Origin: an uncultured Ruminococcus sp.
Lineage (GTDB): Bacteria > Bacillota > Clostridia > Oscillospirales > Acutalibacteraceae
DNA length: 55,476 bases
NCBI GenBank assembly: GCA_902762395.1
Contig: CACWOA010000001.1
Span: forward strand, 1 to 55,476
Direction: 5' to 3'
Shown: one piece after another, positions 1 through 55,476 of the stretch
Numbering within the stretch: position 1 is the first letter of the stretch
Layout: each line of letters begins with the position of its first letter
Made by a program: the position numbers and the translations under genes
The notes under the pieces: model-generated
The model's input: the letters and a program-made list of their open reading frames with translations, nothing else
Told to the model about the DNA's origin: nothing
Databases searched by the model: none

Positions 1-350
1 CGCCGGATTTTTACATTGATCACGCGCGGCTGTATCTCGACAAGGATATGTATCCCGTGATGAATCTTGTCTTTTTCGGGCTCTACAGCAACGACGGCGG
101 CAAAACCTTTTGCAGCTACACCTACGGTTTGCAGCCTTCCTTCGGCAAGGAGGAAATCGAGGTCATCGACAGCGCCCATTCCCCACAGGAACTTCTCGGC
201 TTTATGACCGACGTTGCCACATATGTGATCGAGAGTGACGCGGAACTGCGCGACGGCGAAACCATCGGCTTTTCCGAAGAACAAAAGCTGCCCATTACCC
301 AATCGCCGAGCGCGGTTTTGGAGGGCGAAACCGTGAAGATCGGGTTTTAA
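1..350 (+). CDS. Hypothetical protein, 5'-truncated by the window edge
   Basis: The reading frame is open from nt 3 to the TAA at 348-350. The 100-aa ORF in the track is its C-terminal part. A strong terminator follows. I recognise no family with confidence. Confidence 0.55.
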   Translation, partial: PDFYIDHARLYLDKDMYPVMNLVFFGLYSNDGGKTFCSYTYGLQPSFGKEEIEVIDSAHSPQELLGFMTDVATYVIESDAELRDGETIGFSEEQKLPITQSPSAVLEGETVKIGF

Positions 351-377
351 AATATTCAAAATTCATTTTCTAAACAT

Positions 378-419
378 AATAACCGTCCGGTTTGACGCTG
401 CCGGACGGTTATTCTTTTA
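378..419 (+). terminator. Rho-independent terminator
   Basis: A perfect 13-bp stem, aataaccgtccgg / ccggacggttatt, is followed by tctttt. Confidence 0.8.
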
Positions 420-563
420 TGAGAGCGGCGGGGCGGTATTATTATGTTTTTGTGAGGAATCAAAATGACCGTGATATTTTGGGGTTGTATTTGATGTTAC
501 TATATGAAAGGCCTTTCAAGGGCGGCTTGCTCCGTCCTCAAAATTTGCATAGGAGGTGGCTGA

Positions 564-1058
564 ATGTCAGACGAGGAATTTACAGAAGCGGTACAGCGCT
601 ATTCGGATATGCTGTTCCGAATCGCGCTGAGCTGCTGCAAAAACAGGAGCGACGCGGAGGATATTGTGCAGAATGTATTTTTAAAGCTGTTCAGACATGA
701 AGGATTTTTCAACGATGAGGAACATATGAAAAGCTGGCTCATTCGCGTCGCCGTCAATGAAGGCAGACGCTACTTATCCTCGCCGTGGCACAGACGTGTG
801 ACCTGCCCGATGGATGACGAGAGTCTGGCAAAGGAGGGAATCCTCTTTGAAATTCCGGAACAAAGCGAGCTGTTTTTCGCGGTGCGGTCGCTGCCGCCCA
901 AATATCGTATCGTGGTGCATTTGTATTACTACGAGGATTATCGCGTCGGAGAAATCGCGGACATGCTCGGCGTTCGGGAGACGACCGTACAGACACAGCT
1001 TATGAGAGCAAGACAAAAACTCAAATCAAAACTTTCGGAGGCGGATTATGAATTTTAA
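564..1058 (+). CDS. ECF-type RNA polymerase sigma-70 family factor
   Basis: ATG is preceded by AGGAGGTGG. The region-2-like segment is DAEDIVQNVFLKLF...SWLIRVAVNE. The region-4 HTH-like segment is YRVGEIADMLGVRETTVQTQLMRARQKLK. Confidence 0.9.
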   Translation: MSDEEFTEAVQRYSDMLFRIALSCCKNRSDAEDIVQNVFLKLFRHEGFFNDEEHMKSWLIRVAVNEGRRYLSSPWHRRVTCPMDDESLAKEGILFEIPEQSELFFAVRSLPPKYRIVVHLYYYEDYRVGEIADMLGVRETTVQTQLMRARQKLKSKLSEADYEF

Positions 1059-1536
1059 ACAACAATACCGGGCGACCTTTTCGGAAATTCACGCTTCCGA
1101 AGAGCTGAAGAAAAAATGTTTCAACGTAAAGAACAAGGAAGGCAAGGCGATTCAATTGACAAAGAACAAAAAGAAAGTAATGGCCATCCTCGCGGCGGCG
1201 GCTTTGGCGGCTTCCTCCGCTGTCGCCGTGAACGCGGCGGAGGCGGATTCGGGTGTGCTGGGCAGCGCGTGGAAAAATCTCAGAGTGTATATCAACGGCA
1301 CGGAGGTCAGCGCCAGCGATTATGCGGACGGAGATCAATTCAAGATCACCTCCGACAACGGCGACATTGTGATCTACAAAGCCGACGACTTGCCGGAACA
1401 GGGAGACGGAGAAGACGGCGGGGTAACGGTTTCCGTTGAGATCCATGACGACGAGACGCATTCGGCAAGCGTATCTATCACGGAGGAAGCGCCCCCAACG
1501 GCAGCGCAGGAGGACGCGTCCGCTGCGAAATCATAA
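1048..1536 (+). CDS. Putative anti-sigma factor / single-pass membrane protein
   Basis: It overlaps the sigma gene stop by 11 nt, and its RBS is GGAGG. It has a short cytoplasmic N-terminus, one hydrophobic helix (MAILAAAALAASSAVAV) and an acidic ectodomain. The function is inferred from position only. Confidence 0.6.
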   Translation: MNFKQQYRATFSEIHASEELKKKCFNVKNKEGKAIQLTKNKKKVMAILAAAALAASSAVAVNAAEADSGVLGSAWKNLRVYINGTEVSASDYADGDQFKITSDNGDIVIYKADDLPEQGDGEDGGVTVSVEIHDDETHSASVSITEEAPPTAAQEDASAAKS

Positions 1537-1611
1537 CGCCTGTCCGTAACGGATTCAGAAAAGACGCAGAAAATGCGGTAAACGCAGAAAAATCAGAAAA
1601 AAGGAAGAAAA

Positions 1612-1656
1612 AACGGCGGTTTCGGTTTTAAATCTATTGCAACCGCCGTTTTTTTG
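1612..1656 (+). terminator. Rho-independent terminator
   Basis: The stem aacggcggtt / aaccgccgtt is followed by a T-run. Confidence 0.75.
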
Positions 1657-1665
1657 TTGTATAAT
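1637..1665 (+). promoter_or_regulatory. Sigma-A-type promoter for ddl
   Basis: TTGCAA, a 17-nt spacer, then TATAAT. It overlaps the 3' arm of the preceding terminator. Confidence 0.65.
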
Positions 1666-1722
1666 ATAATGTATAGCACTTATTCCGATAAGACAGCATC
1701 ATTGAAAGGATGGAAGAAGATT

Positions 1723-2811
1723 ATGTCTGGTGCAAACAAATTAAACGTCGCCGTGATCTTCGGCGGTAAATCCTCGGAACATGAGGTGTCGAGAGTCTCG
1801 GTCACAATGGTACTCAACAACATTGACAGAGAAAAATACAACGTATATATGATCGGCATCACCAAGGAGGGCAGATGGTACCTCTATGAGGGAGACGTGG
1901 GTCTCATTCCGGGCGGCGAATGGGAAACCTCCGGCAAGACCACACAGGCTTTTATTGTCCCCGACGCGGCGGTTCACGGTATGCTGGTGCTGCGGGAGAG
2001 CGGCACGGAAACCGTCCGCCTCGACGTGGCTTACCCCGTCATGCACGGCAAAAACGGCGAAGACGGCTCCATGCAGGGCTTGTTTGAACTGGCGCAGATT
2101 CCCTACATCGGCTGCGGCGTGGCTTCTTCCGCCATCTGCATGGACAAGGCGCTCACCAACACCGTCCTCGAATACGGCGGCATTCCGCAGGCGAAATTCT
2201 TATGGTTTTATCACCGCTATTTTGAACGCCACATCGACCGCTGCCTCGAACAGGTGGAAGATCAGCTTGGTTATCCCTGCTTTGTCAAGCCCGCCAACGC
2301 CGGTTCCTCGGTGGGCATCAGCAAATGCAGCAGCCCCGGCGAACTGATGGACGCGGTGCGTCTCGCGGCCCAGCATGACGACAAGATTGTGGTGGAGGAA
2401 GCCATCAACGGTCGTGAAGTGGAAGTGGCGGTGCTCGGCAACGACGAACCCATCGTCTCTGTACCGGGCGAAATCATTCCCGCCGCCGACTGGTACGACT
2501 ACGACGCAAAATACAACGACGAATCCAGCCGCCTGGTTATTCCTGCCGACCTCAAACCCGCTACCGTGGAGCTGATTCAAAAGAGAGCGCTCCGTGCTTA
2601 CAAGATTCTCGGCTGTTCGGGACTGGCGCGCATCGACTTCCTGGTGCGCAAGAGCGACGGAGAACCGATGCTCAACGAACCCAACACCCTGCCCGGCTTC
2701 ACCGAAATCAGCATGTACCCCAAGCTGTTTGAAGCGTCCGGCGTCGGCAAAACCGAGCTGATCGACAAAATCATCGCGTTCGCCCTCGAAAGAGCGGACA
2801 GGAAAAAGTAA
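1723..2811 (+). CDS. ddl: D-alanine--D-alanine ligase
   Basis: The N-terminus is typical of Ddl (KLNVAVIFGGKSSEHEVSRVS), with ATP-grasp motifs including PCFVKPANAGSSVGISK and LNEPNTLPGFT. I prefer the ATG at 1723, which has an AAAGGA RBS, over the track start at 1654. Confidence 0.93.
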   Translation: MSGANKLNVAVIFGGKSSEHEVSRVSVTMVLNNIDREKYNVYMIGITKEGRWYLYEGDVGLIPGGEWETSGKTTQAFIVPDAAVHGMLVLRESGTETVRLDVAYPVMHGKNGEDGSMQGLFELAQIPYIGCGVASSAICMDKALTNTVLEYGGIPQAKFLWFYHRYFERHIDRCLEQVEDQLGYPCFVKPANAGSSVGISKCSSPGELMDAVRLAAQHDDKIVVEEAINGREVEVAVLGNDEPIVSVPGEIIPAADWYDYDAKYNDESSRLVIPADLKPATVELIQKRALRAYKILGCSGLARIDFLVRKSDGEPMLNEPNTLPGFTEISMYPKLFEASGVGKTELIDKIIAFALERADRKK

Positions 2812-2814
2812 ACC

Positions 2815-3234
2815 ATGCGTGCGGAAACATCCTACCGCCTGAAAATTGCGACCTCGATTCACGCGGACGACTACGACGACGATATGGAGGTCATCTGCCC
2901 CTGCCGCTATTCTTTCGCGGACGGGGTGCATCGGCTCAAATATGACGACGAGGAAAACGGATTCACGGTGATCAAAATCACTTCCGACGGTGAGATTCAG
3001 ATATCCCGCCGCCGTTCCTTCTCGATTCTCCTTCGTCCGGGCTATTCCCACAGCGTTGACGCCCAGACGCCCTACGGCACGATTCCGATGGTGTTCACCC
3101 TGCAAAGCGCGGACTGCTCGCTCACCGAACGCGGCGGACGGGTGGAATACGTCTCGCAGGTGGAGATCGACGGCGCGGCGCAGATCAACCGCGTCATCAT
3201 GGAGCTGACCGAAATCACAGAAAGGATTGATTGA
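2815..3234 (+). CDS. DUF1934 (YwiB-like) domain protein
   Basis: It is a 139-aa beta-rich protein immediately upstream of argS, which is the usual Firmicute position for this family. The sequence pattern is consistent with the family. Confidence 0.75.
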   Translation: MRAETSYRLKIATSIHADDYDDDMEVICPCRYSFADGVHRLKYDDEENGFTVIKITSDGEIQISRRRSFSILLRPGYSHSVDAQTPYGTIPMVFTLQSADCSLTERGGRVEYVSQVEIDGAAQINRVIMELTEITERID

Positions 3235-3238
3235 CCAA

Positions 3239-4948
3239 ATGACCAATGCCATCCATGACATACACGGACAAATCAGAGAAATCATCATGGCGGCGATGGG
3301 ACGCGCGGTAGCGGATGAAGTCATCCCCGCCGTCCCCGCCCCCGCCTTTACCATCGAAATCCCCGCCGACCCCTCCCACGGCGATTTTGCCACCAACGCG
3401 GCGATGATCTCCGCCAAGGCGTTCCGTCTGCCGCCCCGCAAGATTGCGGAGCTTCTCACCGAGCGCATGGACTTCACCGGCACCTATGTCGAGCACGTGG
3501 AGGTCGCGGGTCCCGGCTTCATCAACTTCTTTGTCAGCCGCCGCTATTTCAGCGACGTCCTGACGGGCATTCACGCTGACGGCGCCGATTACGGCAAATC
3601 CGATTACGGTCAGGGCAGACGCGTGATGGTGGAATTTGTTTCCGCCAACCCCACCGGTCCCATGCATATCGGCAATTCGCGCGGCGGCGCGCTGGGCGAC
3701 TGCCTTGCCGCCGTACTCGAAGCGGCGGGTTATGACGTCGCCCGCGAATTCTACGTCAACGACGCGGGCAACCAGATCCAGAAATTCGCCCTCTCGCTGG
3801 ACATCCGCTACCAGCAGCTTTTCAAGGGCGAAGACGCCGCACCGCTGCCGGAGGATTCCTACCACGGCGCTGACATCACCGAGCTGGCAAAGGAATTTGC
3901 CGACATACACGGCGACAGCTACCTTAGCAAGAGCGAGGAAGAACGCCGCGCCGCGCTGGTGGATTATGCCCTGCCCAAAAACATCGCCAGAATGAAGACG
4001 GACATTGCCAAATACCGCATTACCTATGATACATGGTTTCTCGAAAGCTCGCTGCATGAAAGCGGCGAGGTACAGGAGATCATCGACATCCTCACCGAGA
4101 AAGGGCTGACCTACGAGAAGGAAGGCGCGATCTGGTACAAGGCGACGCAGTTCGGCGGCGAGAAGGACGAGGTGCTGGTCCGTGCCAACGGCAACCCCAC
4201 CTATTTCGCGGCGGATATCGCCTATCACCGCAACAAATTCCAAAAGCGCGGCTTTGACACCTGCATCGACGTGTGGGGCGCCGACCATCACGGTCACGTC
4301 GCGCGTATGAAAGGCGCGATGGACGCGATCGGTCTGGACGGCTCCAAGCTCCACATCGTTCTCATGCAGCTCGTGCGCCTGATGGACAACGGCGTTCCGG
4401 TCATCGTCAGCAAACGTACCGGCAAGGCCATTCAACTCGCTGACCTGCTTGACGAGGTATCAGTGGACGCGGCACGCTTTTTCTTCAACCTGCGCGAGGC
4501 TAACACCCAGATGGACTTCGACATGGAACTCGCGGTGCGCGAAGATTCGCAGAACCCGGTCTATTATGTGCAGTACGCCCACGCGAGAATCTGCTCGATT
4601 TTCCGCCGCGACGAGGCAAAGAAATTCAATCTCGACGAGGTATCCCCCGAGGCGCTCGACCTGCTCACGCATCCCTCCGAAATCGAACTCATCCGCTACC
4701 TCTCCTCCCTGCCGAACGAAATCATCGCGGCGGCGAAGGAATACGAACCCGCCCGCATGACCCGTTACGTCATGGAGCTGGCTTCCAAATATCACAAGTT
4801 CTACCACGACTGCCGCGTGCTGGGCAACGACGACGACAACCTCACTGCCGCGCGTCTGCTGCTCTGTGACTGCGTGCGCCGCGTGATCGCCAACATTCTC
4901 AATATGCTCAAAGTCACCGCTCCCGATCACATGGAATCGCAGGAGTAA
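3239..4948 (+). CDS. argS: Arginine--tRNA ligase
   Basis: It has the class-I HIGH motif (PTGPMHIGNSRG) and a C-terminal anticodon-binding region ending in M. The track start at 3227 is TTG. The ATG at 3239 lies just after the upstream stop and is preferred. Confidence 0.95.
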   Translation: MTNAIHDIHGQIREIIMAAMGRAVADEVIPAVPAPAFTIEIPADPSHGDFATNAAMISAKAFRLPPRKIAELLTERMDFTGTYVEHVEVAGPGFINFFVSRRYFSDVLTGIHADGADYGKSDYGQGRRVMVEFVSANPTGPMHIGNSRGGALGDCLAAVLEAAGYDVAREFYVNDAGNQIQKFALSLDIRYQQLFKGEDAAPLPEDSYHGADITELAKEFADIHGDSYLSKSEEERRAALVDYALPKNIARMKTDIAKYRITYDTWFLESSLHESGEVQEIIDILTEKGLTYEKEGAIWYKATQFGGEKDEVLVRANGNPTYFAADIAYHRNKFQKRGFDTCIDVWGADHHGHVARMKGAMDAIGLDGSKLHIVLMQLVRLMDNGVPVIVSKRTGKAIQLADLLDEVSVDAARFFFNLREANTQMDFDMELAVREDSQNPVYYVQYAHARICSIFRRDEAKKFNLDEVSPEALDLLTHPSEIELIRYLSSLPNEIIAAAKEYEPARMTRYVMELASKYHKFYHDCRVLGNDDDNLTAARLLLCDCVRRVIANILNMLKVTAPDHMESQE

Positions 4949-4969
4949 CCATAAAAAGGAGAGTCGGCA

Positions 4970-6094
4970 ATGGAAAGACAAAACAAACCCAACGCAAAAA
5001 AGAACCGTCTGAAACGGGGTGCTATCCTCCTTTCGTGCGTGGCGGGGGCATTCCTTCTGATTATCGCGGGATATATCGCCTATGTGCTGATGACATATAA
5101 CCGCATCGGGGACAACCAGACGCTGGAACCTGCCGGAACCGCCGGAACCGACACACTCAAAACAGACACGGAATATACCGCCATCACCTACAATATCGGC
5201 TTCGGCGCCTACACACCCGACTATACGTTTTTTATGGACGGCGGCACGCAATCTTGGGCGGCGTCGAAAGAAAGCGTTATACAGTGCATTGACGGAGATA
5301 TCGCTCTTTTAAAACAATACCGTCCCGACATCGCCATGATACAAGAAGTGGATACAGACTCTACCCGCAGCTATCATATAAACGAGGCGGAACGGATGCA
5401 GAATGCGTTTGACGGTTTTTCCTCCACCTTCGCTGTCAATTATCATTCCGCGTTTCTGTTTTACCCTTTTCTTCAGCCTCACGGAGCTTCCCACTCGGGA
5501 CTTCTGACGCTCAGCACCGCGCGGATAGCCTCCGCCACACGGCGCAGTTTGCCGATTTCGGAAAGCGTGTCAAAGTTCATTGACCTCGACCGCTGCTATT
5601 CCGTCAACCATATCCAAACGGAAAACGGGAAGGAATTGGTCGTCATCAACGCCCATCTGTCCGCATACGGAACGGACAGTGATTTGCAGGCACAACAGCT
5701 TCAAAAGCTGTTCGGAGATATGCAGCAGGAATACGAAAAAGGGAATTATGTCATCTGCGCCGGTGACTTCAATCATGATTTTACCGGACATTCCAAGGAA
5801 CACTTTAATGACGAGGTTCCCGAACAATACAGCTGGGCGGCAGAGTTTCCCGATGAGATGATACCGGCTCATTTTGATAAACTGACCGATTACCACAGCG
5901 GACTCACCATTCCCTCCTGCCGCAACTGTGACAAACCTTATGGACCGGACTGTTTTACATTGATCGTTGACGGATTTATCGTTTCCGACAATGTGGAATC
6001 CGCCTTTATGGATGTGGTCGACAATCAGTTTCTCTACAGCGATCATAACCCGGTCGTATTAAAATTCAAGCTGAAACCGTCTGATCACGCGTAA
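4970..6094 (+). CDS. Membrane-anchored endonuclease/exonuclease/phosphatase (EEP) family protein
   Basis: It has an N-terminal TM helix. The EEP motifs are ITYNIG, MIQEVD, INAHLSAY, GDFNHD and YSDHNPV. Confidence 0.8.
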   Translation: MERQNKPNAKKNRLKRGAILLSCVAGAFLLIIAGYIAYVLMTYNRIGDNQTLEPAGTAGTDTLKTDTEYTAITYNIGFGAYTPDYTFFMDGGTQSWAASKESVIQCIDGDIALLKQYRPDIAMIQEVDTDSTRSYHINEAERMQNAFDGFSSTFAVNYHSAFLFYPFLQPHGASHSGLLTLSTARIASATRRSLPISESVSKFIDLDRCYSVNHIQTENGKELVVINAHLSAYGTDSDLQAQQLQKLFGDMQQEYEKGNYVICAGDFNHDFTGHSKEHFNDEVPEQYSWAAEFPDEMIPAHFDKLTDYHSGLTIPSCRNCDKPYGPDCFTLIVDGFIVSDNVESAFMDVVDNQFLYSDHNPVVLKFKLKPSDHA

Positions 6095-6228
6095 TCCCCG
6101 CCCGGTCATTTCCGAAGCATCTCCTGCATGACAACTTCCCTCCTCCGAAAGGAAAGTGAAATGTGAAGTTGTTTATTTACGGCTTCATGCTGTTGCAGCT
6201 CCGCTTTTTCATGATTTTTTACAGACAA

Positions 6229-6275
6229 CAAAAAACAGCGCGGATGTGCTTTCCTGTGCATCTGCGCTGTTTTTC
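6229..6275. terminator. Bidirectional rho-independent terminator
   Basis: A 15-bp stem (acagcgcggatgtgc / gtgcatctgcgctgt, with three G-U pairs) is flanked by an A-run and a T-run. It lies between convergent genes. Confidence 0.7.
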
Positions 6276-6386
6276 GTTGTATCAACTGGTTCTCCACTTG
6301 GCAAAACAAACTCCCTCCGTCACGTCACAGACGTACCGAAGGGAGTACTTGCATTTTGGACAGCGCTAACCACTAACCACTGACCA

Positions 6387-9300
6387 CTAAATTTTCGCGA
6401 TGTCGATGACCGAGAGATCAACGCCGTCAGCGTTCTTGAGACAGGTTGCCAATGCTCTCGCCGTGTCAAGCGAGGTGAAGCAATGCACGCCGCACTCCAC
6501 GGCATTTCTTCTGATGAGATAGCCGTCGCGGTTGGTTTCCATGCCCTGTGTGGGGGTGTTGATGATGAGGTCAAGCTCATTGTTGACAATCATGTCAATG
6601 TAGTTGGGGGAACCGTCCTCGAGGCGCTTTACCACACGGTTGGGGATGCCGCGGTCGGAGAGATAACGGCTGGTGCCGGCGGTGCAGTAGATTTCATACC
6701 CCAGATCGACAAAATCCTGCGCGATGGGAACGACTTCTTCCTTGTCCATATCCTTGACGGTAATGGCAATCTTGTGGCTGCGGGGCAGGCGGATACCGGT
6801 GCCGACAAACGCCTTGATAAGGGCTTCCTCGTAGGTGTAGGCGATACCCAGCACTTCGCCGGTGGACTTCATTTCGGGACCGAGGCTGATGTCCGCGCCG
6901 TAGAGCTTCTCAAACGAGAAGACCGGCATTTTGATGGCGATGGTAGGCTGCTCCTTCTGGAGGCCGTATTCATAGCCGAGGTCGGGAATCTTCTTGTCGC
7001 CGAAGAGACACTGCGTCGCCAGCTTGACAATCGGAATGCCCGTGATCTTGCTGATATAGGGAACCGTTCTGGAAGAACGAGGATTGGCTTCGATGATATA
7101 CACCACATCGTCCTTGACGATGAACTGGATGTTGATCATGCCGCGCACGCCCAGCGACAGCGCCAGATTGCGCGTATCCTCCACGATCTTCTCCTGCACC
7201 TTCTTGCTGATCGACTGGCAGGGATAGACCGAAATGGAGTCGCCGGAGTGAACGCCCGCGCGCTCGATATGCTCCATGATGCCGGGAATGAGGATGTCAG
7301 TGCCGTCGCAGATCGCGTCAACCTCAACCTCCTTGCCCATGATATATTTGTCAACGAGAATCGGATGATCCTGTTGGATGCGGTTGATAATGCCGATATA
7401 CTCGCGGATCTCCTTATCCGAGAAGGCGATATGCATCCCCTGACCGCCCAGCACGTAGGAAGGACGCACGAGGACGGGATAGCCGATTTCATTGGCGGCG
7501 GCAATGGCTTCGTCGCAGGTAAAGACCGTCTTACCGGGCGCCTTGGGAATGCCGCACTTGGTGAGAATCCGGTCGAACAGCTCTCTGTCCTCGGCTCTGT
7601 CCATATTCTCCGCGGAGGTGCCGAGAATGCGCACGCCCATCTTGTCGAGCGCCTCGCACAGCTTGATGGCTGTCTGCCCGCCGAACTGCACGACCGCGCC
7701 GTAGGGCTGCTCCAGCTCCACGATGTTGCGCACGTCTTCGGGGGTCAGCGGTTCAAAGTACAGCTTGTCCGACACGTCAAAGTCGGTGGAAACGGTTTCG
7801 GGGTTGTTGTTGACGATGATCGTCTCATAGCCCGCCGCCCTGAGCGCCCACACGGAATGCACCGAGCAGTAGTCAAACTCCACGCCCTGACCGATACGAA
7901 TCGGGCCGGAACCGATGACCATGACCTTTTTCTTGTCGGTTGTCGGGTCAACCTCGTTTTCGCTCTCGTAGCAGGAATAGTAGTAAGGGGTTTCCGCGTC
8001 GAATTCGGCGGCGCAGGTGTCGACCATCTTGTAGGCCGCCCTGATGCCGTTGTCGTAACGCATGGCGCGGACTTCGTCCTCGTCCCTGCCGCAGATTTCA
8101 CCGATCACCTTGTCGGTGAAGCCGAGCAGCTTGGCGCGGCGGAGCGTTTCCACGCTCAGTTCCGTTGCAATCGCCTTTTCGGTTTCGACGATAGAGGCGA
8201 GCTTGTCGATAAACCACAGGTCGATGGTGGTAATGTCGTGAATGCTTTCCTGCGTATAGCCGCGGCGGAGTGCTTCGGCAATGACGAAGATGCGGCGGTC
8301 GTCCACCAGATGAAGCGCCTGTCCGAGCGTTGCATCGTCCATCTCCATGACTTCCTTCATGCGCAGGCTGAAAATGTTGGTTTCGAGGCAGCGGATGGAT
8401 TTCATCAGCGCGCTCTCGAAATTGATGCCGATGCCCATGACTTCGCCGGTCGCCTTCATCTGGGTGCCGAGCTTTCTCTTGGCATAGACAAATTTATCAA
8501 ACGGCCAGCGCGGAATCTTGACAACGCAGTAATCCAGCGTCGGCTCGAAGCAGGCAAAGGTCTTGTGGGTGATGGCGTTCTTGATCTCGTCGAGGCGGTA
8601 GCCCAGCGCGATTTTGGCCGCTACCTTGGCGATGGGATAGCCCGTCGCCTTGGATGCCAGCGCGGAAGAACGGCTCACGCGGGGGTTGACCTCGATGACC
8701 GCGTACTCAAAGCTGTTCGGATTGAGCGCGAACTGCACGTTGCAGCCGCCCGCGATGTCGAGTTCGTCGATGATGGCGAGCGCCGCGCTGCGGAGCATCT
8801 GGTGTTCCTTGTCGCTGAGCGTCTGGGACGGCGCGACAACGATGGAGTCGCCCGTGTGAACGCCCACCGGGTCGAGATTTTCCATATTACAGACGGTGAT
8901 GCAGTTGCCCGCGCTGTCGCGGATGACTTCATATTCAATTTCCTTCCAGCCGCCGATGTAGCGCTCGATCAGCGCTTCGGTCACGCGGCTGACCTGGAGA
9001 CCGTGACCGCAGATTTCCACCAGCTCGTCATGATTATGGGCAATGCCGCCGCCTGTGCCGCCCAGCGTGAAGGCGGGACGCACCACCACGGGATAGCCGA
9101 TCTTCTCGGCAAACGCGACGGCGTCCTCCACCGTATGCACCACCAGACTTTCGGCGCAGGGCTGGTGGATTTTCTCCATGGTGTCTTTAAATTCCTGTCT
9201 GTCCTCCGCCTTGCGGATGGTTTCGGCGGTGGTGCCGATCATGGTCACGCCGTGTGCGGCAAAGAAGCCTTCTTCCTCCAACTCCACCGCGAGGTTCAGC

Positions 9301-9584
9301 GCGTTCTGACCGCCGAGGGTGGGCAGAATGGAGTCGGGTTTTTCCGCGAGAATGACCTTCCTGACCGTGTCGGTGGTAAGCGGCTCGATGTAAACCTTGT
9401 CCGCAATGTCCTTGTCGGTCATAATGGTGGCGGGGTTTGAGTTGATCAGGACGACCTCAACGCCTTCCTCCTTGAGCGAGCGGCACGCCTGTGTGCCCGC
9501 GTAGTCAAATTCGGCGGCCTGACCGATGATGATCGGACCGGAGCCGATGACGACAACCTTTTTTATAGCAGGATTCTTGGGCAT
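6387..9584 (-). CDS. carB: Carbamoyl-phosphate synthase large subunit
   Basis: It is 1065 aa with duplicated ATP-grasp halves and a C-terminal MGS-like domain. The N-terminus (KKVVVIGSGPIIIGQAAEFDYAGTQA) is diagnostic. Confidence 0.97.
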   Translation of the reverse strand: MPKNPAIKKVVVIGSGPIIIGQAAEFDYAGTQACRSLKEEGVEVVLINSNPATIMTDKDIADKVYIEPLTTDTVRKVILAEKPDSILPTLGGQNALNLAVELEEEGFFAAHGVTMIGTTAETIRKAEDRQEFKDTMEKIHQPCAESLVVHTVEDAVAFAEKIGYPVVVRPAFTLGGTGGGIAHNHDELVEICGHGLQVSRVTEALIERYIGGWKEIEYEVIRDSAGNCITVCNMENLDPVGVHTGDSIVVAPSQTLSDKEHQMLRSAALAIIDELDIAGGCNVQFALNPNSFEYAVIEVNPRVSRSSALASKATGYPIAKVAAKIALGYRLDEIKNAITHKTFACFEPTLDYCVVKIPRWPFDKFVYAKRKLGTQMKATGEVMGIGINFESALMKSIRCLETNIFSLRMKEVMEMDDATLGQALHLVDDRRIFVIAEALRRGYTQESIHDITTIDLWFIDKLASIVETEKAIATELSVETLRRAKLLGFTDKVIGEICGRDEDEVRAMRYDNGIRAAYKMVDTCAAEFDAETPYYYSCYESENEVDPTTDKKKVMVIGSGPIRIGQGVEFDYCSVHSVWALRAAGYETIIVNNNPETVSTDFDVSDKLYFEPLTPEDVRNIVELEQPYGAVVQFGGQTAIKLCEALDKMGVRILGTSAENMDRAEDRELFDRILTKCGIPKAPGKTVFTCDEAIAAANEIGYPVLVRPSYVLGGQGMHIAFSDKEIREYIGIINRIQQDHPILVDKYIMGKEVEVDAICDGTDILIPGIMEHIERAGVHSGDSISVYPCQSISKKVQEKIVEDTRNLALSLGVRGMINIQFIVKDDVVYIIEANPRSSRTVPYISKITGIPIVKLATQCLFGDKKIPDLGYEYGLQKEQPTIAIKMPVFSFEKLYGADISLGPEMKSTGEVLGIAYTYEEALIKAFVGTGIRLPRSHKIAITVKDMDKEEVVPIAQDFVDLGYEIYCTAGTSRYLSDRGIPNRVVKRLEDGSPNYIDMIVNNELDLIINTPTQGMETNRDGYLIRRNAVECGVHCFTSLDTARALATCLKNADGVDLSVIDIAKI

Positions 9585-10660
9585 TAGTTGTTGCCTCCCA
9601 TCATAGCAATGAATTCTTCAAAAAGCGGCGCGGAGTCCAGCGGACCGGGGCATGCCTCGGGGTGGAACTGCACGGTGAAGACGTAGCCGTTTTTATAGCG
9701 CACGCCCTCACAGCTTCCGTCGTTGACGTTGACGTGGCTCATCTCGGCCACAGCGGGGTCGATAGACTGCTCGTCCACCACATAGCCGTGATTCTGCGAG
9801 GTGATGTAGATATGACCCGTTTTCAAATCCTTGACCGGGTGATTGGCGCCTCTGTGACCGTACTTGAGCTTGTAGGTGTCAAAGCCGTTGGCCAGCGCCG
9901 TGAGCTGATGCCCCAGACAGATGGCAAAAATCGGAATTTTTGCCGCGATGAGCTTCTTGATTTCCTCAATCACACTGCCGCACTGCTTGGGGTCGCCGGG
10001 TCCGTTGGAAAGCATGACGCCGTCCGGTCCAGCCGCCAGAATCTCCTCCGCGGAGGTCTGCGCAGGGTAGACCGTGACCTCGCAGCCGAGGTTCACGAGG
10101 GACTGCGGAATATTCTGCTTGGCGCCCAGATCGAGAAGCGCCACCTTATACCGACCGCCCTGACCGAGGGTGTATTTTTCCGCGCAGGTGACAGTCGGCA
10201 CTGTTTCGGGCAGGGTGTATGCCTTGATCTCTTTCATGCAGGCATTCATGTCGAAGCGCTCGCCAAAGGTAATCATGCCGCGCATGGTTCCCGACTCGCG
10301 AAGGTGCTTGGTCAGCGCACGGGTGTCAATCCCCTGTATAACGGGAATATCATTTTTGATCAGATAATCCCGCAGGAACCCCTCCGAGCGGAAGTTGGAA
10401 GCGGTTCTGTTCAGCTCGCGCACGATGTACGCCTCCACCCACGGGCGGCGGGATTCGGTATCCTCTCCGCATACGCCGTAGCTGCCGATAATGGGATATG
10501 TCATCACAACGCCCTGCCCCGCGTAAGACGGGTCGGTAAGAAGCTCACGATAGCCCGTCATGGAGGTGTTGAACACAATTTCACAGACGGTTTTCTTTTC
10601 CGCTCCGACAGATTCGCCCTGGTAGACGCGTCCGTCCTCGAGAATCAGCCATGCTTTCAT
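9584..10660 (-). CDS. carA: Carbamoyl-phosphate synthase small (glutaminase) subunit
   Basis: It has the GATase triad context (ICLGHQ, VQFHPE). The TAATG overlap joins it to the carB start. I prefer the ATG at 10660, which has an AAGGA RBS. The track start at 10696 is also possible. Confidence 0.93.
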   Translation of the reverse strand: MKAWLILEDGRVYQGESVGAEKKTVCEIVFNTSMTGYRELLTDPSYAGQGVVMTYPIIGSYGVCGEDTESRRPWVEAYIVRELNRTASNFRSEGFLRDYLIKNDIPVIQGIDTRALTKHLRESGTMRGMITFGERFDMNACMKEIKAYTLPETVPTVTCAEKYTLGQGGRYKVALLDLGAKQNIPQSLVNLGCEVTVYPAQTSAEEILAAGPDGVMLSNGPGDPKQCGSVIEEIKKLIAAKIPIFAICLGHQLTALANGFDTYKLKYGHRGANHPVKDLKTGHIYITSQNHGYVVDEQSIDPAVAEMSHVNVNDGSCEGVRYKNGYVFTVQFHPEACPGPLDSAPLFEEFIAMMGGNN

Positions 10661-10763
10661 TTGCTGTTCATTCCTTTTCTCGTATTTTTGAGACAACGTC
10701 GGTCAGGAAAGACCTCCGTTTTCTCATTGTTTTCGCCTTTTCGCGATACACACATTTCATATA

Positions 10764-10792
10764 ATTATAGCATAGTGTTATGACAATTTCAA
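10764..10792 (-). promoter_or_regulatory. Sigma-A-type promoter for carAB
   Basis: On the minus strand it reads TTGAAA, a 17-nt spacer, then TATAAT. Confidence 0.6.
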
Positions 10793-10862
10793 TATCGAAT
10801 TTTTAGATAAATGCGGCGGGGTTTTGTGCCTTTTTATTGTAGAAAAGCGGCATGGTAAAAGA

Positions 10863-12074
10863 TTAAAACGCTTTCTTGATCCGCTCGATAGCCGCTACGG
10901 AATTTTCCAGCGAACCAAACGAGGTGAGGCGGAAATAGCCTTCGCCGCTCGGGCCGAAGCCCGAACCGGGCGTGCCGACCACACCGGCGCGGTTGATGAG
11001 TTCGTCAAAGAATTCCCATGAAGTCAGGCCGTCCGGCGTTTTCAGCCAGATGTAAGGCGCGTTCACGCCGCCGTACACGGTAAAGCCCGCCTGAGCAAGT
11101 CCCTCTCGTATCACCTTGGCGTTATGGAGATAATAAGCGATTGTCTCGCGAATCTGCTTTTGTCCCTCCGCTGAATAAACCGCCTCCGCGCCGCGCTGCA
11201 CGATGTAAGGCACGCCGTTGAACTTGGTGGTCTGACGGCGGTTCCAGAGCGCGCCCAGCGAAACGCCGCCGCAGGTCAGCTCCTTGGGAACAACGGTGTA
11301 GCCGCAGCGGGTACCCGTGAAGCCCGCCGTCTTGCTGAAGCTGCGGAATTCGATGGCGCACTTCTTCGCGCCCTCGATCTCGAAAATACTGTGGGGAATG
11401 TCCTCTGTGATAAACGCTTCATACGCCGAGTCATACAGGATGACCGAACCGCTTGACAGCGCGTAATCCACCCACTTTTGCAGCCCCTCATAGGTGATGG
11501 AAGCGCCTGTGGGATTGTTGGGGAAACAGAGATAAATCATGTCCGCCTTTTTGTCGGGCAGCGCGGGGGCAAATCCGTTTTCCTCCGTGCAGGGCATATA
11601 GACAAGGCTGCTCCATCTGCCGTCGGACTGCGGCTCGCCTGCCCGTCCCGCCATGGCATTGGTATCGACATACACGGGATACACCGGGTCGCACACCGCC
11701 ACAATGTTGTCCTTGCCGAAGATATCCCCGATGTTGCCGGTGTCGGACTTCGCGCCGTCGCTCACAAACACCTCGTCGGGAGAAATGGCAATGCCCCGGG
11801 CGCGGTAGTCGTTTTCCGCAATGGCTTCCCGCAGAAAATCATATCCCTGTTCCGGACCGTAGCCGCGGAAGGTGGACGCCTCGCCCATCTCATCGCAGGC
11901 CTTCTTCATGGCCTCCACCACGGCGGGCGCCAGCGGACGGGTAACGTCCCCGATGCCCAGACGGATGATCGACCTGTCGGGATGCGCGGCGGTATAAGCC
12001 GCCACTCTCTTGGCGATATCCGAGAAAAGGTAGCTTCCCGGCAGCTTGACAAAATTTTCGTTGATGGTAAACAT
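10863..12074 (-). CDS. dapL: LL-diaminopimelate aminotransferase
   Basis: The N-terminus ([20 protein letters not shown]) and the PLP-lysine context ([15 protein letters not shown]) are typical of DapL. Confidence 0.88.
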
Positions 12075-12140
12075 TTGTATCGTCCTCCTGTTGGTTTACG
12101 TTGGATGAAGCAGTAACACTCAAATCCATTCCGAATGGAA

Positions 12141-12971
12141 TTAAACTTCTCCTTCAAAGACAAAGGTCGCGGGACCTGTCATGTAGATGGTGTTTTCCTC
12201 GCGGTTCCACTCGATGCAAAGATCGCCGCCGCGCAGCTTGACCGTGACCGTATCGCTCGTCACATAACCGCAGAGAATCGACGCGACCGCCACGGCGCAC
12301 GCGCCTGTGCCGCACGCCCACGTCTCCCCCGAACCGCGTTCCCACACGCGCATCTGCACGGTGCTGTCGTCGATTTTTCTGACAAATTCGGTGTTGACGC
12401 GTTCGGGGAAGAGCGGGTCGTTCTCGAATTTCGGTCCGGTTTTCTCTAAATCCATGCCGTCCACATCGTCCACGAACACCACGCAGTGAGGATTTCCCAT
12501 CGACACGCAGGTGATGTGCCACTCGCCGCCTGCCACGGCGACCGCCTGATTGACCAGGCGGTCGCCGTTCCACCTGACGGGGATGAGCGCAGGCTCTAAA
12601 ATCGGACGACCCATGTTGACCCGGACGGAAGTCACGTCCCCGTCCTCCACGGTCAGTTGCGCGGTCTTGACGCCGCCGAGGGTTTCGACGGTGATCTCTG
12701 TCTTGTCGGTCAGACCCTTGGCATAAACATATTTGGCAAAGCAGCGCACACCGTTGCCGCACATTTTCCCCTCCGAGCCGTCCGCGTTGAACATACGCAT
12801 CTTGAAATCGGCGACTTCCGAAGGACAAATCAGAATCATGCCGTCGGAACCCACGCCGAAATGACGGTCGCTGAGCCGGATAGAAGTCTGCGACGGATCA
12901 AAATCCATGCCGTCCATACAGTTGACGTAAATGTAATCGTTGCCGATGCCGTGCATCTTGGTAAATTTCAT
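12141..12971 (-). CDS. dapF: Diaminopimelate epimerase
   Basis: It begins MKFTKMHGIGNDYIYV and has the two catalytic Cys contexts (MCGNG and ACGTGA). The ATG at 12971 has a perfect AGGAGGGAG RBS. The track start at 12995 is unlikely. Confidence 0.93.
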   Translation of the reverse strand: MKFTKMHGIGNDYIYVNCMDGMDFDPSQTSIRLSDRHFGVGSDGMILICPSEVADFKMRMFNADGSEGKMCGNGVRCFAKYVYAKGLTDKTEITVETLGGVKTAQLTVEDGDVTSVRVNMGRPILEPALIPVRWNGDRLVNQAVAVAGGEWHITCVSMGNPHCVVFVDDVDGMDLEKTGPKFENDPLFPERVNTEFVRKIDDSTVQMRVWERGSGETWACGTGACAVAVASILCGYVTSDTVTVKLRGGDLCIEWNREENTIYMTGPATFVFEGEV

Positions 12972-12995
12972 ATGGTTTCTCCCTCCTGTAAGCAT

Positions 12996-13028
12996 AAAAA
13001 AAGGAATAGCAGATGAACTGCTATCCCC
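12996..13028 (-). terminator. Rho-independent terminator of the ANTAR gene
   Basis: On the minus strand the stem ggatagcag / ctgctattcc is followed by ttttttt. Confidence 0.75.
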
Positions 13029-13112
13029 TCATTGGAATAACGGAAAAAAGAACCGTTGCAAATCCGGCACTCGTATGCGATTTTGACAAAACCGAAAGTA
13101 CAACGCTCATTC

Positions 13113-13670
13113 TCACAAAACTCCGTTCCATATTTTTTCCGCCACCGCCACCAGACTGTCCCCCGTGTCCATGCTTTTCTTTTGCATGAAGCGGTGCGCT
13201 TCGGGTTCGGTCATATTGTTGCGCTCCATCAGCAGCGCCTTGGCTCTGTCAATCAGGTCGTTATCGGCTTTGCTGCGCGGCGCGGGTCTTTGCTCCTTTG
13301 TCTCAGGCTTATGATCGTGCCAGCCCCGCTCGAGAAGCAGTGCCAGCGTTTCGATCAGGTCGCGGCGATTGAGGGGAATGTCGAGACAGATCATGCCCTC
13401 GCCCCGCACCATCGCGCGCTGTCTGGCGGACAGCAGCACCACCATCTCGAAATGCTCCGGTCTGATCTGAAAAAGCTCCATGACGGTCATATCGCTCATG
13501 GCATAGGTACACAGCAGCACACCGCCGTCCCCGCTGAAACGGGACGCAAGGTGCAGCGCCGAGGCGCCTTTTGTGACTGTCCCCAGTACCCTGATGCCGG
13601 ACGAAGAGACAACCTGTGCCAGCTTTTCTCCCATACCCGCGTCACGGCAGGCAATGATCACACCGTTCAA
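13113..13670 (-). CDS. ANTAR-domain RNA-binding regulator with a receiver-like N-terminal domain
   Basis: The C-terminal ANTAR pattern is IDRAKALLMERNNMTEPEAHRFMQKKSMD. The N-terminal fold resembles a receiver, but I cannot find the usual phospho-acceptor Asp after beta-3 (VLLCTYAMSD). The start is TTG with a GAGAGG RBS. Confidence 0.78.
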   Translation of the reverse strand: MNGVIIACRDAGMGEKLAQVVSSSGIRVLGTVTKGASALHLASRFSGDGGVLLCTYAMSDMTVMELFQIRPEHFEMVVLLSARQRAMVRGEGMICLDIPLNRRDLIETLALLLERGWHDHKPETKEQRPAPRSKADNDLIDRAKALLMERNNMTEPEAHRFMQKKSMDTGDSLVAVAEKIWNGVL

Positions 13671-13722
13671 ATGCTACAACCTCTCAAATCAAAACGCGAT
13701 AAACCTATACTCAGCATTCTTT

Positions 13723-13751
13723 ATTTTAACGGTATAAAGTCCAAAAGTCAA
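13723..13751 (-). promoter_or_regulatory. Sigma-A-type promoter for the ANTAR gene
   Basis: On the minus strand it reads TTGACT, a 17-nt spacer, then TAAAAT. Confidence 0.55.
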
Positions 13752-13847
13752 CCTATTTTTTGATGACAAAGCAAGAATCGTTTATCCCTCAAAAATCCAC
13801 CTGTGTTGCCAATGGGATTTGTATAATATGTATAATGCCTGCCGCCG

Positions 13848-14747
13848 TCAGATCAGGCTCAGCAGCATGGCGACAAAGGCCACCACGCCCGCCGTCACGC
13901 CCAGCAGCAGCGCCAGCCGCCGCCGCAGAATCGCGGTGCGTCCGTCATCCAGCACCCGGGCGATCACCACCGTGAGGTTGTCCCCGCTGCCCTTGCGCAG
14001 CGCCTTTTCAATCAGTGCGTCGGCAATGTCGCGCACCGGTCTGCCCGAGCTGAGCATGGCATAGATGGAATGATTGGGCAGCACATCCGAAACGCCGTCG
14101 GAACAGATCAGCAGCATATCCCCGTTGCGGATCGTGGTGTAGTTCTCGTTGGGCTTGAGTCCGCGGACATTTTCCATGCCGAGATATTGCGAGAGCTGGT
14201 TGCGGATGTAAGAGCGGCTCGCCTGGTCTTCGGAAATGGCGCCCATATCCACCAGCTCCTGCGCGAAGGTCTGCGGCTTGCTCAGCCGCTCGATGCCGTA
14301 CTGTGTCTTGTGATAAATTTCGCTGTCCCCTAAATTGCAGGCATAGACATATTGATTGGCGACCACCAGCATAGAAACGGTGGACCCCATCTTTTTGCCC
14401 GACTCCTTGCATCGCTCCAATATTCTGCCGTTGGCTTCGCGGAGCATACGCCTCGCCGTGCGGGACGCGTTCCGACTGTCCTCCGACTGCCGGAGCGAAT
14501 CGGAATAATCCGATATGGTCGATACGCCGATCATGGCGGCGACGTCGCCGTCCGCCTGCCCACCCATACCGTCGCACACCGCCAGCACATGGGCATTCAG
14601 GCTGTCCACCGCGTCAAACCGTTCGGCCACCACGTTGTAGTGATCTATATAACAGCCGTTGACAAAAAAATTATCCTGATTGCTTGTCCGCTTCTGACCG
14701 ATATCGGTCACAGCGGCAATTTCCAGTGTAACAGGAACACCGCCCAT
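13848..14747 (-). CDS. PP2C-family Ser/Thr phosphatase with a C-terminal membrane anchor
   Basis: The PP2C motifs are TDIGQKRTSNQD, VCDGMGG, CSDGVSD and GSGDNLTV. The C-terminal hydrophobic tail is LLLGVTAGVVAFVAMLLSLI. ATG follows a GAAAGGAGG RBS. Confidence 0.85.
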   Translation of the reverse strand: MGGVPVTLEIAAVTDIGQKRTSNQDNFFVNGCYIDHYNVVAERFDAVDSLNAHVLAVCDGMGGQADGDVAAMIGVSTISDYSDSLRQSEDSRNASRTARRMLREANGRILERCKESGKKMGSTVSMLVVANQYVYACNLGDSEIYHKTQYGIERLSKPQTFAQELVDMGAISEDQASRSYIRNQLSQYLGMENVRGLKPNENYTTIRNGDMLLICSDGVSDVLPNHSIYAMLSSGRPVRDIADALIEKALRKGSGDNLTVVIARVLDDGRTAILRRRLALLLGVTAGVVAFVAMLLSLI

Positions 14748-14864
14748 CGGATCATTCCTCCTTTCTCCGTTGCATTTTACCGATTGTATTCATGATACCA
14801 TCAAACCTGCGTATTTGTCAAGTTTTTTGGAAATTCTTGCCCCTTCCTTCTCGTGGTCATCCCG

Positions 14865-16142
14865 TCACCCCAGCACCGAACGGAGGTTCTTCATCTCCTC
14901 GGCGGTCTGCTCGCTGTCGAGATAGGCATAGGAATACAGCGCGAAACCGTCCGCGTGTATCTCGCTGCCCCGGGTGAAAAGCACCTGGTTCATAATGATA
15001 TCGTCCGCCGCCTGCCATTTGCCGCCGTCGCTGTCGGAACCCGCCTTGTAAAGCGCCAGCCCTATGTAGAGCTTCACTTTATCGCTGCTCACCAGCGCAC
15101 GCCACTTGCGGCACATCGGCTCAAAGGGGGCGATTTTGTTGTCGCTCGTCCAATAAATCTGCGGCGCGAGGTAATCCACATACCCTTCCGCGCTGCCCCA
15201 TGTTTTGACGTCCGCGCCCGCGCTCAGGCAGTTGTCGATATTTCCGGCGGGGCTGATGCCAAAGACGCAGGTATCATCCGCCTTTTTGACGGCGCTGTAA
15301 ACCGCTTTGACCAGGGCGCTGATATTCTGCGTGCGCCAGTCGGACAGCGACAGCTTCCCGCCGCCCGCCTGGTACGCCGCATACGCCTTGCTGTCGTCAA
15401 AGGAAGCGTCGGAGGCGGGATAAAAATAATCGTCCCAATGCACGCCGTCCACATTGTATTTTTCCACGATCTCCCGCACGCCGCTCACAATCCGCTCACG
15501 GACTTCAGGAATGGCGGGGTTGTAATATTTGCCCTTTTTGTAGTCGATCACCCAGTCGTCATTGTCGGGGTTATCGTCGCCGCGCCAGACCACATAGGGA
15601 TTGTCATCCGAAAGCGCGGGCGGATAAGAGCCGGAATTGAGCATGATGCGCAGAGGATTGAGCCACGCGTGCAACTGCAAGCCTTCCCGGTGCGCCGCCT
15701 CCACGGCGTAGGCGAGGGGGTCAAAGCCGTCGGACGGCGCCTGTCCCTGCGTTCCCGTGACAAGATGCGACCAGGGGTAATAGTCGGAATCATAGAGCGC
15801 GTCTCCAAAGGGGCGCACATGGAAATAGATGGTGTTCATGCCGTTGGATTTTGCCGTGCTCACCATGCTGTCGATCTTGGATTTGTTGACGCCGTCGAGC
15901 GACAGATAGGCAATCCATACCCCGCGCAGCTCGTCCGATGAGACGGCGGGTCTGCCGTATTGATCCACGCCGTCGCCGTTGGGAGGATACTGCCCCTCTC
16001 TGCGGCTTCTGATCGGAACGCCCTCTCCCCTGTGCAGCAGATAGGGCAGTGAAGCGCCGACCGCAATGACGACCGTGAGCAGCGCTGTCACCGCGTAAAA
16101 GAGCGCCGATTTCTTTTTTTTCTTTGCCTGATTGCCTTTCAA
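14865..16142 (-). CDS. Glycoside-hydrolase-like family 10 (GHL10/YngK-type) secreted protein
   Basis: It has an N-terminal signal/TM segment and a TIM-barrel-like pattern (LRGVWIA, NTIYFHVRP, LQLHAWLNP, VDGVHWDDYFYP). The start is TTG, 8 nt after AGGAGG. Confidence 0.72.
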   Translation of the reverse strand: MKGNQAKKKKKSALFYAVTALLTVVIAVGASLPYLLHRGEGVPIRSRREGQYPPNGDGVDQYGRPAVSSDELRGVWIAYLSLDGVNKSKIDSMVSTAKSNGMNTIYFHVRPFGDALYDSDYYPWSHLVTGTQGQAPSDGFDPLAYAVEAAHREGLQLHAWLNPLRIMLNSGSYPPALSDDNPYVVWRGDDNPDNDDWVIDYKKGKYYNPAIPEVRERIVSGVREIVEKYNVDGVHWDDYFYPASDASFDDSKAYAAYQAGGGKLSLSDWRTQNISALVKAVYSAVKKADDTCVFGISPAGNIDNCLSAGADVKTWGSAEGYVDYLAPQIYWTSDNKIAPFEPMCRKWRALVSSDKVKLYIGLALYKAGSDSDGGKWQAADDIIMNQVLFTRGSEIHADGFALYSYAYLDSEQTAEEMKNLRSVLG

Positions 16143-16274
16143 TAGCCATTCCTCCTAAAATGTATGTAATTATTCACAAAAAATGTATTGACTTAACAGA
16201 ATAATTATACTACTATTTAATTATCTTCGGGTGTACGAAGTGTAAATTCTATCGAAAAAAGGAGTTTTCTGTCC

Positions 16275-16595
16275 ATGAGATCCGTCGATGCCTTTCTTCT
16301 CGGCTGTCTTGCCGTCTTAGCCATCTATCTTATCATCATCAGCGCCTTTGCGGTCTATCAGACCAAGCGCGACAAAGCCCTTGCCAATGTCCCCAAGGAT
16401 TCCTCCCATTACTGGCGCATTCCCGAATTTCAGCTTATGCTGATCTCGGCGCTGGGCGGTTCCTTCGCCATGTACGCCACCATGAAAAAGATTCGCCACA
16501 AGACCCAGCACCCCAAATTCATGATTGGCATTCCCGTCATCATGGTGGTGCAGGTCGCGCTGGCCGCCTTCATCGTCTGGCTGCGGTTTTCCTGA
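16275..16595 (+). CDS. DUF1294 family membrane protein
   Basis: It is a small three-helix membrane protein with the pattern WRIPE..L..SALGGSFAMY..MKKIRHKTQHPKF. Confidence 0.78.
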   Translation: MRSVDAFLLGCLAVLAIYLIIISAFAVYQTKRDKALANVPKDSSHYWRIPEFQLMLISALGGSFAMYATMKKIRHKTQHPKFMIGIPVIMVVQVALAAFIVWLRFS

Positions 16596-16651
16596 TCTCA
16601 TCTGTATGCGGGTGAGAACAGAATTATGACATCACTCGGGAGGTACAGGAT

Positions 16652-17683
16652 TTGAAAAAAATAACGCTCGGCATGGACGTCGGCATTGACCTCGGCTCCA
16701 CCACCGTCAAAATCTACACGCCCGGTCGCGGAATCGCTCTCGAGGAACCCACCATGGTCGCCGTGGACAGGGACACCGACGAGATTCTCGCCTTCGGCTC
16801 CGACGCGCGGCAGATGCTGGGGCGCACGCCGGAAAGCGTCGCCGTCGTCAGCCCTGTGGAATACGGGCGCATCCGGAATTTCCGTCTCACCGAAATCATG
16901 CTCACCGCTTATGTCAAAGAGGTGTGCGGCAACAAAATCTTTATGCCGCGCGTGGTGGTGTGCGTGCCTTCGGGCGTATCGGAAGTGGAAAAAAGCGAGG
17001 TGGTGGAATCGCTGCGGGCAGCCGGGGCGCGCAGAGTCTATCTGATCGAAACCGTCGTGGCGGCGGCGCTGGGCGCAGGGGTGGATATCTCGCAGCCCCG
17101 CGGGCGCATCGTCTGCGACATCGGCGGCGGCACCACCGACATCGGCGTGCTCACGCTCAACGGCACGGCCACCTCCCATTGGGTCAAATACGCGGGACAT
17201 TCCTTCAATGAAGCGCTGATTGACTACATCCGCCAGCGGTTCGGTCTGCTCATCGGACCCCGCACGGCGGAGCTCATCAAGCGGGAGGCAGGCTGCGTGA
17301 TACCGCGCGAAGCGGTTCTCACCGTCACCGCCAAGGGTCGCAGCGCCAAAACGGGTATGCCTGACATGATTCAGCTCACCTCTGAGGATATTTTAGAAGC
17401 CTTTGAGGAACCCGCCATTCACATCTGCCGCGCCGTGCAGCACACGCTGGAGGAAACGCCGCCCGCACTTGCCGGAGACCTTCTCAGCGGAGGCATTACG
17501 CTGACAGGCGGCGGCGCGAAGCTCTACGGCATCGACCATCTGATCGCCGAGCGCACCAAGCTCAGCGTCACCGTCGCCACCGACGCCGCCCAATGCGTCG
17601 CTCTCGGCACGGGCGAAGCCATCCGCTTTATCGACACGCGGGACAAGCTGGCAAAGGACACCTCGCCCCTCGATGTGTTTTGA
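16652..17683 (+). CDS. mreB: Rod-shape-determining actin homologue MreB/Mbl
   Basis: The actin-fold phosphate and adenosine motifs are GIDLGST, DIGGGTTDI and LTGGGA. TTG at 16652 follows GGGAGG. An ATG at 16673 is an alternative start. Confidence 0.9.
   Translation: MKKITLGMDVGIDLGSTTVKIYTPGRGIALEEPTMVAVDRDTDEILAFGSDARQMLGRTPESVAVVSPVEYGRIRNFRLTEIMLTAYVKEVCGNKIFMPRVVVCVPSGVSEVEKSEVVESLRAAGARRVYLIETVVAAALGAGVDISQPRGRIVCDIGGGTTDIGVLTLNGTATSHWVKYAGHSFNEALIDYIRQRFGLLIGPRTAELIKREAGCVIPREAVLTVTAKGRSAKTGMPDMIQLTSEDILEAFEEPAIHICRAVQHTLEETPPALAGDLLSGGITLTGGGAKLYGIDHLIAERTKLSVTVATDAAQCVALGTGEAIRFIDTRDKLAKDTSPLDVF
17546..17683 (+). repeat. Direct repeat copy 1 (3' end of the intact mreB)
   Basis: It recurs at 21577-21708. 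By eye I count 10 substitutions and one in-frame 6-nt gap. Positions 17594-17645 are identical to 21619-21670 (52 nt). Confidence 0.9.
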
Positions 17684-17752
17684 TTTTCATACAGGGAACG
17701 GCTTCCTTCGGAAGACAGGCGGTCCGGGAAGCAGCTATCCCGAAATAATATC

Positions 17753-17790
17753 GGCATAGTCGGTCAGGCATGATCGGCTATGCCTTTTTT
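17753..17790 (+). terminator. Rho-independent terminator after mreB
   Basis: The stem ggcatagtcggtc / gatcggctatgcc (with G-U pairs) is followed by tttttt. Confidence 0.7.
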
Positions 17791-17922
17791 GGTAGATAAA
17801 AAGGAGGCTTTTCCTATTGGTCATTCAACCACCTTACCAATACCACTGTCGATAATTCACAAATTGTTCATACAATGAGCCTTTCAAATGCGTTTTATCT
17901 ATGTAAGGAGGCATTGAACAAC

Positions 17923-18417
17923 ATGACAACACCCGAAGAAATCATCGCCAGATATTCCACACTGGTGATGAACATAGCAAGGTCGCGCGTAAGTTTCTCT
18001 GACGCGGACGATGTTTACCAGGAGGTATTTTACCGATACATAGACAAGGAACCGCATTTTAAGGACGAAAAGCACGAAAAGGCCTGGTTTATCCGTGTGA
18101 CATGCAATATTATCAACAGCATGTACCGTAAATCAGAGCTGAAGCAGCGTTTCGACATGCCGGACGAGGATATGTGCGACATCATCTCAGACAAAGACTT
18201 TGCCGCCGAAGCCGAACAGAAGGCGGATTTTGAAAACCGCCTCACCAGGCTTGGCGCAAAGGAAAAGGCGGTCCTGATGCTGTATTTCGACTGCGGCTAC
18301 AATGTCCGGGAAATAGCGTCTATTTATCAAGTGACAGAGAATGTGATAAAGCGGCTTTTGATGAAGGCAAAAAGAGACTATCGCAATATCGGGGAAAAGG
18401 AGGACAAGCACAGATGA
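17923..18417 (+). CDS. ECF-type sigma-70 family factor (second copy in the window)
   Basis: The region-2-like segment is DADDVYQEVFYRYI...KAWFIRVTCNII. The region-4 HTH-like segment is YNVREIASIYQVTENVIKRLLMKAKRDY. The ATG at 17923 follows AAGGAGG. The track start at 17875 has no RBS. Confidence 0.85.
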   Translation: MTTPEEIIARYSTLVMNIARSRVSFSDADDVYQEVFYRYIDKEPHFKDEKHEKAWFIRVTCNIINSMYRKSELKQRFDMPDEDMCDIISDKDFAAEAEQKADFENRLTRLGAKEKAVLMLYFDCGYNVREIASIYQVTENVIKRLLMKAKRDYRNIGEKEDKHR

Positions 18418-20354
18418 GTCACACAAATCCCACTTTATTTGACAGAGAGCATTCCCATCGCGATGAGGAACAAGTGACGTTCCGTTTGGTGATGCGCGAG
18501 GATCCGGTGTCGGACGAACTGAAGGCCGCTACCATAGCCGGAATGAAGCAGCGGCTGAAAGCGAAGAAACAGCGCGAGGCAAGGCGCAAAATGATTACCA
18601 GGCGGGTCGTCGCCGCAGCCGCCGTCGTGCTGGTACTGCTCTGTATCACACCGCTGGGCGGATATGTCACGAGCGCCGCCGAGAGCTTCTTTTCGTCGGT
18701 TTCGGAGTGGATGAACAGCGTATTTAAAATAAGCCGTTCCCGCGTTGACGCCGACCAGGAAGAAAGATTCAAAATAGATATCACCGAAGCCATGCTGGTC
18801 AATGATTCGCTCTGTATATCGCTCAAGACCAATAACGACCTGCTGCAGCTCAGCGCGGAGGGCAGAATTTACGACGAAGAGGGACACAGTGTTCCGCTTT
18901 ATGCCACCCCCCGCAAGGCAGGCGTTATAGGAGGATTACTCGACGATAACGGCGGTAATAACGGATGGAGAATGTACGCGCCGGATCTATACGATGTGAT
19001 CAAATCGCCCGACGGCAGCTATCGCTGTTCCCTGACCGTAACCGCCCGACTCGAAACGGACGACGCCTGTTTTTCGGATCGCACCGAGAAAAAAAGCTTT
19101 GATTTTCCGCTGGAAAACGTGGATAATCTGTTCAAAGCCAAGCGCTATAAAATAGGGAAGAAAATAAAAAACAACGGCGTCATATTCAACTTTACCGAAC
19201 TGCTTGTTTCAGAAAACTCTCAGACTGTCATGGGAACCGTTACCTGTGAAGACGGTCATTCTTTCCATGCGCATGACTGGTTCGCAGCAGAATTGACTAT
19301 GCCGGATGTGACAGACAGGAAATACGGTCAGGAGGATGTCTTCAGCGGCAATTTTTCCCTTTCAGACGCCTACAGGATAAGTAAGACAAAATATGTGATA
19401 ATGTGTGAGTTTGCTTCCAATTATCAATATTATGAGAATAATACCGACTACTACCATTTCCATGAATTTGAAAAACCGCCGTACAAAATTATCATACATT
19501 CGGTGACATACAATAAGGTGACAGAGAAACAGGCATACTCCGAAGCAAAGCCGATCGAGTATGGAAAGCTTCCCGAAATATACCTGCCGATAGCGTACAA
19601 TCAGCGCGGAGAGATCGAAACAACATATCAAAATATCTCATTCCCTGTTACCGATAACATTAGCATCAGGCTCAACGGCATAGAGAAAAACCGCACCGGA
19701 CGGTACGGATATGAATTCGCGGACAAAAAGCCGGACTATAAACTCAGCTTTACCGTCGATCAGGGAGAAATGATGTCGGTGATGTCGGATCAATACGGAA
19801 AACACATAGATGTCATGGACGGAATCAATGCCACCACCCAATCGGGAATGTTTCCGGTCGTGTTTTCCGCGATGAGCAAGGGACGCGAGGTGTTTCGTAT
19901 GCGGTGCAAAATGGATTTTGGCGATTATAATGATATCACTCTGAGGGAGGACGGTCATTATGTACACAATGGCATTATCTGGCTTGAAAGACCTTACGAG
20001 GAATATCTGATGACGAATGAATTCGGTGAGACGCCTGGGGTGTTCAACATCATCGCGGATAACATGAATGCGTTAAAAAATGCTTCCGGAGAGTATCCCT
20101 CACTGGGCGCTGTCTTTAAGAAGTTTGATATTGATACGCTCAGACTTGTTTCCGTAGGTCTGTATATCAATTATTATGAAGACACGGAGCATGCCGTCGT
20201 AGATGAATGGGCTAAAACTATCACGCTGGCGGATCCTGCCTATTACAACTTCTCCAGACTGCCTGAGCAGACAGGCGGCAGCTATACAAGTGCCGAGCAG
20301 GAAAGAAAGACTGTCAAGGTCAATCTGACCGTTACCGCAACGGAGCAGCCATAG
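18414..20354 (+). CDS. Putative anti-sigma factor: single-pass membrane protein with a large ectodomain of unknown fold
   Basis: An ATGA overlap joins it to the sigma gene stop, and the RBS is AAGGAGG. It has about 60 cytoplasmic residues, a TM helix (VVAAAAVVLVLLCITPLGG) and about 560 aa outside. The layout resembles DUF4179-type anti-sigma factors, but the domain was not verified. Confidence 0.6.
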   Translation: MSHTNPTLFDREHSHRDEEQVTFRLVMREDPVSDELKAATIAGMKQRLKAKKQREARRKMITRRVVAAAAVVLVLLCITPLGGYVTSAAESFFSSVSEWMNSVFKISRSRVDADQEERFKIDITEAMLVNDSLCISLKTNNDLLQLSAEGRIYDEEGHSVPLYATPRKAGVIGGLLDDNGGNNGWRMYAPDLYDVIKSPDGSYRCSLTVTARLETDDACFSDRTEKKSFDFPLENVDNLFKAKRYKIGKKIKNNGVIFNFTELLVSENSQTVMGTVTCEDGHSFHAHDWFAAELTMPDVTDRKYGQEDVFSGNFSLSDAYRISKTKYVIMCEFASNYQYYENNTDYYHFHEFEKPPYKIIIHSVTYNKVTEKQAYSEAKPIEYGKLPEIYLPIAYNQRGEIETTYQNISFPVTDNISIRLNGIEKNRTGRYGYEFADKKPDYKLSFTVDQGEMMSVMSDQYGKHIDVMDGINATTQSGMFPVVFSAMSKGREVFRMRCKMDFGDYNDITLREDGHYVHNGIIWLERPYEEYLMTNEFGETPGVFNIIADNMNALKNASGEYPSLGAVFKKFDIDTLRLVSVGLYINYYEDTEHAVVDEWAKTITLADPAYYNFSRLPEQTGGSYTSAEQERKTVKVNLTVTATEQP

Positions 20355-20371
20355 AAAGGACGGTGTTGGAT

Positions 20372-21559
20372 ATGGCAGGCAAAAAAATAACAATCCGTAA
20401 GATATTACCGCTTAAGCCCGATAAGACGATGGTAAGGAAAATGTGGCAAAGCCGCAGCGCGCGTGTTTCGGTATTCTTTCTGCTGGTTTCTCTGCTGACC
20501 GTCACCGTACTGCTGCTGCTTCCTCCCGTGCAGAACAAGCTCAGGGAATTGACGCACTATCGCTCCATGAGCGGTCCCGTAATTGCCGACGTCCCGTCAG
20601 AGCAATATGACAAATGGGAACAAGGCAGAGGAGACTGTCCGGAAACCAGAATGATGATCGGCAGCTTCGACGACACCACAAAAATGGGCAGCCTTACCTT
20701 CGGCTTTGAAAGGCTGTATGTCGTGAAGGAAATAAATGAAAGCTACGAATCCGATGTGGTCGCCGAGGTAAAATGCACCCACCTCGAAGGAAAGGACGGC
20801 TTCGGTCAATACATTCCCAATCACAAGCTGCAATTTATGATCGTCGCCCAAAAAGACGGATTGCCCTTAATGAACATATACTTTAGTTACGATTCATACG
20901 ACCAAGACGGCTGTTTTTTCTATAATGCCGCTCGCTATGATGAGGATGAATACCGATATGAAAGTATTCACGAAACATTCCCGTGGACAACCAACGGCGT
21001 ATATGTTCATTTTGTTCCGTGCGGGGTTGAACTGCGGGATGAAGAAATGCTTCTCTCACGCTACGGTCATGAACTGCTGGAAAGATATAACAAACGCGAG
21101 CAGGAAAAGAATATGGCGGACTATACAATCGAAGAGCCTGCGCTGATATCCGGGATTGATTCCGAAAGTCTCCACAAGCTGAATGTTTCCGATCTCATCG
21201 AGGCGATCCGCCCTGACAGGTATGTCATCGCTTATATCGCACTGGGCGTCAGCAATTACAAAAACGTGCAAGCCATCTATAACCCGGACGGCGACACCGT
21301 TTCACCTTCTGACATAGCCGGAAAGAGCTGGATATACAGTAGCCCTGAATATGACGGATATGGCTATGAATATCTCTGCGGCGATTACCGTCCGGGACAG
21401 CTCTACAGCCTTTGCGACCGGAAGTATTACACCCCGCCTGAGAAAACGGAGGTTTCAGAGCCGATGTATCTCATTGTTGACGATAAACTGGAGGCAACGG
21501 AGGCGTATTCCAAAGTGTTTGCCCCGTTTTTGCAGATCAGGGAAAAAACATCCGATTAG
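20372..21559 (+). CDS. Hypothetical single-pass membrane protein
   Basis: It starts 15 nt after the previous stop. The ATG at 20372 has an AAAGGA RBS. It has a TM helix (VSVFFLLVSLLTVTVLLLL) and about 340 aa outside. I recognise no family. Confidence 0.6.
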   Translation: MAGKKITIRKILPLKPDKTMVRKMWQSRSARVSVFFLLVSLLTVTVLLLLPPVQNKLRELTHYRSMSGPVIADVPSEQYDKWEQGRGDCPETRMMIGSFDDTTKMGSLTFGFERLYVVKEINESYESDVVAEVKCTHLEGKDGFGQYIPNHKLQFMIVAQKDGLPLMNIYFSYDSYDQDGCFFYNAARYDEDEYRYESIHETFPWTTNGVYVHFVPCGVELRDEEMLLSRYGHELLERYNKREQEKNMADYTIEEPALISGIDSESLHKLNVSDLIEAIRPDRYVIAYIALGVSNYKNVQAIYNPDGDTVSPSDIAGKSWIYSSPEYDGYGYEYLCGDYRPGQLYSLCDRKYYTPPEKTEVSEPMYLIVDDKLEATEAYSKVFAPFLQIREKTSD

Positions 21560-21576
21560 CCGGTTGTCCGGATGAC

Positions 21577-21708
21577 GCCGAGCGCACCAAGCGCAGCGTC
21601 GCCGCCGACGCCGCCCAGTGCGTCGCTCTCGGCACGGGCGAAGCCATCCGCTTTATCGACACGCGGGACAGGTCGGAAAAAGACACCTCGCCCCTCGATG
21701 TGGTTTAA
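21577..21708 (+). pseudogene. Orphan mreB 3' fragment (direct repeat copy 2)
   Basis: In frame it reads AERTKRSVAADAAQCVALGTGEAIRFIDTRDRSEKDTSPLDVV*, compared with AERTKLSVTVATDAAQCVALGTGEAIRFIDTRDKLAKDTSPLDVF* in the intact gene. It has no start codon and no upstream mreB body. Confidence 0.88.
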
Positions 21709-21711
21709 CGA

Positions 21712-21768
21712 AACGAAAAATATCCCGGTGCATCGCCACACGCACCGGGATATTTTTGTTATTTTTTC
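21712..21768. terminator. Bidirectional rho-independent terminator
   Basis: A perfect 14-bp stem, aaatatcccggtgc / gcaccgggatattt, has an A-run upstream and T-runs downstream. It serves the mreB remnant on the plus strand and the methyltransferase on the minus strand. Confidence 0.85.
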
Positions 21769-22397
21769 ACAGCCACTGTATGATTGGCATATGTTTGCCA
21801 ATCAGGTTCATAGTCATCCACCGCCTGGTTGCCCCACATATCCCAGTCGTCACGATTGCCCCGGGCAAACAATTCCAGCCGCGGCGCAGAAGAACAAGCC
21901 TCTATCAGATCGACAAATTCATCCGGCTTTCTGCTGTGTTCCCGCTTCACTGATCGTATCAGGTTCACCTGTGACCTCCCCGGCTGCAAAGTGCGATTTT
22001 TGTCTCCTTTGACGCCAAAAAGCAAAATCTCTGTCACATTGCGAAAATAAAAGCCAACACCTCGACCATCAGGCTGACCGTCTTTTCTTACCTTTTCCCA
22101 TACCAGATTGGTTTTGTACATAAACCCCCACGCCTTCATCACCGCAAGACCTTCGGGCAAAAGCGCATTGGGCACCCATAAATATAAATGGCATTTTTCT
22201 TCCGCCACCTCTGAAACAGGCAGGGACATAATGCTTTCCAAATCCATCGTGGTATATCGGTTCAGCCGCTTATGCTCCGGCGCAACTTTGCCGGTTCGAT
22301 TCTGAAACTGCCACGGAGGATCCGCATAAATCGTGCGGTATTTTTTCCCATCTGTAAACGCCCTAAAATCGGCAATCGTTTCTTCTAAAGTTGTCAT
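21759..22397 (-). CDS. MT-A70-family DNA methyltransferase (DPPW motif; probably N6-adenine)
   Basis: It contains IYADPPWQF, then HLYLWVPN and a C-terminal SRKPDEF, the pattern of MT-A70-type enzymes. The ATG at 22397 lies 1 nt after the endonuclease stop and has a GAGGA RBS. The track start at 22412 is TTG. Confidence 0.83.
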   Translation of the reverse strand: MTTLEETIADFRAFTDGKKYRTIYADPPWQFQNRTGKVAPEHKRLNRYTTMDLESIMSLPVSEVAEEKCHLYLWVPNALLPEGLAVMKAWGFMYKTNLVWEKVRKDGQPDGRGVGFYFRNVTEILLFGVKGDKNRTLQPGRSQVNLIRSVKREHSRKPDEFVDLIEACSSAPRLELFARGNRDDWDMWGNQAVDDYEPDWQTYANHTVAVKK

Positions 22398-22398
22398 T

Positions 22399-23073
22399 TC
22401 AGCAGTCCTCAATACAAGATTTCTTTATTCCGACAGCCAATATCGGACAGCCGCCGTTTCTGCGCGAATCCAAACGGTCGATGAGTTTTCCCATCCAGGT
22501 AGTAGAAGCGCCGTATTTCTTCAAAATACCGATATGGCGGAATATATCGTTCAATTCTTCTGATCGGGTTACAATAATGCCCACATCAATGATGCCACAG
22601 TCAAAATAAGTCCGCATCGCCAATAAATCACGGTCAAACGTCTGATCCTTGCTGTTCCATTCCAAGTCAAACGCCACTTTGTTCTTTAAAAAATCAATAT
22701 TGTGACCGTCAATATAGCCGGTAATCATTTTTTCTTCAAAAGGCTGATCGGAAAATCTTCCTCTCCGCTGTGCGACCTGGCGGGGGTACATCTTCACCAG
22801 CAAATCCCCGGTGATTCTGATTTCCCGCCAACCGAGCGGATACAATACGCTGTCAAATTTTTTGGGAATCGGACTTTCGTTGCCGCCTGCCATTTTCAGG
22901 TCATCAACGGAAATCACCAATTGGTTGAGACACATCTGAATCTCTTCCCACTCTTGCGGGAAAGCATCACTCAATATTTCTAAAGCGTGACCGTAATTAT
23001 AAAACTCATATTTTCTGCTTAATTCATCAGAAATTGGCACCAAATTTCCTTCACCTGCCGCCGTTTGATTCAA
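22399..23073 (-). CDS. BglII/BamHI-fold type II restriction endonuclease
   Basis: The N-terminal YNYGHALEIL..W.EI resembles BglII YNHADEIL..WKEI. The segment IDFLKNKVAFDLEW aligns with the BglII catalytic segment IDFGKRDTLVEVQF. The start is uncertain: TTG at 23073, or GTG at 23040 which follows GAAGGA. Confidence 0.7.
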   Translation of the reverse strand: MNQTAAGEGNLVPISDELSRKYEFYNYGHALEILSDAFPQEWEEIQMCLNQLVISVDDLKMAGGNESPIPKKFDSVLYPLGWREIRITGDLLVKMYPRQVAQRRGRFSDQPFEEKMITGYIDGHNIDFLKNKVAFDLEWNSKDQTFDRDLLAMRTYFDCGIIDVGIIVTRSEELNDIFRHIGILKKYGASTTWMGKLIDRLDSRRNGGCPILAVGIKKSCIEDC

Positions 23074-23113
23074 AAAACACCGTAAAAACGTCTTTTTACA
23101 GTCTTACTGTTTG

Positions 23114-23142
23114 ATTATAGCAAAAAGCCGAACCCTTGTCAA
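23114..23142 (-). promoter_or_regulatory. Consensus sigma-A promoter of the R-M operon
   Basis: On the minus strand it reads TTGACA, a 17-nt spacer, then TATAAT. Confidence 0.7.
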
Positions 23143-23164
23143 TTTCAAATTGCGTCATTGACAA
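23136..23164. repeat. Inverted repeat overlapping the R-M -35 box
   Basis: The arms are ttgtcaat and attgacaa, separated by 13 nt. It could be an operator or the weak terminator of the upstream SdpI-like gene. Confidence 0.5.
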
Positions 23165-23207
23165 AGTAAAAACATCTCACCCGTGCCAATATGTTAAACG
23201 AAGGCTG

Positions 23208-23915
23208 TTACGGATTTTCCCCGCTCCGGATTTCCGCCCGATACACGCGGCGGGCATACACCAGCATGATCGCCGTCGCCGCCATAAGATAGCCCAGCAT
23301 CAGAAATACCGTAAGAAGCACATCCGCCAGCAGCGCGGTCACCATCGTCGCCACACCTGTGAGCATCATCACAATGCCGCCGAACCGATTGCATTTGCGC
23401 CATGTGGCGTCGTTGTACATGCTCCACGACACCCGCATGCCCACCGTGCTGTTCTTTCTGGTTTTGGGCATATAATTGCCCAGCACGATATACAAAGCGC
23501 CTGTCAGCACAAACGTGGCTCTGGAAATATTCTCCGCCTGCGCCGACCCGTCCGAAGCCGCCCCACGGTAAGCCGCATACAGAATCATGCCCTGCATGGC
23601 GGTAAAAAACACCGTCACCGCCGCGCCGACAATCCACATCACCTTGGCATTGGACGCCGCCTGCACGCTCTCCTTGTCCTCCGCATTCTCTTTGGACTTC
23701 CTTTCATAATAGGAAGCCAGCGCCGCGAAAAACAGCGCCATGCCGACCGTCATCACCGGCAAAAGAAGGTTTTCGTATCTGCTGCCCCAGCGGTCGATTT
23801 CCCACGCCGCGTTGTAGTGCATCGGCACGCGGTCGGGCATCATCGGCAGCACCGCCGCCGTACCGACCAGCGACACAAACGCCGTGATCCACATGATTCT
23901 TTTGGCTGCTTTCAT
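23208..23915 (-). CDS. SdpI/YhfL-family membrane protein (DUF1648 + SdpI domains)
   Basis: The DUF1648 pattern is PDRVPMHYNAAWEIDRWGS. The SdpI pattern is GNYMPKTRKNSTVGMRVSWSMYNDATWRKCNRFGG. The ATG at 23915 forms an ATGA overlap with the upstream regulator stop. Confidence 0.8.
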   Translation of the reverse strand: MKAAKRIMWITAFVSLVGTAAVLPMMPDRVPMHYNAAWEIDRWGSRYENLLLPVMTVGMALFFAALASYYERKSKENAEDKESVQAASNAKVMWIVGAAVTVFFTAMQGMILYAAYRGAASDGSAQAENISRATFVLTGALYIVLGNYMPKTRKNSTVGMRVSWSMYNDATWRKCNRFGGIVMMLTGVATMVTALLADVLLTVFLMLGYLMAATAIMLVYARRVYRAEIRSGENP

Positions 23916-24181
23916 TGTCCCGTTCCCCCAAACTGCTCCACCCACAGAATCAGCTCCTGCAAGACAGAGGTGTTGATTTCATAATAGACAAAATTTCCCT
24001 GCCTGTATTCCATCACCAGATCGGCGCTTTTGAGAAGCCGGAGGTGATAGGACAGCGCGGCGGGTGTGATCTGTAGTGCTTCCGCGATTTCTCCCGCGCT
24101 CATGCGTCCATTCCTCAGCATGACCAGAATCTCGCGGCGCTGCCTGTCGGACAGCACCTTGAAAAGATTGGATTCCCCCAC
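23912..24181 (-). CDS. ArsR/SdpR-family winged-helix repressor
   Basis: LFKVLSDRQRREILVMLRNGRMSAGEIAEALQITPAALSYHLRLLKSADLV closely resembles the B. subtilis SdpR pattern. The start is GTG, 7 nt after AGGTGG. Confidence 0.85.
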   Translation of the reverse strand: MGESNLFKVLSDRQRREILVMLRNGRMSAGEIAEALQITPAALSYHLRLLKSADLVMEYRQGNFVYYEINTSVLQELILWVEQFGGTGQ

Positions 24182-24204
24182 TTACTGCCACCTGCCATGA
24201 AGAG

Positions 24205-24226
24205 TATTTAAAATATTCTTTAAATA
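24205..24226. promoter_or_regulatory. Palindromic operator candidate O1
   Basis: The arms are tatttaaa and tttaaata, separated by 6 nt. It lies immediately downstream of the -10 box of the sdpR-like promoter. Confidence 0.55.
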
Positions 24227-24227
24227 G

Positions 24228-24256
24228 ATTCTACCAAAAAGTGTGTTCCCTGTCAA
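24228..24256 (-). promoter_or_regulatory. Sigma-A promoter of the sdpR/sdpI-like operon
   Basis: On the minus strand it reads TTGACA, a 17-nt spacer, then TAGAAT, with a TG at the extended -10 position. Confidence 0.65.
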
Positions 24257-24286
24257 GGGGTATTTAAAATTATTTTTAAATACCCC
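24257..24286. promoter_or_regulatory. Palindromic operator candidate O2
   Basis: A perfect 13-bp inverted repeat, ggggtatttaaaa and ttttaaatacccc, is separated by ttat. It abuts the -35 box and shares the TATTTAAA half-site with O1. Confidence 0.55.
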
Positions 24287-24334
24287 ATTGCCGCTCCAGA
24301 AAAAACGGAAAATATTCTTTTTTCCATAATCCTC

Positions 24335-24363
24335 TTGACCTCGGATAAAATATGGTGTAAAAT
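24335..24363 (+). promoter_or_regulatory. Sigma-A promoter of the proS leader
   Basis: TTGACC, a 17-nt spacer, then TAAAAT. Confidence 0.55.
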
Positions 24364-24369
24364 AAATCC

Positions 24370-24700
24370 GTAATAGAAACCAACAGCCATGACGGGAACC
24401 ATTTCCTTTTCCCATCCGACCCCAGAGAGAAGCCGCGCGGTGAAAGGCTTCGTCGGAATAAAGTGAACCCCATTCCCAGAGCTTCGGTGAGAACGTCTGC
24501 CGCGCCAATCGGCGGGACGGTAATTTCCGACGACTTCCCCGCGTTATGGGGGTAACGAGAGCATCGCGGACGTATATTTCAGAAAAATACGCCGGATGAA
24601 TTCGGGTGGTAACACGGATTTTTTAGGCTTAGAATCCGCCCCGATCCGCTTGGGTATTTTTCAGATATACCAAGGCGTTTCGGGGCGGTTTTATTTTTAT
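24370..24700 (+). promoter_or_regulatory. T-box riboswitch leader (tRNA-Pro inferred)
   Basis: The stem-I elements are AGAGAG and GGTGAAAG. The T-box sequence AATTCGGGTGGTAACACGG lies at about 24597-24616. The terminator arms are aatccgccccga (24633-24644) and tcggggcggtt (24680-24690), followed by a T-run. CCC triplets occur in the expected specifier region, but I did not fix the exact specifier. Confidence 0.8.
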
Positions 24701-24739
24701 CATCTTATTACTTTTCTATTTGCAGGAGGAACGATTCCA

Positions 24740-26458
24740 ATGAAACTTGACAAACTGGTCGGCGACCGATTCAAAGAAAGACCCGCCGAATGCTCCATCG
24801 ACAGCCACGCGCTGATGGTGCGCGGCGGCTACATGAAATTCATGGCAAGCGGCATCTATTCGCAGTACATGCCGCTCAAGCGCATTCTCCGAAAGATCGA
24901 GAACATCATCCGCGAGGAAATGGACGCGATCGACGGACAGGAAGTGCTTTTCCCTGTTGTCATGCCCGGCAGCCTGTGGGAGGAATCGGGGCGCTACAAC
25001 TCCATCGCCAGCGAGCTGCTCCGCTTCAAGGACAGAAACGGCACGCCCATGGTGCTGGGTATGACCCACGAGGAGGCCGCCGTTCATCTGGTGCGCGATT
25101 ATGCCACCACCTACACCAAATACCCCTTCATGATCTACCAGATTCAGACCAAATTCCGCGACGAAGCGCGCCCCCGCGCCGGCATGATCCGCGTGCGAGA
25201 ATTCACCATGAAGGACGCCTATTCCTTCCACACCTCGCAGGAAGACCTCGAACAGTACTATGACCGCTGCCACAAGGCCTACGAGCGTATCTTCGCCCGC
25301 GCCGGCATTCCCGAAACCATCTCGGTCAAGTCCGATTCCGGCATGATGGGCGGCAGCGTGTCGCATGAGTTCATGCTTCTCACACCCGTGGGCGAGGATT
25401 CCATCGTACTCTGCCGCGACTGCGGTTACAGCGCCAACATGGAGGCCGCCGAGTGCATTACCGACAACATCCCCGACGCGGAACTGAAAGAATGCGAGCT
25501 GGTTCACACCCCCGACGCGCACACCATCGACGATCTCTGCGCGTTCCTCGGCACCACCCCCGAAAAGACCTGCAAGGCGGTGGTCTATCAGCGCAATCAG
25601 GACGACAGCTACATCATTGTCTTCCTGCGCGGCGACCTCGACGTAAACGAAACCAAAGTCACCAACTTCCTCGGCTGCGACATTCATCCGGCGGTTATCA
25701 CAGAGGAAAGCGGCATCGCGGCGGGCTTCATCGGTCCCAAGGGGCTTCCCGAGGGCGTAACCGTTCTTTACGACAATTCCCTGATTGGCATGACCGGTTT
25801 CCCCTGCGGCGGCAACAAGACCGACTACCACTATGTCAATTTCAACATGGCCCGTGACTTCGGCGAGGTGGAATACCACGACTTTGCCAAAGCTTTTGTC
25901 GGCGGCACCTGCCCCTGCTGCGGCAAGAAGACGCTCGAAATTTCCCGCGGCATCGAAGTGGGCAATATCTTCCAGCTCGGCACAAAATACACCGAGTCCA
26001 TGAATATGCAGTATGTGGACAGCGAGGGCGAAATGCACTATCCCATCATGGGCTGCTACGGCATCGGCGTGGGACGTCTGGCCGCGTCGGTCTGCGAAGC
26101 CCATCACGATGATTACGGTCCCATCTGGCCGATCTCCATCGCGCCCTGGCAGGTCAATCTCTGCTGTGTTCGTTCGGATGACGAGCAGTGTCGGACCTTT
26201 GCCGACAGTCTCTATGACGAGCTGCAAAAGCGCGGCATAGAAGTCATCTATGACGACCGCAACGTGCGCCCCGGCGTGATGTTCTCCGACAGCGATCTGC
26301 TGGGCATTCCGGTGAGAGCCGTCGTCAGCCCGCGCAACATGAAGGACAGTGTTGTGGAACTCTCCACCCGCGACAAATCGGTGCAGAAGAAGGTTCCCAC
26401 CGATAGCGCCGCGGACGAAATCCAGGCGCTTGTCAACGAATTACTCGCCGCGTTTTAA
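24740..26458 (+). CDS. proS: Proline--tRNA ligase (bacterial type with editing insertion)
   Basis: It has class-II motifs (FRDE..PRAGMIRVREF, GCYGIGVGR) and a length of 572 aa. The ATG at 24740 follows GGAGGA. The upstream 48 codons of the track ORF lie inside the T-box terminator. Confidence 0.95.
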   Translation: MKLDKLVGDRFKERPAECSIDSHALMVRGGYMKFMASGIYSQYMPLKRILRKIENIIREEMDAIDGQEVLFPVVMPGSLWEESGRYNSIASELLRFKDRNGTPMVLGMTHEEAAVHLVRDYATTYTKYPFMIYQIQTKFRDEARPRAGMIRVREFTMKDAYSFHTSQEDLEQYYDRCHKAYERIFARAGIPETISVKSDSGMMGGSVSHEFMLLTPVGEDSIVLCRDCGYSANMEAAECITDNIPDAELKECELVHTPDAHTIDDLCAFLGTTPEKTCKAVVYQRNQDDSYIIVFLRGDLDVNETKVTNFLGCDIHPAVITEESGIAAGFIGPKGLPEGVTVLYDNSLIGMTGFPCGGNKTDYHYVNFNMARDFGEVEYHDFAKAFVGGTCPCCGKKTLEISRGIEVGNIFQLGTKYTESMNMQYVDSEGEMHYPIMGCYGIGVGRLAASVCEAHHDDYGPIWPISIAPWQVNLCCVRSDDEQCRTFADSLYDELQKRGIEVIYDDRNVRPGVMFSDSDLLGIPVRAVVSPRNMKDSVVELSTRDKSVQKKVPTDSAADEIQALVNELLAAF

Positions 26459-26572
26459 AAGTTTTTCATCCCACCTGGGTCTCTGGTAGGCAAAATTCTT
26501 CAAGCAAAAACCGCGTATCTATCCCCCGCATCTTAGTCATACCTTTTATTTTGATAAATCGGAGTGATTGTT

Positions 26573-27670
26573 ATGAAACGTCGTTTGTTCCGCTTATGCA
26601 GTGTGCTGCTCTGCTTTGCCATACTCTTCTGTGCGACCGCCTGTGATGATGATGACTCGGGCAGCGGCACGCCCCGTACCCCCCAAAACACCATTAAGGT
26701 CAACGGAGAAACCGTCCGGATCGTCCCGAGCGAAACCAGCGCCATCACCTACGACGACTACAACAACGGACTGGTCAGCCTCAAAATTCCTTCCGGCTGG
26801 ACGGTTCAGGTGGCGCCGGTCGATTATATCCATTATTCTTTCAAGGTGTACAATCCCAACAATACCGATTATATGTTCTTCTTCGGCTTAAAGCAGGAGG
26901 GATTTCTGAAGAGTGAAAAAGCGCGCAAAACCTTTGCCAGCTATTATCCGGACGCAGGCTTTTCCAAGCTGACCCCCATTGACCCGCAGACCACCGAAGC
27001 CTTTTACAAGGTCTGGAATAAAAACGTCAAGTTCTCCAACCAAAACGAACTCAAACAGGAATACTTCCCCTATCTGAATGATTTCAAGGTCATTGACAAT
27101 CTGGGACAGGTGAACTTAGGCGGCGATCTGCTCAGAGCCACCTTTACAAAAGGCGACAAACCGATGCAGGGGCTATTCACCTCTACTGTCATGTCATCCG
27201 GCACCTATTATGTCAGCACCAATATGTTTGATCTGAACAGTCCGCAGGTCGACGTGGCGCCGCTGAATGTGTACAATATTCTCTTTATGACAGCGCCCGA
27301 CGAGGATTTCAACAACTGGCAGGGCATCATGGATTACTGTTTCAGCACCATCGCGTTCAGTCAGGCGTTTCTCGACGGCTTCAACGGCGAAGAAAAGGTG
27401 CTGACCTCTACTATCCGCGCCAATCAGCAGATTTATGACCAGACGTCCGATATGATTATGGATTCGTGGGAAAAGAGAAGCAATTCCTATGACATCATCA
27501 GCCAGAAGCAGAGTGACGCCACCCTGGGCTATGAAAGAGTGTATGACACCGAGACGGGCGACGTCTACAGAGCTTACAACGGCTTTACAGACGATTATTC
27601 GGGCGACAGGTACCAGAGCATCACGGACGATATGTACACCAAAGCCGTCAGCGGCTACATTCAGAAATAA
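26573..27670 (+). CDS. Hypothetical lipoprotein
   Basis: It has a signal peptide with a lipobox-like LFCATAC. I recognise no family. The ATG at 26573 follows GGAG. Confidence 0.6.
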   Translation: MKRRLFRLCSVLLCFAILFCATACDDDDSGSGTPRTPQNTIKVNGETVRIVPSETSAITYDDYNNGLVSLKIPSGWTVQVAPVDYIHYSFKVYNPNNTDYMFFFGLKQEGFLKSEKARKTFASYYPDAGFSKLTPIDPQTTEAFYKVWNKNVKFSNQNELKQEYFPYLNDFKVIDNLGQVNLGGDLLRATFTKGDKPMQGLFTSTVMSSGTYYVSTNMFDLNSPQVDVAPLNVYNILFMTAPDEDFNNWQGIMDYCFSTIAFSQAFLDGFNGEEKVLTSTIRANQQIYDQTSDMIMDSWEKRSNSYDIISQKQSDATLGYERVYDTETGDVYRAYNGFTDDYSGDRYQSITDDMYTKAVSGYIQK

Positions 27671-27695
27671 ACCGCCGCGATAAACACCAAAAAGC

Positions 27696-27737
27696 AGCCC
27701 CGAAAGGAACGGACGAACATCCGCGCCTTTCGGGGCT
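27696..27737. terminator. Terminator between convergent genes
   Basis: It has a perfect 12-bp stem, agccccgaaagg / cctttcggggct. The T-run is on the minus-strand side. Confidence 0.75.
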
Positions 27738-27742
27738 ATTGT

Positions 27743-28690
27743 CTACATATGCGATTCCGGGAAAATCAGATCAACCTCGTCCGATTTGAGAGAATAGTCG
27801 GTAAACGTCTTTCCCTCCCGGATCAGCGTCACTTTCATGCCGCCCATTTTGTCCGGCTGTTCTTTCGACATGAAGAAATACGCGCAGACGCGCGGTCTGG
27901 TATTGGCGACATAATAGCCCTCTACCTTATCCTCGCTCACACGCACCCACGAATCCCCCACGGTGGAGGGGTTGATGCTGCTGTATTCCTTCGCGAATGC
28001 CTGAATCTTCGCGTCCATGCCCGGTTTGGCGAGAAGCTCGTCCGACAGCACTTCGCGCAGTCTTTCTCCATCGCCCCAGATCATGGTGTTGGCAATCCCC
28101 GCCCCCGCGATCTCGGCGGCGTCGCGTTCGGGATAGGTGATACCCGCAAAGATCGAGCCGCCGCCTCCCCCTTTCTGGTCTTCTTCGCATTCCTCAAAAA
28201 ACAGGCTGTAGATGCCGACCGAGCGGGGGTTCTTCTCCTGCACCGTCCAGACGGTATAGCAGATGCGGTAAAAGCTCTCGGTGGTCTGAATGACATAAAC
28301 CGAATCCACGCAGACCGTGTTTTTTTCGCCGTAACTTTTGGTGGAGGAATAATTCTGGTACACCGTTTTGACATAGGAGCCACGGTAAAGACCGAAAATG
28401 TATTCGATGCCCCTATCCATATCATCCGCCAGTTCCAGAGCGGTCTCGGAAAACACGCTCTTGAACTGCGCCGCGTCTTTCTTATCCAGCGCCTCGATGA
28501 GAATGTCAATTCGCTCCGGCTGCTTCACGTCGGAATCGGAGATTGTCTTTCGGTTGTCCAGCATTCCTTTCCCCTTTGCCTGCCAATCCGAGGGGGAAAT
28601 GAAATTGTCCAGCGCCGAACAGCCCGCCATGGCCAGCAGCATCACGCCAGCCAGCAGCAACCCCAGCGATTGGATGAATGGTTTTCTCAT
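27743..28690 (-). CDS. Hypothetical lipoprotein
   Basis: It has a signal peptide with the lipobox LLAMAGC. ATG follows AAAGGAA. No family is assigned with confidence. Confidence 0.6.
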   Translation of the reverse strand: MRKPFIQSLGLLLAGVMLLAMAGCSALDNFISPSDWQAKGKGMLDNRKTISDSDVKQPERIDILIEALDKKDAAQFKSVFSETALELADDMDRGIEYIFGLYRGSYVKTVYQNYSSTKSYGEKNTVCVDSVYVIQTTESFYRICYTVWTVQEKNPRSVGIYSLFFEECEEDQKGGGGGSIFAGITYPERDAAEIAGAGIANTMIWGDGERLREVLSDELLAKPGMDAKIQAFAKEYSSINPSTVGDSWVRVSEDKVEGYYVANTRPRVCAYFFMSKEQPDKMGGMKVTLIREGKTFTDYSLKSDEVDLIFPESHM

Positions 28691-28757
28691 ATCGTTTCAT
28701 TCCTTTCCTGATGATACTGTCATTGTAACAGATTGGTCAGGAAAGAATGTGACGATT

Positions 28758-29252
28758 TTATGAATGCACCTCTTTTTCAGCGAGAACCGCTTCTGTAAAG
28801 GCGCTCCATTTCTGGTCGTTCTCCGCGGAGAGGGGATTGCTTTCGTCGGTCAGCGATACGGTTTCTCTCAGATGAGGGAGCCACTGCCGCAATTGCCGCA
28901 CGCAGCCGCTGTTGTCCCCGCTGCCGCTGTAAGTAAAGACCGCCGTCACCTTGTCGCAAAGCTCCTTCCTTTTCAGCAGCGTCCTGATCGGCGCGGCACA
29001 CTTGCCCGCCCAAACGGGCAGTCCTAAAATGATTTCGTCAAAATCCTCCGCCGCCGGCGGTTCATTCGCCAGCTTAGGACAAATCCCGAACGAGGACAGC
29101 ATGCCGCCATACATGATCTGCGAAAAGCGGGAGGTCGGCATAGGCTTGACCGTGCGAATCTCGCAGAGGGTAGCTGCGGTCTGCGCCGCCAGCTGCTCCG
29201 CGGCAGCATGCGTGTGCCCGGTGAGAGAATAGTAAAGAATCAGTCGTTTCAT
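28758..29252 (-). CDS. Flavodoxin-family protein
   Basis: The N-terminal FMN-binding loop is ILYYSLTGHT. It is 164 aa. An ATGA overlap joins it to the upstream CPBP gene stop. Confidence 0.78.
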   Translation of the reverse strand: MKRLILYYSLTGHTHAAAEQLAAQTAATLCEIRTVKPMPTSRFSQIMYGGMLSSFGICPKLANEPPAAEDFDEIILGLPVWAGKCAAPIRTLLKRKELCDKVTAVFTYSGSGDNSGCVRQLRQWLPHLRETVSLTDESNPLSAENDQKWSAFTEAVLAEKEVHS

Positions 29253-30061
29253 AGTTGCCCGTCTCCTTTGTCAATTGGTTGATAAGAAAAATGCTTGTCC
29301 CGCAGCATCAGCACGCCGAAAATCACGTAGACCGAATGCACGGCGCAAAGCAGCGCCATATTCCCGACGGAAGCATCGCTCCGCCCCGCCGACGAAACAA
29401 ACAAAGCCCAGAATCCGGTGAGAAAATCCTCGGCAAAGTGAATGCACACGCACACCCAGAGATTTTCCGTGCGCAGATACACCGCGCAAAGATAAAAGCC
29501 CGCCAGGAAGGTAAACACCACCTGTCCCACGGTAAACACCGGGGCATACGGTTTTTCAATGAGATTGAGCAGGTGACGCAGCCCGAACAGCACGGAACAA
29601 GCCGTCACCGACCACCAGAGAAATCCGCGTCTGTCCCGCCACGCGTAAAGCAGCCGGCTGAGTATCAGTCCGCGAAACAAAAATTCCTCGCTCAGCGCAA
29701 TGGCAAGACTGTAGAGCGTGAACCCTGTCACCGTGCCAACTGACGGCAGGGTCACAGGCGTTTGATAGCTGAAAAGAAACGCCATCACCGCGCAGATCAC
29801 CCCCAGCAAGCCGAAACCGAACAGCCCCCGGACAAATCCCTTGCCGCCGAGCGTAAACGGTATTCGGGAATACACGACAAGGCAAATGCCGACGACAGCC
29901 AGCAAACTCAGCGTATATTTGACAGCACCGCCCCAAACCATCGGCATTCGTTCTACCCACGGCGTTATGATGCCCCATGTTACGGGCATGACAAGGCCAA
30001 AGACCGCCAAGGAAAACAGCAGCGGATGTTTTTCACTGCATTTTCTGATGGTTTCTGTCAT
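29249..30061 (-). CDS. CPBP-family (CAAX/Abi) intramembrane glutamic protease
   Basis: It is polytopic, with the motifs EEFLFRG, FGLRH and HFAED. The ATG at 30061 forms an ATGA overlap with the padR stop. The track start at 30082 is GTG. Confidence 0.8.
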   Translation of the reverse strand: MTETIRKCSEKHPLLFSLAVFGLVMPVTWGIITPWVERMPMVWGGAVKYTLSLLAVVGICLVVYSRIPFTLGGKGFVRGLFGFGLLGVICAVMAFLFSYQTPVTLPSVGTVTGFTLYSLAIALSEEFLFRGLILSRLLYAWRDRRGFLWWSVTACSVLFGLRHLLNLIEKPYAPVFTVGQVVFTFLAGFYLCAVYLRTENLWVCVCIHFAEDFLTGFWALFVSSAGRSDASVGNMALLCAVHSVYVIFGVLMLRDKHFSYQPIDKGDGQL

Positions 30062-30606
30062 TTCGCCGTCACATCCTTCCACTCGGCATTCTCATCCGCC
30101 CATTCGAGCCATGCGCGATAGGTCTTGATGCCAAAGGTCACAGTGGCCAGATAATAGCGGTGGGCAGGGTCGTCGTGCAGGCAGGAGCGCAGCAATTTTT
30201 CATACACCAGCAGTTCCTCCAGTCCGCTTTGTATTTTGGCGCGGAATGCCCGGATATGCAGCGCCGCCTGTTCCTCGCCGCCCTCTTTGCCAAAGAACAG
30301 CTTGAGCAGCGTCTCACTGCGCAGCTCGTCCCGTTCGGCAGGCTGCATGAGCCACCGGGACAGAACCGCCCGTCCCTCGTCGGTGATGGTGTAGAGAATC
30401 TTGCTCCGTCCACCGTCGGTAATCTCGCGACTGACGGCATATCCGCGTCTGACCAGTTCGCTCAGGGTAGGATAAATGCTGCCGTAGCTCGCGCTCCAGA
30501 AAAATTGCAGCACCGTGTCAATGCGTTTTTTGATTTCGTACCCCGTCGCCTCGCCGTCGCTGAGAAATCCGAGAATCACGCAGTCCATCTTCTTCTCCGT
30601 TGCCAT
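30058..30606 (-). CDS. PadR-family transcriptional regulator
   Basis: The winged-helix pattern is ILGFLSDGEATGYEIKKRI...SYGSIYPTLSELVRRGY. ATG follows GGAGGAAA. Confidence 0.88.
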   Translation of the reverse strand: MATEKKMDCVILGFLSDGEATGYEIKKRIDTVLQFFWSASYGSIYPTLSELVRRGYAVSREITDGGRSKILYTITDEGRAVLSRWLMQPAERDELRSETLLKLFFGKEGGEEQAALHIRAFRAKIQSGLEELLVYEKLLRSCLHDDPAHRYYLATVTFGIKTYRAWLEWADENAEWKDVTAK

Positions 30607-30626
30607 TTTTGATTTCCTCCGTCTTT

Positions 30627-30669
30627 ATCTATCAGTCTGATATATGTATTATATATCAGACTGATAGAT
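30627..30669. promoter_or_regulatory. Perfect 19-bp inverted repeat (operator candidate) over the padR promoter
   Basis: The arms are atctatcagtctgatatat and atatatcagactgatagat, separated by gtatt. Confidence 0.7.
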
Positions 30670-30676
30670 TTGTCAA
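30648..30676 (-). promoter_or_regulatory. Consensus sigma-A promoter of the padR operon
   Basis: On the minus strand it reads TTGACA, a 17-nt spacer, then TATAAT. The spacer and the -10 box lie inside the inverted repeat. Confidence 0.7.
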
Positions 30677-30687
30677 GCGTCTTTTCA

Positions 30688-30731
30688 AAGAAAAAGCCGT
30701 TCCGGGAAAGCAACGCGCCTTTCCGGAACGG
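30688..30731 (-). terminator. Rho-independent terminator after spoVM
   Basis: It has a 14-bp stem, ccgttccgggaaag / ctttcccggaacgg as read on the two strands. On the minus strand it is followed by ctttttctttg. Confidence 0.8.
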
Positions 30732-30774
30732 TCTTCTGTTTTTTCTTGCGGTAAACGGCGGCAATGGCACGCCG

Positions 30775-30855
30775 TCAGGCCTCTTTCTTGATGCCAAACA
30801 TCAGTCTGAGAATACCTCCGAGCATTTTGGGACTTCTGACGACGACGATCTTCAT
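30775..30855 (-). CDS. spoVM: Stage V sporulation protein M (26 aa)
   Basis: This ORF is not in the track because it is too short. On the minus strand, GGAGGTAATACTT-ATG encodes MKIVVVRSPKMLGGILRLMFGIKKEA. That matches B. subtilis SpoVM (MKFYTIKLPKFLGGIVRAMLGSFRKD) in length and in the PKxLGGIxRxMxG core. It also lies downstream of thiN, as in B. subtilis. Confidence 0.75.
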   Translation of the reverse strand: MKIVVVRSPKMLGGILRLMFGIKKEA

Positions 30856-30957
30856 AAGTATTACCTCCGTATGTGATGGATTCAGCGTCTTTTTCGCTGT
30901 CACTATCATCATACGCCGCCGCCGCGAATGTGTGACAAATTTTTCTCCGCCGCGTCG

Positions 30958-31581
30958 TTACCCCATCCGGCACTCCACCACCAGCGCCATGCCCTCATGA
31001 ACTGTCATGGCAAACGCCGCCTGATCGGTCACACGGTTGCTGACCCCCATCGGGAAATACGAATGCAGCCGCAGCCGCTCTGCCGGGTACTGCACGCCGC
31101 TCATGCTCACAACCACCGACCCGCCGCCATAGGGAAACACCGAAAAATACCCCTCGCCGAGCAGCGGCACCACCTGCTGCCCCGCGCCGAACACGCGGAC
31201 TGTGGTGTTTTCATCCGCCAGAAGTCCGCTGGCACCGTGGGTTCTGAGATATTCCAGTGCGGCGATGTTGGCCATCGTATGATCGAGCCGTCCTCCCAGA
31301 CCGCCCAATATCACAAAATAATCCATCCCTTTGAGCAGTCCGTGCTTGACCGCCAGCATGGCGTCGGTGTCGTCTTTTTCGCAAGGGTACACCTCTGTGG
31401 CATTGTCGGGAATATATCCGAGGGAATCAAAATCACCGATCAGCTCGTCACACGTCACGCCCAGTGGCGCCAGGTGCCTCAGGCCGCTGTCAGCGGCAAT
31501 GATGTAGTCCCCGTTGTCTATATATTGTTTTGTCACGTCATAGTCGGCGATGGCTCCGCCCGCGATAATCACACACTTCAT
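30958..31581 (-). CDS. thiN: Thiamine diphosphokinase
   Basis: Its pattern is IIAGG....ADSG...L....P..LIGDFDS. It is 207 aa and sits after rsgA. Confidence 0.87.
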   Translation of the reverse strand: MKCVIIAGGAIADYDVTKQYIDNGDYIIAADSGLRHLAPLGVTCDELIGDFDSLGYIPDNATEVYPCEKDDTDAMLAVKHGLLKGMDYFVILGGLGGRLDHTMANIAALEYLRTHGASGLLADENTTVRVFGAGQQVVPLLGEGYFSVFPYGGGSVVVSMSGVQYPAERLRLHSYFPMGVSNRVTDQAAFAMTVHEGMALVVECRMG

Positions 31582-31623
31582 GGTTACTGTTTCATTCCTT
31601 GCAGGAATGGCGGAAACCCGCCG

Positions 31624-32568
31624 TTATCGGGCCGGCTTCTTCTTTTCCCATTCCTTGATATCTTTGACTTCATTGTAAAGCGCCACATAGCTGTCGTGCC
31701 GCGACGGCGCAATATTTCCCTGCCGCACGGCCTCCAAGACAGCGCAGCCCTTTTCGCAGGTGTGGGAGCAGCCCGTAAAACGGCACTGTCCCTCATATTC
31801 CGCAAATTCGCGGAAGGTGTCGGGCAAATCCTCCTTGTAGACCACCTCGGCAAATTCGCCGTCAAACGACGAAAAGCCCGGCGTGTCCGCAATCTTGCCG
31901 CCGAAATCCAGCGGGAACAGCTCTGTCTCACGGGTGGTATGCCTGCCGCGTCCCAGCTTTTTGCTGGTTTCCCCCGTCTCGCGGTGAAGCGAGGGACAGA
32001 GCGCGTTGAGCAGCGTGGATTTCCCCACGCCCGTATTGCCCGCGAACGCGCTGATTTTATCCTTCATCACGGCACGGATGTCGTCGAGGAAGGTCCCGTC
32101 GCCGCTGTAATCCGCCGCGATCACGGTGAACCCCGCCCGGCGGTAAATGTCCCCGAAGCCGTTTTCCTCCGCCCTGTCCAGCTTGGTCAGCACAATCACG
32201 GGCTGAATGCCCTTATACTCGGCGAGAGAAATCAGCCGATCCGCCGTCAGGCAATTGGGCGACGGGTCGCACATCGAAATCACGATGAAAAGGTTGTCTA
32301 AATTGGCCAGCGGAGGACGCAGCAGAAAGTTGCGCCGCTCCAGCACCCGGTCGAGACTGGCGAGTCCGTCCGGATGTACCGTGATTTCGCAGCGGTCGCC
32401 CGCCAAAGGCGTCACCCGCTCCGAGCGACCGCCTTTGCCGCGCAGCACGCCGCGTCCGCGGCATTCCACCGTCACCCCGTCGGCTTCCACATAATAGAAG
32501 CCGCCGATTCCTTTGAGTATTCTGCCCTGGAGCTGCTGTGACGTTTTCTCTTTCATCGGCTGTGTCAC
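31624..32568 (-). CDS. rsgA: Ribosome small-subunit-dependent GTPase A
   Basis: It has an OB fold (GGFYYV), circularly permuted GTPase motifs (TKLD, GNTGVGKSTL) and a Zn knuckle (CRFTGCSHTCEKGC). The start is either GTG at 32568, in a GTGA overlap with prkC, or ATG at 32556. Confidence 0.92.
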   Translation of the reverse strand: MTQPMKEKTSQQLQGRILKGIGGFYYVEADGVTVECRGRGVLRGKGGRSERVTPLAGDRCEITVHPDGLASLDRVLERRNFLLRPPLANLDNLFIVISMCDPSPNCLTADRLISLAEYKGIQPVIVLTKLDRAEENGFGDIYRRAGFTVIAADYSGDGTFLDDIRAVMKDKISAFAGNTGVGKSTLLNALCPSLHRETGETSKKLGRGRHTTRETELFPLDFGGKIADTPGFSSFDGEFAEVVYKEDLPDTFREFAEYEGQCRFTGCSHTCEKGCAVLEAVRQGNIAPSRHDSYVALYNEVKDIKEWEKKKPAR

Positions 32569-34511
32569 CCGACCGTATTGTCATCGGCGGCGTCGGTCAG
32601 CCATGAAATGTCATGTTCCTTGGTCACTTTGTATTTGCCGTTTTTGAAATTCACCGAGTAGTCCTTGAAATTCTTTCCGTTGAGGGTGACATTGACCACC
32701 TGTGTGCCGGAACCGGTCAGCTTGATGGAATAGCTGTTCTGCGAGGCAAGGGAAACTTTCGCCGCCTTGATGGAAACGCCGTCGAGGAATACCTCAATGG
32801 TCACATCCTGCGTGCTGTTTTCGGGAAGTTCAATTTCCATCGACACGGTGGAAGCAGGCGCTTTGCCGTTGCTGATGGTGAATTTGACGACGGTATCCTT
32901 GGTCAGCTTGGTGCCGAGAGAGGGTTCCTGCGAAATAATGGTGCCTTCCGGCTTGTTGCTGTCAACGCTCGTCGCGTCCGCCACCGTAATGCCCATGGAG
33001 GTGAGCTGGCTCTTGGCTGTCACATACGGCATATTCACAAAGTTGGACATCACCAGCTCTTCGCTCTTGGAACCGAGGCTGTAGTAAACCTCGATCACAT
33101 CGCCCACCTGCACTTCCTCACGCGGCTGGGGATTGGTATTGCACACGATATCCACCGGAATCTGGTCATCATACACCGGCATTTCGATATAAGCAAGTCC
33201 CTGCTGCGTGAGAAGCTGGGTGTACTGCACAAAGGTCATATTCTGGTAATCCGGCACCATCAGGCGCTCGGGGCCCTGGCTGACATAGAGCACCACGCGG
33301 GAATTGGCATAAACTCTCTTGCCCGGCTTGGGAGTCTGCTCCATAATGACGCCCTGCGAGATCTCGCTGCTGAATTTCTCCACCGGCACGAATTCATAGC
33401 TATATTTGTCGCTCTGAATCACATCGTTATACACCTGACCGACAAAGTTCGGCAGCTCTGACTGCTCGCTGTTGTTCTTTTTGAGAATACCGCTCGCGTC
33501 AATAAAGATGACCACAAACACGATCGCCACCAGCACAAACGCCGTCGCGATACCGGTCAGTACGGGAATGACGGGGCTTTTGTACTCCTCCTCGGCGGCC
33601 GCCTCTGTCTTCTTGACGGTTTCCACCGCTTTGCGGTAACGGCTGTTGTCCTCGACAACATACCGATAGTCAAATTTAATGCCGGGGTTGAGCTTGAAAT
33701 TCTCGATATCTTCCAGCATCTCCGCCGCGCTCTGGTAGCGTCTGGCGGGGTCTTTCTGCATGGCCTGCATGGTGATTTCTTCCAGACCCACCGGAATGTT
33801 GGGATTGATCTGCCTCGGCATTTTTGGGTCGGCCTGTAACTGCATGACCGCCACGGACACCGCGCTGTTGGCTTCAAAGGGCAGCTTGCCTGTGAGCATT
33901 TCATAGAGCATCACACCCACGGAATACAGGTCGGCGCGCGCGTCGGTGACGGCGCCTCTCGCCTGTTCGGGGGCAATGTAATGCACCGAGCCGATGGCCT
34001 TGTCGGTGATCGTGCTGGTCTGGCTGTTGGCAAGACGCGCAATGCCGAAATCGGTCACTTTAATGCGGCCGTTGGGCAGCAGCATAATGTTCTGCGGCTT
34101 GATGTCGCGGTGAACGATACCCTTGGAATGGGCATGCATGAGCGCGCGCAGAATCTGCGTCGTGAAATGCACCGCTTCCTTGACGCGGACGACGCGCTGC
34201 TGCTCGATGTAATCCTTGAGCGAAATGCCGTCAATGTATTCCATGACGATGTATTGCAGCGTGGGGCTGTTGCACACGTCGAAGATTTTGACAATGTTCG
34301 GGTGATTGAGCAGCGCAATGGCGCGCGACTCATTGCGGAACCGACGGCAGAATTCCTCGTTGTCCAGATATTCTTCCCGCAGAATCTTGACCGCCACAAT
34401 CGCGCCGGTGTCAAAATCCTTCGCCTTATAGACCACGGCCATGCCGCCGTTGCCGACTTCTTCAAGAATTTCGTATCTTCCGTCCAGGACTTTTCCGATA
34501 TATTTATCCAT
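32565..34511 (-). CDS. prkC: PASTA-domain Ser/Thr protein kinase
   Basis: It has Hanks kinase motifs (GNGGMAVVYKA, HRDIKPQN, DFGIA, APE), a TM helix and three PASTA-like repeats. I prefer the ATG at 34511, which follows AAGGAG. The track start at 34523 is GTG. Confidence 0.93.
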   Translation of the reverse strand: MDKYIGKVLDGRYEILEEVGNGGMAVVYKAKDFDTGAIVAVKILREEYLDNEEFCRRFRNESRAIALLNHPNIVKIFDVCNSPTLQYIVMEYIDGISLKDYIEQQRVVRVKEAVHFTTQILRALMHAHSKGIVHRDIKPQNIMLLPNGRIKVTDFGIARLANSQTSTITDKAIGSVHYIAPEQARGAVTDARADLYSVGVMLYEMLTGKLPFEANSAVSVAVMQLQADPKMPRQINPNIPVGLEEITMQAMQKDPARRYQSAAEMLEDIENFKLNPGIKFDYRYVVEDNSRYRKAVETVKKTEAAAEEEYKSPVIPVLTGIATAFVLVAIVFVVIFIDASGILKKNNSEQSELPNFVGQVYNDVIQSDKYSYEFVPVEKFSSEISQGVIMEQTPKPGKRVYANSRVVLYVSQGPERLMVPDYQNMTFVQYTQLLTQQGLAYIEMPVYDDQIPVDIVCNTNPQPREEVQVGDVIEVYYSLGSKSEELVMSNFVNMPYVTAKSQLTSMGITVADATSVDSNKPEGTIISQEPSLGTKLTKDTVVKFTISNGKAPASTVSMEIELPENSTQDVTIEVFLDGVSIKAAKVSLASQNSYSIKLTGSGTQVVNVTLNGKNFKDYSVNFKNGKYKVTKEHDISWLTDAADDNTVG

Positions 34512-34535
34512 TCTTGTTTTCACTCCTTATCGCTT

Positions 34536-35264
34536 TCAGCAGTAAACGGCAACCGCCGTCACATTGTCGCCGCCGCCGTTGGCATTTGCTTTGTCCACCA
34601 GCTTGTCAACCGCTTCCTGGCCGCTGTATGAATAGAGTATCTTATACATTTCCCGTTCGTCCGCGTAATTGGACAAACCGTCGCTGCAAAGCAGGATAAT
34701 GTCGCCGTCTGTGACGGGGCACTCACAATAATCAATATCCAGCCTCGGCTTGACGCCCAGCGCACGGGTGATCAGATTTTTGCGGGGATGTACCCGTGCC
34801 TCCGCTTCGGTCAGCTCGCCGCGGTCCACCATCACCTGCACCACGGAATGATCGGTGGTGAGCTGCCGCAGATCGCCGCGCGCGTACAGATAGGCGCGGC
34901 TGTCTCCCGCATGAGCAATGTACGCCGTCCGGCCGCAGACAATGACCGCCACCACGGTGGTGCCCATGCCGCGCAGAGACAAATCCTCCTGCGCCTGAAT
35001 ATATACCTTGATATTGGCGGCGTTGATGGCACGCCCCAGCAATTCGCGCAATTCGTTGCCCGTCATGCCGCTCTCGTAGTTGGCGGCAATTCTCTCGGCA
35101 ATCTCCTGCACCGCCGTGCCGCTCGCCACGTTGCCGCCGTTGGCGCCGCCCATGCCGTCGCACACGATGGCCCAGACGTTGCCGTCGGCAAATGTGCCGT
35201 GAAGCGCCGCGTCCTGGTTGGAGCTTCTGACCATGCCGGTATCCGTTTTACTGAATATTTCCAT
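34536..35264 (-). CDS. prpC: PP2C Ser/Thr phosphatase partner of PrkC
   Basis: Its motifs are SKTDTGMVRSSNQD, VCDGMGG, CSDGLS and GGGDNVT. The ATG at 35264 follows AGGAGG and overlaps the rlmN 3' end by 17 nt. The longer track ORF N-terminus is improbable. Confidence 0.9.
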   Translation of the reverse strand: MEIFSKTDTGMVRSSNQDAALHGTFADGNVWAIVCDGMGGANGGNVASGTAVQEIAERIAANYESGMTGNELRELLGRAINAANIKVYIQAQEDLSLRGMGTTVVAVIVCGRTAYIAHAGDSRAYLYARGDLRQLTTDHSVVQVMVDRGELTEAEARVHPRKNLITRALGVKPRLDIDYCECPVTDGDIILLCSDGLSNYADEREMYKILYSYSGQEAVDKLVDKANANGGGDNVTAVAVYC

Positions 35265-36276
35265 CGGATTCCTCCTTTTGCTTGCGGCGCAGCTGACCGC
35301 AGGACGCGTTGATGTCCGCGCCCAAGGTTCTGCGGACAGTGGCGGTAATGCCCCGCGCCTCGAGTATCTTGATAAACTGTTGTATCTGCTTGGGGGATGA
35401 ACGCTCATAGGAATTTCCCTTTACCGTATTGACCGGAATGAGGTTGACATGACAGAGCATACCCTTTAGTTTCTGCGCCAGTTCACGGGCGCAGGCGTCC
35501 GTGTCGTTTTTCCCCTTGATAAGCGAATATTCAAATGAGATGCGTCGGTGGGTGGCCTCCGCGTATCGGCGGCAGGCTTCGAGCAGCTCATCGACCTTCC
35601 ATTTGTTGTTGATGGGCATCATCTCGCCGCGCAGTTCATCGTTGGGCGCGTGCAGTGAAATCGACAGCGTAAACTGCGGCTTCATCTCGATGAGACGGTT
35701 GATTTTATCCACCACGCCGCAGGTGGAAAGCGAAATGTGCCGCATACCGATGCCCACGCCGTCCGGATCGGAAACCAGCTCCAGAAAGCGCATGACGTTG
35801 TCAAAATTATCGAGCGGTTCGCCCATTCCCATAAGAACGATGTTGGATATGCGGATGTCGTTGTCCCGCTGCGCCGTGGTAATCTGTGACAGCATTTCGG
35901 AGGGGTGCAGGTTTCTGGCAAGTCCCCCCATGCCCGTGGCGCAGAATTTACACCCCATACGGCAGCCCGCCTGCGTGGAAATACAGATGGTGTAGCCGTG
36001 GTGATACTGCATGACAACGCTCTCGATGTATTCTCCGTCATGCAGGCGAAACAGGTATTTTATGGTACCATCATACGCCGAAACCAGCTTTTTTTCAATG
36101 GTTACGCCGTAGATGTAATAATTTTGTAACAATGTGCTGCGCAAATCCTTGGAAATATTGGTCATTTCGTCAAAAGATTCCGCGCCTTTTGCCTGGAGCC
36201 AGCCATACACCTGATCGGCGCGGAATTTCGGCAGTCCCAGCCCGCGGAAGCTCTCGACCATTTCAGGCTTGGTCAT
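35248..36276 (-). CDS. rlmN: 23S rRNA/tRNA (adenine-C2)-methyltransferase, radical SAM
   Basis: It has the radical-SAM CRMGCKFCATG motif, the N-terminal FRADQVYGWL and the C-terminal GADINASCGQL. Confidence 0.93.
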   Translation of the reverse strand: MTKPEMVESFRGLGLPKFRADQVYGWLQAKGAESFDEMTNISKDLRSTLLQNYYIYGVTIEKKLVSAYDGTIKYLFRLHDGEYIESVVMQYHHGYTICISTQAGCRMGCKFCATGMGGLARNLHPSEMLSQITTAQRDNDIRISNIVLMGMGEPLDNFDNVMRFLELVSDPDGVGIGMRHISLSTCGVVDKINRLIEMKPQFTLSISLHAPNDELRGEMMPINNKWKVDELLEACRRYAEATHRRISFEYSLIKGKNDTDACARELAQKLKGMLCHVNLIPVNTVKGNSYERSSPKQIQQFIKILEARGITATVRRTLGADINASCGQLRRKQKEESDGNIQ

Positions 36277-36331
36277 GGATTTGATGTCGGTTCTGCTTTC
36301 CAGATGCGTTCAGCTCCTTTTTATCTGTCTT

Positions 36332-37708
36332 TTATGTTTTTCTTCTCACGGCGGAAATAAAGAATCCGTCGGTATCCGCTATAAAGGGGAACACCGTGAG
36401 CATATAGTCGGGTTCGTCTATGACCCGTTCAATCCCCTCCGGCAGCGTCAGCGGGCAGGGTTCAAACGCGGGGTGCGTCTGTAAAAATGCCCCTATCACA
36501 TCCCCGTTTTCGGCGGGATGCAGCGTGCAGGTGGAGTAAATCAGCCGACCGCCGGGCTTGACCAGCTTTGCGGCATTCTCCAGAATCGCGGATTGCAGCG
36601 CGGGGAGCTGCCCGATTTCCTCCGGCGCTTTCTGCTTGATGTCAGGCTTGCGGCGGATGATGCCCAGCCCCGAACAGGGAACGTCGCACAGCACCAGATC
36701 GGCGCAGTCTGTTTCACCGTCTTCCGCCAGCGCGTCCCGCACCTGCGCCTTGATGCAGTGCAGTCCCAAACGGGTCGCGCCGTCCGCAATCAGCCTGACG
36801 CGATGGGGATGCAGGTCGCAGGCAATCACCTGCCCCCTGTCCTCCATCAGCTCCGCCAGCGTGAATGACTTGCCGCCGGGCGCGGCGCAAACGTCGTAAA
36901 CCACGTCGCCGCTTTTGGGGGAAGCAAGCAGACAGCAGAGCTGCGACGAACCGTCCTGCACATGGAATTCCCCCCGCGCATAGGGCGGCAATTCCCTCAC
37001 CGCGCCGGTGCTTTCCAGCAGCAGGCAGTCGGGCAGAATGCACGAAGCAGTCGCCTTCACGCCGCTGTCCGCAAAAGACGCTTGCAGCGCGTCGGATGTG
37101 GTTCTGACGGTATTCACCCGCGCAAAGAGGGGCGGGCGTTCCGCGAGAGTCGGGAGAATCTTCTCACAAATGTCATCGCCGTATGCCTTGCTCCACAATT
37201 CCGCCAGCCACACGGGGCAGGAATACCGCACGCAGAAATAGAGCAGCGGGTCTTTTTGCCTGTCGGGCAGACTGACCTGCTTGCCGTCGCGGATAAAGTG
37301 GCGCAGCACTCCGTTGATGAAGCCCGTGGCGCGGAACAGCTTCAATTGCTTCGCCAGCCTGACACTCTCGTTGACCGCCGCCGCGTCGGGCGTGTCGAGA
37401 AAGGCCATCTGATAAACAGCCATGCGCAGCAGGCAGCGGACTTCCGGTTCCAGCCGCGCGCTCCCTTTGGTATAGCTGCTTATAACATGGTCAAGGAAAC
37501 CGACGTTTTCGAGTACGCCGTAGACCAGCCTGGTGACAAACGCCTTGTCACGCGGCTCGAGCTTAGCGCCGCTCAAAGCCGCGTTCAGGGCGATCTGGGA
37601 ATAGCCGCCCTCGCCCTCCACGCGCATGAGCACCTTGTAGGCTGTCATGCGCGGATGGGGGGAAACAGGGGCAGGCTGCTTCCGGTTCGGACGTTCTGTC
37701 ATGGTCAT
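36332..37708 (-). CDS. rsmB: 16S rRNA (cytosine967-C5)-methyltransferase
   Basis: It has a NusB-like N-terminal domain, the SAM motif DVCAAPGGKS, and the catalytic motifs DVPCSGLG and YSTCT. An ATGA overlap joins it to the upstream gene. Confidence 0.9.
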   Translation of the reverse strand: MTMTERPNRKQPAPVSPHPRMTAYKVLMRVEGEGGYSQIALNAALSGAKLEPRDKAFVTRLVYGVLENVGFLDHVISSYTKGSARLEPEVRCLLRMAVYQMAFLDTPDAAAVNESVRLAKQLKLFRATGFINGVLRHFIRDGKQVSLPDRQKDPLLYFCVRYSCPVWLAELWSKAYGDDICEKILPTLAERPPLFARVNTVRTTSDALQASFADSGVKATASCILPDCLLLESTGAVRELPPYARGEFHVQDGSSQLCCLLASPKSGDVVYDVCAAPGGKSFTLAELMEDRGQVIACDLHPHRVRLIADGATRLGLHCIKAQVRDALAEDGETDCADLVLCDVPCSGLGIIRRKPDIKQKAPEEIGQLPALQSAILENAAKLVKPGGRLIYSTCTLHPAENGDVIGAFLQTHPAFEPCPLTLPEGIERVIDEPDYMLTVFPFIADTDGFFISAVRRKT

Positions 37709-38487
37709 CTTCTTCTGCTTCTGCCGCCGCTCACGATGAGGAAAATACGCAGCAGGCTGGCAAGAGAGGTAATCAGCGCCGCCACATAGGTCATAGCGGC
37801 TGCGGTCAGCACCTTGCGCACGCCCTTGGCGTCCTCATCGCTGGCGATGCCGAGCGAGCGGATCTGATTCATGGCGCGGGCGCTGGCGTTGAATTCCACC
37901 GGCAGCGTGACGAGCTGGAAGATGGTCACGGTGGAGTAGAGAATCACGCCGAGATAGGCAAGCCAGAGCATCTGGCTCAGCACCAGACCGATCAGAATGA
38001 GGAACATGGAAATGCTGGAACCGAAATTGGTTATGGGAATAATCGCGGAACGCACCTTGTTGGGGAAATAATGCTCCGCGTGCTGGATGGCGTGTCCCAC
38101 CTCATGCGCCGCAATGCCGATGGAGGCAATGGAGGTGCCGCTGTACACATCGGGCGAAAGATTGACCGTGTTGGTGGTGGGATTGAAATTATCGGTGAGC
38201 TGTCCCTGCACCATGGTGATCGGCACATAATTGAGTCCGTGGCTGTCGAGAATCATGCGCGCCGCCTGAGCGCCTGTCAAACCGCGTGAATTGGGAATTT
38301 TGGAGTATTTGTTATACGCCGACTTGACTCTCGCCTGCGCGATGAGGGCGATAATCATGGCGGGAATGACCAGCAGAATATAATAGTAGTCAATGCCGAA
38401 TCCGTAATAGCCGCCGCCGATCATCGCGTTGTTGGTTTCGCTGTAGCGCTGCGCGCCCTGCGCGAAAAGTGTCAATACTTCCAACAT
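37705..38487 (-). CDS. YugP-like membrane zinc metallopeptidase
   Basis: It has the HExxH motif (AHEVGHAIQH) flanked by TM helices, the pattern of the putative neutral zinc metallopeptidase family. Confidence 0.8.
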   Translation of the reverse strand: MLEVLTLFAQGAQRYSETNNAMIGGGYYGFGIDYYYILLVIPAMIIALIAQARVKSAYNKYSKIPNSRGLTGAQAARMILDSHGLNYVPITMVQGQLTDNFNPTTNTVNLSPDVYSGTSIASIGIAAHEVGHAIQHAEHYFPNKVRSAIIPITNFGSSISMFLILIGLVLSQMLWLAYLGVILYSTVTIFQLVTLPVEFNASARAMNQIRSLGIASDEDAKGVRKVLTAAAMTYVAALITSLASLLRIFLIVSGGRSRRR

Positions 38488-38503
38488 ATTTTATCCGTCC
38501 TTT

Positions 38504-39430
38504 CTATTGCAAAATCGTACCTGTTTCGATGGGGTGTCCTCTGAGATAATCCTGCGCGTTCATGCGCTTTTTCCCTTCCGCCTGAATTTCGAGAAGCGCC
38601 ACCGCCCCTTCCCCGCACTGCACGGTAAGCGGGTCGAGCGAGATGATTTCGCCGCACGCCGCCGTCTCGCTGCCCTGCGCCGCTATGGCGGAGCGGTGAA
38701 GTTTCAGCTTCTTGCCCTCCAGCACAGCGGTGGCCACCGGCCACGGAGAAAGTCCCCGAATCTGATCGTGAATTTCCTTCGCGCTTTTGTGCCAATCCAC
38801 CGCGCACAGTTCCTTGGTGAGCATTTTGGCGTAGCAGCTCTCGCTGTCGTCCTGCTTTTGGGGCGTAAGCGCGCCCTGTTCGAGCGCGGCGAGCGTATCG
38901 ACAATGAGCTTTGCGCCCATCAGGGAGAGCCGGTCGTGCAGCTCGCCCGCCGTTTCGTCCGGGTCAATTGCCGTCTCGCACTTCATGAGCATATCGCCCG
39001 TGTCAAGCCCCACGTCCATCTGCATGGTGGTCACGCCTGTCTTGGGCTGACCGTCAATGACGCTCCACTGAATCGGCGCCGCGCCGCGGTATTTCGGCAG
39101 CAGCGACGCGTGGACATTGATGCAGCCGTACTTCGGCGCTTCAAGGATTTCTTTGGGCAGAATCCTGCCGTAAGCGATCACTACCGCCACATCGGGCGAA
39201 ATGTCCCTGAAGATTCGCAGCGCCTCGCCGTCCTTCATCGTGGTCGGCTGATAGACGGGAATGCCGTGCTCCAGCGCCTTGACCTTGACGGGAGGCGGGG
39301 TCAGGTTGTAGCCTCTGCCCTTTGGCTTGTCGGGCTGCGAAAACACCGCCGCGATTTCATGCCCTGCCTCCAGCAGCGCATCAATCGCGGGCGCGGAAAA
39401 TTCCGGGGTTCCCATAAATATCAATCTCAT
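38504..39430 (-). CDS. fmt: Methionyl-tRNA formyltransferase
   Basis: It begins MRLIFMGTPEFS, with INVHASLLPKYRGAAPIQ. I prefer the ATG at 39430 over the track start at 39493. Confidence 0.93.
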   Translation of the reverse strand: MRLIFMGTPEFSAPAIDALLEAGHEIAAVFSQPDKPKGRGYNLTPPPVKVKALEHGIPVYQPTTMKDGEALRIFRDISPDVAVVIAYGRILPKEILEAPKYGCINVHASLLPKYRGAAPIQWSVIDGQPKTGVTTMQMDVGLDTGDMLMKCETAIDPDETAGELHDRLSLMGAKLIVDTLAALEQGALTPQKQDDSESCYAKMLTKELCAVDWHKSAKEIHDQIRGLSPWPVATAVLEGKKLKLHRSAIAAQGSETAACGEIISLDPLTVQCGEGAVALLEIQAEGKKRMNAQDYLRGHPIETGTILQ

Positions 39431-39495
39431 TGGAATGCACCTTCTTCCTTTGAAAAGAATACCTTTCTTTACTGTCTTGACCGAAAACGGCAAAA

Positions 39496-39996
39496 TTATG
39501 CTTCCTGTTCGTCTCCGTTTTCTTCTTCCTGCTCCTCCAGCTCGGAGGGATCCACCATGCGGATGACCTTGTCGATATAGAGGGTGCCGTCAAGATGGTC
39601 GGTTTCGTGGCAGGCGCAGGAGGCAAAGAGTTCCTCCCCCTCGATCTCGTACAGATCGCCGTAACGGTCGCGATAGCGCATTTTGACGTATTCGGGACGT
39701 TTGAGAATGCCCCACTGACCGGGGATGGAAAGACAGCCCTCCATGCATTCCCGCTCGCCCCGGCGTTCGATGATTTCGGGGTTAATCATTTCGATGGGAC
39801 CGTCGCCCATGTCGATGATAATAATGCGGCGGAGAATGCCCACCTGCGGCGCAGCCAGTCCGACGCCCTTCGCGTCCGCCAGCGTCTCTTTCATATCATC
39901 CAGCAGCGTCCACAGCTTTTGATTATATTCGGTCACAGGGCGGCATTTCTTGCGCAGAACGCTGTCGCCCTCCTTGACGATTTGTCTGAGTGCCAC
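39496..39996 (-). CDS. def: Peptide deformylase
   Basis: It has the motifs GVGLAAPQ, EGCLS and HETDH. The start is GTG, following AAAGGA. Confidence 0.93.
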   Translation of the reverse strand: MALRQIVKEGDSVLRKKCRPVTEYNQKLWTLLDDMKETLADAKGVGLAAPQVGILRRIIIIDMGDGPIEMINPEIIERRGERECMEGCLSIPGQWGILKRPEYVKMRYRDRYGDLYEIEGEELFASCACHETDHLDGTLYIDKVIRMVDPSELEEQEEENGDEQEA

Positions 39997-40078
39997 GGTA
40001 AATCAGTCCTTTCAATATAGATTCTATATATTCAGCGTTCCGGGCAAAAAAACGCTTCGTAATTTCACACTTCACATT

Positions 40079-42574
40079 TCACACTGATAAAGGGTTGAGG
40101 TCAGCGTAACAGATGATGTCCTTATAAGCGGGCAATCCGCCGAACTCACAGAGCAGCAGGTGCATCATCTGACGGAACCGTGCGTTGTTGCGGCACTTGA
40201 GAATGAGCTTGTAACGGTATCTGCCGCTGACCTTTTTGACCGCCGCCGGAGAAGGACCGAGCGCCTTGACGGGCAGATCGGCAAACGTCTCGCCCGTGTG
40301 TTGTTTGAGCAGCTCCAAAAACGCCGCCGCCGCGTCCGCCGTTTTGTCGTCGCTATCGCCCACAAACCCCACCATGCAGATATCGGCAAAGGGCGGATAG
40401 AGCATCGCCTTGCGGAGAATGATCTCGTTTTGGTAGAATTGTTTGTAGTCCTGCTGTGCCGCCATGTCGATGACGGGATTGTCAGGCGTCATGGTCTGAA
40501 TGATGGCGCGCCCCTTGCTGCTGCCGCGTCCGGCGCGTCCCACCACCTGCGTGAGAAGGGAAAAGGCGCGCTCATAACTGCGGAAATCGTCGCTGTAAAG
40601 GGTCTGGTCGGCAAGAAGTACACCCACCAGCGTGACGCGCTCGAAATTCAGCCCCTTAGCGACCATCTGGGTGCCGATCATGATGTCGTACTGTCCCGCG
40701 CCGAAGTCGCCCAATTTCCTGTCATAGGACGAGCGCCGCGTCATCGCGTCCGCGTCCATGCGCAGGATACGGGCTTCCGGGAAAAGCCGCGCCAGTTCTT
40801 CCTCCGCCTTCTGGGTGCCGTGTCCCGCAAATCGCAGGTGCGGCTGACCGCAGGAGGGGCAGACTTTAGGAACGGCGGCGGAATGTCCGCAGTAGTGGCA
40901 CATCAGCCGCCGGTTGTCGTGGTGATAGGTCATGGAAACGCTGCAATTCGGGCAGGTAATCACCTGATTGCAGGCGCGGCAGGAGACAAAGGTATTGAAC
41001 CCCCTGCGGTTGTTGAGAAGGATCGACTGCCTGCCGTTTTCCATATTGTCCCGCAATGCCTGATACAGGCGGGGACTGATAATGCCCTCGCTCACGTCCA
41101 TGCGCGAAATGTCAATCTTTTCCACATCGGGCAGAATCGCGCTGCCGTATCGCTTGGTGAGCACCTGGTAATCGTACTGTCCCGCGTCGGCGGCGCGGTA
41201 ATAGGTTTCGATGGAGGGCGTGGCGGAGGCCAGCACCAGCAGCCCCTTGTGATAGGCGCAGCGGAACCGCGCCGCGTCACGGGCATGATAACGGGGGGTA
41301 TTTTCGGATTTATAGGTGTATTCCTGCTCCTCGTCGATGATGACCAGCCCCAGTTCGGTAAAAGGGGCAAAGACCGCCGAACGGGTGCCGAGGGCGATCT
41401 GCGCCTGACCGTCCCGCACGCGTTTCCACTCGTCCATGCGCTGCGCCAGCGACAGTCCGCTGTGAAAGACCGCGACCTTGCTGCCGTAACGCTTGTGAAA
41501 TTTCGCCAAAGTCTGCGAAGTCAGGGCAATTTCCGGCACCATGACGATCACGCCCTTGCCGTCGCCCAGCACTTCGTCGATCAGCCGCAGAAATACGGAG
41601 GTCTTGCCGCTGCCCGTCACGCCGAACAGCAGCGAAACATGAAACGCTTCCTGACGGTAGAGCCGGTATAAATTTTCAAAGGCGGACTGCTGCTGCGGCG
41701 ACAGCACCACGCGGTTGTCAGTCGCGGGCGCCGCGTCGGCGTAAGGATTGCGGTAGACTTCCTCCTCATAGTAGCGAATCACGCCCTTTTTGGCGAGGGT
41801 ATCCACCACCGCCTGCGACAATCCCGTAAAGTAGCACAGTTCCTTGACAGAGGCAGCGCCGCCGTCCCGGAGAAGGCTCACGATCTCCCGCTGTTTTGAG
41901 GTCAGCTTCACGCCCTCCAGCCGTTCAAAGTCGTCGGACAGCACCGCCATTTTGATATTGGCATTTTTGATTTTGCGCACCGCGTCATCCAGACGCACCA
42001 GCCACCCCTTTTCCGCGATCTTGTCGGGAATGGCGGAGTTGGCGGGAAGATTGAGCATCTCGGTGATGTGGGCTTTCTCCAGCACCAGTCCGGGATGGTC
42101 GAGAAACATCTCTAAAATCTTCCGTTGCTGCGGCGTGATATCCTCCCGCCCCTCGATGGCCTCCGCTGTGAGCTGCGGCGACGCCTTATAGGTAGTCACC
42201 ACCCGCACATTGATGCCGCTGGGCAGCATGACCTTGGCCGCCTCAAAATAAGTGCAGTAGTAATTGTCGTGGAACCACTCCGCCATGCGCAGCATTTCCT
42301 CCGACAGCACAGGCGATTCGTCGGTCACAGCCGCAATCGGCTTGATCTTTTCGTAATCCGCCCTGTCGCACAGGGAGAAAATCACACCCTGCCGCGTCCG
42401 GCTGCCGCGTCCGAAGGGTATCAGCACACGGCAGCCCGGCACGGCGAGAGCGGCATATTCCGCGGGAACGGCATAATCAAACAACCGGTCAAAGCTGTAG
42501 GCGGTATTCTCCACCGCGACCTTTGCGTATGGAATGGCGGATTCCTCCCGGCTGACGCCTTCGACATCCTTCAT
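40079..42574 (-). CDS. priA: Primosomal replication-restart helicase PriA
   Basis: It has Walker A (GVTGSGKT), DEEQE and the Cys-rich Zn-binding insertion (CRACNQVITCPNCS...CHYCG...CPSCG). It is 831 aa. Confidence 0.93.
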   Translation of the reverse strand: MKDVEGVSREESAIPYAKVAVENTAYSFDRLFDYAVPAEYAALAVPGCRVLIPFGRGSRTRQGVIFSLCDRADYEKIKPIAAVTDESPVLSEEMLRMAEWFHDNYYCTYFEAAKVMLPSGINVRVVTTYKASPQLTAEAIEGREDITPQQRKILEMFLDHPGLVLEKAHITEMLNLPANSAIPDKIAEKGWLVRLDDAVRKIKNANIKMAVLSDDFERLEGVKLTSKQREIVSLLRDGGAASVKELCYFTGLSQAVVDTLAKKGVIRYYEEEVYRNPYADAAPATDNRVVLSPQQQSAFENLYRLYRQEAFHVSLLFGVTGSGKTSVFLRLIDEVLGDGKGVIVMVPEIALTSQTLAKFHKRYGSKVAVFHSGLSLAQRMDEWKRVRDGQAQIALGTRSAVFAPFTELGLVIIDEEQEYTYKSENTPRYHARDAARFRCAYHKGLLVLASATPSIETYYRAADAGQYDYQVLTKRYGSAILPDVEKIDISRMDVSEGIISPRLYQALRDNMENGRQSILLNNRRGFNTFVSCRACNQVITCPNCSVSMTYHHDNRRLMCHYCGHSAAVPKVCPSCGQPHLRFAGHGTQKAEEELARLFPEARILRMDADAMTRRSSYDRKLGDFGAGQYDIMIGTQMVAKGLNFERVTLVGVLLADQTLYSDDFRSYERAFSLLTQVVGRAGRGSSKGRAIIQTMTPDNPVIDMAAQQDYKQFYQNEIILRKAMLYPPFADICMVGFVGDSDDKTADAAAAFLELLKQHTGETFADLPVKALGPSPAAVKKVSGRYRYKLILKCRNNARFRQMMHLLLCEFGGLPAYKDIICYADLNPLSV

Positions 42575-42586
42575 ATCGGCTGTTTA

Positions 42587-42907
42587 TTACTCCTCGTTTC
42601 CGAAAGAGGCAAAGGGAAACGCTTCCGGCTGTGAGACACGCGCTTCCGCCGCGTCCGACACGTCCGCGTCGTCCGGGTCGTCGGCAAACAGATCGTCTTC
42701 CTCCGGTTCCTCAATGTGCTCGATCACGGCTCTGCCGTCCAGCAGACGGTCAATAACCATATTCACCGGTTTGCGGTAAAGCACGTCGTGATTGGATTCG
42801 GCTTCGTCGGCAATCTCTCTCGCCTTGCGGCTGATAGCGTTGACCAGCGAATAGCGGCTGTCGGACATCTCAAATACGTCGTCAATCGTTCTGTTCTTCT
42901 TTTCCAT
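42587..42907 (-). CDS. rpoZ: RNA polymerase omega subunit with an acidic C-terminal tail
   Basis: [25 protein letters not shown] aligns with the B. subtilis RpoZ N-terminus. I prefer the ATG at 42907, which overlaps the gmk 3' end by 26 nt. Confidence 0.78.
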   Translation of the reverse strand: MEKKNRTIDDVFEMSDSRYSLVNAISRKAREIADEAESNHDVLYRKPVNMVIDRLLDGRAVIEHIEEPEEDDLFADDPDDADVSDAAEARVSQPEAFPFASFGNEE

Positions 42908-43529
42908 AAGTAGCAAGCACCTCGTCGATTTTATATTCCACACGCAGACGGCTGTTCTTCTCCGCTTTGATAATGCTGAGAAGATCGTCCGCCGATTCCT
43001 CGATAATCTCGTTGACCAGAATGTAGTCGTACCAGCGCGCCTCGGGAATCTCGTTTTTGCCCTTGGCCAGGCGGTATTGAATCTTTTCCTCGCTGTCGCG
43101 TCCGCGGCTTCTCAGGCGGTATTCCAGTTCCTGAAAAGACGGCGGCAGGATGTAGACCGTCACGGCTTCGGGGTACTGCTCCAATACCTGCTTCGCGCCG
43201 TTGACGTCGATTTCGAGAATGACGCTGCTGCCCTGCGACAGCCAGCCCTCGAGCTTATCCTTGGGGGTACCGTAATACTCCCCGGCGTAGTTGTTGTACT
43301 CCACCAGATTGTTGTCCGCAATATTCTTTTCAAAATCCTCGCGGCTCACAAAATAGTAAGTTTCCCCGTCCACTTCGTTCTTACCGATGTCCCGCGTGGT
43401 CATGGAGACCGAAAGCTGCACATCCACTCTTGCTTCGTCCGCCTTTTCCAGCGCGCGGCTGACGACGGTGCCTTTGCCGGACGCGGAAGGTCCCGAAACG
43501 ATGACGATCAGACCTTTACTGTTGTTCAT
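42882..43529 (-). CDS. gmk: Guanylate kinase
   Basis: It has the P-loop [10 protein letters not shown] and the segment [23 protein letters not shown]. The ATG at 43529 follows GGAGAAGG. The longer track ORF is unlikely. Confidence 0.92.
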
Positions 43530-43818
43530 TTTCATCCTTCTCCTCACTTTCATAGGGTGCGTCGCCCGCGACAGCGCCGTCCCCGCGGTTTTCCAACCGG
43601 CTGGCAATGTGCCGCGGCTGGATGGCCGAGAGAATGATGTGGTCGCTGTCGGTCACGATGACCGCTTTGGTGCGCCGCCCGAAGGTGGCGTCGATGGCGT
43701 TGCCCCGCTCCTTCGCGTCCTGCACCATGCGCTTGATGGGCGCGGAATCGGGACTCACAATCGCTATGATATGGCTGACGGCCACCATGTTGCCGTAACC
43801 CACATTGATTAATTTCAT
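43516..43818 (-). CDS. remA: RemA/YlzA (DUF370) regulator
   Basis: [39 protein letters not shown] is the characteristic RemA N-terminus. It sits between yloC and gmk, as in B. subtilis. Confidence 0.88.
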
Positions 43819-43853
43819 GCGGCGCTCCTCCGATTTATTCGTCTTAATTCATA

Positions 43854-44732
43854 TCATTCGATATTCTGCACCTGTTCGCGAATCTTTTCGATTTCCGCCT
43901 TGACCGCCACCACGGTATGCGCGATTTCGGAATTCTGCGCTTTGGAGCCGATGGTGTTCGCCTCGCGGTTCATCTCCTGCACGATGAAGTCGAGCTTTCT
44001 GCCCACCGCCTCGCCGGAATCGAGCATTTGTCTCACCTGCCCGATATGGCTTCTCAGGCGGACGGTTTCCTCATCCACCGCGATTTTGTCGGCAAAGATA
44101 GCGATTTCGGTCAGCAGACGCTGCTCGTCGATGGCGGCGTCGCCTTTGAGTTCCTCGATTTTCGCCCGCAGCCGTTCCTTATAGGCTTCCAAGGTCTGCG
44201 GGGAGAGCCGCTCGATCTGCTCCACCAATTGCAAGATCGTGTCCACCCGTCCAAGAATATCCTCCCGCAGCTTCTGCCCCTCGGTCTCCCGCATGGTCAG
44301 AAAGCCTGCCACGGCTTCTTCCAGCACGGTCAGCACGTCGGCGCGCACTTCGTCCTCGTCCTGCTCCGGCTTTTTCACCGTGAAAATATCGGTATATCGC
44401 GCTACCGTACTCACCGAAATATCGTCGATCAGCCCGAATTTCTCGCCCAGTTCCCGCAAGGCTTTGACATACCCTGCCGCGAGCGATTCATTCAGCTCCA
44501 CCTGCGCGGGCGTATCTCCCGCATTGAGAATCGTCACATACACGTCGATTTTGCCCCGCGCCACCCGCTCTTTGACAAAACCGCGCACCGCTTCCTCCAC
44601 AAACGAACAGCCGCGAGGGGTTTTGACGGAAAAGTCGAAAAACTTGTGATTGACCGACCTGATTTCCACCGTGATATCCCTGCCGTGAATCGTCTTCTGC
44701 GCGTGACCACAGCCCGTCATGCTTTTTATCAT
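43854..44732 (-). CDS. YicC/YloC-family endoribonuclease
   Basis: The N-terminus is MIKSMTGCG. The C-terminal DUF1732 pattern is EMNREANTIGSKA....I....V..K.EIEKIREQVQNIE. Confidence 0.88.
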   Translation of the reverse strand: MIKSMTGCGHAQKTIHGRDITVEIRSVNHKFFDFSVKTPRGCSFVEEAVRGFVKERVARGKIDVYVTILNAGDTPAQVELNESLAAGYVKALRELGEKFGLIDDISVSTVARYTDIFTVKKPEQDEDEVRADVLTVLEEAVAGFLTMRETEGQKLREDILGRVDTILQLVEQIERLSPQTLEAYKERLRAKIEELKGDAAIDEQRLLTEIAIFADKIAVDEETVRLRSHIGQVRQMLDSGEAVGRKLDFIVQEMNREANTIGSKAQNSEIAHTVVAVKAEIEKIREQVQNIE

Positions 44733-44790
44733 GCCATTCGTCCTTTCTTCGGATGTTCTATGCGGAAAACCACATAGTTCTGTAAAGTAT

Positions 44791-44820
44791 ATTATAGCAG
44801 TTTTTGCCCCTTGTTGTCAA
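44791..44820 (-). promoter_or_regulatory. Sigma-A promoter ahead of the yloC-to-spoVM gene string
   Basis: On the minus strand it reads TTGACA, an 18-nt spacer, then TATAAT. Confidence 0.6.
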
Positions 44821-44889
44821 TACTTACCTTCGCAAGTTCACCGAAATGTCCGCAAACGCCGCAAAGCCGGAAAGGAGGGGGAAAGCAAG

Positions 44890-44947
44890 AAAAAAACACA
44901 ATCCCGGAGATGCCACGCCGTCGGGAATGGGGCTATCCGGGATTGTC
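44890..44947 (-). terminator. Rho-independent terminator of the TIR gene
   Basis: On the minus strand, the stem acaatcccgga / tccgggattgt has a structured loop and is followed by gttttttt. Confidence 0.7.
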
Positions 44948-45060
44948 TGAAAATTTTCGCGCCGCTTCGCGGCGGAAGGGATGATAGATGCGCCTGCGGC
45001 GCATTGGATTAGGCGCTATCGCGCCATGATTAGATGATTAAAAGATTTGACGATAACAGG

Positions 45061-46557
45061 TCACAGATTCAGCCAGAAAGCCGGGCGAACAGCGCAGAAG
45101 TTGTCATCGACACTGTCGCCGTCCTGATCGACGTAGCCACCCGTATCCACGTCCGCGGCGTCACTACCACTGAGGCCGGGCGAGCGAAGCCACCACCAGC
45201 CAGAGCGATCCCTGAAATCGCGACCTTTTGCATGAGCGTAATCGGTTGTATAGGCTTTTCCGTCGGAATAGGACGAGAAATATGTTTTCGCTTCCTCTAT
45301 GCTGAGCGCAAAGATTTTGTCCTGCGTGGCGTTTCCTCCGCTTGTTCCGTATTCGGGATTATCAGGATTCTGATTGGTAACGGTCGCTATTTTTGCCTGT
45401 TCGCTCGTGCTGAACGCTTCGTTCAGAAAATCGTTGTTCATCCACTGGCGCAGCGTGCAGGTTTCCCATGTAACTAATACTCCTTCTTCATTATATGGCA
45501 CATAATCCAGCAGCTTCTCCGAAATGACAAGCGCCTTGCCATTCTTCACGGCAAGCACACGCCATCCTATCGGCTGTATCTCGCCGTCTGTCCCCTGCTT
45601 ATAATTGCCGAATGTGAAATGATCGCCGACGGAAACACTGTCAAGCTCGGAGAGTGGTTTAACACTTATTGCATTGCCTACCGCCCATATACCGCCCACA
45701 ATTGCCACGACCAGCACCAAAGCGACCGTGACGATCAACGGCGTATGTTTGAATTTGACCGATTTTGTCGCGGCGGGTTTATTGGGCGCTTGTATGGGGT
45801 TACTGTAGTTATAAACAGGCAATGCGGGATAAACAGATGCAGCGGCAGACTTTTGTGGTTTTGGCGCAGCATTGGCTACCTGAGTCGGCTGAGATGACAC
45901 CGTCGAAGCGGTCTGCCCGACCGATTGCGGCACGGGAACGGGTTCCGGCTTTGGTTTTGGTTCCGGCTTCGGCTTGAGTTCCGGCTTCGGTTCTGGTTCC
46001 GATTTAGGTTCCGGCTTCGGTTTGGGTTCCGGTTTAGGTTCGGCTTTTGCCTCGGTGGGCTGAAAGGTCGGCGACGGCGGCTGGGGCGGCATTCCCTGTA
46101 TCAGGTGAAATTCCGTTACCATTGTCTGCGTGATGCGGTCAACCGAACATCCCGCCACCTTGATGCCTTGCAGACGCGCCACGTTCCAGTACCAGATTTT
46201 CAGGTCGTCATGAACGTCCTCCGGGTGTTCATAGGGATCCAGAGCATCCAGCCACACCACATAGCGTTTTTTGCCGTACATTTTCGCCACATCAAATTCA
46301 ATGCGCACCCATGTATCATTCGCCGCAAACAGGGCTTTGGTGGCAAAGATAATAACCGCTTCACTGGCTTTGATGTTCCGGTTGATTTCTTTTTCCCACA
46401 GTTCGCCCTTTTCGATGCCGTAATCGTACCACATCGGCACACCCATTTCGTTGAGCCTGCGGGTGATAGCGCCTACCCGTTCGGCATCCTCGCTTTTGTA
46501 GCTGATAAAATACCGCTTGCCCTCCAAAACAGGCATAAATCCAAAATTGGTCGCCAC
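45061..46557 (-). CDS. TIR domain / (E/K)P repeat / TM helix / DUF6273-like ectodomain protein
   Basis: The N-terminus has KRYFISYKSED...GVPMWYDYGI..GELW...VIIFATK...WVRIEFDVA (TIR hallmarks including the conserved Glu). The repeat run is EPKPEPKPKPEPK. The TM helix is LIVTVALVLVVAIVGGIWAVG. The C-terminal pattern is WRVLAVKNGKALVISEKLL...TWETCTLRQWMN...WWWLRSPG...VRPAFWLNL. The start is GTG, 7 nt after GAGGTG. Confidence 0.8.
   Translation of the reverse strand: MATNFGFMPVLEGKRYFISYKSEDAERVGAITRRLNEMGVPMWYDYGIEKGELWEKEINRNIKASEAVIIFATKALFAANDTWVRIEFDVAKMYGKKRYVVWLDALDPYEHPEDVHDDLKIWYWNVARLQGIKVAGCSVDRITQTMVTEFHLIQGMPPQPPSPTFQPTEAKAEPKPEPKPKPEPKSEPEPKPELKPKPEPKPKPEPVPVPQSVGQTASTVSSQPTQVANAAPKPQKSAAASVYPALPVYNYSNPIQAPNKPAATKSVKFKHTPLIVTVALVLVVAIVGGIWAVGNAISVKPLSELDSVSVGDHFTFGNYKQGTDGEIQPIGWRVLAVKNGKALVISEKLLDYVPYNEEGVLVTWETCTLRQWMNNDFLNEAFSTSEQAKIATVTNQNPDNPEYGTSGGNATQDKIFALSIEEAKTYFSSYSDGKAYTTDYAHAKGRDFRDRSGWWWLRSPGLSGSDAADVDTGGYVDQDGDSVDDNFCAVRPAFWLNL
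45931..46060. repeat. Degenerate 6/12-nt tandem repeat inside the TIR gene
   Basis: On the plus strand there are repeated ggttccggcttcgg-type units. They encode the (E/K)P linker. Confidence 0.8.
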
Positions 46558-46608
46558 AAGGGTTCACCTCGTTTTCTCGTGTTTTCGTGTTTCGGACTCT
46601 TCTTTGTC

Positions 46609-46637
46609 ATTATACCATGCCTTATGACCGTTTGCAA
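46609..46637 (-). promoter_or_regulatory. Consensus extended -10 promoter of the TIR gene
   Basis: On the minus strand it reads TTGCAA, a 17-nt spacer ending in TGg, then TATAAT. Confidence 0.7.
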
Positions 46638-46675
46638 GTTGATTTTTGTATCATTTCGGGATATTCCCACACAAA

Positions 46676-47260
46676 TCAAGCGCCTGTCGCTCTGTGAATG
46701 GGAACCGTTGGGGACACACACAGAAAAAGCCCACAGCGCATTGGCGCAGTGAGCCTTTTCCGAAAGAGAGGATTAAATGAATATGAAAAAGAGGGATAGT
46801 CATGAAAAAAAAGAGAGGGAAAGAACTGCGCGACAACCGCCGCGACAAGAAATACGCCGCCCGCTATCCAATAATACAGGCTGTAGTCCGACACTCTGCC
46901 GGAAATTTCAATGATGCCCGTGATAAGACATCCGCTGACCAGCACCGCTATGCCGGAATTCCACAGGTTAAAGGCCACGCGGGACAAGCCGCTCAGTAGA
47001 TCGGAAGTCGCCAGCAGCGCGAAAGGAAGCACGCCGCCTATCAGGGGAACCAGAAACATCCGCCGCATTGCGTCAGAATGTTCGCCGAAGCTGAACTGTT
47101 CATAAATCAGGCAGAACACCACGCAGAAGACCGCGATACCCGCGTAAACGCCTGTGATTTTGGCGCACCACCGATGGAATGTCCGCCCCGTCCGCTGTGC
47201 CGTTCTCTGCGCCGCCCACTGTCCGGTGGTCGCCGGACGCTGCCGGGGAACCGCGTTCAT
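46676..47260 (-). CDS. Hypothetical polytopic membrane protein
   Basis: It has four or five hydrophobic helices. The ATG at 47260 lies 2 nt after the upstream stop, and the track start at 47284 is TTG. I recognise no family, and the C-terminal tail may be over-extended. Confidence 0.5.
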   Translation of the reverse strand: MNAVPRQRPATTGQWAAQRTAQRTGRTFHRWCAKITGVYAGIAVFCVVFCLIYEQFSFGEHSDAMRRMFLVPLIGGVLPFALLATSDLLSGLSRVAFNLWNSGIAVLVSGCLITGIIEISGRVSDYSLYYWIAGGVFLVAAVVAQFFPSLFFHDYPSFSYSFNPLFRKRLTAPMRCGLFLCVSPTVPIHRATGA

Positions 47261-47264
47261 TTGA

Positions 47265-48215
47265 TTAATACCCGATGTATACAATGTCGCTCACTGTCCT
47301 TTCCGAAATTCTGTTGCCGTTTGTGGTGGGATTGTTGACCACTTCGCCGTTGAAAACCATCGTGGACGAACCGCCGCCGTCCAGATTGTACGCCGTGACA
47401 CAGCCGTACTGCTGCATGACCTGCGCGAGCTGATAGAGCGAAAGCCCCTCGCTCTGGTTGGTTCTGCCGTCGGACACCACAATGATATAATGCAGATCGT
47501 CTATGATGCCGATTGCCGTGCGGGGATTGTTCGCCATCGCCCTGCCGACCTCCTGATTCTGTGAAACGGCAATCTGTCCGTTCTGCACCAGCGCCGGTCC
47601 AAAGGCAAACAGATTGACCACGCCGCTGTCGAGAAGCTGCTGCGCCGTGACCTCACTCTCGTTGACGATGCCGAAGGAACCGTCGCTGTAGATCACCAGA
47701 TCGTCATAGGACGTATCCTTGCGGGCGGTATCGCGGTAAATCACGCCGTTTTTGATGACGTAACCCTGACGGCTCGCGCCGTAGTAATCGCCGTTGACCG
47801 CTAAAATCGCGTTGTGTGCCGCCGCCATTTCGGAGGTCTTCTGCGTCACATTGGTGCCGAAGGTATTGCTGGCGAGCGCCGTTTTGAGATATTCGGCGGA
47901 GGAGAGCGTGATATCCGCCACATACACATCCGTGTCGGCATAGCGCACGGTGATAAGGGTTATCTGGATATTCTCGTCCGTGTAGGAATTGTCCGTGACC
48001 ACGGGATCGCCCTTTGTCACGGCTGTCGTTCCCGAATAGCCGGAGTGACCGGATGAGCCGGAAGAATCATCCGACACTTCCGTGACATACCCCTGCACCG
48101 TGGGGATGACATAGGTTTTCAGCAGCACAAATGTGTTGACCGAAGCCAGCGTGACCGAAAACACAGCCGCGTAGGCGAAAGGCTTTTGCAAAAATCGAAG
48201 CATAAGCAGATACAC
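47265..48215 (-). CDS. Phosphodiester glycosidase (NAGPA/DUF2233) family protein, membrane-anchored
   Basis: It has an N-terminal TM helix. The C-terminal patterns INGDYY, PRTAIG and AYNLDGGGSSTMVF are typical of the family. The start is GTG at 48215 or ATG at 48203. Confidence 0.78.
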   Translation of the reverse strand: MYLLMLRFLQKPFAYAAVFSVTLASVNTFVLLKTYVIPTVQGYVTEVSDDSSGSSGHSGYSGTTAVTKGDPVVTDNSYTDENIQITLITVRYADTDVYVADITLSSAEYLKTALASNTFGTNVTQKTSEMAAAHNAILAVNGDYYGASRQGYVIKNGVIYRDTARKDTSYDDLVIYSDGSFGIVNESEVTAQQLLDSGVVNLFAFGPALVQNGQIAVSQNQEVGRAMANNPRTAIGIIDDLHYIIVVSDGRTNQSEGLSLYQLAQVMQQYGCVTAYNLDGGGSSTMVFNGEVVNNPTTNGNRISERTVSDIVYIGY

Positions 48216-48366
48216 CCTTTTCTTAAAGGAAATAACCGGAAAGCGTCCGCCTCGCAGGCGTTTGTTTTCCTTTGATGCTTCTATTCTATGCGCCCCGGCT
48301 TAAATAAACTTAAAAGAAACCGAAGTTTTTTTGGAAAAAATGAAAAAACGGAAAAAATACATCGGG

Positions 48367-49746
48367 TCAGCGCCGGTTTTTCTTCTTACGGAAAAGCAGA
48401 ATGACCCCCGCTGCCGCCGCCAGCAATAAAGCCGAACTGCCGCCTATGGCAGCCGTTTTTTTATTCCAGCCGAAAAGCCCCTTGGCGTCGGACGGACTCA
48501 CCGCGTCAGACGCGCTCACGCCGTCGGACGTCACCCGTTCCTCCGTCACTTCGCCGCATACGGTGCAAACGCGCTGCTCGATGCTGCCCCCCGTTTCGCT
48601 CACGCGGTCGGTCGCTTCCCACGCGCCGGGCGTATGCTGCGGCGGGGTGTAGCTGTCCGTCCAGTGATAGCCGCATCCCTCGCAGGTATGCACCGTGTAC
48701 CCCCAGTCGGCGCAGCCGGAAGGCGTGACCGTTTCGGTGTAGCGCGGCGCTTCGCACGTTTCGGGCAGCAGCACCTTGGTATAATTGAAAGTCTCGTCGC
48801 GCTTGAATTTCGCCTTGTTGTCGGTGTAAGTGCGGCAGCCGGACAGTCTTTCTCCGATAATGCCGGTGCAATACGCTCTGCGGTCCTTATTGTGTTCAAA
48901 AAAGTGAATCTGCCCCTGCACGCGATTGCCTGTGACATCCTTGTGGGAATATTTCAGACCGCAGTGATAAAACATACCCACCACGCCGCCGTTGTGGACA
49001 TAGCCGTGACAGGAGTCATAGCCGTCAATCGTCACGCTGCAATCGCGGATGGTCGCCATGCCGCAGGACAGCACGCCTCCCATGAACTGTTCACAGTGTC
49101 CGTTGCGGTAGCGATCTTCAAAAACCAGCTCCACATCGGCGCTGCACTTGTCAAAAACGCCCCAGCCATAGCCCGCCAGACCTGCCACGCCCGCGTTGAT
49201 GCCGTGATTGATCATATGCACCCTGCCCTGCACGCTGCAATTGGTGAAGGTGCTGTCATCCGTGCTTCCCGTCAAAATCGCCGCAAAGCAATGGGTATCG
49301 CTTTCCATGGAAATCTCCGCGCCGACAATGTTCAGATTCTTGACGGAGGCTTTCTCCACCGCCGAAAAAAGCCCGGCAAATTCCGTTTTATACACTTTCA
49401 GATTACCGTCTTTGGTGGTTCCCGTCTGGGTTCCCGCCTTGGTGACGCGCAGATTATAGAGCGTATGCCCTGCCCCGTCAAGGGTGCCTTTAAAGACGAG
49501 CGGCTGCCAGTCAATCCCGCCCAGGTCAATATCCGCCGTCAGGCGGTACGCGCCCTCCGGCGCGTCCGCTATGGCAAGCAGCCCCCGCGCATCGCTGATT
49601 TCGACAGCCTCCTGCGCCGCCGCTTCCGCCGCGGAAACAGCCCCTTCTCCGGAAGCATACACAACGGTCGGCGCTGCGCAAACCGCCGCCGCTGCCATCC
49701 ATAAGGCAAGGGCAAGCGCCGCTGTCTTGGAACCATTCTTTTTCAT
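48367..49746 (-). CDS. Secreted, C-terminally anchored protein with GLUG-like beta-helix repeats and a Cys-rich module
   Basis: It has a signal peptide and repeated AGLxG/GGVVG ... NC/DCSV units. The C-terminal module CEGCGYHW...CTVCG is followed by a TM helix and a KKKNRR tail. The family call is tentative. Confidence 0.6.
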   Translation of the reverse strand: MKKNGSKTAALALALWMAAAAVCAAPTVVYASGEGAVSAAEAAAQEAVEISDARGLLAIADAPEGAYRLTADIDLGGIDWQPLVFKGTLDGAGHTLYNLRVTKAGTQTGTTKDGNLKVYKTEFAGLFSAVEKASVKNLNIVGAEISMESDTHCFAAILTGSTDDSTFTNCSVQGRVHMINHGINAGVAGLAGYGWGVFDKCSADVELVFEDRYRNGHCEQFMGGVLSCGMATIRDCSVTIDGYDSCHGYVHNGGVVGMFYHCGLKYSHKDVTGNRVQGQIHFFEHNKDRRAYCTGIIGERLSGCRTYTDNKAKFKRDETFNYTKVLLPETCEAPRYTETVTPSGCADWGYTVHTCEGCGYHWTDSYTPPQHTPGAWEATDRVSETGGSIEQRVCTVCGEVTEERVTSDGVSASDAVSPSDAKGLFGWNKKTAAIGGSSALLLAAAAGVILLFRKKKNRR

Positions 49747-49877
49747 TTCATTATCCTTCTTCTTTGCAGATTCATCACAGGCGGTCGTGAATCTTTTCTA
49801 TCACAGGCAGTCTGCATATGTTTTTTCATATTATAGTATGAAATGCGTTTGTTGTCAACTTTTTCTCACGCGGATGA

Positions 49878-49906
49878 TTTACAAAATCAAATCCGTATGT
49901 TATAAT
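49878..49906 (+). promoter_or_regulatory. Sigma-A promoter of leuCD
   Basis: TTTACA, a 17-nt spacer, then TATAAT. Confidence 0.6.
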
Positions 49907-49943
49907 GATAGGAAACAACTATTGACAAGGAGGAATACTCATC

Positions 49944-51212
49944 ATGGGTATGACTATGACGCAAAAAATCCTCGCCGCTCACGCGGGACTGGACAGCGTT
50001 GTCGCAGGGCAGCTCATCGAAGCAAAGCTCGATCTGGTACTGGGCAACGACATCACCTCCCCCGTCGCCATCAACGAGCTGGAAAAGGCGGGCGTGGACA
50101 AAATCTTTGACAGAGAAAGAATTGCCCTTGTAATGGATCATTTCACTCCCAACAAGGACATCAAGGCAGCGCAGCAGGTCAAGAAAGTGCGCACCTTCGC
50201 ACAGAAGTACGACGTGCTCAACTACTTCGACGTGGGGCAAATGGGCATCGAACACGCCCTCCTGCCCGAACAGGGTCTGGTCGGTCCCGGCGACTGCGTG
50301 ATCGGCGCGGACAGCCACACCTGCACCTACGGCGCGCTCGGCGCGTTCAGCACAGGCGTCGGCTCCACCGATATGGCGGCGGGCATGGCCACCGGCAAGA
50401 CCTGGTTCAAGGTACCGGCCGCGATAAAATTTGTCCTCACGGGTGAGCCGCAGGGATGGGTCACGGGCAAGGACGTAATTCTTCACATTATCGGCATGAT
50501 CGGCGTGGACGGCGCACGCTATAAATCCATGGAATTCACCGGCGACGGCGTAAAGCACCTCTCGATGGATTCCCGTCTCTGCATCGCCAACATGGCGATT
50601 GAAGCGGGCGCGAAAAACGGTATCTTCCCCGTGGACGAGATTACCGAGGAATACTGCAAGGATCGATTCCAGCGTACCCCCGTGGTCTACACCGCCGACG
50701 AGGACGCGGTCTATGACGAAACCTACACCATCGACCTTTCCGCCCTCCGTCCCACCGTCGCCTTCCCCCACCTGCCCGAAAACACCAGAACCGTGGACGA
50801 AATCGGCGCGCAGGAGGTCAAAATCGACCAGAGCGTCATCGGCAGCTGCACCAACGGCCGCCTCGAAGACCTCCGTGCTGCCGCCGCCATTCTCAAAGGG
50901 CGCAAGGTCGCCAAAAATGTGCGCTGCATTGTCTTCCCCGGCACCCAGACCATCTATCTGCAGGCGCTGCGCGAAGGTCTGCTCGAGATCTTTGTGGAAG
51001 CGGGCGCTGTCGTCTCCACGCCCACCTGCGGTCCCTGCCTCGGCGGTCATATGGGCATTCTCGCGGAACATGAGAAAGCCGTCAGCACCACCAACCGCAA
51101 CTTCATCGGCAGAATGGGTCACATCACCAGCGAAATCTACCTTGCCAGCCCCGCCGTTGCCGCTGCCAGCGCCGTCACCGGCTACATCACCGACCCAGGA
51201 GCGCTGCGCTAA
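49944..51212 (+). CDS. leuC: 3-isopropylmalate (or related 2-alkylmalate) dehydratase large subunit
   Basis: It is a short-type aconitase-family large subunit. The Fe-S Cys contexts are GSCTNGR and PTCGPCLG, and the N-terminus is MTMTQKILA. The substrate cannot be fixed from sequence. Confidence 0.88.
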
Positions 51213-51321
51213 AATAATAGAGAATAAATAATAGATAATAGAGAATAGTGTCGGAAGCGCTGCGCGCTTACAATATATACGCGCTCGCTTTCGCTCGCTT
51301 TGAAAGGAGACCTGAAACCAT

Positions 51322-51813
51322 ATGCAGGCACAAGGTAAAGTACACAAGTACGGCGACAACGTCGATACCGACGTCATCATTCCCGCCCGCTATCTGAATA
51401 CATCCTCCCACGCGGAGCTGGCGGCTCACTGCATGGAGGATATCGACGCGGATTTCGTAAATAAGGTCAAGGAGGGCGAAATCATGGTCGCGGGCAAGAA
51501 TTTCGGCTGCGGCTCCTCCCGCGAACACGCCCCCATCGCCATCAAGGCTTCCGGCATTTCCTGTGTCATCGCCTCCACTTTTGCGCGTATCTTCTACCGC
51601 AACGCCCTCAACATCGGTCTGGCAATCCTCGAATGTGACGAGGCGGCGACCGACATCAAGGACGGCGACGAAGTCAAGGTGGATTTTGACACGGGCGCCA
51701 TCACCAATCTCACCACCGGCAAGACCTATCAGGCACAGCCCTTCCCGCCCTTTATCCAGAATATCATCACCAAGGGCGGTCTGCTCAATTCCATCAGGGA
51801 CAGACTGGCATAA
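51322..51813 (+). CDS. leuD: 3-isopropylmalate (or related) dehydratase small subunit
   Basis: It has [12 protein letters not shown] and YRNALNIGL. It is 163 aa. The RBS is AAAGGAG. Confidence 0.88.
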
Positions 51814-51830
51814 TCTCTGTGGTTCCTCTC

Positions 51831-51881
51831 CGCGCGGATGCTTCGGAAACGGTAAGATTTCCGGGGTATCCGCGTTTTTTT
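51831..51881 (+). terminator. Rho-independent terminator after leuD
   Basis: The stem gcgcggat / atccgcg is followed by ttttttt. Confidence 0.7.
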
Positions 51882-52087
51882 GATGCCTGCATTTATTCCG
51901 CACTTTTTGTCAATCCAACACAGAAAAAATATGCTATCATATAGACATCCAAGAGGAGTGATGCATATGAAATAGAAAACCATGCGAAAAAGTCAGCGCT
52001 TGTGTGAGAGGAAGACACAAATCACACAGGCTAAACAGGTCACATAATGTACACAGATATTTAAGAAATATCAACAAAAAAATCATA

Positions 52088-52116
52088 TTTACAACACAAA
52101 GAAGAAAGCGTATAAT
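52088..52116 (+). promoter_or_regulatory. Sigma-A promoter of the surface-protein gene
   Basis: TTTACA, a 17-nt spacer, then TATAAT. Confidence 0.55.
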
Positions 52117-52205
52117 ATTTGATGCAGGCAAATGCAAAAAAGTGTAGGAAGCTTGGAAGATTTCAGATATTATGCATTTTCTATCAAGAAAGGACGTTTG
52201 ATTCT

Positions 52206-54116
52206 ATGAAGCATTCCACATCCCGCAACCGACAGCGTCGGCGTTTCCTCCTGCCCGCATCGCTCATGGTCGCGGCACTTCTCGTCGGTTTTTCGGCGTT
52301 CAAGCCTGCGCTTTTCAAAACGAACGCGGCGGCGGGCGGTCAGTATACTCTCTCCATTCATGCCGACAGCGAGGGAGCCAGCGGCGCCTTTGTGGTGGTG
52401 GTCAATAACGACGACAGCCTCTCCACCAATTTTGACGATGTTCTGGACGAAAACACCAAACAGATAGGTGAGGTAACCACCGCCTTTGCGATTACCCCTA
52501 ATGGCAGTTGTGACTTTACCATTTCCTCCGCCAATCCCATCACCTATCTTTCCTTCGGCGATAACAGACAGTTTATCACGGGAATCTACGCTGACGCGGC
52601 GGGACTTACCAACATCAATGTGTCCGGTCTGACCAATCTGTACCGCCTTGACATCCCGGACGTTTCCCTCTCGAACGCTTACGCCCTTTCCTACTCCAAC
52701 GAGGACGCTCTGACAGTCTCTGTCAAGGCGCCCGCCTATGAAGCGACGGACGACGGCGTGGCATTGCAGCTGCCCGCGCTTGACGAGGGAGCCGATGTGT
52801 TGGTAGAAGGCGATTTGGAAACCCCGGATAAGCACCTTACGCCGCAGGCAAACGGTCAGTATCTTATCACTTACGACGATCTCGATGTCTATGGCGTTGA
52901 TAATGGATCGGGCAAAGAGGTTCTCGCCAACGTCACCAAGGGCAATGTCACCTTCCGGTTCATGCTTGTCGTCGACGGCGATGATATCCCCGGTTATACG
53001 CCGCCCGCTCCCGATGACCCCAGCGATCCCGACGATCCCGATGATCCTTTCGAGCATATCGGCGCTTTCGGTCCGGCTAAGAACAGCGAAAAGGTTCTGC
53101 TTTCCGTGGGCATCGACAACGAAATCGTCGTGAAAAACGGCAGCCAGATAGTAGGGCTTGCCGATGTCAGAGCAGCAGTCAAGGCACCGTCGGACAACGA
53201 GAAAAAGGCGTTTTTGGAAGCCATCAAAAAAGCAGACAAGAATTTCGCCGCCACTGACAATGATCTCATGGTCTATGAAGTGTATCTGACGGACGAAAAA
53301 GGAAACACGCTGACGATAGCCGAAGGCGGCGTCACTTCCGTCCTTTTCCGGTACGCGTTCCCCGAATCCCAGCTTTATGCCGATGAATACACCTACAAAG
53401 TGTATCAGCAGCTTGCGGATAAGTCAGCGGCGTCCATCGACACCCTCCAGGCAACCGGCCACGGTCTGAACTTCTACACCGAAACGCTCGGACTCTTCGC
53501 GGTAGCGCGCACACCTATTCCGGTTGAATACACCGACCTCACGATCCGCGAGGACAGCCGGAACATCATCAAGGCGGCGCAGATCGACAAAACCGCTGCC
53601 CTTTGCCTGGAAGACGGCGTTGCCATTGATCTCAAGGATGTCTGCATCGCTGCGGTCAAACCCTCCGACGCTGACAAGAAAACCTTCCTCGAAACCATCC
53701 GGAAAACCGATAAAGACTTCAAGGCGGACGACAAAAATCTGATGGTGTATGATATCTGCCTTGTCGATAAGGATGGCAAGGATGTGTATTCAAACAAGTT
53801 TATCAAGATTACGCTGTCATATCCCAACGACACGGTGGCAAAATCCTATAACGGTTACACCTACAAGGTCTATCACGACCATGGAGAAACGCTCGACACC
53901 AAGATCACCGCGACCGGCGGCAAAGACGGTATCACCTTCTCCAGCAGGGAATTCAGCCTTTACGCCATTTCCTCCACGGTGAAGCAGTCGGGCGGCGACG
54001 GCAATCCCGGCACCGGCGAAACCAATGCACTGACTGTGATCGCGTTCGCACTGGCGGCGCTCTCCGTCATCGGCTTTGCGGTGGTCTACACCAAGAACAA
54101 GGCGGAGCAGGTCTGA
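52206..54116 (+). CDS. Cell-surface protein with an internal domain duplication and a sorting-signal-like C-terminus
   Basis: The ATG at 52206 follows AAAGGA and begins a signal peptide. Two homologous modules occur at about 53160-53410 and 53640-53880. The C-terminus has NPGTGE, a hydrophobic helix and a KNK tail. Confidence 0.62.
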   Translation: MKHSTSRNRQRRRFLLPASLMVAALLVGFSAFKPALFKTNAAAGGQYTLSIHADSEGASGAFVVVVNNDDSLSTNFDDVLDENTKQIGEVTTAFAITPNGSCDFTISSANPITYLSFGDNRQFITGIYADAAGLTNINVSGLTNLYRLDIPDVSLSNAYALSYSNEDALTVSVKAPAYEATDDGVALQLPALDEGADVLVEGDLETPDKHLTPQANGQYLITYDDLDVYGVDNGSGKEVLANVTKGNVTFRFMLVVDGDDIPGYTPPAPDDPSDPDDPDDPFEHIGAFGPAKNSEKVLLSVGIDNEIVVKNGSQIVGLADVRAAVKAPSDNEKKAFLEAIKKADKNFAATDNDLMVYEVYLTDEKGNTLTIAEGGVTSVLFRYAFPESQLYADEYTYKVYQQLADKSAASIDTLQATGHGLNFYTETLGLFAVARTPIPVEYTDLTIREDSRNIIKAAQIDKTAALCLEDGVAIDLKDVCIAAVKPSDADKKTFLETIRKTDKDFKADDKNLMVYDICLVDKDGKDVYSNKFIKITLSYPNDTVAKSYNGYTYKVYHDHGETLDTKITATGGKDGITFSSREFSLYAISSTVKQSGGDGNPGTGETNALTVIAFALAALSVIGFAVVYTKNKAEQV

Positions 54117-54171
54117 CGGCATTCCCTCTTCGAGTTATCACAGCGCAGTAAAACCGCATAAACCCTCCAAC

Positions 54172-54220
54172 GCCGGCTCAGGCAGTGATAGTTCGCTATC
54201 CGCCTGAACCGGCTTTTTTC
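54172..54220 (+). terminator. Rho-independent terminator
   Basis: The stem gccggctcaggc / gcctgaaccggc (one mismatch) is followed by tttttt. Confidence 0.75.
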
Positions 54221-54227
54221 TTTTCTA

Positions 54228-54256
54228 TTGAAAAAAAGCGCCGCCCGTGCTATAAT
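54228..54256 (+). promoter_or_regulatory. Sigma-A promoter of the LysR gene
   Basis: TTGAAA, a 17-nt spacer, then TATAAT. Confidence 0.6.
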
Positions 54257-54290
54257 TTTTTTATCAAGAGAAAGAGAGGTGTGTTCTGAC

Positions 54291-55193
54291 ATGGACGAAC
54301 GATTGCTGGGCTGTTTTGTCAGGGTCTATGAGCTGGGCAGCATTCACAAGGCGGCGGAAAAGCTGTTTGTCACTCCGCAGGCCGTGAGCAAGATGATTAA
54401 AAAACTGGAGGACGAACTGGGCAGAAGCCTTTTCACCCGCTCTCCCCAAGGACTGAATCCCACCGTCTACGCCCACAAGCTCTACTCCACGGCCAATGTC
54501 ATCCTCAGCGAATACGAGCGCATCAAGGGCGAATTTCTGGAAGAAAGCTTCAGCGCGGTCTTTACGCTGCATATCGCCACCACCTACGGCGTTCCCAAAT
54601 ATCTCACGCTGAAATTTGTCACGGATTTTTACGACCGCTACCCCGACATTCACCTCGATCTGGTGGAATATCCCGAATATCCCATCTACGATATGCTCCA
54701 CAGCGGGCGCGTGGATTTTGCCTTTCTTCCCCAACCGGTTGACCTCATCAACTACGAGGCGGAATTCTGCTTTTCCCACGATTTCCGCGCCATTGTCAGC
54801 CGCCGTCATCCCCTCGCCTCCCATTCCATCATCCGTTACCCCGATCTCAACGGCTACCCCATCATTCTCAAAGGACGCGACTTTTCGCTCTATCCCCACA
54901 ACATCACGCGCTTTGTCAAGGGCGGGCTGCAGCCGGAGATTCTGCTCGAAATCAGCGACGATTCGCTCATTGTCGAGGCGGCGCGCCAGAATCGCGGCGT
55001 GGGTATTTCCGCCACCTTCCTCGCGGAGGAATATGCCGACGAGCAGGTAGTCACCATCCCCTTTGAGGACAAAACCTTTGTGCGCAACGTCTTTCTCGTT
55101 CACCGACGCGACCAGAAGATGAGCCGCGCGCAGGAAAGCTTCTGGCACTTCACCGCCGAATGGCTGCGCCGGAACAAGCCGCAGCAAATCTGA
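54291..55193 (+). CDS. LysR-family transcriptional regulator
   Basis: The N-terminal HTH is FVRVYELGSIHKAAEKLFVTPQAVSKMIKKLEDELG, followed by a C-terminal substrate-binding fold. The ATG at 54291 follows AGAGAGG. Confidence 0.88.
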   Translation: MDERLLGCFVRVYELGSIHKAAEKLFVTPQAVSKMIKKLEDELGRSLFTRSPQGLNPTVYAHKLYSTANVILSEYERIKGEFLEESFSAVFTLHIATTYGVPKYLTLKFVTDFYDRYPDIHLDLVEYPEYPIYDMLHSGRVDFAFLPQPVDLINYEAEFCFSHDFRAIVSRRHPLASHSIIRYPDLNGYPIILKGRDFSLYPHNITRFVKGGLQPEILLEISDDSLIVEAARQNRGVGISATFLAEEYADEQVVTIPFEDKTFVRNVFLVHRRDQKMSRAQESFWHFTAEWLRRNKPQQI

Positions 55194-55211
55194 TTTTTCA
55201 TACTAAATATC

Positions 55212-55266
55212 AAAACAGCCGTGTCTTGGGGATAGGATTACTTCAAGACACGGCTGTTTTGGGTTT
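55212..55266 (+). terminator. Rho-independent terminator after the LysR gene
   Basis: It has a perfect 17-bp stem, aaaacagccgtgtcttg / caagacacggctgtttt. Confidence 0.8.
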
Positions 55267-55388
55267 GTTCCGCAAACGATTGCGCCGAAGGACAGGCACC
55301 CGAATGGCACAGAGGGCGACTGTCCTTCCACACGTCGCTCACGGCGGAAGCATAGATGATATGCGGTAAAGGCTCTTTAAGAGCCTGT

Positions 55389-55476
55389 TTAGAATCTCTT
55401 CACGCACGGCTTGCTTGCATCTTTTCCGCCATATTTTGCCAAAATCATAGGAAAACGAATGTTTTCCGGGTTAATC
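55389..55476 (-). CDS. Possible 3' end of a gene entering from the right window edge
   Basis: A minus-strand frame is open from the window edge (…INPENIRFPMILAKYGGKDASKPCVKRF*). The TAA at 55389-55391 is followed by the hairpin aggctc/gagcct. It is too short to identify. Confidence 0.3.
   Translation of the reverse strand, partial: INPENIRFPMILAKYGGKDASKPCVKRF

Follow-up and report, generated by a model that had tools for sequence, protein, structure and literature searches.

Insertions with long target duplication are the closest described counterpart of the locus analysed here. The class was named by Kobayashi's group (Nobusato et al. 2000, Gene 259:99; Furuta, Abe & Kobayashi 2010, PMC2853133), and the passages of the latter report that define it describe an insert of less than 20 kb between direct repeats of more than 30 bp, with no mobility genes and with the empty site preserved in a related genome. 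Among the examples described in these passages, the repeats often span the stop codon, and most examples come from naturally competent species. It should be noted that the published screens, as these passages present them, admitted only cases in which the repeats enclose R and M genes, a criterion of the screen and not part of the mechanism (PMC2853133).

A comparable arrangement is found at the 3' end of mreB in the window, by which we mean the whole 55,476-nt stretch of DNA that was analysed. A 3.9-kb insert with a GC content below that of the genome lies between direct repeats of 133-139 nt, which align to one copy at empty sites; no other mobile-element genes are present, the repeat abuts the stop codon and the target gene survives. 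In contrast to the published cases, the repeats enclose an ECF sigma cassette while an R-M pair (21759-23073) lies just outside them, the repeats are 92% identical while the rows used for comparison from Tables 2 and 3 (PMC2853133) give 93-100%, and the differences between copy 1 and copy 2 are patterned. Our best reading, held with moderate confidence, is a recombinase-independent insertion with long target duplication that arose, most simply, by a Campbell-type single crossover and is now spreading by flanking homologous recombination. No new kind of system emerges from the locus; rather, this reading would extend the class beyond R-M cargo and into Clostridia. It provides a natural case of a small regulatory module entering the chromosome beside an essential-type gene, with the gene unbroken and no mobility gene carried, and it has been sampled in uncultured rumen bacteria in several states: empty, with the R-M pair only, with the cassette plus the R-M pair, and as several recombinant haplotypes.

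A second point of comparison is the cis-mobilizable element (CIME), which has kept its att sites and lost its genes for integration and transfer (PMC6323972). Like CIMEs, ICEs and IMEs, the mreB locus contains a foreign segment that is bounded by a duplicated gene 3' end, leaves the target gene intact and has no integrase or transfer genes inside, and there is a candidate attB-like empty form (contig L086). However, the core varies among occupied genomes, the cargo comprises 3.9 kb only, and a circular form was not found in JGI metagenomes, from which the organism itself is absent. A CIME needs no recombinase of its own but a cognate ICE with the same att site, and we know of no cognate ICE or integrase for an mreB site.

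Direct duplication of a homology segment is also the outcome of Campbell integration of circular DNA, as with suicide plasmids. The two resulting copies are hybrids, the crossover falls within the longest run of identity, and the process does without a site-specific recombinase. Unlike in that case, the circle would here be a natural one made from chromosomal DNA, which we infer rather than observe, and about 135 nt of homology at ~90% identity would be an inefficient substrate.

The two copies of the mreB 3' end

The intact mreB gene (343 aa; 16652-17683, forward strand) is well supported by Pfam MreB_Mbl (E = 2.9e-104) and NCBIfam PRK13927 (358.6 bits, cut-off 293 bits), and its locus is syntenic with sister genomes. 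The last 45 codons and the stop codon (copy 1; 17545-17683, forward strand) recur in the same orientation at 21576-21708 (copy 2) as a non-coding relic, which has a GC content of 67% within a low-GC island. MAFFT and a repeat finder agreed with the original prediction on 10 substitutions and one in-frame 6-nt gap, with left edges within 1 nt: the copies share 133 aligned columns, nucleotides 17570-17575 are missing from copy 2, and the 52-nt block at 17594-17645 (forward strand), which in the window haplotype is identical to 21619-21670, is the only run of more than 30 identical nucleotides in the repeat. When equivalent copies from near-identical contigs were compared with the window by BLAST, E values of about 1e-46 were obtained, and the repeat is therefore far above chance. 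Copy 2 was correctly described as lacking a gene body while retaining the mreB frame and a stop codon (TAA). In the ORF listing of the window, no ORF of at least 40 aa ends at 21708, and a small ORF in copy 2 was thus rejected, since no start codon yields that length.

As had been proposed, the differences lie on both sides of the identical core, but their clustering outside it is only modestly significant. The arms hold 11 differences in 81 positions and the core none in 52 (P = 0.004 if the block is pre-specified, 0.039 for any block), with 11 differences in 133 columns the probability that the longest identical run reaches 52 or more is 0.039, and a polarised-site test on the copy differences gave P = 0.04. 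Copy similarity stops exactly at the mreB stop codon. Relative to the sister-lineage contigs L007 and L008, both copies have 4 derived states in the 52-nt block in common. Copy 2 carries the derived states of the window lineage at 17548 as well as at these 4 core sites, and the duplicated fragment thus originated in this lineage or in a relative very close to it.

The derived states common to both copies, which span 17548 through 17629, also agree with an in-situ origin, in which the lineage's own mreB 3' end was duplicated in a staggered manner during an illegitimate insertion of foreign DNA. The copies would have become different only later: copy 2 decayed, copy 1 acquired three clustered changes or underwent a short conversion, and conversion kept the core homogeneous. 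We regard this course of events as unlikely, even though the class is presented without a known mechanism in the passages of PMC2853133 that describe it. The left-arm differences, including the 6-nt deletion, are all private to the non-functional copy 2. In its right arm, Leu has become Ser, the C-terminal Phe, which is conserved in 60+ homologues ending in ...SPLDVF, has become Val, and TGA has become TAA, and these changes resemble relaxed constraint. What decay of copy 2 leaves unaccounted for is the difference-free core, for which the extra homogenising event is demanded, and the packing of three copy-1 changes within 11 nt, at right-arm sites where copy 2 has the outgroup state and copy 1 the derived one. 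Furthermore, the right edge of the duplicated target would have to coincide exactly with the stop codon, and the foreign DNA would have to start with a well-placed terminator.

Empty sites, terminators and haplotypes

Insertion at this locus is polymorphic. At least 17 contigs of sister lineages (L007, L008, L090-L092, L094-L104 and L107) have an empty site, at which both repeats align to a single copy, and the identical MreB protein P0069 is encoded at empty sites in L104 and L107 and at occupied sites in L105 and L106. These empty relatives support a real insertion into the end of mreB, with a duplicated, surrogate 3' end that keeps the gene intact. In L007, L008 and all other empty sites, the mreB stop codon is directly followed by an orthologue of T2, the bidirectional intrinsic terminator that is contiguous with copy 2 (21716-21757). 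T2 is therefore the ancestral mreB terminator, as predicted; besides serving mreB ancestrally, it serves the convergent methyltransferase gene. At the occupied locus, the insert begins with a 171-nt leader (17684-17854, forward strand) that has its own intrinsic terminator, T1, identified in a terminator scan as a stem at 17753-17784, 69 nt downstream of the mreB stop, that is followed by six T residues (T6). The terminator after copy 2 had been called the stronger one; however, the computed folds (-26.4 kcal/mol and z about -6 for T2, -24.1 kcal/mol and z -6.2 for T1) do not differ clearly.

The expectation that the insert would also occur elsewhere was borne out for its genes. Homologous three-gene cassettes are located downstream of argF (L079/L080/L081/L108) and downstream of a metallo-beta-lactamase-fold gene (L082-L085). 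The T1 leader, on the other hand, is confined to occupied loci and has no homology to the argF-linked cassettes. No direct repeats of at least 25 nt were found around the argF-linked and other-locus cassettes, which do not contain recombinases either.

Loss could in principle mimic insertion, if the cassette and both copies had been present in a common ancestor and the sister lineages had lost the cassette by recombination between the repeats. Deletion is favoured by direct repeats, the sister alleles agree with copy 2 at 17646, 17652 and 17656 in the right arm, which is the pattern that a deletion would leave, and the arms differ by ~14%, more than the 5-7% divergence of mreB between lineages. 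We nevertheless consider so old an arrangement very improbable, since precise losses would be needed repeatedly, in L007-type and L008-type lineages that differ in R-M content, and the 4 window-specific derived core states in both copies would require later conversion. The foreign composition of the insert and the near-identity of the island across backgrounds, both described below, argue against it as well.

Among the occupied contigs, three copy-1 haplotypes were distinguished: the window type, the L087 type and a fully sister type (L105/L106). In haplotypes of the window and L087 types, the 52-nt core is identical between the copies. Both copies are also contained in L105, where copy 1 is sister-type throughout and differs from copy 2 at 5 core positions, and despite this the insert starts right after the mreB stop. 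The same sister-type copy-1 allele is carried by two further independent contigs, L106 and L093, the latter ending 5 nt past the stop codon, so that its occupancy is only probable. The identical core is thus limited to some haplotypes, and the mreB alleles at the locus are recombination mosaics. Copy 2 is identical in L002, L003, L005, L006, L087 and L089; for L004 and L105 the identity holds within the repeat, and L001 has one SNP.

The cassette is adjoined by a Type II R-M pair (21759-23073, reverse strand), which consists of an MT-A70 methyltransferase (21759-22412, reverse strand; Pfam MT-A70, 1.7e-31) and a BglII-like endonuclease (22399-23073, reverse strand; Pfam Endonuc-BglII, 7.8e-41). 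The pair is already present at cassette-free sites (e.g., L007 and L096) and is missing or degraded in sister genomes. The R-M genes were rejected as cargo of the duplication because they lie outside the repeats and occur at sites without the cassette. A 5.5-kb block from 17684 to ~23190, which comprises the cassette, the mreB fragment, the terminator and the R-M pair, is ~99.9% identical between the window and L105, whereas the flanks are 5-19% divergent; L106 shows the same near-identity over 17785-19662, where the contig ends. Such identity in divergent backgrounds points to recent spread, and on the basis of these sequence comparisons the cassette and the R-M pair appear to be co-transferred as an island.

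Recombinase searches and the origin of the insertion

In agreement with the original prediction, no integrase, transposase or relaxase was found in the 55 kb of the window by a domain search of ORFs with a minimum length of 150 aa. Neither these ORFs nor the cassette proteins showed a domain of a tyrosine, serine or DDE recombinase, and the cassette proteins had no match to recombinase or phage families. A distant blastn search with 17646-21618 against plasmid and phage collections gave no match, the 646-aa cassette protein was not found in a scan of viral contigs, and the plasmid, phage and viral collections yielded no cognate element. The pattern expected of an attP or donor (copy-2 left arm, N50-54, copy-1 right arm) had 0 matches in JGI metagenome contigs, and a degenerate core pattern had 0 in JGI metagenome contigs and 0 in viral contigs; since the core itself is missing from the JGI and viral collections, the organism is absent there and these negatives are weak. 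For the same reason, little weight attaches to the finding of no donor arrangement mreB-T1-cassette without the duplicate in the scanned JGI and viral collections. A donor MreB with KRSVAADAAQ (copy-2 left arm) or KLAKD (copy-1 right arm) was discarded as well, as none was present among 63 homologue clusters or 14 cluster members except in occupied alleles.

These results bear on the interpretation first given to the locus, namely that the identical core and diverged arms are the attL and attR of a site-specific integration at the mreB 3' end, with a surrogate end supplied and the integrase lost or acting in trans, as in CIMEs, which are a recognised class (PMC6323972). Direct repeats that bound a foreign insert and match a single copy at empty sites fit this interpretation, as do the differences on either side of the identical 52-nt block of the window haplotype and the three right-arm sites, at which the outgroup state of copy 2 and the derived state of copy 1 resemble hybrid att sites. 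Moreover, L086 has exactly the predicted attB arrangement of host left arm, core and copy-2 right arm, followed by T2. However, L086 is an inter-genome chimera at its other end, where the first ~755 nt belong to an AT-rich DUF362 gene from a different organism that is joined in frame to a DUF1294 3' end. Its use as proof of a same-lineage attB was downgraded, and the attB-like junction, which runs through a perfect repeat of 52 nt, may stem from misassembly or from a simple deletion between repeats. The core varies from one occupied site to another, as L105 and L106 illustrate, the insert is just 3.9 kb of cargo, and the homologous cassettes elsewhere have neither repeats nor recombinases. With no recombinase within 55 kb, no attP form and no viral or plasmid relative in the collections scanned, mosaic statistics that are marginal (P about 0.04) and homologous recombination rampant at the locus, the attL/attR interpretation is not supported, and we now see site-specific integration as rather doubtful. 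Even less probable is that the cassette is an integrase-less mobile unit that truly uses the conserved mreB 3' end as its attachment site. Crossovers would then take place in the 52-nt block, L086 would have arisen by genuine excision, and the unit would be moved, in trans or in cis, either by a recombinase that has escaped notice or by a new homology-guided mechanism; if so, mreB would be an integration hotspot of rumen Clostridia that had not been recognised before.

In the favoured reading of a recombinase-independent insertion, a foreign low-GC module with its own terminator-bearing leader would have been inserted at the very end of mreB, duplicating the last 133-139 nt of the gene with no need for a dedicated site-specific recombinase. 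A DNA fragment of a close relative that comprised an mreB 3' end together with its terminator (T1) and the cassette may have circularised via one illegitimate join, which would now be found at 21575/21576, and may then have recombined with the 3' end of the chromosomal mreB by one RecA-type (Campbell) crossover. When sequences of ~90% identity cross over, resolution must take place within their longest identical run, which would produce an identical core and diverged arms without an integrase. Copy 1 would thereby keep mreB intact and terminated by T1, and copy 2 would be a dead relic on the ancestral T2. With a native mreB-plus-terminator of a relative as the left end and an illegitimate junction only on the right, one would expect the similarity to end at the stop codon and a terminator to follow 69 nt on, as is the case here. 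A Campbell crossover and a staggered in-situ duplication with divergence and gene conversion cannot be separated by the data (polarised-site P = 0.04).

Later, the island (T1 leader, cassette, relic, T2 and R-M pair; 17684 to ~23190) would have passed from one diverged rumen lineage to another as the genes that flank it underwent ordinary homologous recombination, and copy 1 would have been overwritten repeatedly by sister-lineage mreB alleles. An identical core with diverged arms can thus arise, and then be erased, through ordinary homologous recombination, which calls for caution when att sites are called from single genomes.

The three-gene cassette

The 3.9 kb of DNA between the copies is compositionally foreign. 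As had been noted, it is more AT-rich than its surroundings (GC 47.8% compared to 54.7% for the window) and holds three genes unrelated to cell shape, one for a sigma factor and two for membrane proteins. Codon usage agrees, with a GC3 of 0.57-0.60 in the insert and 0.74-0.78 in host genes.

In Firmicutes, ECF sigma factors are encoded in operons with their anti-sigma factors, e.g., as SigV/RsiV-like modules with DUF4179-type anti-sigma factors. The cassette resembles these operons as a conserved block in which the stop of a sigma factor gene (TIGR02937) overlaps the start of a gene for a single-pass membrane protein, followed by a co-oriented gene for another membrane protein. The sigma factor (called product 164 aa; 17923-18417, forward strand) contains Sigma-70 regions 2 and 4 only and belongs to the ECF superfamily (Pfam Sigma70_r2 and r4; TIGR02937, 78 bits, cut-off 42.9); its longest ORF starts at 17875, while the shorter start is the gene call in L001. 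The 646-aa protein (18414-20354, forward strand; 4-nt overlap with the sigma stop) has hydrophobic residues at ~64-84, and gene order together with this transmembrane segment suggests that it is a putative anti-sigma factor. Its match to DUF4179 (E = 0.005, 17.6 bits) is below the Pfam cut-off of 30.1 bits, and it did not match an NCBIfam family.

The third gene (20372-21559, forward strand) encodes a membrane-anchored protein of 395 aa without a Pfam, NCBIfam or PHROG match. In an AF2 model built from 4 sequences (pLDDT 47.7), an N-terminal membrane helix is the only confident part, which argues against a DNA enzyme and thus against a hidden recombinase in this protein, as far as the model can be relied on. 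Unlike in the described ECF operons, neither the 646-aa nor the 395-aa protein belongs to a curated family above threshold, and each has only 4 homologue clusters, those of the 646-aa protein, from 5.8 billion proteins, always lying within the same three-gene unit.

Duplicated 3' end of mreB and its surroundings

The gene for the 343-aa MreB (16652-17683, + strand), which lies downstream of the host gene for a DUF1294 protein (16275-16595, +), ends in a sequence that occurs twice. Copy 1 (17545-17683) comprises its last 45 codons and the TGA, and copy 2 is found at 21576-21708. Alignment of the two confirmed that the repeat is real and had been accurately described in the original prediction: 10 substitutions and one 6-nt gap over 133 aligned columns, with a 52-nt core free of mismatches (17594-17645 and 21619-21670). 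The corresponding copies in near-identical contigs matched the window by BLAST with E ~1e-46. Copy 2 (GC 67%) retains the mreB frame and ends in TAA, and the ORF listing contained no start codon within it yielding at least 40 aa, in agreement with the proposed relic that has a frame and a stop and lacks a gene body.

Between the copies, a 171-nt leader (17684-17854, +) carrying the terminator T1 (stem 17753-17784, +, -24.1 kcal/mol; GGCATAGTCGGTCAGGCATGATCGGCTATGCC) precedes the three + strand genes of the cassette, which encode an ECF sigma factor (17923-18417; TIGR02937), a 646-aa membrane protein overlapping the sigma stop (18414-20354; sub-threshold DUF4179), and a 395-aa membrane-anchored protein (20372-21559). 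A 16-nt spacer (21560-21575, +) then leads into copy 2 (+ strand), which is followed by the bidirectional terminator T2 (21716-21757, both strands; -26.4 / -29.8 kcal/mol). Since the folds of T1 and T2 are about equal (-24.1 vs -26.4 kcal/mol), the earlier argument from a stronger second terminator has to be dropped. Beyond T2, the - strand encodes a restriction-modification (R-M) pair, consisting of an MT-A70 methyltransferase (21759-22412) and a BglII-like endonuclease (22399-23073), as well as an SdpI-like immunity protein (23208-23945) and an ArsR/SdpR-like repressor (23912-24181); ProRS follows on the + strand (24596-26458). GC3 is 0.57-0.60 in the cassette genes and 0.49-0.50 in the R-M genes, compared to 0.74-0.78 in flanking host genes.

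As predicted, no integrase, transposase, or relaxase domain was found in any sizeable ORF of the whole 55-kb window. The remaining genes are of the housekeeping type (carAB, dapF, ddl, argS, proS, priA, fmt, def, rsmB, rlmN, a PASTA kinase, rsgA, gmk, and others). Amid these, a 498-aa protein with an N-terminal TIR_2 and a C-terminal DUF6273 domain (45061-46557, -) represents a possible defence-type gene. Furthermore, a second ECF sigma factor (564-1058, +) overlaps a 162-aa ORF without a family match (1048-1536), and the two likely form a sigma/anti-sigma pair.

Empty sites and homologous recombination at the locus

Two GTDB species representatives with MreB proteins 97% identical to that of the window, L007 (an uncultured Clostridia MAG) and L008 (rumen MAG RUG14799), lack the cassette. 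In L008, mreB is followed by the T2 orthologue and SdpI, while the order in L007 is mreB, T2, methyltransferase, truncated endonuclease, and SdpI. When further proteins from the 90% MreB cluster were looked up by exact match, many more cassette-free loci came to light. Among these, the R-M pair is absent from L008, L090, L094, L099, L100, L104, and L107 and is decaying in L091, L092, L095-L098, and L101-L103. The endonuclease is shortened to 88 aa in L007, L091, L095-L098, and L101-L103, and the methyltransferase is also broken in L095 and L098. Because mreB runs straight into the T2 orthologue in cassette-free relatives, T2 is the ancestral mreB terminator, as originally proposed. The cassette was inserted or, at the least, represents an insertion/deletion polymorphism, and the R-M pair, since it occurs at cassette-free sites, reached the site independently of the cassette. 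The R-M pair (21759-23211, GC 45%) is likewise polymorphic, being present in some genomes and absent from others. The sequence at its right junction (23197-23211, TTAAACGAAGGCTGT) is similar to that flanking T2 on the 5' side (CTAAACGAAAAAAGG), and the two may constitute a short target repeat.

The occupied contigs were sorted into three copy-1 haplotypes. H1 (window, L001-L006, and L089) has a window-type left arm and core and a right arm encoding K-L-A-K; H2 (L087 and L088) combines an L008-type left arm with the core and right arm of H1; and in H3 (L105, L106, and probably L093) the left arm, core, and right arm are L008-type up to the stop codon, directly after which the T1 leader starts. 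H3 is supported by three contigs obtained independently with two assemblers; two of these contigs are of the k141 type, for which chimerism over a 27-nt overlap can be excluded. In L105, where both copies are present, the cores differ at 5 positions, indicating that the 52-nt identity belongs to some haplotypes and not to the insertion. Moreover, contigs with the same MreB protein (P0069) are empty in L104 and L107 and occupied in L105 and L106, and a single sample (ERZ27280137) holds both forms together. Further samples with occupied contigs include ERZ28613658 and ERZ920293.

Little variation is seen in copy 2, T2, the cassette, or the R-M pair: the window and L105 show ~0-3 differences per 200 nt over 17780-23180, while their upstream flanks are 5-19% apart. 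The mreB gene is also a mosaic: window positions 17244-17575, in its 3' part, differ by ~9% from L087, L088, L007, and L008, but upstream of them the gene almost matches L087. The divergent segment is a recombination tract with its right edge at the start of the repeat core. Taken together, the haplotypes, the near-invariant island in diverged flanks, the mreB mosaic, and the co-occurring forms show that homologous recombination is frequent at this locus, carrying the 5.5-kb low-GC island (17684 to ~23190) as a unit and overwriting copy 1. In L004, positions 5213-5620 (window 21565-21965) contain 23 differences in 400 nt in a sister-lineage patch over the right half of T2 and the methyltransferase 3' end, a further recombination tract within the island. 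The SdpI/ArsR pair directly past the island represents the right-hand homologous flank when the island moves.

Origin of the insertion

The original prediction read the repeats as attL and attR of a site-specific element, a reading that also covers the CIME class (PMC6323972), whose members keep att sites and have lost integration and transfer genes. Its core-and-arms mosaic is present in the window, albeit with only marginal significance: with 11 differences distributed over 133 columns, 52 or more consecutive identical positions have P = 0.039, and comparison of shared and private sites between left arm plus core and right arm gave a Fisher P = 0.041. With L007 and L008 as outgroups, 17548 and four core sites carry derived states common to both copies. 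Private changes of copy 2 are found at 17562, 17579, 17593, the 6-nt deletion, 17648, 17649, 17678, and 17682, which replace Leu by Ser and the terminal Phe, conserved across the family, by Val, and convert TGA into TAA. In copy 1 (H1 and H2), three private changes lie close together (17646, 17652, and 17656). This mosaic can be explained by hybrid att sites, by a homologous Campbell crossover in the sole long identical stretch, or by duplication followed by decay and conversion.

One contig, L086 (ERZ920293 scaffold_20316), matches the predicted attB exactly, with host left arm, core, copy-2 right arm, T2, and R-M. However, its first ~755 nt (region 1-760) hold an AT-rich DUF362 gene that belongs to another organism and is joined in frame to the 3' end of the DUF1294 gene, so that L086 is an inter-genome chimeric assembly. 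Its junction through the perfect 52-nt repeat was therefore treated as unreliable and could reflect misassembly or a simple deletion mediated by the repeat. Given that neither a recombinase nor a cognate element was found and that the core is not constant among occupied sites (5 core differences in L105), we consider the integrase-based reading improbable.

No seam is visible at the left end of the insert, which has an intact mreB frame, a stop, a 69-nt spacer, and a strong terminator, and the copies cease to resemble each other precisely at the stop codon. A clearly illegitimate joint is seen only at 21575/21576, where a position 16 nt past the 395-aa gene meets mreB codon ~298. The most economical route would be circularisation and a single crossover: a fragment from a close relative would have brought an mreB 3' end, T1, and the cassette, circularised, and been integrated by one homologous crossover within the longest identical stretch, which would produce the duplication and hybrid copies without the need for an integrase. 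A staggered duplication in situ, the mechanism of which is unexplained in "insertion with long target duplication", is a conceivable alternative to this crossover. In the class as described by Furuta et al. (PMC2853133), which is found mostly in competent species, inserts are <20 kb and without mobility genes, and repeats are >30 bp, align to the empty site, and often span a stop codon. The insert and repeats at mreB share these features but differ in that the R-M system is not cargo between the repeats.

The analysis thus upholds that foreign DNA entered at the end of mreB, with duplication of the gene's 3' end and with the ancestral terminator remaining downstream, but not that the site is an att scar; the event fits best into the recombinase-free class of "insertion with long target duplication". 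The cassette and the adjoining R-M pair are best viewed as currently being spread by homologous recombination in the flanks. The locus is chiefly of value as a natural example that has been sampled well, and it warns against att-site calls from one genome.

Related cassettes at other loci

Among 5.8 billion proteins, only four homologue clusters each were found for the 646-aa and the 395-aa protein, and all homologues inspected sit in a unit of sigma factor, ~650-aa, and ~400-aa protein. This unit lies 3' of argF (ornithine carbamoyltransferase) in L079 (9393-13216), L080, L081 (552-4160), and L108 (4955-8661) and 3' of a metallo-beta-lactamase-fold gene in L082-L085. The gene after the argF-linked cassette is a convergent NUDIX gene in L079, L080, and L108, while the L081 contig stops before that point. 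Neither flanking repeats of at least 25 nt nor a nearby recombinase were found at the argF-linked and metallo-beta-lactamase-linked cassettes, and the argF locus may be an older home of the cassette. Nucleotide homology with the argF-linked cassettes is limited to 17855-21535, and the T1 leader is confined to occupied mreB loci. At the contig end of L081, just past the cassette (4331-4426), two 36-nt direct repeats are 97% identical, with starts 60 nt apart.

What the first reader, a model, noticed from the sequence alone, without database searches (positions are those of the whole stretch)
45061..46557. Receptor-like transmembrane TIR protein: cytoplasmic TIR, (E/K)P linker, TM helix and an extracytoplasmic DUF6273-like domain
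The first 150 or so residues carry TIR hallmarks: FISYKSED, GVPMWYDYGI..GELW, and WVRIE with the Glu at the position of the catalytic Glu in NAD-cleaving TIRs. After the proline-rich linker there is a single TM helix preceded by basic residues (KFKH). That predicts the TIR inside the cell and the C-terminal 200 aa outside. The C-terminal pattern (WRVLAV...TWETCTLRQWMN...WWWLRSPG...VRPAFWLNL) matches what I recall of DUF6273, a domain with no known function. The characterised bacterial TIR defence proteins I know of (Thoeris ThsB, TIR-STING, TIR-SAVED, TIR-Argonaute partners) are cytosolic and work with an adjacent effector. Here the gene is monocistronic, with its own extended -10 consensus promoter and its own terminator, and no ThsA/SLOG/SIR2-type neighbour. 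The domain logic mirrors Toll-like receptors, with an outside sensor and an inside TIR, but in reversed order. It could couple detection of a surface event to NAD depletion or signalling.
Basis: partly seen in the sequence, partly recalled or inferred. Interest (0 to 1): 0.7.

Follow-up and report, generated by a model that had tools for sequence, protein, structure and literature searches.

The report
Hypervariable transmembrane TIR receptor (DGR target)
This gene encodes a membrane protein with a NAD-cleaving-type TIR domain inside the cell and, outside, a lectin-like binding domain whose tip carries the signature of a diversity-generating retroelement, so it looks like a bacterial receptor with a mutable binding site wired to an immune-type output.

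Summary
ORF 45061-46557 (-) encodes, in order:
- a TIR_2 domain (E=1.8e-11) with an invariant Glu87 that aligns with the catalytic Glu of AbTir;
- a cytoplasmic Pro-rich repeat linker;
- one N-in/C-out TM helix;
- a DUF6273 ectodomain (E=1.5e-30).

DUF6273 is a C-type-lectin-fold domain already published as the target of diversity-generating retroelements (DGRs) in gut phages. The last ~45 codons of this gene are a DGR-type variable region (VR).

- Strains with an identical neighbouring yicC carry different VRs, and the DNA right after the VR is 100% identical.
- Variation sits at codon positions 1-2 (35 of 38 hypervariable columns).
- A real avd-TR cassette (L042) encodes the template I had inferred (WWWLRSPGNNSNNAANV...). 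76-95% of the differences in most relatives' VRs fall on its adenines, against 60% for the window allele.
- Decayed avd/RT remnants follow TIR-TM-DUF6273 genes in three other genomes.
- The window itself holds no RT, Avd or TR, so this copy is a remote or orphaned target.

Half of the TIR-DUF6273 family lacks the TM helix, and sister proteins carry a Ser/Thr kinase instead of TIR.

Best reading: a hypervariable surface sensor coupled to a TIR NADase. The function is inferred, not shown. It is a new variant of a known kind.

The parts
46609..46637 (-). Promoter-like site: TTGCAA, 17-nt spacer, extended -10 TGnTATAAT
   Evidence: Consensus scan, 10 of 12 matches with a TG. Identical in the syntenic strain L001. 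Function not tested.
46565..46570 (-). Ribosome-binding site GAGGTG, 7 nt before the GTG start
   Evidence: Read from the sequence. The N-terminus MATNFGFMPV is shared by many homologues.
45061..46557 (-). CDS, 498 aa: TIR, Pro-rich linker, TM helix, DUF6273 with a variable region
46108..46515 (-). Cytoplasmic TIR domain (aa 15-150)
   Evidence: Pfam TIR_2 above its cutoff. AF2 model with pLDDT 84 and alternating strand/helix order. Foldseek top hits are NADase-type TIRs.
46297..46299 (-). Codon of Glu87 (WVRIE), the putative catalytic Glu
   Evidence: Invariant in 55 of 55 aligned homologues. Aligned with the Glu of WTNYE in AbTir by a profile search of PDB sequences.
45748..46107 (-). Cytoplasmic disordered linker (aa 151-270), including the 18-nt (E/K)P tandem repeats at 45923-46054
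   Evidence: Repeat family D1. Length differs between strains: two gaps of 78 and 72 alignment columns, in the repeats and just after them, in L001. Only 19-43% identical among homologues.
45676..45738 (-). Single TM helix (aa 274-294), preceded by KSVKFKH
   Evidence: Hydropathy and flanking charge.
45067..45543 (-). Extracytoplasmic DUF6273 domain (aa 339-497), C-type-lectin-like
   Evidence: Pfam E=1.5e-30. AF2 pLDDT 96.6. The only significant PDB hit is the DUF6273 N-terminal domain of the T. ramosa IgA peptidase, 9qa6. BFVD hits are gut-phage DUF6273 proteins. The CLec fold is taken from the literature.
45076..45225 (-). DGR-type variable region (aa 445-494). The core homologous to the template repeat is 45076-45201 (aa 453-494).
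   Evidence: About 65% DNA identity to the syntenic L001 here, against 97-100% around it. 100% identity resumes right after the VR in L039. Hypervariable columns fall 18/17/3 at codon positions 1/2/3. Adenine bias against the L042 TR.
44956..45060 (-). Conserved 3' flank with three GC-rich hairpins. Homologous to the target-avd spacer of DGR cassettes. Possible terminator and/or DGR homing element.
   Evidence: Fold, z=-2.3. Conserved in non-syntenic loci. In L008 and L014 this flank is followed directly by the avd start.

Best explanation
The gene encodes a single-pass, N-in/C-out membrane receptor of a Clostridia lineage (relatives are Oscillospiraceae, Ruminococcus and Christensenellales MAGs).

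Outside the membrane sits a C-type-lectin-fold DUF6273 domain. Its C-terminal ~42 codons are a DGR variable region. In this family, an Avd/reverse-transcriptase cassette copies a template repeat rich in AAC/AAT codons with adenine-specific errors and writes it over the VR. This randomises about 20 binding-site residues while keeping the scaffold WWWLRSPG..AA.V...G...Q.G..V....VRPAFWLNL.

Inside the cell, a flexible Pro-rich tether connects the helix to a TIR domain with an intact WxxxE catalytic motif.

My proposal for how it works is inferred, not shown. A multivalent extracellular ligand, most plausibly a phage particle or another cell-surface structure, clusters the ectodomains. Clustering brings the TIR domains together, and the assembled TIRs hydrolyse or cyclise NAD+. 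The outcome would be growth arrest, abortive infection, or a nucleotide signal.

This copy has no DGR next to it. It is a remote (trans) or recently orphaned target. Its VR differs between near-identical strains.
For: Shown:
- Domains, fold, invariant Glu87 and topology.
- The same TM helix and DUF6273 module follows Ser/Thr kinase domains in sister proteins, the classic receptor-kinase layout.
- DUF6273 is a published DGR target with the VR at its C-terminus.
- VR at this locus: against L001 (about 97% identical over 10.7 kb of flank) the VR is about 65% identical. Against L039 (identical YicC protein) more than 340 nt directly 3' of the VR are 100% identical while the VR differs. L040 and L038 contigs break in or next to the VR.
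- VR amino-acid identity stays at 33-60% whether the TIR is 99% or 54% identical.
- 38 hypervariable columns fall 18/17/3 at codon positions 1/2/3. 27 of 31 adenine positions of a homologous TR are hypervariable, against 11 of 62 other positions (p=9.5e-11).
- Real DGR cassettes: L042 carries a TIR-DUF6273 target, then avd, then a TR whose product is 98% identical to a query built on the template I had inferred from the VRs. L021 has TR plus RT with YMDD and LGNQTSQ motifs and Pfam RVT_1. L028 has avd, TR and RT.
- Adenine bias against the L042 TR (37 A in 114 nt): L018 20/21, L009 27/33, L005 25/31, L001 16/20, L002 19/24, L039 20/29, window 21/35 (p=6e-5). L010 against the L021 TR: 22/23.
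- Clusters at 90% identity show up to 8 residues per VR column with constant scaffold residues between them.
- avd/RT remnants lie directly 3' of TIR-TM-DUF6273 genes in L008, L014 and L026, and the window's 3' flank is homologous to that spacer.
Against: - No RT, Avd or TR in the 55-kb window. The rest of the genome could not be read.
- The window allele fits the L042 TR least well. 14 of 35 differences are not at adenines (wobble positions and the TTC-TGC codons at the 3' end), so it was written from a different TR or has drifted since.
- One other sample (L037) has exactly the same VR, so this allele is stable in that strain.
- Some family members are frozen: the P0106 kinase cluster and the P0032 cluster show no VR variation.
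- Half of the family has no TM helix, so extracellular sensing is not the ancestral or only mode.
- NADase activity, ligand, oligomerisation and any phage phenotype are untested.
- No PADLOC system matches, and the neighbourhood is housekeeping rather than a defence island.
Confidence: 0.6

Rival explanations
1. Fossil target. The protein is a once-diversified DGR target that is now a fixed surface lectin or adhesin. Its ectodomain binds a constant ligand such as a glycan, mucus, IgA or another cell. The TIR domain serves as a cytoplasmic scaffold or low-level signalling module, not as an immune effector.
For: - No DGR in the window.
- Decayed DGRs sit next to relatives.
- Some clusters have static VRs.
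- The window allele is identical in L037 and has many non-adenine differences from the known TR.
- A survey preprint reads most membrane-bound cellular DGR targets as adhesion or carbohydrate-binding proteins.
- The housekeeping neighbourhood.
Against: - At least three different VRs occur among strains that share an identical YicC, with a razor-sharp boundary.
- Glu87 and the WxxxE motif are invariant across 55 homologues, which argues for a retained enzymatic TIR.
Confidence: 0.2
2. Intracellular-type phage sensor with an incidental anchor. The family's real job is the one done by the TM-less TIR-DUF6273 proteins: the hypervariable lectin domain binds a phage protein and activates the TIR, as SpbK or Avs-like sensors do. 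The TM version is a derived form that samples the same ligand class (virion proteins) at the surface or during DNA injection.
For: - 45 of 91 representatives lack a TM helix, and all three TIR subtypes occur in both forms.
- The most actively hypervariable clusters (P0035, P0074, P0120) and the cis target of L042 are TM-less.
- The published concept of DGR-diversified cytoplasmic 'antigen sensors' carrying TIR or kinase modules.
Against: For this gene the TM helix and positive-inside signal are clear and conserved in its orthologues. This rival differs from the best explanation in emphasis, not in mechanism.
Confidence: 0.12
3. No retroelement involved. The C-terminal variability comes from ordinary diversifying selection plus recombination among paralogous DUF6273 cassettes.
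For: - Scaffold wobble positions also differ between alleles (CTT/CTC, CGC/CGT, CCC/CCG).
- A second moderately variable patch (aa ~326-362) and the stretch aa 445-451 lie outside the TR-homologous core.
- DUF6273 modules are extremely abundant: 3,621 cluster representatives at E<=1e-30.
Against: - Positions 1-2 vary and position 3 is nearly fixed.
- Variable positions coincide with TR adenines (p about 1e-10).
- Real avd-TR-RT cassettes carry the predicted template.
- Identity saturates at the scaffold level irrespective of evolutionary distance.
Confidence: 0.05

Closest known systems
[quoted passage not shown]
   Same: Same domain family as the gut-phage targets (DUF6273). The VR is at the C-terminal end of the lectin-like domain. 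The template is rich in AAC/AAT codons. Relatives have the avd-TR-RT cassette.
   Different: This is a chromosomal bacterial gene in a housekeeping context. It is not a phage tail or receptor-binding protein. The lectin domain is tethered through a TM helix to a cytoplasmic TIR domain. No DGR lies in cis.
DGR-diversified 'antigen sensors' or regulatory proteins of multicellular bacteria (Thiohalocapsa PB-PSB1, PMC10907252; cyanobacteria, PMC7517822; VMAP/iSTAND systems, PMC7159879)
   Same: A hypervariable CLec domain at the C-terminus of proteins whose N-termini carry signalling or effector modules, including TIR and Ser/Thr kinase. The proposed role is sensing of invaders.
   Different: Those use FGE-sulfatase-type CLec domains. 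They are usually embedded in STAND NTPase or MoxR-vWA systems and occur in Proteobacteria and Cyanobacteria. This is a minimal TIR-(TM)-DUF6273 protein without an NTPase or partner genes, found in gut, rumen and digester Clostridia, and half of the family spans the membrane.
Bacterial TIR NADase defence proteins (AbTir, BtpA, Thoeris ThsB, SpbK, TIR-STING, SPARTA TIR-APAZ)
   Same: TIR fold with the catalytic Glu in a WxxxE motif. Like SpbK, it is a single polypeptide carrying both sensor and TIR.
   Different: No ThsA, STING, SAVED or Argonaute partner. The sensor is an extracytoplasmic hypervariable lectin domain. Activity is untested.
Eukaryote-like receptor Ser/Thr kinases of Firmicutes (PASTA kinases PrkC/PknB) and animal Toll-like receptors
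   Same: Single-pass layout with an outside binding domain and an inside signalling domain that is thought to act on clustering. True kinase-TM-DUF6273 sisters exist.
   Different: This is analogy only. The domain order is reversed relative to TLRs (TIR at the N-terminus). There is no homology of the ectodomains.

Membership tests
TIR domain (Pfam PF13676 TIR_2), NADase-type | HMM match above the curated cutoff | tested here: met
   45 bits against a cutoff of 28, E=1.8e-11, residues 17-101.
TIR domain (Pfam PF13676 TIR_2), NADase-type | Flavodoxin-like TIR fold | tested here: met
   AF2 pLDDT 84, pTM 0.82. Foldseek probability 1.00 to SARM1, RUN1, AbTir, BtpA, PdTIR and SPARTA TIRs.
TIR domain (Pfam PF13676 TIR_2), NADase-type | Catalytic Glu in the WxxxE motif at the start of helix C | tested here: met
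   E87 is invariant in 55 sequences. W83/E87 align with W/E of WTNYE in AbTir. The identity of that Glu as AbTir's catalytic residue (E208) is from my own knowledge.
TIR domain (Pfam PF13676 TIR_2), NADase-type | NAD+ hydrolase or cyclase activity | not testable with these tools
   Needs biochemistry.
DUF6273 (Pfam PF19789) | HMM match above the curated cutoff, covering the whole model | tested here: met
   106.7 bits against a cutoff of 23.5; model positions 1-171 of 172.
DGR variable (target) protein | A variable region at the 3' end of the gene in a CLec-type domain, hypervariable between otherwise near-identical alleles | tested here: met
DGR variable (target) protein | A cognate template repeat whose mismatches to the VR fall on adenines | tested here: inconclusive
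   Met for the family and for orthologues: against the L042 TR, L018 20/21, L005 25/31, L001 16/20; against the L021 TR, L010 22/23. For the window allele only 21/35 differences fall on adenines (p=6e-5). Its exact TR was not found.
DGR variable (target) protein | A DGR reverse transcriptase (and Avd) in the same genome | not testable with these tools
   None in the 55-kb window. The rest of the genome is not available. Relatives have avd and RT, or remnants of them, in cis.
DGR variable (target) protein | An IMH-like boundary and a downstream hairpin at the VR 3' end | tested here: inconclusive
   TR/VR homology ends at ...CGTCCGGCTT. Three GC-rich hairpins lie 38-108 nt after the start of the stop codon, and the flank is conserved across non-syntenic loci. 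No functional test.
Thoeris (ThsA + ThsB) | A ThsA (SIR2/SLOG or Macro) effector gene next to the TIR gene | tested here: not met
   The neighbours are yicC, a small membrane protein and NAGPA. ThsB models hit only at E about 0.007-0.03. No conserved partner in five other contexts.
Single-pass N-in/C-out receptor | One TM helix, no signal peptide, positive-inside charge bias | tested here: met
   Window: 4 K/R before the helix and 1 after. Family: 47 of 53 have more K/R on the N-terminal flank and none has the reverse. This is a prediction only; no dedicated topology predictor was available.

The most novel reading that the evidence does not exclude
Gut and rumen Clostridia may carry a minimal, anticipatory immune receptor. 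In this reading a retroelement keeps rewriting an extracellular antigen-binding site. Binding of a phage particle or foreign surface is then transmitted across the membrane by clustering to a TIR NADase. The soluble and kinase-linked sisters would form a repertoire of such sensors. That would be a bacterial system combining receptor diversification (antibody-like) with TIR output (Toll-like) in one polypeptide.
Probability: 0.3. Interest if true: 0.9.

Novelty: new variant of a known kind. Interest (0 to 1): 0.74.

Why it matters
DGRs are the only known natural systems of targeted protein hypermutation in bacteria. What their cellular targets do is largely unknown. TIR domains are the shared output module of immunity in bacteria, plants and animals.

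This family puts the two together in the simplest possible form: sensor, optional membrane helix, and TIR or kinase. It occurs in abundant gut and rumen bacteria.

The family offers natural controls:
- forms with and without the TM helix;
- TIR and kinase outputs;
- actively varying and frozen VRs;
- intact and decayed DGRs.

These make the question 'what do cellular DGR targets sense, and what happens when they bind?' directly testable. If the TM form signals across the membrane, it would be a rare case of a bacterial immune effector triggered from outside the cell.

Tried and rejected
- **113-nt repeat.** I suspected the 113-nt direct repeat at 17569/21594 was a TR/VR pair. It is a duplicated mreB 3' end flanking a 4-kb insertion. 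The differences are not adenine-specific and there is no RT.
- **Phage records.** blastn of the VR against 50,697 phage records found nothing.
- **IMG/VR scans.** Three pattern scans (VR/TR scaffold, and two TR-specific patterns) found one VR in a host flank and no TR. The DGRs that serve this family therefore look cellular rather than viral.
- **Genome scan with the scaffold pattern.** It returned 21 loci, one of them a true TR with RT (L021), but of a sister sub-family.
- **Metagenome scan with a guessed TR.** It found one avd-TR-RT cassette (L028), again of a sister sub-family.
- **RT-fragment homologue search and look-ups.** These returned only truncated RT genes with no matching TR.
- **What finally worked.** I searched the protein database with the peptide encoded by the inferred template. 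Gene callers had called the TRs as mini-ORFs.
- **Defence-system membership.** PADLOC and NCBIfam gave no defence-system membership.
- **Exact-protein look-up of the window protein.** No record was found, although the contig's other proteins are on record.
Full report
**1. What is in the sequence**

The ORF at 45061-46557 (minus strand) encodes 498 aa. It starts with GTG, 7 nt after a GAGGTG ribosome-binding site. Pfam places TIR_2 at residues 17-101 (45 bits, cutoff 28) and DUF6273 at residues 339-497 (106.7 bits, cutoff 23.5).

There is one strongly hydrophobic segment, residues 274-294. The (E/K)P stretch is an 18-nt tandem repeat at 45923-46054.

A promoter-like TTGCAA-17-TGnTATAAT lies at 46637-46609. 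Three GC-rich hairpins follow the stop codon. The neighbours are housekeeping genes: yicC, remA, gmk, rpoZ and priA downstream, and a 202-aa membrane protein and a NAGPA glycosidase upstream.

**2. The TIR domain**

- With a 55-sequence alignment, AlphaFold2 gives a confident TIR fold (pLDDT 84, pTM 0.82).
- Its best PDB matches are the NAD-cleaving TIRs: SARM1, RUN1, AbTir, BtpA, PdTIR and SPARTA.
- In the alignment, F17, S19, Y20, L35, E87 and A91 are invariant.
- A profile search of PDB sequences aligns W83 and E87 of WVRIE with W and E of WTNYE in AbTir. By my knowledge of that protein, this is the W204/E208 catalytic motif.
- PADLOC and NCBIfam give only weak generic TIR hits, and no Thoeris, CBASS or Argonaute partner is nearby.

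The TIR is therefore of the enzymatic type by sequence. Activity is not shown.

**3. Topology**

The protein has no signal peptide. The helix has 4 K/R in the 15 residues before it and 1 after. In 47 of 53 TM-bearing relatives the N-terminal flank has more K/R than the C-terminal flank, and none has the reverse.

Independent support comes from the homologue search. The same TM helix and DUF6273 module follows Ser/Thr kinase domains in at least 15 clusters of about 575-840 aa. In other proteins DUF6273 follows a signal peptide or lipoprotein leader.

The window protein is therefore predicted TIR-in and DUF6273-out. The Pro-rich linker is on the cytoplasmic side. It varies in length between strains.

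**4. What DUF6273 is**

Full-text search found seven papers that mention DUF6273. Three describe it as a C-type-lectin-like domain that is the target of diversity-generating retroelements in gut phages, with the variable region at its C-terminus.

My model of residues 300-498 is very confident (pLDDT 96.6). It matches gut-phage DUF6273 proteins in BFVD. In the PDB it matches only the DUF6273 N-terminal domain of the Thomasclavelia ramosa IgA peptidase, whose role is unknown.

The domain is very common. A full HMMER scan gave 3,621 cluster representatives at E<=1e-30, many with several tandem copies.

**5. The C-terminus is a DGR-type variable region**

*At this locus*

- The syntenic strain L001 is about 97% identical over 10.7 kb of flank. 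It is 99-100% identical through the TIR and 100% identical in the 3' flank, but only about 65% identical over the last ~145 nt of the gene.
- I looked at contigs that encode an identical YicC protein next door. L037 carries the same VR as the window. L039 carries a different VR, yet is 100% identical for more than 340 nt starting right after it. L040 begins inside a third VR. L038 and L041 break just beside the gene, as assemblies do at hypervariable sites.
- VR amino-acid identity to the window stays at 33-60% whether the TIR is 99% or 54% identical, which is saturation at the scaffold.

*Across the sub-family*

- In ten sub-family VRs, 38 hypervariable columns fall 18, 17 and 3 at codon positions 1, 2 and 3. 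This is the opposite of neutral drift and the pattern expected of AAC/AAT template codons.

**6. Real retroelements of this family**

A scaffold pattern scan of GTDB genomes gave 21 loci. One of them, L021, is a template repeat. It encodes WWWLRSPGNNQNNAANVNTDGSVNRNGDNVNNDNNAVRPA and then diverges. It is followed at once by a 430-aa reverse transcriptase with YMDD and the DGR-typical LGNQTSQ motif, and Pfam RVT_1 matches it above its cutoff. The L010 VR differs from this TR at 23 positions, 22 of them adenines.

A metagenome scan gave L028, a cassette of avd, TR and RT. Its avd matches NCBIfam DivGenRetAVD at E=1e-10.

From the window sub-family's VRs I inferred the template peptide WWWLRSPGNNSNNAANVNKNGNINQNGNSVNNNKVAVRPA. 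I searched the protein database with a slightly idealised version of it, in which the uncertain positions were set to Asn. This returned 40 short Asn-rich ORFs, which are TRs that gene callers had called as genes. The best, P0369, is 98% identical to the query.

Its contig, L042, carries a window-type TIR fused to DUF6273, then a 130-aa Avd, then the TR.

Over 114 nt containing 37 adenines, differences from this TR fall on adenines as follows:

| Locus | Differences at adenines / total |
|---|---|
| L018 | 20/21 |
| L009 | 27/33 |
| L005 | 25/31 |
| L001 | 16/20 |
| L002 | 19/24 |
| L039 | 20/29 |
| window | 21/35 (p=6e-5) |

Within three of the six 90%-identity clusters examined, the TM-less TIR-DUF6273 clusters P0035, P0074 and P0120, VR columns hold up to 8 different residues between constant scaffold residues.

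Decayed cassettes sit directly after TIR-TM-DUF6273 genes in three loci:

- L008 has an avd stub.
- L014 has an in-frame avd::RT fusion that has lost the TR.
- L026 has an RT C-terminus.

The ~110-nt 3' flank of the window gene is homologous to the target-avd spacer of those loci.

**7. Limits of the DGR claim for this copy**

- The window has no RT, Avd or TR, and I could not read the rest of the genome.
- The window allele has 14 non-adenine differences from the L042 TR. These are wobble positions and the codons TTC-TGC near the 3' end. Its own template is therefore a different copy, or the VR has drifted.
- The stretch aa 445-451 also varies between alleles but lies 5' of the L042-TR homology. 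A second, milder variable patch lies at aa ~326-362. Both are unexplained.
- Some relatives are frozen: the P0106 kinase cluster and the P0032 cluster.
- I rate 'member of a DGR-target family with a bona fide VR' at about 0.9. I rate 'this copy has been rewritten recently' at about 0.7.

**8. Family architecture**

Of 91 TIR+DUF6273 cluster representatives among the top 120 hits, 46 have a TM helix and 45 do not. Three distinct TIR sub-types each occur in both forms. One genome (RUG198) carries three TM-less paralogues.

Other N-terminal modules on the same VR-bearing domain include:

- Ser/Thr kinases;
- a zinc-ribbon-TIR-TPR module of about 1,100 aa;
- TPR-rich regions;
- plain export signals.

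Genomic contexts differ and no partner gene is conserved. DUF6273 with its VR therefore behaves as a portable, mutable binding module placed in front of different outputs, inside or outside the cell.

**9. Mechanism**

*Shown:* the architecture, the conserved catalytic motif, the predicted topology, and the DGR signature.

*Inferred:* ligand binding to the hypervariable face clusters receptors. Clustering assembles the TIR domains, as known TIR NADases require self-association. NAD+ is then cleaved or converted to a signal, giving growth arrest, abortive infection or signalling. The flexible cytoplasmic tether fits activation by clustering rather than by a rigid conformational relay.

The ligand is unknown. 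Phage particles are the most economical guess, because the same domain is used by gut phages as a receptor-binding module and because the output is a TIR. Glycans, immunoglobulin or neighbouring cells are not excluded.

**10. Comparison with what is known, and novelty**

DGR-diversified CLec domains fused to TIR, kinase or protease modules have been described in cyanobacteria, in Thiohalocapsa and in MoxR-vWA/STAND conflict systems. One survey notes that most cellular targets are membrane-anchored binders.

I found no paper that describes TIR-(TM)-DUF6273 proteins, or DUF6273 as a cellular sensor.

This is therefore a new variant of a known kind. It has a different lectin sub-family, a minimal two-module layout without an NTPase, a membrane-spanning version, and a new host range (gut, rumen and digester Clostridia). 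Its description of DUF6273 and its silence on the variable region needed correction.

Noticed in passing
window 17569-17681 and 21594-21706: A 113-nt direct repeat, 92% identical. The first copy is the 3' end of mreB. The second is a non-coding remnant 4 kb downstream. Between them lie an ECF-type sigma factor, a 646-aa DUF4179-like putative anti-sigma protein and a 398-aa ORF with no Pfam match. It looks like an insertion that duplicated the tail of mreB.
   Followed up: partly
window 21759-23073 (-): An MT-A70 methyltransferase next to a BglII-like endonuclease: a type II restriction-modification pair beside the insertion above.
   Followed up: no
window 45923-46054 (within the gene): The (E/K)P linker is an 18-nt tandem repeat and differs in length between strains. 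L001 lacks 78 alignment columns within the repeats and a further 72 just after them, with divergent sequence in between. It lies on the cytoplasmic side of the membrane.
   Followed up: partly
window ~45472-45582 (aa ~326-362) and 45205-45225 (aa 445-451): Two further patches differ between otherwise near-identical alleles but lie outside the segment homologous to the known TR. They could reflect a longer cognate TR, a second variable surface, or recombination.
   Followed up: no
L038, L040, L041 (contigs with the window's YicC): Metagenome contigs from other samples end inside or just beside the variable region. Assemblies typically fragment this way at a site that varies within a population.
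   Followed up: partly
L014 2381-2986: Directly after a TIR-TM-DUF6273 gene there is an in-frame fusion of the first ~67 codons of avd to the C-terminal third of a DGR RT, starting at RYMDD. A deletion removed the TR and the RT palm, leaving a dead DGR.
   Followed up: yes
P0369-P0408: Template repeats of DUF6273-type DGRs are called as 42-76-aa Asn-rich 'proteins' in public databases. Some are annotated as 'DUF6273 domain-containing protein' (P0384, Lachnospiraceae). P0393, from Anaerobutyricum hallii, is on 49 contigs. Searching for such mini-ORFs is a quick way to find TRs.
   Followed up: partly
L029 and L031: In L029 a window-like TIR-TM-DUF6273 gene sits in a mobile-element-like region (VapE, SNF2, VRR-NUC, HTH) near two dynamin-like GTPase genes. 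In L031 the gene is followed by a second, 215-aa DUF6273-only gene.
   Followed up: no
window 46539-46547 (aa 5-7) and homologues: An N-terminal FGF motif before the first TIR strand is nearly invariant in two of the three TIR sub-types (MATNFGFMPV, PRVYFGFDA). It may be an interaction or regulatory motif.
   Followed up: no
window 48367-49746 (-): A 459-aa protein with a signal peptide, Cys-rich C-terminal repeats and a C-terminal TM anchor has no Pfam match. It is only about 75% identical in L001 while the flanks are 94-97% identical.
   Followed up: no
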